This document shows, piece after piece, positions 1 through 64,000 of a stretch of 64,000 nucleotides of DNA. The DNA lies in NCBI RefSeq assembly GCF_009914755.1, contig NC_060935.1. One strand, 5' to 3'. The notes under the pieces were generated by a model. That model was given only the letters and a program-made list of their open reading frames with translations. It was not told the origin of the DNA and did not search any database. The position numbers and the translations under genes were made by a program. This DNA is from the human T2T-CHM13v2.0 reference genome, Homo sapiens. Numbering within the stretch: the stretch's first letter is position 1; every line of letters starts with the position of its first letter.

Positions 1-98
1 GTTATATGAAAAATGAGTTGTACAAACATGAGTAACAAAGATTTAATTAGGGAAATACAATTGGAAATTCTGCTATTACATAAATACTACTAGAACAC

Positions 99-815
99 TG
101 TTTTTGGTTATCTGTTACTTTTAACAGATAACCCAAAACATAGTGACTTAAAAGAGCAATCATTGTATTCTCAAATTTTGTGAGTTGACTGAGGAGTTCT
201 TATGTTCCATACGATGTTAGCTGGGAATGCAGCATTCCAGGGCTCAAATGGGATGGAATGTCCAAGATGGCACATCACATGGGTGGTAGTTAATGCTGGC
301 TGATTCTCAGAACTTAACTATTCTTATGGGCCAGAGCACCTGCATGTGGCCTCTCTTTGAGGCTTGGGCTTCTCACAGCAAGGTGGCTGGGTTCTAACAG
401 GCAACATCCTGAGAGAAATCAGAAGATGTCACCTTAAAGACTAGGTCTAGAAGTGGTATAGTGTCACTTCTGCCACATTCTGTTGGCTTAGCAATCATTG
501 GATCTGCCCAGATTCAAGGAGAAGCAGAATAAACTCTACTTCAGGATGGGGAGTGTGGCAAAGGATGTGCAGCCATTTTGATCTACCATAATCTGTCCTC
601 TGGCTACAAAATATTTGTGTTCTTCTCCCTTGCAAAATATATTTACTCTCTCATAATAAGACCCCCAGAGTCTCACCTACTATGGCATCAAGGTTGAAGT
701 CTAGGATCTCATCTAAATTAGGTCCAGGTTTAGAAGACATTTCTCTCTCTGAAGACTTGTGAATTAAAGGAACAAGCTATCTGCCCCCACACACCCAGTG
801 TACACTGGTGAGGCG
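99..815 (-). mobile_element. MaLR (MLT1-type) LTR (~99-590) plus adjoining internal sequence
   Basis: MLT1-like motifs such as 'ttgggcttctcacagc', 'gtcacttctgccacattctgttgg', 'cagattcaagg'; subfamily and boundaries approximate. Confidence 0.65.
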
Positions 816-1384
816 GAGACAGGAAATTTTATAAAATAATAGAACCAAAGCACAGATTTGATATCGGAGACGAAGGACAATGGTTATTGTTTTTTATGGA
901 CTCCAGTATAAATATTAGAAAAGCAAAGACTCAAAAATGAAGACACTGAAGTTTTTTCAATATGGAAGATGACTTCAGTCTCTCATTTGTTAAGCTAGAG
1001 GACTATGATAGTCAAGTGGAGATGTCCTAGAAAGTGATGAAAACAAGGAACAGTAATGTATGTGAGTGCGAAGCTGACATGATTTGGTCACCAATAAATG
1101 TTGGAGAATAAAATTATTAGGCATACTTGAAGTTACAAGAAAAAAGTCAGTGAAATTTAATTTTTTTATTTTTATTTTATTATTATTATACTTTAAGTTT
1201 TAGGGTACATGTGCACAATGTGCAGGTTACACTTGTATACATGTGCCATGCTGGTGTGCTGCACCCATTAACTCGTCATTTAGCATTGGGTATATCTCCT
1301 AATGCTATCCCTCCCCCCTCCCCCCACCCCACAACAGTCCCAGAGTGTGATGTTCCCCTTCCTGTGTCCATGTGTTCTCATTGT

Positions 1385-5210
<3,826 letters not shown>

Positions 5211-5258
5211 TTATTTTGCTGGTTAGTTGATGCAGTTTCTTCCTAGCCTCGATGGTCT

Positions 5259-6275
5259 TTACAATTTGGCATGATTTTGCAGTGGCTGGTACCGGTTGTT
5301 CCTTTCCATGTTTAGTGCTTCCTTCAGGAGCTCTTTTAGGGCAGGCCTGGTGGTGACAAAATCTCTCAGCATTTGCTTGTCTGTAAAGTATTTTATTTCT
5401 CCTTCACGTATGAAGCTTAGTTTGGCTGGATATGAAATTCTGGTTTGAAAATTCTTTTGTTTAAGAATGTTGAATATTGGCCCCCACTCTCTTCTGGCTT
5501 GTAGAGTTTCTGCCAAGAGATCCGCTGTTAGTCTGATGGGCTTCCCTTTGTGGGTAACCCGACCTTTCTCTCTGGCTGCCCTTAACATTTTTTCCTTCAT
5601 TTCAACTTTGGTGAATCTGACAATTGTATGTCTTGGAGTTGCTCTTCTCAAGGAGTATGTTTGTGGCATTCTCTGTATTTCCTGAATCTGAATGTTGGCC
5701 TGCCTTGCTAGATTGGGAAAGTTCTCCTGGAAAATGTCTTGCAGAGTGTTTTCTAACTTGGTTCCATTTTCCCCGTCACTTTCAGATACACCAATCAGAC
5801 GTAGATTTGGTCTCTTCACATAGTCCCATATTTCTTGGAGGCTTTGTTTGTTTCTTTTTATTCTTTTTTCTCTAAACCTCCTTTCTTGCTTCATTTCATT
5901 CATTTCATCTTCCATCACTGATACCCTCTCTTCCAGTTGATCGCATCAGCTCCTGAGGCTTCTGCATTCTTCACATAGTTCTCGAGCCTTGGTTTTCAGC
6001 TCCATCAGCTACTCTAAGCACTTCTCTGTATTGGTTATTCTAGTTATACATTTGTCTAAAATTTTTTCAAAGTTTTCAACTTCTTTGCCTTTGGTTTGAA
6101 TTTCCTCCTGTAGCTTGAAGTAGTTTGATCATCTGAAGCCTTCTTCTCTCAACTCGTCAAAGTCATTCTCCGTCCGGCTTTGTTCCGTTGCTTGTGAGGA
6201 ACTGCGTTCCTTTGGAGGAGGAGAGGCGCTCTGCTCTTTAGAGTTTCCAGTTTTTCTGCTCTGTTTTTTCCCCAT
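5259..6275 (-). pseudogene. L1 ORF1p, disrupted
   Basis: ATG at 6275, 1017-bp span; in-frame stops TAG (6009-6011) and TGA (5946-5948); C-terminal part is ORF 5259..5918. Confidence 0.93.
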
Positions 6276-7301
6276 CTTGGTGGTTTTATCTACTTTTAGT
6301 CTTTGATGATGGTGATGTACAGATGGGTTTTTGGTGTGGATGTCCTTTCTGTTTGTTAGTTTTCCTTCTAACAGACAGGACCCTCAGCTGCAGGTCTGTT
6401 GGAGTTTGCTAGAGGTCCACTCCAGACCCTGTTTGCCTGGGTACCAGCAATGGTGGCTGCAGAACAGCGGATTTTTGTGAACCAGAATGCTGCTGTCTGA
6501 TCGTTTCTCTGGAAGTTTTGTCTCAGAGGAATACCCGGCCGTGTGAGATGTCAGTCTGCCCCTACTGGGGAGTGCCTGCCAGTTAGGCTGCTCGGGGGTC
6601 ATGGTTCAGGGACCCACTTGAGGAGGCAGTCTGCCCGTTCTCAGATCTCCAGCTGCGTGCTGGGAGAACCACCGCTCTCTTCAAAGCTGTCAGACAGGGA
6701 CATTTAAGTCTGCAGAGGTTACTGCTGTCTTTTTGTTTGTCTGTGCCCTGCCCCCAGAGGTGGAGCCTACAGAGGCACGAAGGCCTCCTTGAGCTGTGGT
6801 GGGCTCCACCCAGTTCAAGCTTCCTGGCTGCTTTGTTTACCTAAGCAAGCCTGGGCAATGGCGGGAGCCCCTCCCCCAGCCTCGCTGCCACCTTGCAGTT
6901 TGATGTCAGACTGCTGTGCTAGCAGTCAGGGAGACTCCGTGGGTGTAGGACCCGAGCCAGGTGCAGGATATAATCTCCTGGTGCGCCATTTTTTAAGCCT
7001 GTCGGGAAAGCGCAGTATTAGGGTGGGAGTGACCCGATTTTCCAGGTGCCATCTGTCACCCCTTTCTTTGACTAGGAAAGGGAACTCCCTGACCCCTTGC
7101 GCTTCCCGAGTGAAGCAATGCCTCGCCCTGCTTCGGCTTGCGCAGGGTGCACTGCACCCACTGTCCTGCGCCCACTGTCTGGCACTCCCTAGTGAGGTGA
7201 ACCCAGTACCTCAGATGGAAATGCAGAAGTCACCCGTCTTCTGCGTCACTCACGCTGGGAGCTGTAGACCGGAGCTGTTCCTATTCGGCCATCTTGGCTC
7301 C
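6276..7301. promoter_or_regulatory. L1 5'UTR bidirectional promoter (sense on -, antisense on +) with intact YY1 motif
   Basis: cggccatcttgg (7286-7297) is the reverse complement of the L1 YY1 site; CpG-containing 5'UTR. Confidence 0.75.
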
Positions 7302-7316
7302 ATATATGAAATTTAA
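6858..7316 (+). CDS. L1 antisense ORF0, open and C-terminally extended (152 aa); expression unproven
   Basis: MAGAPPPASLPPCSL... ORF0 N-terminus in gcaATGg context; donors at 6960/6961 and 7045/7046. Confidence 0.6.
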   Translation: MAGAPPPASLPPCSLMSDCCASSQGDSVGVGPEPGAGYNLLVRHFLSLSGKRSIRVGVTRFSRCHLSPLSLTRKGNSLTPCASRVKQCLALLRLAQGALHPLSCAHCLALPSEVNPVPQMEMQKSPVFCVTHAGSCRPELFLFGHLGSIYEI

Positions 7317-8109
7317 TTTTTAAAAAATTGCTAGAATATAGAGTATACAGAGTATATAGAAGCTAAATGAGAGGAATTTTGAGAAAGGAAGTGGAACATA
7401 ATTAAATAAAACGGAAATGAGGACAGGTGAAAGGAAGAGACCCAATCTTAATTAGAACGGTAAAGTTTTGAATTCTAGGAAGTACAGTAGAAAAGTACCA
7501 AAGCACTAATGTTGGAATTGGGAGTTATTTTGAGCCCAGAAAAAGGACTTCCTGCTATCTTATATTAGAGTTCTTTTTGCCTTTGTTATATGTAGGGAGT
7601 AATTGTGGCTGTATGGAAAATGGGGGCACTATGATTGCAAGTTTGCTTTTAGCTGGTTAAGGTATGGTGCCTGGGAATACAGACATGTTCTTAAAATTAT
7701 TACTGGTGTTTTATAGAAAGGAATATTTATTGGTAAACAGCTTGGGATAAACAAGATGCTAGAAGAAGGAATATTAGGCAGAGACTTCATACACTAGTTA
7801 CGAACCAGTGATAACTTGAATTATGATATGATATGCCACCCGCATCCTTGTTCACGTAAAGATATTTTACTCGAGCCGTATACCGTTTTTTTAGTATTCC
7901 AGAATAGCTCTCCTATTTTATTTACTAACCTCCTTTTAACATTTTTGTACCATTTATTTCTTTTATAAGTATTTTTTTCTAACCTTGCCTCACATTTCCA
8001 TTCTGTATTTAAGACCCGTGGTATATGCATATACCTTATACAGTTCAGCCTCCATTTCCTATTGAAGCAGTTTCCCTTCTAGTTCATGGCATTTTTTATT
8101 TCTCTTTAG

Positions 8110-8951
8110 ACATGAAGAGTATTTCTGGAGAAGAATCATCCCATGGAGTGATTATGACAAGGCTTACCGAAAGTGGACACCCTTCTTCAGATGCCTGGAA
8201 AGGTGAGAATTGGTTATATAGGAACCAGAAAAAATGGGACATAAATTTGCCACAAGAGGCTTTCATTCCTGAGACAATTTACACTGAGGAGGAAGATTTT
8301 GAATGTAGTGAAAATAAGAAAAGCTTTGATATTAATTCAGTTAGCTCAATTTGTGCTATACAACTGGGAATTCCTTCAAGAAAGGGGTCTCCAAAATGTG
8401 ATAAGTTTAAAACTTACTTCAAATTTAATTTAGACTCAGTAGGTAAGCAACATTCAGAATATGAATATGGGAATGACTTGAGTTTGAGTACAGATATTCG
8501 ACACCAAAAAAGTCATACTACAATGAATTCCTATGAATGTTATCAATGTGGGAAAGCCTTCTGCCGAAGTTCATCCCTTATTCGACATCAGATCATTCAC
8601 ACAGGAGAGAAACCCTATAAATGCAGTGAATGTGGGAGATTCTTCAACCGACGTACAAACCTTACTAAGCATCAAAAACTTCATGCTGAAGCAAAGGCCT
8701 GCACAAGCAATAAATGTGGAAAGGCCTTCAGTAAAAGTGAAGACAGTAATAATCCAACACTCCATTTTGGAAACAATTTCTATCAATGTGTTAACTGTGG
8801 AAAATCCTTCAACCGGAGCTCCTCTCTTATTCGACACCAAATGATTCACACGGGAGAGAAACCATTCAAATGTAAGGAATGTAGTAAAGCCTTCAACAGG
8901 AGTTCAAACCTTGTTAAACATCAAAAACTGCATACTCGAGATAAGTCCTGA
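8110..8951 (+). CDS. ZNF215: ZNF215 terminal coding exon (C2H2 fingers); SCAN/KRAB exons lie upstream of the window
   Basis: Acceptor 'ttttttatttctctttag|AC ATG AAG' (phase 1); DMKSISGEESSHG...KLHTRDKS*; 4 intact C2H2 fingers with TGEKP linkers; sequence and convergent ZNF214 neighbour recognised. Confidence 0.93.
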
Positions 8952-9340
8952 AAAAAGAAAAAATGAAAGATTACCTTCAGTCAGAATGCAGAACTCATTT
9001 AACATCATGAATTTATGCTGGATAAAATCTCATGAATATAATGTAAGAAAACATTTGTCAGATTTTTCTTTAAATGATATCACAGAATTAATGTTGGATA
9101 GAAAAATCATTGGATAGAAATCTGTTTGAAGGAATTTTCCTGGTTTTCAGATGAAGCCATAAGGCTTTGGAGTTAAACCACAGTATCACCATACAAGTAT
9201 TTGTTTATCATTATTTTGATATCCATTACCCTCACCTCTCCCTAGTTCATAAATAGGTCTATAGCATACTAATATCCACCTGATTTATTGACGAAGTAGA
9301 CATTAGGCAAAGCCAAACAATACTCTTGGAGTTGATATTT

Positions 9341-9346
9341 AATAAA
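9341..9346 (+). terminator. Candidate proximal poly(A) signal of ZNF215 (AATAAA)
   Basis: Hexamer ~390 nt after the stop codon; usage not shown by sequence. Confidence 0.35.
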
Positions 9347-9595
9347 ACTCAGCCCTTTTAAGAAGGTCACAAGAAATCATTAGCTCATGCGAATATAAGA
9401 GAATACTTCTAAGGACAGAAATCTCTGAATCAATGGCTAAGACAACAGTAACAGCCATTTACTCCACTCCTGACAATACCCTTTGTTGTCTTGCTGTTGA
9501 ATGGAGACTAGAGTTGGGAAAGGGTTATCAACTGCAATGGGAGAAGTATGTATTGCTGTTAATCTATATGTATTCTTAAAATCTGCATTTGTTTA

Positions 9596-10164
9596 TAGCA
9601 GGTCCTTGAAAAATGTTTTTGTTTTGTTATAATGTTATAATTGTTATGATGTTGATGAGAAAAATATCGATTCCCAGCCAGGGACACTGTGTGGAGTTCG
9701 CACACTCTCCCTATGTCTCCGGGTGCTCCAGTTTCAAACCCCAAAGATGTATACATTAGGTTAATTGACATATCTAAATTATCTCAGTCTGAGTTTGTGA
9801 GGAAGTGTGCCCTGCAGTGGAATGGCTCCTAATCAGGGTTTGTTCCCACCATTGCCCTGAGCTGCTAGGATGCGCTCTGTCCACCCATGGCCCTGTACTG
9901 GAATAACAGGGTAAATAATTATCTTATCTGTTTTTATTAATCCGTCTTAAATGTGTATATAGCTCAGATTTATTTTAATGTCTGATATTGGAAGCGTTTG
10001 GGGTCTTTAGAAGTTTGATGATGTTGTGACCAGACATTTGCCTTAGGAACTTAACTCTTGTTTGTATCCATTAGTCTATGGTAAAATTGGTTTTGTTATA
10101 CATCATTTCACTTAAAGTTGCAGTTCCTAAGAACCTATTGATGATGTTCAGTGCAGACTTACTG
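9596..10164 (+). mobile_element. MER6A-like (TcMar-Tigger) DNA transposon in the ZNF215 3' region
   Basis: Starts '(c/t)agcaggtcct', contains 'aaaaatatcgattccc', ends 'gacttactg'; TA on both sides. Confidence 0.8.
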
Positions 10165-10446
10165 TACCTTTGGGAATTTAGGCTGGAGAGACGTCCATAG
10201 CCTTAGGTATATCATTTATACCAGACATTATGAAGTTATTAAAGTCTCCTATACTCTGTACACCAGAACTGTGTCTTCTGTAAACTACCTCAGGATCCCA
10301 TCTGGTTCTTGAGCCAAGAAGTATGACTTAATCTGCCCCAAAAAATTCACACTGGAGACATTCCCAATTAATGATGATGGTAGCTTTTTGTGAAGGTTCA
10401 TACCTTATTCAAAGGCAGAAAAGGTATACTGGAGTGAACTCCTATG

Positions 10447-10452
10447 ATTAAA
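10447..10452 (+). terminator. Candidate distal poly(A) signal of ZNF215 (ATTAAA)
   Basis: ATTAAA followed by a GT/T-rich tract (tatgtttgtt). Confidence 0.45.
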
Positions 10453-10985
10453 TAATGTCAAAATCTATGTTTGTTCATCCTTTATATTGCAACACAAGTT
10501 TTATTAGGACAAAGCCCTACATAAGTAATTGATATAGAAATTCGTATAAACAAGAGATAACTTGTAAAGAAGCCTAACAAGAGAAAAGCACTCTGAATGT
10601 AAAAAATTCTTGAGGTATGTTCATTCATCATAGTACTTACATTAAATACAATGGATTCTGACTTTTTAAATTTAGGTATTCCAAGTCCAATATTTCAATT
10701 TTTGAAAATAAGCTGTGATTTTCTTTTGGATGGTTGAAAGATAGAAGTACTATTTTCACTCTTTATCTTTTCTTTGAACAACTAGCTATTTGAGCCTAAG
10801 TAAAATACTTATTTTTTTCTCCTAAATCTCCAAGCTTTCTTAAAAAAGTGTTTACTATGTTCACTAAGTTTAACATAACATAGTTTCAAATAATAATTTT
10901 TGGAGTGCATTTAAAGCTCTTGCAGAGCATTTATAGCCAATTAACATCTTCTCGCAGCCTTGTTTCACAAGCCTATTTAGTACAT

Positions 10986-11513
10986 TGTATTAGCGTTCTC
11001 TAGAGGGACAGAACCAATAGGATAAATGTATATATAAAGGGGAGTTTATTAAGGAGTATTGATTTACACTGTCACAAAGTGAGGTCCCACAATAGGCTGT
11101 CTGCAAGCTGAGGAGCAAGGAAGCCAAGTCCCAATTTTACATAAGAGTCCAAGTCCCAAAACCTCAAAAGTAGGGAAGCTGACAGCGCAGCCTTCAGTCT
11201 GTGGTTGAAGGTCCAAGAGTCCCAAAGCTGAACTCGGAGTCTGATGTTCAAGGGTAGGAAGCATCCGGAACTGGACGAAGTAGTAGGCTGGAAGACTAAG
11301 CCAGTCTAGTCGTTCCAATTTCTCCTGCCTTTTATTTTGGCCACACTGGCAGCTGATTAGATTGTGTCCACCCAGATTGAGGGTCGGTCTGCCTTTCCCA
11401 GTCCACTGACTCAAATGTTAATCTCCTTTGGCAACACCCTGACAGTCACACTCGGGAACAATACTTTGCATCCTTCAATCCAATCAAGTTGGCACTCAAT
11501 ATTAATCATCACA
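10986..11513 (-). mobile_element. MLT2A-type ERVL solo LTR
   Basis: tgtattag...ttctctagagggacagaac...ccttcaatccaatcaagtt...atcaca. Confidence 0.88.
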
Positions 11514-11899
11514 TATTTGAGTTTTACTATATACCATCAAAGGTCGATATCTAAGCTGAAACATGAAGAGTGTAGATTAACCAGATTGTGTCTGGCAAGT
11601 GTGGAAATGTTAGGAGAGATGATAAAGGCAAAACGAGGGGCACAAAGCTATAAAGGGATGAGGGCATGGCAAGTTCAGGAAACATAAGTTCATCTGCTAG
11701 AATACAGCATTGGGAAAGAACGGAGCTTTCATTTCATAGAGGTAAAGCTACAGAGAGACTCAAGGGGCACATCATGAGAGGTCTTGTAAGCCACTTTAGA
11801 AGTTTGAGCTTCAGCCTAAAGGTAATAGTGAGATAAAATTGTTGTTAATTCCATGTTTAGTACTCTGAAAATGCTAATTGAAGTAACAAGATAAAACTC

Positions 11900-12700
11900 C
11901 AAAGGAGGAGAAAATCATTTGCTGCTGATATGGTTGACTCATGACAACCTAATAAAATTCGTTGAAAAACTGTTAGATTTAATAAATGAATTTAGATAAG
12001 GTAAATATAGCAACTTTGCTCAAAAATAATCTTGAATAAGAGGAAAGCTGTGTCTGGAATGAGAAGACTACTATAGAGATTTTGAGTCTCCACACATTAA
12101 ACTACAAATGAAAAATTCTAATCAGATATTCAATGGGGAGGATTTATTTCACAAAGTGATTATAAAGTTTACTTTGTAGAAGTAAGAAAATAGCTGTGAC
12201 CATTTTTTTAAAAGCAAGGTAATGAGAACATTACTAGTAACATAGTGTGATACTAGTCTATTCACATGTGTGAGACAATTGTTTATAACTAGACCTAGGT
12301 GTTTATAAGAATTTAGCATATCGTAAATTGTCACTTCAAATTAGAGTGGAAACTATTCAATATTTACATATATATCATATACAGATGTATACATATATGA
12401 ATATATATGATATATGTTGATATATTTTTTGAAAATTTGACCATGCTGTGGAAAACTGGTCTAAAAAGTTAAATGCCAATCTCAACCAATAAACAAGGGA
12501 AATGTTCTATTTTCACTAATACTAAAAAACTTAAAGATCACATATTGGGCTGATAGACAACATATAAAAGGAATAATAACACTCAGTTTTAGTGGGACTC
12601 TTAAGAAATGTAACTCACATGCCACTATGGGAATGCAAATAATTACTAACTTTCTGGAGGGCCAACTTGACAGTATATATTGAGAGCGTTTAAAAAGTCA
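11900..12700 (+). mobile_element. Old, highly decayed L1M ORF2 fragments
   Basis: Motifs 'tcatttgctgctgatatg', 'aaactgttagatttaataaatgaattt', 'ctttctggagggccaacttgacagtat'. Confidence 0.5.
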
Positions 12701-13059
12701 AGTTACAGGAGGGAACAGCGCAAGTTAGGATTCAAAAAATCACAAGACCATATGAGCTCCAAAGAGTGACAAAGAATGCGCAGTCTGCATAAAGGAAGAG
12801 CAATGGGAGTTGAAGAAAAGACCAGCATCCAGCCTACAAAGAGGAAGAAAGGCGCTGCATAACTCAGCCTGAGCAAGCGAAAAACAAGTTTGAGTCAAGA
12901 ACCACCAGATTCCCACTCAGCAGCATCAACAATCACTGAGAGGTGAGGCCAAAGATGAGGATAATAGGGTAAAGCAAGTGCTTCACCCAGGCTCTCTTCC
13001 TTCTACTTAAATATATCATAAGCACCTTACTAGGCTGTCCAGCTATTTCATTTTTAGAG

Positions 13060-14416
13060 AGTTGTAACCCAGGTGTCATTGCCATAGATTGCCCTGGATC
13101 GATACCCTGATTACTTCACTCGTCACTCTGGCACTGTGGAATTAAATGATTAAGAGCAAGAAACCCATTTCCAGGGCAACAGCTTTTACCATCATCTCCA
13201 GCCTTCAGAAAATGGACACTACAGAGCTCTTCAGGGTTGCCTTTGCTTCTTTTTCAAAATATCTTTCAATCTTTGGTGAAGAGAGTACTAAACTGATTCC
13301 AATATTCTATCACCCTGGACCTTTGGATTCTTCTCTCTATGGTATGTCAGAGAAGTTTTGTTATTAGCTGTAGGTCAAATTTGACTCTAGGCTTTAATTA
13401 GCCAACTTACCAGAATAGGTTGCTCTTTCTGGTGTTTCCATTGAATGCCAGAATTAACAGAATAGGTTACTCTTCTGGTGATTTCATTAAATCCCAGGTT
13501 TCAGATGTTTGCATCTGAGACAATAAATCCAACCCAAATGTAACTTACATTTGGTCCATCGTAGAATTTGCTCCCACATGTATTCTCCAGGCTTTTTGCT
13601 AATAGAATTGCCAAGCCTGTAACTCTTAAAATAACAGGTATTTCCTTCTGTAGGAACAAAGAATGCTTGCATTTTTTTCTGTCAGGGTTATATTCAGATC
13701 TAAGTCTCATTATGACCCTGGAGCCAATGACAAGTGGTAGGGGTGGGAGCTGAAGAGAATTGGTATCAGCTTGTAAGGCAAATGTAAGGTGTAGTCAAGA
13801 ATATGCTTTAATGGAGAGAAGGTCTGATACCTTCAAGTGGATAAGGAGTACCATTTCATTGGCAAGAGAGATTCAAAAGAATGGGGTGCCCAAATTCTCA
13901 GCTTCATCAGTGTCTGCCCAAATACCTTATGTAATATTCTCACCAGTTCTCTTACCTTCACTGTCACCAGGATATGCATTTAATTGGTGCGGCAATTCTG
14001 CAACACTTTTTGTTGAGTAGGGTTTGATTGTCAGCCATATCTACCTTACAGCCGCTGGGTTTCAGACTGCCATCGGGCCTTTTGGTTATCCTCTTTTGAT
14101 TCTTAATTGTGTATTCACAGCTTTTAGTTGCTCTTCTTCCATATGTTCATTCCCTAGGGTGACAGAATCCAGGTGGGTCCACATATTTAAAAATCATTTT
14201 TTTCCACCATAACTAATGCCACAACCACTTGCACTCTCGACACCTTGTCCTTTACCTGCACTTTTATTCTATTCTAACAGTGATAATCTGAGAAATCTTG
14301 ATGTCCTCAAATGCCAATGTTTCCCCAACAGAAAGGTTATCCCTGTGCTTTTCTGCAGCCTAATGCTGAATCCTGCTTAGAGGATCTATTTTGTAGAGCC
14401 GCTTTGGTCCCAATCT
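13060..14416 (-). mobile_element. Class III (ERVL-like) internal region, decayed gag
   Basis: ORF 13487..13672 has KKPGEYMWEQILR, resembling the ERVL gag motif QKxGExVWEWILR; internal start 'gattgggacca' next to an LTR. Confidence 0.6.
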
Positions 14417-14851
14417 TTGTTTTCCTCTGGGTCAGCAGGAAACAGATGTCATTCTCAATTTTAGAATAAGAATAGTTTAATATTACGGGACTATTTTTAA
14501 AGGTGTGGGCAAAGTTTAGGGAAACCATAAGAAATAGGAAAATACCCAAAAGCTAGTAATAAGGGTTTTTTTTTGTTTGTTTGCTTTTTAATCCTTAGGC
14601 CTGAAAAGGCAAGACAAAGGAGTCATCACCAGAATCTAGGAGTCATGTAAAGAGGGCACTTTGGTAAGAGCTGCAACCTGAGATCTAGGAAAGCAGCAGT
14701 CAAAATCAACCCTCTTATCTCCTGCCAGGGACTCCCATTGGCTATAGCCATGGAGTTAAAGAACCCATTGATGTCATCCATTTAGGCCAGGCTCCCAGAG
14801 AGGAGAAAAGTGGAGAGTGGATCTAGAAGGGAGAATAGAGGATATCTGGTA
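14417..14851 (-). mobile_element. ERVL LTR (LTR33/LTR41-like), 5' LTR of the adjacent remnant
   Basis: 'ctcctgccagggactcccattggc', 'gagagtggatctagaaggg...gatatctggta' motifs. Confidence 0.55.
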
Positions 14852-15062
14852 TGGGATCCAAATTGATCTGATAAGGGACTTAGAGTGAACCCCAGCCCTT
14901 TTATATATTATCTATGATTCACATCCTTGGAAGTCCAACTCCTTCTTGGACTGGTTTCTGTACTCTATTATGTTATCTACAGCAAGTGGAAGTGTATTTT
15001 TTAAGTTTGACTGTTCATCTCACTTGGTAATGCTTGGTGTCTTCACCTTGTAATATAGTGTC

Positions 15063-15238
15063 ACTGGTTCTTACAGGGTGGTCCCCAGACCAGCAGCATC
15101 AACATCTGTTGGGATTTGTTACAAATATCAGTCCTTGGGCCCCAGTGCAGACCTAATCAGGCAGAAATTCTGGAAAATGGACAGTGATTTTTCTTGTAAC
15201 AAGCCCTCTAATTCTGATGCAAGTTTGCAAACCTCTGA
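15063..15238. mobile_element. MER5A-like hAT-Charlie MITE
   Basis: 'gtggtccccagaccagcagcatca...aacaagccctc...attctgatgca...aacctctg'. Confidence 0.8.
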
Positions 15239-16234
15239 TCTAAGCTTGACATCTGGGCCTAATCTTACCAATGACGCTGATTGTAAGTTTCAGTAATGTT
15301 TCTAAAATTGGCCTTGCATCAGCTATCACCTATATTTTTCCTGTGTCATGTTGTGTGTCATAAGTCCTTGTTTCTGAAGGGCCCTTGTATTCTAGGTTTC
15401 TCTTCAGTATATTCAGTATATTCAGAAACTATCAATTCTCAAGCAAATTAACAGCTCTACCCATTTTCTTAGTGCCCTTTATTTCTAGTCTACTCATCCA
15501 TCTTTCCTGGGCATGGGCATTTAATTAGTGAATTCAATTGAATTAATCACACAGTCATGTAACTACCACCATAATCCATATATAGGACAGTTCCACCACT
15601 ACAGAAAATTCTCTCCTATTCTTTTATAGTCAAGCTGTTCCCCCAACCCCAGCCCTCATGACCCCTGATTAGGCCTATCTATATATAATTTTACCTTTTC
15701 AGAATGTGATATAGGTGGTTTCATAGAGTATACAGGTTTCTTAGTCTGGCATCTTTCCCTTAGCCTACCTAATTGAGATTCAAACATGTTATTGCATGTT
15801 ATTTATTGCTGAGTGGCAATAAAATAAAATTGCTATTAAAATATGGTTACATATATTCTACTCTATATATGAACCATCTGAGTTCTTCACATATATGTGT
15901 TATTCATTTTAAATTTGTTATTCATATATATAGGAATAACTCATTCATTCACCAGTTGAAAGACATTTGGATTGTTGCCAGTTGGAGTTAAATATAAAAA
16001 AAGTTACAAATATATATATAACAGTTTGTGTTAAGATATGTTTTCATTTATCTTGGTATATACGTAGGTGTGAGATTGTTGTGTCCTATGGTAGGTGTAT
16101 GTTTATCTTGATAAGAAACTGTCAAACTATTTTACAAAATGACTGTATCAATTGGCATTCTGACCATAATGGATGAGAGTACCTGATGTTCCACATACTA
16201 ACATTGGATATTCCCAGTTTTGCTTTGCTTTAGC

Positions 16235-16425
16235 TATGGTGTACTACAATAAGCTCACATTGGCTCACAAAAAATAACTGTTAAATTATCACAAATTTTG
16301 TGAGCTAAGTGAAATTATGTTATAGCTTGGAATCAACCAAGATTTACACCACAGAAACAAATGCTGTTAATCCGGGTTTTTTAAATGTTTTCTGGAGACC
16401 TAGCTAAACATTTACCATACCACTA
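16235..16425. mobile_element. MER63-like hAT-Blackjack MITE
   Basis: 'tggtgtact...ggctcac...ttttgtgagc...aaacatttacca..ccact' termini. Confidence 0.55.
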
Positions 16426-17233
16426 TGTTAGCAATTGTAATAAGTATGTAATAGTACCTCATTATCACTTCAATTTGCATTTTCTGAATGACTATATTTT
16501 CATGGGCTTATTTGTCATATATTTTTGATGAAATGCCTTCTTAAATCTTTTGGCTATTTTTAAATCTAGTTGTTAAGTTTTGACAGTTTTTTATATATTC
16601 TAGATGGAAGTCATTATTGGATATGTATTTTGTGTAAATATTTTTTGCACAGTCCATGGCTTGTCCTTTCATTTTAAACAGTGTCTTTCAAAAAAGTTTA
16701 TAGTGTTGATGAAGTTCATTTTATCAATTGTTTCTCTCATTGATTGTGCTTTCACTGTCATACCTAAAATATTTCTCCTGTTTTCTTCTAGAAGTTTTAG
16801 AGTTTTAAGTTTTACATTGAGGTTTATGATCTATTCTTAGTTAACATTTGTACATTATGTGAGGTATGGGTCAAGCTTTATTTGCTTATGGATATCCAGC
16901 AGTTTCTGTACTATTTGTAGAAGACTGTAGATTGAATTACCTTTGAACATGTGTCAAAAGTCAGAGAACAGTTATGTCAGTCCATTTCTGGAGTCTGTTT
17001 TCTTTCACTGATCTTTGTGCCTATCCTTTCAGTAGTACATTAGTCTCTTGATTAATGAATATTTAGCCTTGAAATCAGATCATGTAAGTCTTCTTAGGTC
17101 TTTTTTTTTTTTTATTTTTAATGTCTTTGGCTTTCTTGTTCCTTTGCAGTTCCATATAAATTTTTAGACTTAGCTTATTTCTACAGAATAATCAAGATGA
17201 GTTTTTATTAGCGTTGCATTAAATCTAAAGATC

Positions 17234-17909
17234 TTCTTTTGTATATGTGTCTTTTAACACTGTTTTACATAAATTAGTGTGTGTATTCATGCACTGAAAT
17301 AACATTCTCAAATGAGTGCCCAAGTAACAATCTAAGAAACTCTTTTATACATTTGTATTTAAACAAAGTTTTACATGCATTACATCATAGTGAATACATT
17401 CATTTACTGAAATAATACTACCAACAAGCTGTACAAGTAGAACTCCTACATCATCTTTTATACATGGGTCTTTACATGCATCATTTGTGGTGAACTCAGA
17501 TGTGGCCTCCATATTAATGTGAGTAAACAGTGTTGAAAGACAAAGATGCAGAAGAAATATCTGAGTGAAACTTCCACACCAAATTGAGAACAGTGTTATT
17601 TCAGTAAAGGTATATTGAACACGGTAGTACATGTTATACAGAGTTTAAAGTCACACATGTAAAAGTGTTGCTGAGAGTGCCGCTTGTGTACCAGGTTGAA
17701 AATGGTGTTATTTCAGTGACTGGAGGTATTCACTAGTATGCAATGATGTAAAACCTGTTTTTAAACACGTGTATAAAAGATGTTTCCAAAGTGCTACATG
17801 GACATCAATTTGAGAAACATGTTTTTAGTGTACAAATGTGTTCACTCTATTCAAACAATGTTTAAAGATACCTAAATAAAAGATGTTTCTAGAACTGCTA
17901 TTTATAGAC
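17234..17909 (+). repeat. Unidentified 676-bp insertion of ~110-bp diverged tandem units with an internal inversion
   Basis: TSD aaatctaaagatc at 17221-17233 and 17910-17922; actgaaataa at 17293 and 17406; its reverse complement ttatttcagt at 17596 and 17708. Confidence 0.8.
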
Positions 17910-18572
17910 AAATCTAAAGATCAATTTTGGGAAATTTCACATCTTAAAAATACTGTGTCTTGCAATATGTAAACATGGTGTGTCTTAAGGTTTTTTATTT
18001 CTTTTATCAGTCTTCTGTAGGTTTCAGCATACAGAACTTACAAAGATTTTGTTAGATATACTTCCATGTAATTAACATTTTTAGTACATTATAAATAGTA
18101 CTGTTTTTATAACTTGAATTTCCATTTGTTTATTCCAGTGTATACAATTATTTCATATTGACTTAGCTTCCTATGAGGGTGCTAAATTCATTCTAGTAGT
18201 TTTTTGTGATCTCATTGAGATTTTTTTATATAGTCAATCATGTCATCTGTGACTATTTTTTAGTATTTTAGTTCTGTCTTCAGTATACTGGTCTTTTTCT
18301 TGTATGCCTTGGTCTAGTTTGGATTAGACTAATGCTGGTATAATTAGGTGAGTTGGAAAGTTGTTCCTTATTTTCTATTTTCTGGAAGAATTTCAGTAAA
18401 ACTGGTATTATTTCTCCTTAAATATCTGATAGAATTATCCAGTGAAGTCTTTAGGCTTTGAGCTTCCTTTGTTGGAAAGTTTTAAATTATGAAATCTATT
18501 TTTTAAGAGGTATAGAGCTATTCAGGTTGTTTCTTCTTGAGTGAGCCTTAGCACTTGGTGTCTTTCAAGAAT

Positions 18573-18928
18573 ATACCATTAAATATTACACAGCCATAAA
18601 AAAGAATGAAATCATGTCCTTTGCAGCGGCATGGATGGAGCTGGAGGCCATAATCCTAAGCAAATTAATGCAAGAACAGAAAACCAAATACCGCATGAGT
18701 ACACATGTGCACAAAGTAGAGAACAGTAGACATCGGGCCTAGCTGAGGGTGGAGGGTGGGATGAGGATGAGGATGGAAAAACTACCCATCAGGTACTATG
18801 CTTATTATCTGGGTGATGAAATAATTTGTACAGCAAACCCTAGTAACACACAATTTACCCATGTAACAAACCTGTACATATCCCCCCCAAACTAAAATAA
18901 AAAATAAAAGTTGGAAAGAAAAAAAAAA
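18573..18928 (+). mobile_element. Short L1 3' end (L1PB/L1MA-like) with A tail
   Basis: 'cagccataaaaaagaatgaaatcatgtcc...ctaaaataaaa' plus poly(A). Confidence 0.85.
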
Positions 18929-19231
18929 CGTTTATATCATCTAAGTTGTGGAATCTATAGGCATAATATTCTATGGACAGAATTGTTCACAATATTACCT
19001 TGTTTTCCTTTTAATATCTATAGGATCTGTAGTCCCTTCTTTCCTGATAGCATAACTTGTATTCTCCATTTATCTCTTAGTCTGGCTACTGGTTTATCAT
19101 TTTCATTGATTATTTTTCTATTTTTAATTTCATTTTTATTATTTTGTTCCTTCTGCTTGATTTGGGTGTACTTTTTTGTTTCTTAAGGTAGATGCTTATT
19201 TTTTTTTAAGTATATGGGAAGTTGACATTTC

Positions 19232-20875
<1,644 letters not shown>

Positions 20876-21002
20876 ATACATTTCATCTCCTGATTGCTCT
20901 GAATTACAGTTTAAGCTCTCTGTGTGGCTCACATATATGGAGCCTTTTTTTTTTTTTTTGAACAGGCACTCTGGTATGTAACAAGGTTTGAAATCAAATT
21001 TA

Positions 21003-21297
<295 letters not shown>

Positions 21298-21879
21298 TTA
21301 AATTACTTATAATTCATGTCCCTTTTTCCTGGGTAAATGTTTTAATAAAACAAGGCTTGAATAAAACAAGCTGCTTCTGGTTTTCCAAATGCCTCTCTGA
21401 TTGTTCATTACATTCTATGATTTCTTTGCATGGGAATTAGTCACTGGCCATATCTTTCCATTATTATGCCATGTGCTGATTCTTCCTAATAAACTGGGTA
21501 CTTTGGTGTTGAATCACTGGATTTGATTCAGGTTTCCATTTCTAAATGAAATCCAAAATGTGAATTTATTCCATGTCCTTATGCTTTTAAGAAAGAAAGA
21601 AAGCCCTCATATTGACAATTAGAATCTCAGTAACAGTGACTTTGCTTCCAAGGATAAACTTGTAAGCTGTGAAAGAACATGTCAAGCATATTGTCACTTT
21701 AAGTTCATTGCAATTTCTGTTTACTTTCCTGTATCAAATTTTCTCCAAATATACATTTGAGCTACTCCTTGTGGAATTAAGAAAACTCACATTTTTCCTG
21801 ATTATCTTAATCTCTGATTACTGAGGTATGATTGCCACCACAGAGAAAAAAGCTCTACTAAAAAAAATACTTTTTTCCA

Positions 21880-23140
<1,261 letters not shown>

Positions 23141-23189
23141 AAAAATAACTTACCCTCTCTATCTCACCTGTGTCAGTGTGCAGATACCT

Positions 23190-23605
23190 ACTACAACATA
23201 TGCTCTGCTTCTTACTGAGCACAAAACTAGATATTCCGAGACATCCTTCCTTGCAGGTACATGTATACATGTGATAGTTCTAAACAATGGAATGTGCACC
23301 AAACATGATAAATGAAGCTTTCAGATCTGCCCCATACAACCCTGTGGGGGAACTTTATCATGCTCTTCTTCCTTGCAAGTGATTGGTAGAACAATGACCA
23401 GAGCAATCTTGAAAGCCAGGTGTTGCAGATGACAGAGTGCAGACATCCAGAGTAACCTAAAGGGTCATGTGGAGGAAATACCCCTTCAGCCAACTTTAAA
23501 TATTAGCCCTGGACTGTTACATGAAAAAAAAAAAACAAATTTGATTAAGTTTGGATCATTAAATTTGAGTGTATTTCTTAGAGAAGTCTGCCTCCTTAAC
23601 TAATA
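23190..23605 (+). mobile_element. Old MLT1-type MaLR LTR
   Basis: 'tccttgcag...catgtgatagttct..caatggaatgtg' and 3' end 'ttaactaata'. Confidence 0.55.
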
Positions 23606-24585
23606 AGGATCGTCTCTTATTCTTGCCTGAATCCTCATTGCCTAGCACAGTGTCTGAACATAGCAGATGTTAAAAAATGTGTAAGTATAATCTAAATCCT
23701 TTCCATCACATCTGTCAACAGTGAATTAATCATATCTCGTTCTATGAGAGATTATTCTTCCTCCATGGCAGAGTTGTTGCTCCTTTGCATTTACATAGTT
23801 CTTTGGGCTAGCTTGTATTACAGTCTTTTTATTGCAGTTTGTTAATGCCTTCTCCTCTATCTCCCTGAAGACAGCAATAAATTTTTCTGTACTATTTTGT
23901 ATCCCATCACCAATCAGAATGCCAGGAAGATAGTAGATGCTCAATAAATGCTGACTAATAAATGCCTATCATAGAGAAAACACAAAATGGATAGATTAAA
24001 ACATGAAAATCTTTGAGTTCTTTGAGTACATATCCATAGAAAGGAGTAGAGAAGAAAAGTGAGAATTATTAGATTTTTCTTTAAGAGGAGAAGCCAAGAA
24101 ATAGGAATTAGAGACATAGAAAATTGTTAGGAAGAAATATATGGAATGATACTATAAGTTCACACATTCTGATTCAGCCTTAGTTAAAATTTATCATCGA
24201 AACCATAGACATAAAGTTAAAACAACATTTAGCAAGAACTCAAGCTGGGAAGAGAATATTGATACAGGTGTTTTTGAGTACATAAAGCAGGGTTAGCCAT
24301 TGTCTCTTAGGAATAAACTGGAAAATGTTATAGAGTACTTACAGAATAGCTAACAAATTTTAAATTAAAGTCATTTTTAAACTACATATTGGCACTGTAA
24401 GGTTGTTTTTGCCAAGTCTATTTACTAAAGGAAATTTTTTTTCCCTGTACTACTCAGAGATGTGTTTTAATAGTTGTCTTCCCAAGACTACTCATCTAGA
24501 ACCTTGAGACTGCCTACTATTATCTGGGAAACTACATTAAATGTTTGAGTGAGATAATTATATTTGTAAATTTAAAATTAAAGAC

Positions 24586-24801
24586 CAGGCATCAGTAACC
24601 TTTTGTTTTTTTTGTGGAGAATGAGATAGTAAATATTTTAGACTTTATAGGTTATATAGTCACTCTTTGTCAAAACTACTCAATTTTTTACAAAAGCAGC
24701 CATAAACAATACATAATGAATGGGTATGACTGTTAAAATAAGACTTTATTTACAAAAACAGGTGACAGGCCAAATTTGGCCCACATAATTCATCAGCCCC
24801 C
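24586..24801. mobile_element. MER58A-like hAT-Charlie MITE
   Basis: 'agatagtaaatattttag...aaagcagccataaacaatac...ctttatttacaaaaacaggtg...atttggccc'. Confidence 0.8.
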
Positions 24802-25327
24802 GTTAGACTAAGTTTATCCTAGGAGACTTTTTTTTTTTTTAACCAATATTGTAGCAGTTTACTTCCTATAAATTCACAGATTGTTTTTTATATTTAACTT
24901 AATAACTATTGAATAACTACAAATACTGTAAACTCTCCTACTAAATTGGGAATGTATCTTTAAGCTTTTCTCCTTGCAAGAGATTTTTGCAAGTAAAATT
25001 CATGAGTGATTTTAATAAATGGATTTTAAATTAGAGTGGAAGATCTTTTACTTTCATAAATACCAAAACTCTTATATAAATCAATGGAAGGTGGAATTTC
25101 AAGGAAAGTAGAAATCTTCCCTGGCAAATGCCAAAGAAATTTTGACAGAGATGAAACTGAAATAATTACATTGTATTTTCCTATAAAATGATTATCAAGA
25201 CAGTATTACAATAGTGTGAACTATAATTGTAGGGCTCAAGAGACTAGAAAGAGCTGATCTGTCGAGAAATTCAGACTGTGCATTTCCAATGTCATAAAAT
25301 AGCCCTTAGCATTGAAAGGATTTTTTT

Positions 25328-27668
<2,341 letters not shown>

Positions 27669-28643
27669 TAATTTTTGTGGGTACATAGTAGGTGTATATA
27701 TTTATGGGGTACATGAGATATTTTGATAGAGGCATGCAATGTAAAATCACATCATGGAGAGTAGGGTATCCATCCCCTCAAGCATTTATCCTTTGTGTTA
27801 TGATCCAGTTACACACTTAGTTATTTTTAAATGTACAATTACTGACTACAGTCCCATTGTGCTATCCAATAGTAGGTCATATTATTCTATTTTTTTTTTG
27901 TTCCCATTAACCATCCCCACCAGCCTCCCAGCCCCTAACTACCCTTTCCAGCCTCTGATAACCATTCTTCTATTCTCTACGTCCGTGAGTTCAATTGTTT
28001 TAACCTTTAGGTCCCACAAATAAGTGGGAACATGTGATGTTCGTCTTTCTGTCTTAGATCTCCGGTTCTATCCACATTGTTGCAAATGACTGGATCTCAT
28101 TCTTTTTTATGGCTGAATATTACGCCATTGTATATATGTACCACATTTTCTTTATCCGTTCCTCTGCTGATGGACACTTAGGCTGATTCCAAATCTTAGC
28201 TGTTGTGAACAGTGCTGCAACAAGCACGAAAGTGCAGATATTTCTTTGATATACTGATTTCCTTCTTTTGGATACATATCCAACAGTAGGATTGCTGGAT
28301 CAGATGATAGCTCTATTTTTAGTTTTTTGAGAAACCTCCAAACTGTTCTTCATAGTGGCTGTACTAATTTACATTCCCATCAACAGTATACAAGGGTTCC
28401 CTTTTCTCTAAATCCTCACCAAATGCTATGCCTGTCCTTTGGGTATAAGCTGTTTTAACTGGGGTGAAATGATATGTCATTGTAGTTTTGATTTGCATTT
28501 CTCTGATCAATGATGTTGAGCACCTTTTCATGTGCCTGTTTGCCATTTGTATGTCATCTTCTGATAAATGTTTATTCAGATCATTTGCCGAGTTTTTGAC
28601 TGGATTATTAGATTTTTTCCTATAGAGTTGTTTGAGCTCCTTA
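27669..28643 (-). mobile_element. L1MA-type 3' end
   Basis: 'aatttttgtgggtacatagtaggtgtatatatttatggggtacatgag'; degenerate TSD aaaggattttttt (25315-25327) / aaaggaattattt (28644-28656). Confidence 0.85.
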
Positions 28644-29226
28644 AAAGGAATTATTTCTTAAAAGGAAAAACAAAACAAATCTCAGTAAAAGTGGCCTGAG
28701 TATCATAAAATTGATTTATTTTCCAAAAAGTCCAATTAATGTCTTAAAATATGAAATGTTGACACAGAGACCAAGGATGCTAAAAATAATATCTTATGAT
28801 GAAAATAAGGGCACAGTAGAGGTTACCTGAGAATAAATCCAGAGAACTGGCAGTGTTTAATTGATGAAGAAGCGCCTACATTGAGTCCAGAAGATCGTAT
28901 CAGCTAATGAATATATAGAAAATATGTGAAAATGATGTTGCAGTATTGAGGGAACTTAACTGACTTTAGTCTTGTCCTCAGACAAAGGAAACTTGGAGGA
29001 GTTTTTGTTGTTGTTTTATTTAATAATTCTATTTAAGAAGAAATTGCTTCCTCTCTGACTAGCAAATGCTTTTTGGTTCTCACCTGGAGAGGTAACTTAC
29101 AGATTATTTTATTCTCCACTAGTCACCACTCTTCCCCATGCTCTAGCTGAGTGATTACAATTGACTTGAAAAATCAGTATCTTGTTTGTGGAGAGAAATA
29201 CACATGTATATGTTTTCTGTTTCTTC

Positions 29227-29483
29227 TATAAGTTTCCTGTGGCTGCTATAGCAAATTACCACAAACTTAATGGCTTAAAACAACTCATCTTTATGTTCTG
29301 ATATCAGACGTCTGAAATCAGTTTCAATGAGCAAAAAGTCAAGATGTTGGCAGCATCGTGCTGTCTCTAGAAGGTCTGGGGAGAATCTGTTCTTCACCTT
29401 CTCTAGCTGGCATTCCTGGGCTTGTGGCTACATCACTTCAATCTCTGTCTTTGTGGTTGTATCGCCTTCTCTTCTGTGTGAAG
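29227..29483 (-). mobile_element. MLT1C-like LTR 3' portion
   Basis: 'agtttcctgtggctgct...aaattaccacaaactt..tggcttaaaacaac'. Confidence 0.75.
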
Positions 29484-29484
29484 T

Positions 29485-30201
29485 TGATAGGGACTGAATT
29501 GTGTCCTCCAAAATTCATGTGTTGAAGCCCTAATTCCAAATACCTCAAATGTGACTGCACAGTAGTCCCCCCTTTTCCATGGTTTCACTTTCTGTGTGGC
29601 CAACCACAGTCTGAAAATATTAAATGGAAAATTCCAGAAATCATAAGTTTTAAATTGTGAGCCATTCTGAGTAGTGTGATGAAATTTTGCTCTCCTGCTC
29701 TGTCCCATCCAGTCCAGCACAGGATGTGAATGATCCCTTTGTCCAGCATATCTGTACTATATACTCTACCTGACTGTTAGTCGCTTAGCAGTTACCTTGG
29801 TTATTAGATTTTTTAAAATACAGATGTATATAAGGCTCTGTACTATCCGAGGTTTCAGGTATCCACTGGGGGTGTTGGAATGCATCCCCTGTGGATAAGG
29901 AGAAACTATTATATTTGGAGATAGGGCCTTTAAAGAGATGATTAAGTTAAAATGAGACTATTAGAGTGGGCCATAATCCAATCTGTCTGGTATCCTTGTA
30001 AGAAGAGGAGATTTGGACCCACAGAGAGACCTAGGTATGCATGCAAATACAGAAGGAACATGTGAAGACAGATGGAGGCCTCAGAAGAAAACCAAACCTG
30101 CTGACACCTGGATCTTGGAATTTTAGCTTCCACAATTGTGAGGAAATAAATTTCTGTTGTATATGCCATCCAGTCTGTGATATTTTGTGATAATGAATAC
30201 A
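29485..30201 (+). mobile_element. MLT1A/B-like LTR split by MER44A
   Basis: 'actgaattgtgtcctccaaaattcat...gtgactg' resumes as 'tatttggagatagggcc...aataaatttctgttg'. Confidence 0.8.
29560..29911 (+). mobile_element. MER44A-like (Tigger7) MITE
   Basis: TIR cagtagtccccccttt ... ggataaggagaaactatta; 'aaatattaaatggaaaattccagaaa'. Confidence 0.85.
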
Positions 30202-30368
30202 CTCTTGTGACAACAAACCCACTCCCAAGATAACATTAACTCATTCATGAGGGCAGAGCCCTAATGACCTAATCACTCATAAAATTGAAATATATATACT
30301 CAACACTGTTGCACTGAGTTTTAAGTTTCCAAAACATGAACTTTGAGGGACACATCTAAGTCACAGCA
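30202..30368 (-). mobile_element. MST/MLT1A-like LTR 5' portion
   Basis: 'cattcatgagggcagagccctaatgacctaatcac...acatgaactttgagggacacat...agca'. Confidence 0.7.
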
Positions 30369-31053
30369 AAAGGAAACTATAAAGATCAGAGACTCAAATC
30401 CGGGAAAAGGCAATAGCTCACTCTGTTGGTGAATTTCAATCCCATCAGTGTAATGCCTCTTTTTTCTAACTAACTTTACTAAGCATTTACTACTCAGAAA
30501 CTGATTCAAAAGTAATGTTATCTCCCATTGATATGAAATGTCTAATGTAGGTAAAACAGTGTTCAGTTAGTGAACCCAAGTGTTCATCAGTAGGAGAATG
30601 GATAAATTTACAATGATATATTCATAAAAATAACACTCAGCAATAAAAAGGAATGTGCCCCTATACATGCAACATGGATGAATAAATGTGAAAAATACAC
30701 TGATTGAATGAAGCCTTAGAAGAGAAAATAATCTATGGTTTCATTTATATGAAGTTCTTGAACAGGCAAAACTGATCTATGGTGGGAAACATTTAGAACA
30801 GAGATCACCTCTGGTGGATGGTGTTGGCGACTGATTAGAAAAGGGCATTTGACAAAGCTCAGTGAATATACATTTAGGAGCCGAGTTGAAAACAAATACT
30901 GAACTCTGATTAATACGTGTGCTGCGATATGTAGGAGACAGCATACTGATGTCTCTAGTTTCACTTGAAATGATTGAAAAATATGGATTGATGGATGACA
31001 GAAAAGTAGATGGACAGGTATGATATATCCAATATGGTAGAAGGTGAATAGAA

Positions 31054-31183
31054 GGACAGGTGTAGTGGCTCACAGCTGTTATTCCAGTGCTTTGGGAAGC
31101 TGATGCAGGAGGACCACTTGAAGTCAGGAGTTCAAGACTAGCCTGGGCAACATAGCAAGGCTCCATCTCTACCAAAAAAAAAA
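31054..31183 (+). mobile_element. FLAM (free left Alu monomer) inside an old L1 3' end (~30570-31250)
   Basis: Single Alu left arm followed by an A tail. Confidence 0.85.
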
Positions 31184-33031
31184 ATGTATTCACTGTAAAA
31201 TTCTTTCAACTTTATGCTTGAAAATGTTCATAATAAAATGTTGGAAATGTGGTTAATATAATCCACCTATATACTTAATTTTAAAACATTAATTGGAATT
31301 AGTTGAATTATAAGGTGAACAAAAATGAGAAATGTAAACTCATAAAATTGAAGTATGTTTTCCAGCTCTATCACTGCTAAGATAGAGTTGCTGCCTAACA
31401 GCAGCACTTCTGCTCACTATTATAATAAAATTACCGTGTCCCCCATTGCCTAAATTTTATGCTGTTTTAAAGCTCTTATCCACCAAAAGGAACAAGCACA
31501 CCTTGCCATGTAATGGAATACAAATTTTGGATCAGTACAACATAGGGATATATGTGCCAATTACCAATTTATTGTCTCTCACCCCCAGTCCACCTTTCTT
31601 TGTCCAACTCTATGATACTGTACTCTGAGTGACATAGTAGCAATACGGTTTCCAAGAATATCAGGGACAATGTTGAAAGGATAAAGGAATAAATCTAGAG
31701 GGACTTCTGCTAGCAAATTTTACAATTTGCTTATTGAATAACACAGTAATAATAATAATAACGATTGTGGTATATTAGAACAAGCTGAGTCTGTGAAAAA
31801 CCATAGATTTATAATAACTTGATTTTTAAGCATTTAAAAGAAAAGTTTCTCTATATGGACACTGCGTTTTTTCTGTTACTTATATCTGTTTATAAGTACT
31901 TGCTCTTTCTGTCTGTGTAAGCAGGAAAGACAAATACTGTGAATAAGCCAAATAGTCCAATTAAAAGGAGGAACTATTTTAGGAACAGTAATGAGTAATC
32001 AGTGCTGTGATTTCCACATAACATCCAAGTAGAAGAAGGAGGTTAAGTAGCATGTTTAAATGTCCTAAGGAGGAGAAGTAACTTGGCCGAATTGATTCTT
32101 CATCTCCTAACAGGTAGTTCTATTAATTATAATAAAATACTAATAAAAATTTTTGTTGCTTTTAAATGTTATTAACAGACTAAGTCAAAATGACGTAATG
32201 ACTTATAAAGTATTGACTAAGAAAATAATTTTAAAATATATTGCTGAGAGGACTGGGGATGGGGGCAAGAAAATAAAACCTACGTGACAGCTATAAACGT
32301 GATAGACTTACAGATGTAAAATATTTTTTAAAAGCTTATTTATTTTATTTTGTTTTTCAACCAACTTCCTGAAACATAACCTAGAAAATTGTCAATTGTT
32401 AACATTAAAAAGCAACAAGTACACATGCACATGCGTGCAACACACAACAAAATTTAAACGCTAAAAATGAGGTTCAGCCCAATGATCGGTGGTTCAGGAT
32501 CATATTATTTTGGAAGAAGCATTAAGTTCCTTTGTCAACAATCAATCAGTTAACAAATCCCAGAAGCTATGTATGTATGCCTTTTGTGTTTGTTAAAATT
32601 ACTGCAGTCATTGGAAGAAATCAAAATAATACTAAAACTCCAATAAAAATTAAAAATACAGCTTATTTTGCTACAAAAATTATATAAAAATTAAAATAAT
32701 AAATGAATTAAACATATGTCATTTTAGAACAGGTTTAGATGTAACTATAGCAATGTTCTGTAATCATAAATATCAGTTTGATATTTAATGGTTTGGAAGT
32801 GATTCAAAAGTCTACAATACTAAATTCAGTTGCAATCGTTTAAAATACTTCAAAGTTTTAATAAGTCAGTGCTCTAGAAAAATCCGTTTTCAATGTTTGA
32901 ATTATTAAACAGTTTAATAAACTAAGTGTACAAATAGTTGCAGTTTTCCTTTTTGTTCTTGAGTATTAAGTAATAAAAATCAGCCAGTCATTTGAAAAAT
33001 GAAATTAAACTGATCTTAGTTTACTTTTTAT

Positions 33032-36044
<3,013 letters not shown>

Positions 36045-36532
36045 TAGAACATAGATATATCTTGTTAAAAATATTATGAAGTGGAAATAGCAAACTCAGA
36101 GACATTGTTTTAAACTTGTTAAAGTTTGTATATATTAGAAAATACGAATAAAACCAAAAATAAACTGGGAGAAATAGTTTCATTACATATGGCAAAGGAA
36201 GTGCTAATATCTCTAACATAAAAAGCTGATAAAAACAAGGAAAAGACAAAGCATCAAGTAGAAATCTGGCAAAGAATATAATCCAAAATTCTACAGGAAA
36301 AGTCCAAATGAATGATAAATCCATATAAAGGTGATAGGCTTATCTAATATTTAAAGAATTATAAAGTTTAACACCAATACAGTATTTTTTCTCTTATGAG
36401 ACTAAACGCCTAAAACATGATAGTACTCAGTATTGGTAAAGGATATAAAAATTAACATACTCTCAAACGCTATCTTTGGGGGTATGAAGTGGTAAAATAT
36501 TTCAGGAAGATAATTTGACAATGTCCCTTAAA

Positions 36533-36830
36533 TTTTTTTTTTTTTTTCAGATGGAGTTTCCCTCTTGTTGCCCAGGCTGGAGTATAATGATGCAGTCTCG
36601 GCTCACTGCAACCTCCACCTCTGGGTTCAAGTGATTCTCCTGCCTCAGCCTCCTGAGTAGCTGGGATTAGAGGCACCCACCACCATGCCTAGCTAATTTT
36701 TTGTGTTTCTAGTAGAAATGGGGTTTCACCATGTTGGCCAGGCTGGTCTTGAACTCCTGACCTCAAGTGATCCGCCCACCTCAGCCTCCTAAAGTGCTGG
36801 GATGACAGGCGTGAGCCACCACGCCCAGCT
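36533..36830 (-). mobile_element. AluS (Sq/Sp-like)
   Basis: Full antisense Alu; TSD tgtcccttaa at 36522-36531 and 36830-36839. Confidence 0.93.
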
Positions 36831-37287
36831 GTCCCTTAACATTTGAAATGTGTATATCACCTCATTTAGCTATTCTGTTTCTAGAAACTTATTTTTACAA
36901 AGAAAATTCACAAATGCACACGAAAATGTATGCATGAAGATACTTGTCACAGCGTTGGTTGTAATAATATGGAATTAGGTCAAATATTTATCAGTAAAAG
37001 ACTAAGTCATATTGTGCATATACTGAAATATGTGATAAACCTAAATTTACTGACAATCTGCCCATGATTTACTTTTATGAGAAAAAAGGGAGGTGAAATT
37101 TATTGTATATGGTATGATTCCATAGTTTGAAAACTAAGATATAAATTGGTATGTTGCTACCTGCACAAAGAGGGGAAAATTACATAAACTAACTTTTTAG
37201 AAGCCATTTTATCCAGATAGTAAGATTAAATTGGGTTTTCACAATCTTTTACATTTCTCTTATAGAAATAAAAAATAGTTAAAAAGA

Positions 37288-39981
37288 GAACAGACCAGTA
37301 ATAGGTTCCAAAATTGAATCAGTAATAAAAACCCTACCAACCAAAAAACTGCACTGGTCCAGATGGATTCACAGCCGAATTCCACCAGATATACAAAGAA
37401 GACATAGTATCAATCCTACTGAAACCATTCCAAAAAATTGAGGAGGGGGGCTCCTCTATAACTCATTCTCTAAAGGCAGCATCACCCTGAGACCAAAACT
37501 GGCAAAGACACAATGAGAAAAGAAAACTTCAGACCAATGTCCCTGATGAACATAGACACACCAATTCTCAACAAAATACTAACAAACCAAATCCAGCAGC
37601 ACACCAAAAAGATAATTCACGATGATGAAGTAGGCTTTATTCCTGGAATGCAAGATTGATTCAACAAATGCAAGTCAATAAATGTGATTCATCACAAAAA
37701 CATAATTAAAAGGAAAAAAACTAATCTCAATATTTACATAAAAAGCTTTTGATAACGTCCAATGTCCCTTCATGATAAAAAGCCCCAACACAATAGACAC
37801 CTAAGGAGCATACCTCAAAATAATAAGAGCCATCTATGACAAACCCACAGCCAACATTGTACTAAACAGGCAAAATCTAGAACCATTCCCCATGAAAACT
37901 AGAACAAGACAAAGATGGCCACGCTCACCACTCCTATTCAACTTAGTACTGGAAGTCCTAGCTGAAACAATCAGGTAAGAGAAAGAAATGCATCCAAATA
38001 GGAAAAGAAGTCAAGCTATTTATCTTCACTGATGATATGATTCTATACTTAGAAAACACTAAAGACTCTGCAAAAATGCTCCTAGAGCTTATAAACAATT
38101 TCAGGAAAGTTTCAGGATACAAAATCAATGTACAGAAATCGGTAGCATTTCTATATACCAATAACATTTAAGCTGAGAGCCAAATCAAGAATGCAATCCT
38201 ATTTACAGTAGCCTCAAAAAGAATACAATACCTAAGAATACAGAGAGCCAAGGAGGTGAAGAATCTCTACAAGGAGAATTACAAAACACTGTTAAATCAA
38301 AGATGACACAAAAAGAAAAAAGGTCCCATGCTCATGTATTGGAAGAATCAATATCATTTAAATGGCCATACTGCCCAAAGCAATTCACAATTCAACACTA
38401 TTCCTATTAAACTATCAACATAATTTTTCACAGAATTAGAAAAAACTATTCTGAAATTAATGGAACCAAAAAAGATCTCGAATATCCAAAGCAATCCTAA
38501 GTAAAAAAGAACAAAGCCAGAGGCATCACATTACCCAACTTCAAACTATATACTACAATGCTACAGTAACCAAAATAGCATGATTCTGGTATAAAAACAG
38601 ACACATAGACCAATACAACAGAATAGAGAATCCAGAAATAAAGCCACATGCCCACAACCATCTTATCTTTGACAAAATCAACAACAATAAGCAATGGTGA
38701 AAAAACTCCCTATTCAATAAATGATGCTGGGATAACTGGCTAGTCATATGCAAAAAAATGAAACTAGATCCCTACCTAACACCATAAACCAAAACTAACT
38801 CAAGATGTATTAAAGACTGAAATATAAAGCCTCAAACTACAAAAATCCTAGATGAAAACCTAGGAAACACCCTTCTTGATATTGGCCTTGGGAAATAATT
38901 TATGGCTAAGTCCTCTTGCAACAAAACCAAAAATTGACAAGTGGAACCTAATTAAAGAGCTTCTGCACAGCAAAAGAGATCATCAAAGGAGTAAACAGAC
39001 AACCTAGAGAATGGTAGAAAGTATTTGTAAACTATGCATCCAACAAACGTCTAATATCCAGAATCTACAAGGAACTTAAATCAACAAACAAAAACCCCAT
39101 TAAAAATGAGCAAAGGACATGAACAGACACTTTTCAAAAGAAGATATACAAGCAGTCAACAAATATATGAAAAAATGCTCATCATCACTAACAGAAAAAT
39201 GCAAATCAAAACCCCAATGGGATACCATCTCACACCAGGCAAAATGACTTTTGTTAAAAAGTCAAAAACAAAAACAAAAACAGATGTTGGTGAGGCAGCA
39301 TCTGTTTCTCTGTTTCCCTGCAGAGAAAAGGGAATACTTATACATTGTTTTTGGGGATGTAAACTAGTTCAGCCAACCGTGGAGAGCAGTTTGGAGATTT
39401 CTCAAATAACTGAGGGTTGAACTACCATTTGACCCAGCAATGACTTCTGGGTACATACACAAAAGAAAATAAATCATTTTATCAAAACGACACATGCACC
39501 CATATGTTCATTGCAGAACTATTCACAATGGCAAAGACATGGTGACCATCAATGGTGGATTGCGTAAAGAAAATGTGGTACATATATTCCAAGGAATACT
39601 ATGAAGCCATAAAAACGAATGATATTATGTCTTTCGCAGCAACATGATACAGCCGGAAACCATTACCTAAGCAAAATAACACAGAAACAGAAAACCAAAT
39701 ACCACTGGTTCTCATTTATACCACGGAGCTAAACATTGGGTACACATGATCATAAAAATGGGAAAAATAGACACTGGGGAATACAAGAGGTGGGAGGAAA
39801 GCAGTGGGGAAGAGCTGAAATAAACTACCTTTGGGTACTATACTCACTAACTGGATGACACATTAATTTGTGCTCCAAACTTCAGTATCATGTAACATAC
39901 ATTTGTAACAAACTTGCACATGTATCCCCGACTGTAAGATAAAAGTTGAAAAAAGAAAAAAGCAAAAGAAAGAAAAAGAAA
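37288..39981 (+). mobile_element. 5'-truncated older primate L1 (L1PA16/L1PB4-like)
   Basis: Decayed ORF2 from 'aacagaccagtaat' through 3'UTR to an A-rich tail. Confidence 0.88.
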
Positions 39982-40299
39982 TCCACACATAGGCATCTGG
40001 TATGTATATCTATCTTTTGTTATCTTTTCAAGAATTTGTTTAGAATGAGCCAGTTGCCCTGCAGCTTATTAACTCAGAGAAACTAGTCACAGTCAAGTTT
40101 CTGAAAATGCCAAGATGCAGGTAGATGATAAAGCACTCACCAAAGTAATAACATCCATTGTAGTCTCTAGTAGCCAGTCAGTTGTTCTTCTGCTATAAAT
40201 CTTGACATATCACAGTATGTCTTCTTTCAAATTGCACCCCACTAACCCCACCTCTGACAAATTACATGGCATTTCAGCATGGAGGGAGGAAGGACTTAC

Positions 40300-40339
40300 C
40301 TGGGATTTGGCCATTTCTTCTTCTTAGGAAAGTGGAAAA
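40300..40339 (-). other. Candidate orphan 40-nt exon ending ATG GCC AAA TCC CAG|GTAAGT
   Basis: Minus strand reads cttttctttctttttttgttccag|...gaaATGG...CAG|gtaagt. Confidence 0.45.
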
Positions 40340-41293
40340 CTGGAACAAAAAAAGAAAGAAAAGTAATTATAATCAGAGCTTGCCTTACAGCTCCAGATTA
40401 ATCACTTTTAAAACCTCACTTATCAACTATATCTAAGAACATTCTGTAGGAGACTGAATCCCTGTGTCCTATGTAAGGAAGAACCATGTTGAAGTAGTGT
40501 GACCTGTCAGATTAAATGTTAAGTAAAAATTTGGAGCAACAGCAATTCATAATCATAACCAATGCATAATCTGTTCAATTACCTTGTAGAGAATTATACC
40601 CATGACTTATACCTTCTTCCTCACATCGATAGGGAGAACACACTGAAGGAAGCAGAATGAGGGGCACTAAGCACTGCAGGAGAAGATGGGGATGGCAGAC
40701 TCAGCCTGACCAAAGAAATCAATCACATCTTGGTAAAGTAAGCCACTCTCATTTGTGTCTGGATTAGAGTAGGATGAACATCAGAAAAGGGCTCTGTGAT
40801 CAGCCTCCTTTACTAGGCTTTAATGTAACTGATTTTCCCTTTATTATCTCCTAAACTCCTAATTTAGAACAGCATATAATAAAGCCTTTTTGTGCAGCTT
40901 TCTATCCAGGCACCAAGAGGGGAAACCAGCTCTTATATGCAGAACTGACATACAATGCCTTCCTCCAAAATGCTAGCAACAACCATCTCTGTACCCTCAA
41001 AAGTGAACTTGTTGAGGGCAAGACTTAGGTGTCCTATCACACTGAATCCCAGAGAAAGCAAACAAGATAGAATTAAATTGGCCTGTGTTTGTTCTTCAGC
41101 CTCCCCATCAGAGCTGAACTAGAGATGACTCAAACACAAAATCATTAGGCTTCCTGGGGTTTGTGGTAAAATGGAATATGAGATATGCTAAAGATGTTTT
41201 CACTACAAAACACTCAAAATAACCAAATAAATATAATACCTTGATAATTTTGAACTTTACCTGAGCTATGTGATCCTATAATCCTCTTAAGAA

Positions 41294-41592
41294 TCTAGGG
41301 TGTGGTGGCTCATGCCTGTAATCCCAGCACTTTGGGAGGCCGAGGCAGGCAGAACACAAGGTCAGGAATTTGAGACCAGCCTGGCCAACATGGTGAAACC
41401 CCATCTCTATTAAAAATACAAAAATTAGCCAGGCATGGTGGTGGGTGCCTGTAATCCCAACTACTCGGAGGCTAAGGCAGGAGAATTGCTTGAAGCTGGG
41501 AGGCAGAGGTTGCAGTGAGCCCAGATCGTGCCAATGCACTCCAGCCTGGGTGACAGAGATCCGTCTCAAAAAAAAAAAAAAAAAAAAAAAAA
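41294..41592 (+). mobile_element. AluS (Sg/Sc-like) with long A tail
   Basis: Dimeric Alu followed by a long pure A run. Confidence 0.92.
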
Positions 41593-41597
41593 AGGTA

Positions 41598-41667
41598 TTA
41601 CGTTGGTGCAAAAGTAATTGCACTTTTTACAATAAAAGTAATGGTAAAAACTTTTGCACCAAGCGAA
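41598..41667. mobile_element. MADE1 (Hsmar1-derived MITE)
   Basis: tta(c)gttggtgcaaaagtaattgc ... cttttgcaccaa; TA flanks. Confidence 0.9.
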
Positions 41668-41774
41668 TAAAATTGCTGGGAAAAAACATCAGCAGTCTGA
41701 TCAAACATCCCACTTTCCCAAACCTACTTCTTTCTAGCCACGTTTATGCCTTCCTATAAAAGAAGTAGACATGG

Positions 41775-42750
41775 GTTCTGGAGCAAGGACATTATTTCTG
41801 GAGAAGATAACTAGTCACCCTTTGAAAAGAAGCTTCTGATATACTACTAGGCCCTAGTGGACACTGAACACCTACCTGGAACATCAAATGACTAGATAGC
41901 CACACCCACCCATGAACTGAGTATTGTCAGATCAACCAAGTTATAAAATTGGATAGGTACTATAGCAGTCCATCATAGGAGGGAAATGGTATGTTTGAGA
42001 TTGATTCAGAGGGCTAAAATTTCATGAATAGGTGGCCCAGACTCCCATGTTCCCTAGCTCTGCTGCACTCTTGGCTCTTCCTAAACTTGTATCCATGGCC
42101 CTACAAGTAGCTTCCTGTGACCAGCTGACAGAGGAAGTGAAAACACAGGCCTGGGTCACAGAAGAGTTGGCTCAATATTGCAACCACCAGACAAATCTGG
42201 TTCAATTTTTATGTAACAAGGTTGTGAGTTATTTTTCAATTCCCATGGACCCTCAGGTCATGTAACCTGAGTATGCCCAGATAAACCAAGCCTGCAACCA
42301 TAGGGAGAACCTAATGCTCAGACCTAGCAGCAGAAACTGAATTAAGAAGCAGACACTGCATGTCATAACCCAGGATCAAATCAAATTGAGCTCTGGCATC
42401 ACCTACATGGCAGGATGCAATCAGATAATGCCTCCCAGCACTACCTTATTGCAAGATCCAATCAGATCATGCTTCATTGCCCTATGCTTATAAAACCCAA
42501 CCCTGCCCCTAGCTCAGGGAGACAGATTTGAGCCTTTCCTCCTGTCTCCTTGCAAGTCAACTTGTAATTAAGCTTTTTCTATTTTTGAAAGCTTGTGCCA
42601 AAGTATTGGTCTCCATGTGTATCAGGCAGCAAGCCCATGGATTTCTTCGTAGCAGTATGTTGGAGCCAAAATCATACTGCTGCTGTACCTCAGCCCCACT
42701 CAAGGATAGCCTTAACAACGGTGAAGGGAAATCTTTCCAGTGGCAAAGTC
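41775..42750 (+). mobile_element. ERVL-like pol (RT/RNase H) remnant split by an LTR
   Basis: ORF 42032..42265 has CDQLTEEVKTQAWVTE, like ERVL YDQLTEEEKxxAWFTDG; resumes at 42655 with 'ggtgaagggaaatctttccagtgg'. Confidence 0.75.
42179..42654 (+). mobile_element. LTR47-like solo LTR
   Basis: TG...CA ends, atat/gtat flanks, 'gatccaatcagatca' CCAAT repeats, TATAAAA at 42489. Confidence 0.75.
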
Positions 42751-43162
42751 ACAAAAAAATGTTGAAAAACCTCATCTGTTAAAGTATTATACACAGAGCT
42801 GTGTATGGAATATGCTACTATTTTTATTTTTAAAAACCAAAAAGGATATGCATATCTATTTGCTTGTGCATGTATTAAAAATGCTTTGAAAGAATTCATT
42901 AGACACCAGAAAAAAATGGCTGCCTCCAGAGATAGGTACTGGATAGGTGAGAGAAGTGAGAGGGAGACTTACACCTTACAACCTCTGTATCTTTTGTATT
43001 TACAGCCACATTAATGTATTATCTATGTTTTAAAGGAAAATTAATGTTCATTATACAATGGAATACTATCTTTCAAAAATTCTTAAGAATGTCTTTCTGT
43101 TGTCTTTATATATATTAGGTGGATATTACCTAATTCTAATTTGTCAATTCCAGATCCCCAAA

Positions 43163-43199
43163 ACACACACACACACGCGCACATGTGCGCACACACACA
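43163..43199. repeat. Alternating purine-pyrimidine (CA/CG/TG) tract
   Basis: acacacacacacacgcgcacatgtgcgcacacacaca. Confidence 0.9.
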
Positions 43200-44289
43200 A
43201 AGGTGATGAGAATATATTTGTCCCTACCAGGTATATATTCACATTATAAAACCAAAGTCATTTAAATTAGTGTGGCACTCCTGCAAAAATTCAACAGACC
43301 AGGAAAAATGAGAATCAAGCAACAATTATAAGAGCTTGTTTATGAAAAAGAATCACAAACCAGTGACTGGAGAAGGCATTATGGAAATTGGCAAAATATG
43401 TAGGCATAGGCAGGAAATCAAGTTAGCATCACACTTGATATCACATACCAAAATTATATCCTCCTTTTCAAAGCTTTCCAGCCTCATCATGTGAGAAAAG
43501 TGTTTTCATCAACACCCTGACTTTAATCCTGGACAAGCTGCCTGGACTGTGGGAAAGGGCAAAGAGTCTCAGGTCACAAACCTTGTAATAATCATGGTAG
43601 AGTTCTGGACAACCGCTTACTATTTCTTTGCCTGCGTTTCTTCATGGTCAAAATGGATGGCTCCTTGTTATCTGTGATTCCACTTTCCCCTAGCCTCCCT
43701 GCTTCCCTCCAGGATGTCCAGCACCAGCCAGTGTACAGGCCCAAGGTCTGGACACCCTCCCTGCCTCTGGTTTCCCTAAGACACTGCCTGCGGCAGGGCT
43801 GGGGCTGTGGCAGCACACACCGTCGGGGCTGGTACTCCAGTGCTCCCCCGCCCACCACAGTGGATGAGGGCCCTACCCTAGAGCCCCCTCAGGCCTCCTG
43901 CACTTACTGCCACCAAACTCCAAGTCACCCCTACACACCCGCAACTGCTTTTTTACTTCCTCCTTAAGAGCTCAGGCTAAGCCTTCCTTTTCTCTTTGTG
44001 CTGTCAGTATCTCATCTCAGTTCAACATTTGTAAGTAAACTAAACAATGCTTTAGAATCTTTATGACTTCTACACTTCTAGAATTCTCATATTTTCATTG
44101 CATGGCTCATATTTTCATGATTTTGTGTCCAAATTCTACTTTGCCCGACTTTCTGTATGATTAATCATAACTCCTCATTTGGTAATATTTTAATACCACT
44201 TTTAATTTCCAATATAATCTCTTACATTGACTGGTTAGCCAGAGCAAGCTTATTATTACTACAACTAGTTACCTGTCAATTTGTCAGAA

Positions 44290-44730
44290 CACCACTGGCT
44301 CTACTGGCATCTCCCCGTGAACCGCCTCTTGGTGTTCATAACGTTGTGTAGTCCCCTTCCTGTGAATCTAGGGTGGTCCTGTCACTCTTCTTCCTTAATA
44401 GAATATGGCAGAAGTGATAGTTTGCACTGAAATTTCATGAAGGGCTGGAAGTTTCTACTCTTGAGCTCTTAGGATCCCTGAGCAACTCAGGAAGAATCCA
44501 GGAATTCTGCTGGAAATGCCATGTAGAAACTATGTGAAGAGGGAGAAGTCCTGAAACTACATGGAGAGAGAAAAAGCACAGCCCAGCTTGTTCCTTAATG
44601 CAATCACAGGAATGCACACTGGCAAGACGAGCAGAACCAAGCAGCTCAGCTCAGCCTAGCCCAGATTTCACAATTGTGAGCAAATAAAATGGTTGTTGTT
44701 AGGTAAAATGGCAATAGGTAACCAAAACAT
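44290..44730 (+). mobile_element. MLT1-type MaLR LTR
   Basis: 'tgtgtagtccccttcc', 'aatagaatatggcagaagtga', 'attgtgagcaaataaaatggttgttgtt'. Confidence 0.7.
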
Positions 44731-45203
44731 CAGTGTTAGCAAAGTGGCATAATTAATATATTGTCAAAGTTGTATTTCAAGAGTGAAGACTGCTAATAAT
44801 GGCCAAAGAATCTGTGCTGCTTCCGCAACCATCAATAGGATAAACATGCTATGAATAATATGACAGGATATCAACTTTGTCTTAAATCAACCTTTTTACA
44901 CTAACAGTAAAGTATAAATAAAATGTGTAAATTGTCCTCAGAGGGAAAAATACTCAGCTGTATTAGATTTCGAGGACAGGACTGACAGATCGTGCTGTGC
45001 CACAGAATTATGTCACATGCTGTGAGAAAGCTGTTCCTCACCAAGGGGCCCATAGAATCAACCATTGGGACTTTTCTTTCAGCTTCTACAATGAACACAT
45101 TTCTAACATGTACCAGCTCTGAGGTCTGAACGAGTCATCCAGCTATGTATGCTTTCATTCTGGGACATCTGACCCAGGTTAAGATTCTGGCTAGTCACAT
45201 TAT

Positions 45204-45743
45204 TGTTAAGTAAACAGGAGCATAGGAGAGCTACGGTAATACTATTTTTAAATCAACTCCATCGTAAAACCAGCAAGGCACATTCCTGGCCAGTCACAAT
45301 GCACAGTCATAACATGTTTTTGGCTAAGGAAGCAGTTTAGTAATGCTTGCAAGGATAAACTCCTATGATGGCAGAATGTCCAGATGTCCCGGTATCACAT
45401 AACAATGTATACTTTTACGATATAGTCATGCTTTGATGTACTTATGCACTAAAATGCCACAGAAAACTTTTTAAAAACAAAGTACTAAATTTTGTCACGC
45501 TGTCAGCCTACCCCCACATAGACATAATAGTTTTTACATAGATAAGACTCCTATACAAGAACAGTTTAAAACAAAGAAGGCACATTCCTCCATTTCGTTT
45601 CTGAGGACACCCTACTCTGTATCTGGGTAGCTTTCAATAAACTCTCTTCTCACTGTACTCTGCAACTCGCCTTGAATTCCTTCCTGCTTAGACCCAAGAG
45701 TTCTCTCTTAAGGTCTGGATTGGGACCTCTTTTTCTGGCAACA
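45204..45743 (+). mobile_element. ERV1 solo LTR (MER4/MER41 group)
   Basis: tgtt...ggcaaca ends, ttat/ctat flanks, 'ctttcaataaact...ccttgaattccttcctg...ggtctggattgggacc'. Confidence 0.75.
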
Positions 45744-46129
45744 CTATTTCCTACTTCATTTTAGCCTCTGATCCTCAGAGAAATCACTTTGAGCTGATTC
45801 TTTTTGTATCTACCTACCTATTTCTAAATACTGCACTATGCTTATGCAGTAAGATTGACAATTTTAGGTACTTCCTTCTGCTTTTTTTCTATTATGGGAG
45901 ATGGAAATTTGGTGTTTTTATACCCCCTCTCACTTACCCTTCCATGATCCTACTAACATAGTTTCTATCAATTTTTTGTTAATTTATTTTCAGTGATCAC
46001 ATTTTTATGACTATGCCATATTGTCCAAACAGAGATAAGCAGTGTTCTATGATTACATTTTCTTCCTTATCCTATTTTTTGTTCTTTCTTATGCCTTTAT
46101 GTTTGATTGGCTTGCCTAGATTTTATATA

Positions 46130-46711
46130 CAGTTTAACCTCATTACTAATGGATTTCATATTTGTAAATTCACCTACTCACTACAATTTATTTGTAACCC
46201 AAATCAATACTTGTAGCACTTTCCCCAGTCATTTGTACACATGTGCAGAGCAGAGCAAATTTCAAGTTGCCCAAGGTGCATGTGACCAGCTGAGGTTGAA
46301 CAAAGCAATGCCATACCTTCTTGTTTTAGCTCTTCTACCATAAAAAGCATCCTTTCACAATATATTTAGTGCTGTTTTAGCATTTTTGTGCTTTTTGTTG
46401 ATTTTTGCTGTTTAAAATGGTCCCAAGTATAGTGCTCAGGTGCTGTCTAGTGTTCCTAAGTACAAGAGGGCTGTGATGTACCTTAGGAAAAAATACATGT
46501 GAAAGAGAAGCTTCCTTCAGGCATTATAGTGCTGTTGTCTTGTGAGTTCAGTATTAACAAATCAATATAGTAAATGTTATTTTATATATATTTTATATAT
46601 TATATGATATATTAATACCATTTAATACTAATATCGCATATTAAAGGCAAATTATGTATTGATCCGTTGACAAAAATGTTGTGATAAGAAGCTCATAGGA
46701 ATCTTACCCTC
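46130..46711 (+). mobile_element. MER82-like Tigger element
   Basis: 'cagtttaacctcatta...atttatttgtaaccc..aaatcaatact', 'cagctgaggttgaacaa'. Confidence 0.8.
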
Positions 46712-47949
46712 TGGTGAATCATGAACTTTTCTATGCCACAATTTCTCTTGACTATAGAATGTGCCTTGTGGGACCTTTCTCAAAGCAGTTGTGAAATTTT
46801 AATGACATTAAACTTCTAAGACTGAGAATCAGTGTGCTGTGAAAATTAATACTTTATTATGTGAATAGGCACTATTCTAGAGAAAAGATCAATTTGTTTG
46901 GGCAGTAGCCTTAGGACTCATCTTATTTCGACATTTTATTTTATAGCTGAAGCTGCTTAAGCTCAGAGAGGTCAAAAGATTATCCCAATCCCATAACATC
47001 AGTAAAGGACAGATTCTGGGTAAAACCCCAGTGAGCCTTTTGGATCCTTCAGCCACTGTGCTGTCACTGTTCACCAGGAAACTATTTTGAAGAATGTTAG
47101 AGTTCTAATTCATCTGACAATTAATTTTAATGTTCAGTGAAGGATATCTTATGGGTGCAGTGATTGTGGTCTGTATTCCAAATTTTAGGGCCTGATTAGA
47201 CAGAAACAGAAACACACCATAGCATTGCCTTTTTGACTGGGTCATAGTTTTTCAGCCTCTGCATACCCCATATTAATATTCAATAGATATTAGGATTTAA
47301 TCATTCAATTTGATAGGAATTTCTGACAGGATCTGCCTGACTCTGATACTTTTCTCACCAGAATTGCTGATGAGAGTCTGTATTACTCCCAGTTCACACT
47401 GAGCCAATGATTATGTTTGTTGACATTAGGTAGAAATATACCTTGTCTTCCCAAAAACTGATCTCAGCTCAGGAAGCCTTGCTCTTAACCAATAGGCTAT
47501 ATTTATTCCTAAAACTGCATTTTTCTCACTTTGCTTGAAACACTTTTAACTCCTCCTTGTCCACCCCCTCAGGTTATTGCAATTTATTCTGGACTAAGAT
47601 GAGAACCTCTCTCTTTGGAAAGCCTACCCTGACTCCCCAAAGTTGGGCATGACTATTCCCATGGCACGACTTGAACTTTATATTATCCAAATGAAAAAAC
47701 AAAACCCTCTAGTCCCTTAAGAGTAGCTTAAATCTCAACATTGATATTTGAGGTTAATGTTTTAATTAATCTTGAAACATTAATCTAGACAGACTGATTT
47801 CACAGTCCCTAAAACACTGTGTTCAACTGTAAGATTTTACAAGCAATTCTTCCTGTCTGTAAAGTAGTAAAGGATTTTGGCCTCCTTTTTACCTATTAAA
47901 ATACTAAATAAAGTCCAGTTTTAAAATTAATTTCTGATATATTCATCAT

Positions 47950-48365
47950 GGTCAAAATATATCCAATATTTGATTATTTCTGTCACCTCCACTGTTAACA
48001 CTATGTTAACACCTTATCTCTTTTAGGGGTAACTGCAATACCTCCTAATTGGAATCCCTGCTTTGGCTCTAGCCTCTACTTTGTCAGTTCTTAACACAGC
48101 ATTCAGAATAAGCCTGTTTAAATTTGTTAGATCACTTAAAACCCTCCAGTGGCTTTTTACTTCACTTAGAATAAAAGACAATGCCTTTACAATTACTTAC
48201 AAGGCCCTATTACCTTTAATTTCCCTCTGTTTTCCTCCTCCCTTACAGTGCTGCAGTACATTCCAGGTCCATTCCTAGCCTCAGACCCTTTGCACTTGCT
48301 CTACCCTCTACACAGAATTCTTTTTCCATGGAGAGCTCCATGGCTCACTTGCTCCCTCACTTGTT
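47950..48365 (+). mobile_element. L2 fragment
   Basis: 'cttaaaaccctccagtggct...cacttagaataaaa...tacaaggccct', 'cctttgcacttgct'. Confidence 0.7.
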
Positions 48366-50093
48366 TTAGTGAGATAACATCCTGGGATCTGAGTATGTGC
48401 ATATGAGCTTCTACCATATGATGTTACATAACCCTGTTCTTTACAAGCCCCCTAATAGTATGAAACTCTATTTCCATAGAACATATTCCTGTAGAATTAC
48501 TGTAGCAAAGAGTAACAGCAATTTTAAGGCTCAGGATTGGCCAAATTGTTTTTCCAAAAAGTCGTTATCAATTTACCCTCAACATAAGCATAAGTATACA
48601 TCACTCCATACTCTTGCTGAAAATGGCTATTGTCATTTTTGTTAATAAAAGTGATACTGCTTTGCTTTAATCTGTTTATGTTCTTCGTCAAAATTTTAAA
48701 TTAGGTGTCCATTTAATTAAAAAGAGTTTGTACTGTCACAATCATGGCAAATATTTCTCCTATTTTTGTCTGACTTATATGTTTTTCACCCAGTTTAAAA
48801 ATTTTTATGTGGTCAAATTGTGTATTTTTTCTGAGTGTTTAAAAATCCCTCTAGAGAATTTTAAATATTTTATAGTGGAACCTCCTTTAAAAAAACAAAA
48901 TCAAGTCATTTTTGCATATGAAGAGATAAAATGTGGCTACACTTGCAGTTCTTTTGCTTCTGAAGATACTAGTCTTCATGAAACCACATGGAGGTCCATG
49001 GAACACAGCTTGAAAACCTGTATTCAATCAATGTTTTATTCTGATATAGGTCATGAAATGAAAGTCTTTTTTATTAAAGAGTTAAATAATGATCTCAGCA
49101 CAATTTACTGAATAATCCTCCTATTCGCAGATCTTTATCATGTGTGAACTCTATAAGCATATGCACTGTATGTTCAAATACACATATATAATCCATACAC
49201 TGGTATATTTCTAAGCTATTTAGTGACTTAGAATCCTAACTTTTTTTTTCAAATATACAATTAAATTCTCCATTATTACAACTTCATATACCAATATACA
49301 ATTTATTATATGTTAGGGCAATATCATTAATCTTTCTTACAATTATCTTTGCTCTTCTCCAATGTCTATTTTCCTTAAAAGACTAGAACATCTTTATCTC
49401 AAATTCATTGGGATTTTCATGAGATCTGAAACAAATATATAAATTAGGAACATTCCCTTAAGGAAAATTAAGACTCCTCTAGTCAAGTCCTCTTTTATAT
49501 TTCCCCGTTTTTTATTATTTTCATTCTGCATTTTTGTAAATTAAAAACCAGATTTTTTGACAATTACATTTCCTGAATATTCCAAGAATTTAGAAAACTA
49601 ATGATTTTGTATTTTTGCCCAACTTAATGAGTTTAAATTAGTGCACTTTTCACCTTTAAAAACATATTGTAGGTACTCCTTTATGTTTGTCTAATAAACC
49701 TTCACCTGGTCTCACATTTAAGCAATATCACATTTTCATCTGTTATAGCACGTAATTAGAAATTTTTAACCCAGTGTTTTCAACATTTTAAAATGAAGCA
49801 TTGAACGTGTTTTGATACATTTGGCTTTAATCATCTTGATCCGTTTATTTTAATATTTTAGGCCAACTTCTTGGGGATTTTTTTGGTAGTCATTGCTACA
49901 GAGACTGAATAATTTTTGCTTTTATCTTCTCCCATTTTGAAAGGTATATGCACTTTTTTTAGTTTTATTAAGTTGTAATTTTAGGTTTGTAAAAAAAAAA
50001 AAAAAAGGCCTTTCTTAAATTGTCATTCAAAAAGAAAATGTTATTATGAGTCCCTGCTATTTAAGATCAGAAATGTGGCACTTATGGTCTCTC

Positions 50094-50265
50094 TCCAGTT
50101 GCCGGATGTAGCAACTAAAAACAGAAATGACCAGTTAAATTTGAATTTCAAATGTATGAAATTTTAGTGTAAGTCCCATGCAATATTTGGGACACCCTTA
50201 TACTAAAACAATTATTCTTTGCTTATATGAAATTCAAACTTAACTGGGTGTCCTGACAACCTTAC
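50094..50265. mobile_element. MER53-like palindromic MITE
   Basis: 'ccagttaaatttgaatttca' ... 'tgaaattcaaacttaactgg' inverted pair. Confidence 0.8.
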
Positions 50266-51737
50266 TCTCCTACCCAGACTCAGCATTTGTACACTTTACA
50301 CTCAGCATTTGTATATTTTTATTGCACATTTAATTTTTTGAAGTTTTGGAAACTATCCAGACAACTGCATATCTAATTGATTTCAGTGCTTATCACTAGT
50401 CCTTTTATACCATGATTTCCACATTCCCAAACTCTCTTTAAGGCACATATACGCTACACTGTTTTCTTGCTTATCAAAAATATTTGTTTCCTGCACATAT
50501 GAAAGACACTTTTGTTATAAAACTGGTGATAATAAACTTTTCAAATCTCAAAATTCTGAACGTGCTGCTCCATTGCCTTCTGAGTTACTGTTGCAGAGCT
50601 CTGTATCCACCCTCCCTTTTTGGTTTTGCAGATAACCAGAATTTTTCTTTCTGCATGCTTTTAATTGCTTCTTTCTAACCTGTTTCTAAGGTTGCTTTAA
50701 TACTGGTTTTGCCTAAAACTTAGTGACCATATACTTTTAACTCAGAGAAAGTTTCTTAATGTCTTTGATCATTGATTCTATGCCAAATGTTCTTTCACCT
50801 TCCTTAGAGACACCTTTAATTCTCACACTGGACCTCCATCCTCTGATATTCATATCTGTTCTTTCTTAGTTTCCATCTCATTATCCTTTTCAGATACATT
50901 TAAGATCAGATCAAGTTTATCTATTAACTATCAATTATTTTATATTCTTCAGTGTTACTTTTTATTGCATTTATTTTGATACAGTATTTCAGAGCTCCCT
51001 GAAGTCCTTCTTTGTTGTATCTATTTCTCTTTTCACTTTAGAGACTCTTCTCTACTTGTATATTTCTACTCTATCTTTACTGAGTTCAGATTCTCTGTTA
51101 TGCCACTAAGGACACCAACATTTCTGGAAATTTCCTCTGAAGCCTGCAGCAGCTAATTTTCAGGGCAATAAGTTTCCAGGTCTTTAGGATGATATTCTTT
51201 TCTTCAGTATTGCAATTCCCTCTAATTTTCCTAAACATGTCCACTTTTTTTTCTCTTGGTATTACTTCAGCATATTTGTGTATCAATAATTAAGACTGTG
51301 TATTCCGATTAACTCTATTCTGAGATAATGGCCAAACTCTCTTTTTACATAATTAGCTTCAGGGTTCATCGTTGCACAGAGTTCTGAGTTCAATGCTGTC
51401 CTTGCAGATATTTCTCTATTACCACTCTGTTCTACTGAGATTAAATAAAATTCTACTGCTTGGATCTCTAATTCCGAACCAATGGAGTATCTTCCATTTC
51501 TAGCACTTTTGTCCATACCCTTCACACCTTAGAGAAAATTCTGTACTTCTTGTTGTTTGGTATCTGAACCTATTATTAAGCGTGGAAAACCGGAAAGGGA
51601 AGGGATGAGTGCACTGTAGTCACCTCAAAGTGAAGCACCCCTGCAACAGAAGGATGGTCCCTGGGTTTTCTGGTTGACAGAGATAACAACTCAGATACAC
51701 TGTCTCAGACACAATGTCATACAATGCTTTCCTATCT

Positions 51738-51743
51738 TTTATT
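51738..51743 (-). terminator. Candidate ZNF214 poly(A) signal (AATAAA)
   Basis: tttatt on + strand ~525 nt past the ZNF214 stop. Confidence 0.55.
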
Positions 51744-52267
51744 AGGTGGCTTTTGTCCATAAACAATTGAATTCTACCGGCCAAAACTGAGTTTTAAGTT
51801 CTGTGTGTTTCCATCTTTTCTGTTACTTCCTAGGGAGTTTTTAGGGGAGTTAAGAGATGTTGTTTAACAGTTGGCCAACCAGTTTCAATTCAAACCAAAA
51901 TTTAAGTAAATATTTTGAAGACAGTGAAAATACAAAATTGAACACACAATTTCATGCACATTAAAATGCACAGAAAAAAAAGACTAGAATGAAATAGAAT
52001 GAAGAGTTTTCTCCTTAAATGTTTAATATATTTATGACTGTATTATATTTATAGTAGGTAAAGAAAAATACACTATAATTTTAAATATATAGGGTTTTTT
52101 CTAAAGATCTCCTTTTGAAGCAAATAATTCTTAGTGGGAGATAGGGGAAACTATAAATGTTGCTTGGGATTACTTGTGTTATTTATAAGATTTCCTTAAC
52201 AGCAGGATTTATAGGGTTTAAAGGTTAGGTAAACTTTGATTAAAGCTGTTAACTAAATGAACAATAT

Positions 52268-53961
52268 TTATAAGTTTCCTCTTCTATGATTATTGTGAAG
52301 ATGTGAATTATGATCAAATCCCTTATAATATTCACGGCATTTGTAAGGTTTCTCTCCTGCATGGACTCTTTGATGAATTCGAAGAGCTGAGCTATGACTG
52401 AAACCTTTACCACACTTAGCACATTGATAAGGCTTCTCTCCTGTATGGACCCTCTGATGAATGTGAAGATTAGAACTGTGACTAAAACCCTTTCCACAAT
52501 CATGACATTTATAGGGCTTTTCTCCTGTATGGACTCTCTGATGAATGAGAAGATGTGAACGCTGACTGAATCCCTTGCCACACTCTTCACATTTGTAGGG
52601 TTTCTCTCCAGTATGTACTCTTTGATGAGTGTGAAGCTTTGAACTCTTACTGAAGCCCTTCCCACATTCAGGACAAGTATAGGGTTTCTCCCCTGTATGG
52701 ACTCTCTGATGAATGCGAAGATCTGAGCTGTGACTAAAGTCCTTTCCACAGTCATCACATTTATAAGGTTTCTCTCCTGTATGCACTCTCTGATGAATTT
52801 GAAGATTTGAGCGCTGGGTAAAGCCTTTACCACAGTCTTCACATTTATAAGACTTCTCTCCTGTGTGTACTAACTGATGAATTCGAAGATTTGAGCTCTG
52901 GCTGAAACCCTTACCACACTCATCACACTTATATGGTTTTTCTCCTGTGTGGACTCTCTGATGAACATGAAGTACTGAACTCCGATTAAAACTCTTACCA
53001 CACTGATTACATTTAAAAGGCTTCTCTCCTATGTGAAGTCTCTGGTGAATGTGAAGTAATGAATTTCTACTGAGGTCTTTATCACACTCAATTTTATAGA
53101 ATTTCTCTTCTGTGTGGACTCTTTGATGATTGTGAAGACTAGAGATCTGGCTGAAGCTCTTACCACATGCATTACAGCTATAAGGTACCTCCCCTATGTG
53201 AACTCTCTGATGAAAGTGAACTCCGGAGCTCTGATGAAAGTTACCGTCAACTTCATCACATCCGTACAGCTTCTTACCTATGTGGTTTCTTGGATGTCTA
53301 TACAAGTCTGATCTCTGAGAGAAGCATGCTTTACGGATGGAGCATTGACAGAGGTTTTCTCCAGGTTGATTTCTCTTGTGGAAAACACACCGTGAGTTCC
53401 AATAATAAATTCCTTTACATTTATTACATCCACAGTACTTTTCTTCCATTGAATCTCTCAGTAGGTCTTCTTGACATATCACCCCAACATACTGTGGAAG
53501 GGCTTCCTCCACTGGGATATAAGAATGCTGAACTATGAGCTTCTGTTCTTTTTCCATGGAGAGGTTTTTCCTGGATATGCCAAGACGGTATCTGCCCCCT
53601 TGAAAACCATGTGAACCACTCATGTAGATTTCTCTACCATAGTCTTGAGTGGTTTTTGTTTCTAAGGACTGCCAAGGCATAAAATTTTTATATTTTAAGT
53701 TCCTGTGACTTTTGCTTTCAAAAGTCAGTTCATAGTTCCCATACCCTGGTACTTGTGTGGAGAGTATTAACCATTCCTGACACTGGGAACGATCTTGCTG
53801 TGTGAGGTCTTTGGAATCTGTCCCTTGAACAGTTTCCCCATAGTTCTGATTCTCATACATCTGGGCGCCAGCATTCCACCAGCCTTGCCAGCAGGAAAAA
53901 TTTTCATATTCTAAGTATCTGAATTTTTCTTCTTGGGATTTGTAGCTCTCATTCCAGTTTT
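52268..53961 (-). CDS. ZNF214: ZNF214 terminal coding exon (spacer plus C2H2 array)
   Basis: Acceptor 'ttttatttttctag|AA AAC TGG' in frame with ORF 52268..53860; 9 intact C2H2 fingers, TGEKP linkers; ends HRRGNL*. Confidence 0.95.
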
Positions 53962-54419
53962 CTAGAAAAATAAAAAGATAATCCCATGGTGAGATAAAAG
54001 CTGTGTTGAAAAATTTCCAACTATCTAAATCAATGACCTTTAAATGATAGGAATATATGTGTGGCTGGGGGTAGGAAAGAAGGGTTATGACTCTGCCTGC
54101 TCCATTTGGGTCTGAAATTCATTTATTTTGTTCATTCATGTATGTATTCATTCATTCACTTATTTATTCATTCCACAAACATATCTTGAGCAGGCACTGT
54201 TAGAAAGATTTAACTTCTATTTACCACGCACTGTTAGAAATGAGAATAATTCCAACTGCTTCATGGAAATAGTCGTAAAGACTGAGATTTAATTAGATTA
54301 CTTTATTTTGTATGTTCTTATAAGAAACAAAATATATTGTTCCTATTTTTCTGTTCTAGAATAGCATGGTAGATTGAGAAAAAATGACTACATTAACTCA
54401 CTACTTTACCTACACCTTT

Positions 54420-54815
54420 GGTGTTCTCCTTCCACACTCTCTCTATGCTTGGCTACACAATTTGCGTTGGTAACTGGGAAAATAACAAAAGTAACACAAG
54501 CAGAGACTTGAAAAGTCCTTGCCCTCTCTCGATGCTTTTGAAAATCCCGTGACCACCACCATGTAAGTGTGCTTGGGTTGGCTTGTTTGAAGAGAGATAT
54601 ATGGCCAACACATTCCCACTACCTCTACTGATACTGAGCCGACTGCCCCACATTTGAGTCAGGCCAGGCAGCTTAATCTTAGACCATTCAACCACAACCA
54701 AATCCTCCATGATAAGAGATCATCCAGTCAATGAGAATCATAAAAAATAATAAAGTTTGTTTTTAAGCCACTAAGTCTGGCATAGTATGTTATACAACAA
54801 AAGCTAACTTATACA
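54420..54815 (+). mobile_element. Old MLT1-type LTR in the ZNF214 intron
   Basis: 3' end 'gttttaagccactaagtctgg...tgttatacaacaaaagctaacttataca'. Confidence 0.6.
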
Positions 54816-55088
54816 AATAGCATGAAGAGAGAAAAAATTTAGGACCACACAAAATTGACTACGTATGGAGATATGTGTTTTAAGGGTAATGCAGAGAATA
54901 ACTAAAACTAATAATCACAAGTATCTATTAATGATATAACCTAGGTGTCCTGGAATCTGTCTTGCTTTATCTTCTATTTGTAACATGATTTAAGAAACAT
55001 TTTTGAGAATATCTCTTCCAACACCTCAATATAACACCCAGATAAAAAAACAAAATACTCAACAAAACTGCTCCTAGAAGAAACTCTA

Positions 55089-55430
<342 letters not shown>

Positions 55431-56829
55431 TCATGAAACATCATCACTATCAAAAGAAACACCTATACAGCACTTGTCTACTAAGTTTTTTACCTATATT
55501 TCAGTTACTCCTCACAGAAATCCCATGTTGTAGGTAGCTTTCTACTACTATTATGCATTTTAGAATGGAAAACAGATAAATATATGTATTAAAACTGCCT
55601 AAAGTAATTATTTTAGTGGAAAGAACAGATCATAAATTGGTTATGTGACAAAGCCATTTTATTTTTTAAAATTTTCATTGTATCTATTTGATCACACATT
55701 CTCAATTCTAAATTTCAATTTAAAATATTGAGTACCTACTAAGAATAAAGGAAACAGATACTTTTAAGGAGTTTACAACAAAATGGAAGGAAAGCCAAAT
55801 ACTATCATCATCAGCAGCAGCAGCAGCACCATCATAGCTGCAGCTAAATCTTATTGAATGTTTATTGTATGAATAGGGCTATGTTATCTCATTTACTCTC
55901 AGAACAATCCAATAAGGTATTATTATTCACAATAAATGAATACGCAATCTAACGTTTAGCAAGACTAAGTTACTTGTATAAGATTATGTAGTTACATCAT
56001 AGAGGTTTTTAAACCCAGCACTACCTATTAAATAAAAGTGAGATAAATTAAAAATGTTTGATGAAGGGTTGTCAGTTGAGATTTCCATATACTGTCATAA
56101 TGTGTTAATGAAGAAGGGCAAAGGAAAGATGTACTGAAATATTCAAGGGTAAAAAATATGCCACCAAACTACTATTTTCCAAATAAACTACATGAAAATA
56201 CATGTCTAAACAATAAAACATTAACCACAAATAAGAACTCAAGAATGAGAACATTCAGAGCCATGTATTTAAATACCTAGTGGTATATTTTTAATGTTTA
56301 TAAAATAAGTTTAATAAATTTTAAATATAATGAATCCACTTTAAATATATAAATTAAAAAAAGAAAAATTTGGGATGCTCAGAAACTCAAACTACAGGAC
56401 TGAAAACTGTGAAAGTTGGTATCTGGAAAATAAATGGACTCACTGATCTCTAATTTTATAAAAAGTACAATAAAAATAAAACTCAATCTGTAGTTACTGG
56501 ATTTGTTATTTTTTAAAAAATTTAAGGATTTATTTTAAAAACATACTAGCAATTAGGAGTCTAATTTCTTTTACTGGAAATAAGTTCATAAATATTTAAA
56601 ATACTGAAATAACATAAGTAAAAATTAAAAGCCTACCTTCCCCCAAATAATTTAAGAAATAACCACTATAACCAGTTTTCACTGTGTTCTAACCTTCTTC
56701 CATGTATACACAACACACATTCATACTTCACTGATTTTTTTCCTTAATAAAGACATGATAATTCTGCAATTTTCTTTTTTTCATTTAATACATAGTGTAC
56801 AACTTCAGTACAGGTAGACCTGTCTTATT

Positions 56830-57362
56830 TGTGATAATTTTGAAACATGCCCACAAATTATTTGATCCTTTCCATTCAAGAAGTGAAGCCTAATTCCCCA
56901 CCCCTTGAATATAGGCTGAACTTGGTGAGTAACTTCTGATGAATAGGAAATAAAGTGGATAAGGAAGTAGTGGCATGCAACTTTGGAGGCGGGGTCATAA
57001 AAGTCACTGCAGCTTCTTTCTTGCTCTCTCTCTGGGATCACTAGCTCTGGGAAAAGCTATATGTCATGTCATGAGAAAACCTAGGCAGCCCTGTGGTGAG
57101 GAACTGGGACCTTCTGCTTTCGTTGAGAAATGAGACATCTTGCCAACAGCCATGTGAGTAAACTATCTTAGAAGTGGATCCTCCAACCACGGTGCAGCTT
57201 TCAGATGACTACAGTCCCTGCTGACAGCTTCACTGCAACTTCATGAGACACCTTGAGACAGCTTAGCTTCTTCCAGATTCCTCACCCTCAGAAACTGGGT
57301 GAGATAATGTTTGCTGTTTTAAGTATTAAATAATTTGTTATGCAATAATAGATAACTAATAT
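56830..57362 (+). mobile_element. MLT1E/F-like LTR
   Basis: 'ccaacagccatgtgagt', 'gctttcagatgactacag', 'taatttgttatgca..aatagataactaata'. Confidence 0.8.
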
Positions 57363-60300
57363 TATTTGTAAAAGTTACATAGCATTTCATTTTATTGATG
57401 TCCAAGACTTAAATGTTCCCATATTAATGGACGTTAAGATCATTTCCAGTTTCTTGGCTACAACATATAGCAAAAGAATTCTCTTAAATATATCATATTT
57501 CTATTGTAATATTTATATATGATAATGTCTATATGATAAATATAAATAATTCTATATGACAAATAGATATATTTCTGTATGATAAACTTCTAGAAGTGAA
57601 ATTGTCAGGCATCTGTATTTCAGTTTACTAAAAAATACTACAAAATGTCCCTTGAAAATATTTTTAAAAATATGTTACAAATATTTTCCCCCAGTGGAGC
57701 AATAAAAGCAAGACATCTATATTCAAAATTAGTAAGTACAATAAATCTAAACAGAAAAGAAGAAAAGAATTATATAAACAATAAACTAAGATGACAAGCC
57801 TATTGATAGAGAAAAGGATACTAAAATTGAGTTTTAAAATAAAGTGGCATACTGCTTATAAGAGATATACTCCAAACTAATGAATTCTGAAGGATTAAAA
57901 ATGATCTGGCTAATGTTTTCTTGTGGTGTTTAAGTTCTTTATTCACTTCCTGTTAGCTGGTTCTTTTGTTCCAGGGACTTGATTAGACTACAGTTCATTC
58001 TTTCCGACAAGAATACCTGCCTATATACTTCCTATAGTACATTTTAGTTAGCTAAACTGAACAATGGCTTCAGGTGCTGTCAGCCCAGTCCTTCCATTCT
58101 AAGATTCTCTTAAACCTTTCACTAAAAGTTTTAGCAATAGATGATCATTTCCTGGATTTGTGATTTCATTAGGTTTTACAAATTGGTTGTCTAATTCTGT
58201 AATTCTACATACCTTGTGCATACATATGCTATAATTCTTCTATAATGAAAAACTTGCCATTACAAATTTTCTGGTTATCCTGAAATGTAATCCTAATGAA
58301 AAAGATAAGATAAAATGCTTGATTATCTCCCAAACTTACTCTCTTTCAAAAATCAATTTTCAGAGTAATGAGATGGGGCAAAGCAATCACCAACTATGAC
58401 CAGTGAGATTTGTATTATTTTGCTTTTCAGTGTTTTCATACTCACTGATTCTTACATACTGGATGGATTGCAATTAAATTGCAGTCATTTTTCTTTTCGA
58501 TGTGCAAGATTCTCTCATCTCAGACTAGTAGGAATCCCTTCAGGTTGGCTCCTGGGTTTGTAATATGACCTTTTTTGGTGTTTGAGAGCTTCCTTACTTT
58601 CTGGCACAACAAATGTCCAGGTTCATTCTTGTTCCATTTCCTTGACCAACTAGGATGTATTATTTCTCCCAGGAGTCTGATAATTTTCCACTCCTTTTTT
58701 GGTATATAAGTAACCCCCCAACAATATTATATAAACTTGATATCTCTTTTGTCCTCTCATCTATGAACACAGCTCTCTCCGATTATTAGTTTTCTTTAAG
58801 GTCCTTTTCAAGAAAGGTCAGTTAAAATCATTCTCTATACATCTGGAGTTTTGATTCCTTCTTCTAATATTGTCAGATTTTGCTTATACAATTTGAAATG
58901 GATTCTTAGCTACATATTAGTTCATGACTAATACATCTCCTTGATGGATCTTAACTATTGAACATTATTGACCTTTTATTGTGACATTAAATAAGTCTCT
59001 TGTAAAGAGCACAGAGAAAGATTTCTGTTTTTCATTCAATCAGTATGACTCAGTTATTTTATTATCCATGTTCATTTATTGTGATTACTAATACAGGCTT
59101 ATTTCTAACATATTATTTTTTATTCTTCCTTTCCTGTCTCTTAGATTGACAGTTTTATGCTTTAATTTCTTCACATCGCCACCTTTTCATCTATATAGAT
59201 TTCAATTTCACACATAGTTTCTATTATTTTAATAAGTAACCTAAATATATTTTAAACATATACACTTACCTATTTTTCTAATAAGTCAATTAAGAAGAGA
59301 AACTAATCCAGGAAAGGCTGCATGAAATATGACAAGAAAGGTGATCAAGTACCTTGGTGAAGTTTATTGTTATCATAAAACAAAACTAACAACAAAAGAA
59401 ATAGGAGTGAACAAAGAAAAAAGGAGACATAGAAAGTATATCAGTGCCTACATATCTGAACTACAATTCTTGACAATACAAACATGAGGGGAGAAAGAGA
59501 CAGATATAAGAGTGTGCTAAAGTCCATGTCTTATTAAAAATATGACCTAGATATTAATACATTTAAAAAGTCAGTAGGGGTAAATAAAAGTCAATGTGGG
59601 TTTTAAGTTAAGCACAACCATCATAAGAAACAAAATGAAATCTATGAAAAACAAAATAAAAACAGAAGACAACTTGCTCCACGGGAAAACAGAAAATAAG
59701 AAAAGATGGCAAAAATAATAAAATAATAATTATAATAAATTTAAATAATTTAATATTACAGATTAAAAGACTCATAGATTAAAAAATAAGATTTAGCATG
59801 TGGTTTAGAACAGATACACTAAAAAGAAAAATATTTAAAAATACAAGGATAAAAAAAGATTGCAAAAATACGAATCAAAAGAAAGCTGAAATAGCAAACT
59901 TAATTTCAGATGAGTAAAATTTATGGCAAAAATACCATAAGGGACAAAAATGTTTTTTATATGAACAGTAGGAAAAAATATCCAAAATAAATTGAATCCA
60001 CAGATAAAATTTCAAAATGTATCAAATGACAAGTGTCACAAATGTGAGGGGAAATATACATACCATTAGTTGTAATGATAGATATTAATATGTCCCTCTC
60101 AAAAAATTATAGCAAGCAAACAAAAAACCCTAATAATATGAAGACTAAACACTACAAATAATAAGCTTCAGTTATTTTATCTGTGTTGAACTCTACACCA
60201 TCAAAATACAAAATACAGATTATTTTCATGAATACATAGTACTATAAGATAGACCATGTATTAGTCCATAAATCATGATAAATTCCAAAGCATCAACATA

Positions 60301-60544
60301 ATATAGAATACATTATCTAGCTACAAGGTAATAAAATTTGAAATTATTAACAATAGAATTTTAAAAGTCCACACTTCTGAAACCCAAGTAACATACTATA
60401 TTATTAAATAATCTTCAAATTTAAAAGAAAAATATAACAATTCTTGTTTTTTCTTAAAAATCTAAATGTAATAATGACAATAATTACGTAAAAAATGTGC
60501 AAGATCCAAATGAAATACTTGAAGGAAACAAAAATGGCTAGAGC

Positions 60545-60846
60545 AGCTGGGCAAAGTGGCACACACCTGTAATTCCAAGCACTTTGGGAGCCCCAAGTGG
60601 GCGGATTGCTTGAGCCCAGGAGTTTGAGACCAGCCTAGGCAATATGGAGAAATCCCATCTCTACAGAAAATACAAAAATTAGCCAGGCATGGTGGCCCAC
60701 ACCTGTGGTCCTAGCTACTCAAGAAGTTGAGGTAGGAGGAGCAATTGAGCCTGGGAGGTTGAGGCTGCAATAAGCTGTGATTGTACCACTGCACTCCAGC
60801 CTGCAAGACAGAGCGAGATGCTGTCTTAAATAAATAAATAAATAAA
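60545..60846 (+). mobile_element. AluJ with (TAAA)n tail
   Basis: 'ggattgcttgagcccaggagtttgagacc' J-type diagnostics. Confidence 0.9.
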
Positions 60847-60866
60847 ATTAAAAAACCCCAGCTAGA

Positions 60867-62968
60867 CTAACATCATACTGAATAGGTGAAGGCTCAAAGT
60901 ATTTACCTTGAGAACCAGAAAAAGACAAGATGCCACTCTCACCACTCCTATTCAACACAGTACTGGAAGTCCTAGCCAGAGCAATCAGGCAATAGAAAGA
61001 AATAAAAGGCATCCAAATAAAGACAGGAAGTCAAACTATCTCTGTTTGCAGATGACATGATTCCATACCTAGAAAATCCCAGAGTCTCTGCCCCAAAGCT
61101 CCTTTAGCTAATAAACAACTTCAGGAAAGTTTCAGGATACGAAACCAATATACAAAATTCAGTAGCATTTCTATATACCAACAACATCCAAGCTGAGAGC
61201 CAAATCAAGAATGCAATCCCATTTACAATAGCCACAAAAAGAATAAAATATCTATGCATACTGCTAACCAGGGAGGTAAAAGATCTCTACAACAAGAATT
61301 ACCAAGCACTGCTCAAAGAAATCAGAGATGACATAAACAAATGGAAAAACATTCTATGCTTATGGATAGACTCAACATAATCAAAATGGCCATACTGAAG
61401 CAGTATACAGATTCAATGATACTTCCATCAAACTACCAATGACATTCTTCACTGAATTAGAAAAAAAAAACTATTTTAAAATTCATATGGAACCAAAAAG
61501 GAGCCCAAATAGCCAAGGCAATCCTAAGCAAAATGAACAAAGCTGGAGGCATCACATTACCTGACTTCAAACTACAAAGCTACAGTAACCAAAACAGCAG
61601 GGTACTGATATGAAAACAGACACATACACCAATGGAACATATATAGAGCCCAGAAAAAAATGCCTCACACCTACCACCATCTGATCTTCAACAAAGTTGA
61701 CAAAAACAAGCAATGGGGAAAGGACTCCTATTCAATGAATGGTGCTAGGATAACTGGCTAGCCATATGCAGAAGATTGAAACTAGACCCCTTCCTTATAC
61801 AATATACAAAAATCAATTCGACATGGTTTAAAGACTTACATGAAAACCTAAAACTGTAAAAACCCTGGAAGATAACCTAGGGGATACCATTCTGGACATA
61901 GGACTTGGCAAAGATTTCATGATGAAGACACCAAAAGCAATTGCAACAAAAACAAAAATTGACAAATGGGACCTAATTAAACTAAAGAGCTTCTGCACAG
62001 CAAAAGAAACTATCAACAGAGTAAACAGACAACATACAGAATGGGAGAAAATATTTGCAAACTATGCATCTGATGAAGGTCCAAAGTCTAGAATCGATGA
62101 AGAATTTAAACAAATTAACAAGCAAAAAACAACCCCATTAAAAAGTAGGCAAAGGACATAAACACTTTTCAAAAGAAGACATACATGCAGTCAACAAGCA
62201 TATAAAAAATGCTCAACATCACTAATCATCAGATAAAGGCAAATCAAAACCACAGTGAGATACCATATCATACCAGTCAGATGGCTATTATTAAAAATTC
62301 AAAAAATAATAAGATGCTGACAAAGTAGCAGAGAAAAAGGAATACTTAAATACGCTGATGGTGGGAATGTAAATTAGTTCAGTCATTGTGGAAAGCGGTG
62401 TGGTGATTTCTCAAAGAACTTAAAACAGAATTACCATACCCAGAAATCCCATTACTGGGTATATGCCCAAAGGAATATAAACTGTTCTACCATAAAGACA
62501 ATAAGCATGTGTATGTTCATTTCAGCACTATTCACAATAGCAAAGACATGGAATCAACCTAAATGCCCATTAACAATAGACGGGATAAAGAAAATGTGGT
62601 ACACGTATACCATGGAATACTACACAGGCATTAAAAAAGAACAAAATTATGTCCTTTGCAGCAACATGGATGGAGCTGCAGGCCATTATCCTAAGTGAAC
62701 TAATGCAGAAACAGAAAACCAAATACTGCACGTTCTCAATTATATTTTCGAGCTAAATATTGAGAACACATGGACACAAAGAAGGGAGCAACAGATATTA
62801 GGGCCTACTTGAAGGTAGAGGGTGAGAGGAGGAAGAGGATAAAAAAACTACCTATCTGGTACTATGCTTTACCTGGTTGACAAAATAATTTGAATGTCAA
62901 ACACTCATGACTCACAATTTATATAACAAAGCTGTATATATAACCCTAATCCTAAAATAAAAGTTAAG
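60867..62968 (+). mobile_element. 5'-truncated L1 (L1PA13-16-like)
   Basis: ORF2 3' half plus 3'UTR ending 'ctaaaataaaagttaa'; aaaatggctaga at 60531-60542 and 62969-62980. Confidence 0.88.
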
Positions 62969-64000
62969 AAAATGGCTAGAAATAAATCATTCAGCTCAGG
63001 AGTATAAAAAAGAGAAACCATCCCCCATTAAAAAAAAAAAAAAGAGCAAACTTCAAAAAAGAAGAATAAAGTGGAAGTCAAAGATATAAGAAACAAATAA
63101 ATGATTGAGAAAATGCATAAAGCCAAAAGATGTTCTTAAAAATTTAATGTCAGACCAATGAAAATCAGATTTTTAATAACACGGTTATGAAAAAATACAG
63201 AGCAAAATAAGGAAATAACTTTTGACATAAGATTTTTCAATGATGCAAGGGTGTTGTGAACTATATATATAAGGATATTTATGAGCTATAGGCAAATACA
63301 CCTAAATATGTACCTAAATAAATGGATCAATTCCCAGTGAAGTATAAAAAAAAAAAATGGCAAAATAGATGAAAGACTAATAAAAAATCATATAGACTAG
63401 TAAGTACTAAATTAAAATGGTAGCCATGCTCTTCCTCCCTCTCCCTAATCCCAAGGCTCTAAGAGTTTTATAGCTGAGTTCTAGCAAACATGTAATTAAC
63501 TTAATTACTATTACAATACATAGTTTTCAAAAGTAGAGAGTGAAAATTGCCAACTTATTTTATGTAGCTAGTATAATCTTGGATTCCAAGACCAGATAAG
63601 AATGATACAAATAAAATTAAATTACAGGCACATTTGTAAATTTTGTAAATATACAAAAATCCTAAATAAAATATTAGCTAATTAAATTCAGTAATATATC
63701 AAATATATGCATCATGATCAGACAGTTTATGATAGGAATGCAAGGATCGTTCAACATGAGAAAAATCTATTAACACAATTCACTATATTAATAGACTATA
63801 GAATAAATCCATGATAATCTCAACTGATGCAGAACAATCAAGTGCTATAAAGTTCAGGAAGTTCAACACCGATGTATTCTCTTAAAAACACTTGTAGCAA
63901 ACTAGAGGAAAAAAATAAACTCCCTAAAGTGGCAAAGGTTAAATATCAAGAACTTTAAGCTTAATGGAGAAACTTCACATATATTCCCTTTACAATGGTA

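What the first reader, a model, noticed from the sequence alone, without database searches (positions are those of the whole stretch)
17221..17922. Unidentified 676-bp fold-back insert: ~110-bp repeats flipping orientation, 13-bp TSD, terminal AATAAA
Seen: an old L1 (...ttgcatt aaatctaaagatc aattttggg...) is split by a perfect 13-bp duplication. The insert has forward units starting tctttt(a/g)ta at 17235, 17341 and 17454; after ~17500 come reverse-complement units (ttatttcagt at 17596 and 17708, degenerate at 17820; aaaag(a) ends at ~17555, 17665, 17780, 17883). The empty site is TT|AAAT (L1-endonuclease-like) and AATAAA (17875-17880) lies 29 nt before the right junction; no clear poly(A) remains. 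I cannot match it to a repeat family I know. Inference: a twin-primed L1-mediated retrocopy of the 3' end of a repeat-containing transcript, or an unannotated fold-back element. If transcribed it could form a long imperfect hairpin.
Basis: partly seen in the sequence, partly recalled or inferred. Interest (0 to 1): 0.75.

Follow-up and report, generated by a model that had tools for sequence, protein, structure and literature searches.

The report
Fold-back retrocopy of unnamed tandem repeat
This 676-base insert, sitting inside an old LINE-1 between two identical 13-base flanks, is made of ~112-base repeat units that flip direction midway; it is likely an RNA from an ancient, scattered and possibly uncatalogued human repeat family that LINE-1 copied from both ends at once, which would make any transcript of it fold into a long hairpin.

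Summary
Observation confirmed. A perfect 13-bp duplication (17221-17233, 17910-17922) bounds about 2.4 units of a ~112-bp repeat on the minus strand and 3.6 on the plus strand; they meet at a sharp flip at 17498/17499. One copy of the duplication restores a continuous L1 at an endonuclease-type site. The plus arm ends AATAAA + 29 nt, and the left junction matches the family's continuation at 6 of 7 bases: the marks of twin priming. The unit belongs to a genome-wide family: degenerate arrays on chr7 (three places), chr8 and chrX, and 23 dispersed 0.5-2.3-unit copies, 11 with A-rich 3' ends and 5 with clear target duplications. Each unit carries a poly(A)-signal-like cassette. The insert groups with the dispersed copies, not with the chr7 twin arrays or chr8, so the parent array was not found. 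The hairpin (z -6.4) comes from the inversion alone and shows no strand bias. Alpha-satellite, zinc-finger and Rfam kinship were not supported. Dfam/Repbase and primate orthologues could not be checked. Known mechanism, unusual template; possibly an uncatalogued family.

The parts
17121..17220 (-). Host old L1, ORF2 region, left flank
   Evidence: Aligns continuously with the right flank to other L1-type copies once the insert and one duplication are removed; translation matches only L1 ORF2p 822-860, weakly, E 0.12-0.27
17221..17233 (.). Left target-site duplication; its last bases pair with the family's continuation at 6 of 7 positions (second-primer microhomology)
17234..17332 (-). Inverted arm, unit La (ends at the internal priming point)
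   Evidence: Model built without window units: 44.8 bits, E 7e-15
17333..17445 (-). Inverted arm, unit Lb
   Evidence: 42.6 bits, E 3e-14
17446..17498 (-). Inverted arm, half unit Lc (model positions 51-112)
   Evidence: 8.5 bits, E 0.001
17498..17499 (.). Inversion junction, no spacer; both arms begin at model position 50-51
17499..17562 (+). Non-inverted arm, half unit R0
   Evidence: Weak by model (E 0.07-0.7); its end is 84% complementary to 17234-17265 over 32 nt
17563..17674 (+). Unit R1
   Evidence: 55.1 bits; 89% over 54 nt to the chr12 copy L006
17675..17788 (+). Unit R2
   Evidence: 51.6 bits; R1-R2 collinear with the two-unit chrX copy L003, 73% over 178 nt
17789..17895 (+). Unit R3 (last unit)
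   Evidence: 20.1 bits
17875..17880 (+). AATAAA at the position where the units carry a TATAAA/AATAAA hexamer
17896..17909 (+). 3' end: start of the next unit and a decayed A-rich remnant, at the point where sister copies begin their tail
17910..17922 (.). Right target-site duplication
17923..18029 (-). Host old L1, right flank
   Evidence: reading frame runs on through the duplication; no PDB match for this short piece

Best explanation
The insert is a stretch of six ~112-bp tandem units, the first 2.4 inverted, that was likely copied from a polyadenylated array RNA by LINE-1 twin priming into an older L1. Shown: duplication, restored target, flip point, unit order, family of sister copies and arrays. 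Inferred steps: (1) a now decayed or lost array was transcribed in the germ line, and because each unit holds UGUA, a TATAAA/AATAAA hexamer and a GU-rich tract downstream, the RNA ended at one of many units; (2) L1 endonuclease nicked the bottom strand at ATTT/AA; (3) one reverse transcriptase primed on the tail and copied R3 back to half of R0; (4) the top-strand end paired with an internal unit by about 3-7 bases and copied 2.4 upstream units in the opposite sense; (5) the two cDNAs were joined. Because the template was tandem, the two arms are mutually complementary, so the product is a fold-back. It is most likely a neutral fossil, tens of millions of years old (units 72-80% identical to the family majority), whose hairpin is a by-product.
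For: Restored site aligns across the junction to L1-type copies (scores 115, 115, 112 against the best three). Nick site differs at one base from TTTT/AA, and 13 bp is near the 14-16 bp peak (PMC2912911). Left junction 6 of 7 match, model runs 3 bases into the duplication; that paper reports 2-5 bp microhomology in about 70% of 5'-inverted L1s. Of 23 dispersed loci with unit hits, 11 have at least 11 A in 15 nt within 60 nt downstream, against 4 of 23 upstream and 3 of 23 for T downstream; 6 of 23 have a flanking repeat beaten by at most 2 of 22 mismatched pairings, 5 after dropping a low-complexity one. In 14 copies picked for inspection, 9 end 15-30 nt past the hexamer position, read by eye, as the insert does. 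All 23 are in one orientation. Un-inverting the left arm raises the fold from -194.3 to -142.6 kcal/mol, the level of array and flank controls (-126 to -148).
Against: The parent array was not found: insert units average 63.8% to dispersed units, 57.9% to the chr7 array and 52.0% to chr8, so contiguity of the two arms in one RNA is not shown. No real poly(A) tail remains. 12 of 23 dispersed loci have no clear A-rich end and 17 of 23 no clear duplication. The best arm alignment pairs Lb with R2 and La with R3, which also fits a second copy of the 3' end. No orthologous empty site and no expression data were available.
Confidence: 0.8

Rival explanations
1. Dual priming: two RNA molecules (or the same 3' end twice) were copied from the two nicks, so the left arm is an inverted second copy of the right arm's last units.
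For: Best collinear register is Lb-La against R2-R3 (72% over 188 nt); the tree pairs Lb with R2 and La with R3, support 0.70 and 0.73. The mechanism was proposed in PMC2837659.
Against: Shared departures from the family majority do not single out these pairs: Lb-R1 11, Lb-R2 10, Lb-R3 10, La-R3 10, La-R1 8; the highest identity is La-R0, 39 of 51. No T-tract at the left end.
Confidence: 0.08
2. A fold-back DNA transposon or tandem-repeat MITE whose long inverted arms are built of repeats.
For: Arms of repeated units in inverted order, flanked by a duplication.
Against: The termini are not mirror images: the left stops inside a unit, the right runs about 20 nt into the next unit. 0 of 23 other loci are folded back. 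Sister copies end in A tails.
Confidence: 0.04
3. An ordinary 5'-truncated retrocopy whose left part was inverted later by repair or recombination.
For: Tandem units invite rearrangement; the insert is old.
Against: The outer end of the inversion falls exactly on the duplication, with microhomology to the family's continuation.
Confidence: 0.04
4. Whatever its origin, the insert is now a selected RNA hairpin or poly(A) element in long ZNF215 transcripts, whose intron covers it on the plus strand.
For: Fold z -6.4, 168 long-range pairs, longest helix 17 bp; AATAAA in the ZNF215 sense (gene table given by the hub).
Against: G.U 17 against A.C 15 among 244 aligned columns, and both strands fold alike, z -6.4 and -6.8; only 181 of 244 columns are Watson-Crick; no Rfam match.
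Confidence: 0.08

Closest known systems
5'-inverted (twin-primed) L1 insertions and mRNA retrocopies (PMC2912911; PMC2837659)
   Same: Duplication of about 13-16 bp, endonuclease-type site, inverted 5' part and non-inverted 3' part, microhomology at the 5' junction.
   Different: The template is a non-coding tandem array, so the two parts are complementary and the whole insert folds back; the source locus is not identified.
Retrocopies of non-coding multi-unit transcripts, e.g. the mir-302-367 cluster host gene (PMC7692494, abstract and outline seen)
   Same: L1 retrocopies of a non-coding RNA, some ending at alternative 3' ends.
   Different: No microRNA or other Rfam family in the units; the repeat itself supplies the poly(A)-like signal.
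Transduced or dispersed satellites of T2T-CHM13 such as WaluSat (64 nt) and ajax (49 bp) (bioRxiv 10.1101/2021.07.12.451456, passages seen)
   Same: A repeat present both as arrays and as dispersed monomers, with retrotransposition in its history.
   Different: Unit length about 112 bp, units only 57-68% alike, copies carry their own tails with no Alu or L1 carrier. The paper's repeat table (supplement) could not be seen.
Unclassified ancient Repbase repeats (Eutr, EUTREP, MARE, MamRep564/605, MER35; names listed in PMC5753468)
   Same: Old, low-copy, unclassified human repeats.
   Different: No sequences were available to compare; membership is open.
Alpha satellite (171-bp unit; name recalled, period shown by TRF)
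   Same: Shares a ~22-nt motif at the unit junction.
   Different: No significant alignment beyond it; different period.

Membership tests
Twin-primed L1 retrocopy | Target-site duplication of about 7-20 bp that restores the target when removed | tested here: met
Twin-primed L1 retrocopy | Bottom-strand nick at a TTTT/AA-like site on the tail side | tested here: met
   ATTT/AA, one mismatch (consensus from PMC2912911)
Twin-primed L1 retrocopy | Inverted 5' part joined directly to non-inverted 3' part | tested here: met
   flip at 17498/17499
Twin-primed L1 retrocopy | Microhomology between target end and internal RNA site | tested here: met
   3 exact, 6 of 7 against the family's continuation, judged from sister units, not the true parent
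Twin-primed L1 retrocopy | Poly(A) tail after a signal | tested here: inconclusive
   AATAAA at the right spacing, tail decayed; tails clear in sister copies
Twin-primed L1 retrocopy | Both parts contiguous in one parent RNA | tested here: inconclusive
   parent not found
Twin-primed L1 retrocopy | Empty site in outgroup species | not testable with these tools
   no other mammalian genome held
Fold-back / MITE DNA transposon | Mirror-image termini | tested here: not met
Fold-back / MITE DNA transposon | Other copies with the same two-armed structure | tested here: not met
   0 of 23 dispersed loci; search not exhaustive
Alpha satellite kin | Alignment beyond chance to a 171-bp monomer | tested here: not met
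   score 48.5; 70 and 112 of 500 shuffles as high; median of 358 genomic controls 46; no model hit at E 5. One 351-bp sample only.
Decayed C2H2 zinc-finger array | Similarity to zinc-finger DNA (84-bp period) | tested here: not met
   No model hit in the ZNF214 or ZNF215 exons at E 1; no C2H2 pattern in 80 kb around the chr7 arrays
Rfam RNA families | Covariance-model match | tested here: not met
   0 matches in 16900-18200 at E 5; 38 matches in 7 loci, none on the units, mostly on Alu-type interruptions
Any Dfam/Repbase human repeat | Match to a library consensus | not testable with these tools
   no repeat library held

The most novel reading that the evidence does not exclude
The ~112-bp unit is an uncatalogued, extinct primate repeat family of its own kind: tandem arrays in which every unit is a poly(A) cassette, transcribed in the germ line and scattered by L1 as tailed monomers to trimers, a hybrid of satellite and SINE. 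This locus then shows a one-step route by which twin priming turns an array RNA into a long-hairpin gene.
Probability: 0.4. Interest if true: 0.65.

Novelty: new variant of a known kind. Interest (0 to 1): 0.45.

Why it matters
If the family is absent from Dfam/Repbase, a repeat with at least five arrays and over twenty retrocopies is still unannotated in the complete human genome, and it records a lost germ-line transcript datable by nested Alus and primate orthologues. The locus also makes a general point testable: twin priming of any tandem-repeat RNA yields a ready-made fold-back, a simple origin for hairpin RNAs and double-stranded-RNA substrates. The insertion mechanism itself is well known and function here is not shown.

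Tried and rejected
Alpha-satellite kinship, suggested by pericentromeric hits: not significant. Zinc-finger origin, suggested by a recalled CxxCxxxF look in one frame: no hit. Rfam: none. chr7 twin arrays as parent: best window 236 against median 164 for the right arm, but lower identity and a separate branch. Patterns aimed at the parent subtype found no array: 5, 0 and 3 matches; one search was noise (150 against 124 control). DNA searches score few candidates (4, 12, 9, 9), so absence is weak. Assigning left-arm units to right-arm units: unresolved. Of 42 distinct loci brought in by seeds, 16 had no unit hit and 3 only the seed motif; these 19 were dropped. In the first alignment two rows had wrong coordinates; it was redone, and one search left those rows out. 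Paper searches that found no description of the family; they match words only and miss most subscription journals.

Full report
Repeats with 106-114 spacing and many inverted pairs fill the 676 bp between. The left arm aligns to the reverse complement of the right arm at score 214, against a maximum of 104.5 in 300 shuffles. TRF misses the array because the units are only 56-73% alike. A model built from copies outside the window finds five full units and two halves: 17234-17498 on the minus strand, 17499-17895 on the plus strand, meeting with no spacer.

The target. Removing the insert and one 13-mer in a script gives a sequence that aligns straight across the junction to three L1-type copies. 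The left flank's translation matches only L1 ORF2p 822-860, weakly (E 0.12-0.27); the short right piece has no match, though the frame runs through the duplication. The bottom strand reads ATTT/AA at the nick, one base from the TTTT/AA consensus given in PMC2912911 (first 10,000 characters and passages read). At the left junction the duplication's end matches the family's continuation at 6 of 7 bases. At the right end AATAAA lies 29 nt before the duplication and only an A-rich remnant is left.

The family. Searching the genome with the insert gave a two-unit chrX copy (73% over 178 nt, present twice in an inverted duplication) and a chr12 piece (89% over 54 nt). Patterns gave 32 matches against 3 control, 23 against 5, 47 against 0 and 70 against 12. 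Of 42 distinct fetched loci, 23 hold unit hits longer than the seed, 11 of which had helped to train the model. They hold half a unit to about 2.3 units, all in one orientation. 11 of 23 have an A-rich 3' end and 5 of 23 a clear duplication; in 14 chosen for inspection, 9 end, by eye, 15-30 nt past the hexamer position and 4 at the A-rich hexamer itself. Arrays exist at C7:51.58 and C7:55.77 Mb (30 unit hits each over 5.8 kb, inside a 14.7-kb duplication at 96.9%), C7:55.80 Mb, C8:18.38-18.39 Mb and C23:47.056-47.058 Mb (5 motif hits each; 5 and 4 unit hits in the pieces fetched, none in the reversed control). Copies are 67-84% identical to the majority of the others, and one carries a single Alu-type monomer and a dimer inside it, so the family is old; an age of tens of millions of years is inferred, not measured.

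The parent was not found. In a tree of 51 units of 79 nt or more, the insert's 5 units and 15 of 16 dispersed units form one group (support 0.95) apart from the chr7 55.77 Mb and chr8 arrays; the chrX and chr7 55.80 Mb units were too short to enter. The parent may be an array seen only in part, or lost.

Mechanism. Most units show UGUA, a TATAAA/AATAAA-type hexamer, and a GU-rich tract in the next unit; that this is a working poly(A) cassette is inferred from established 3'-end rules and from where the copies end. An array RNA was likely caught by L1 and primed at the tail and at an internal unit. Since the template was tandem, the inverted part is complementary to the rest. The fold is -194.3 kcal/mol (z -6.4, 20 shuffles), and -142.6 when the left arm is turned back, like array and flank controls. 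Both strands fold alike and G.U and A.C oppositions are 17 and 15: no sign of selection on an RNA structure. By the hub's gene table the insert lies in an intron of long ZNF215 transcripts, in sense, so the hairpin could form in pre-mRNA; no expression data were at hand.

Rivals. Dual priming (PMC2837659, passages read) fits the Lb-R2 and La-R3 pairing, but shared changes do not single it out. A fold-back transposon fails on termini and on the other copies. A later inversion would not be expected to end exactly at the duplication.

Comparison with what is known. 5'-inverted L1s and retrocopies are common (30.9% of 2,068 young L1s in PMC2912911). What differs is the template and its result. Alpha-satellite, zinc-finger and Rfam kinship were tested and not supported. 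Nine word searches (listings seen) found no description of this family. I put the chance that it is already in a library at about 40-50%.

Verdict: real; a twin-primed retrocopy (0.8) of an old, dispersed ~112-bp tandem family, probably a neutral fossil; interest 0.45, higher if the family proves uncatalogued.

Noticed in passing
G000:C7:51,571,998-51,586,627 and C7:55,761,617-55,776,246 (L049-L052, L076-L079): A 14.7-kb duplication at 96.9% identity, 4.2 Mb apart, carrying a 30-unit array interrupted by Alu-, L1- and LTR-like inserts (labels recalled from their look).
   Followed up: partly
G000:C8:18,376,015-18,393,834 (L081 in part): Motif hits spread over 11-18 kb suggest the largest array of the family, of a more distant subtype (52% to the insert's units).
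   Followed up: partly
G000:C23:47,056,153-47,058,369 (L080 in part): Minus-strand array whose junction motifs recur about 1.8 kb apart, suggesting an internal duplication; by recalled coordinates, unverified, it would lie in an ELK1 intron in sense.
   Followed up: partly
L003:1472-2049 and L002 (C23:71.285 and 71.302 Mb): The two-unit chrX copy sits in both arms of an inverted duplication, and an Alu landed in its right target duplication, giving three copies of the target motif; by recalled coordinates, unverified, this is the DMRTC1 palindrome.
   Followed up: partly
L054:1286-1990 (C5:113.885 Mb): A copy of about two units with two nested Alu-type insertions, each with its own duplication: useful for dating.
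   Followed up: partly
C7:43,992,373; C7:146,918,461; C23:133,030,849-133,030,903; C13:31,913,593-31,913,737; C12:101,077,417; C20:46,112,984; C5:139,528,369; C10:72,258,328: Further close motif matches that are probably more copies; not fetched.
   Followed up: no
L014, L026, L035, L044, L048, L058: Several sister copies also appear to lie inside old L1 sequence (recognised by eye, recalled), as the insert does.
   Followed up: no
window 18570-18930: The minus-strand L1 gives way to what looks like an L1 3' end on the plus strand with an A-rich tail (recalled look; short repeats).
   Followed up: no
L040:2054-2099: Weak histone 3' stem-loop match (28.3 bits, below the 34-bit cut-off), 440 bp from the chr18 copy.
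   Followed up: no
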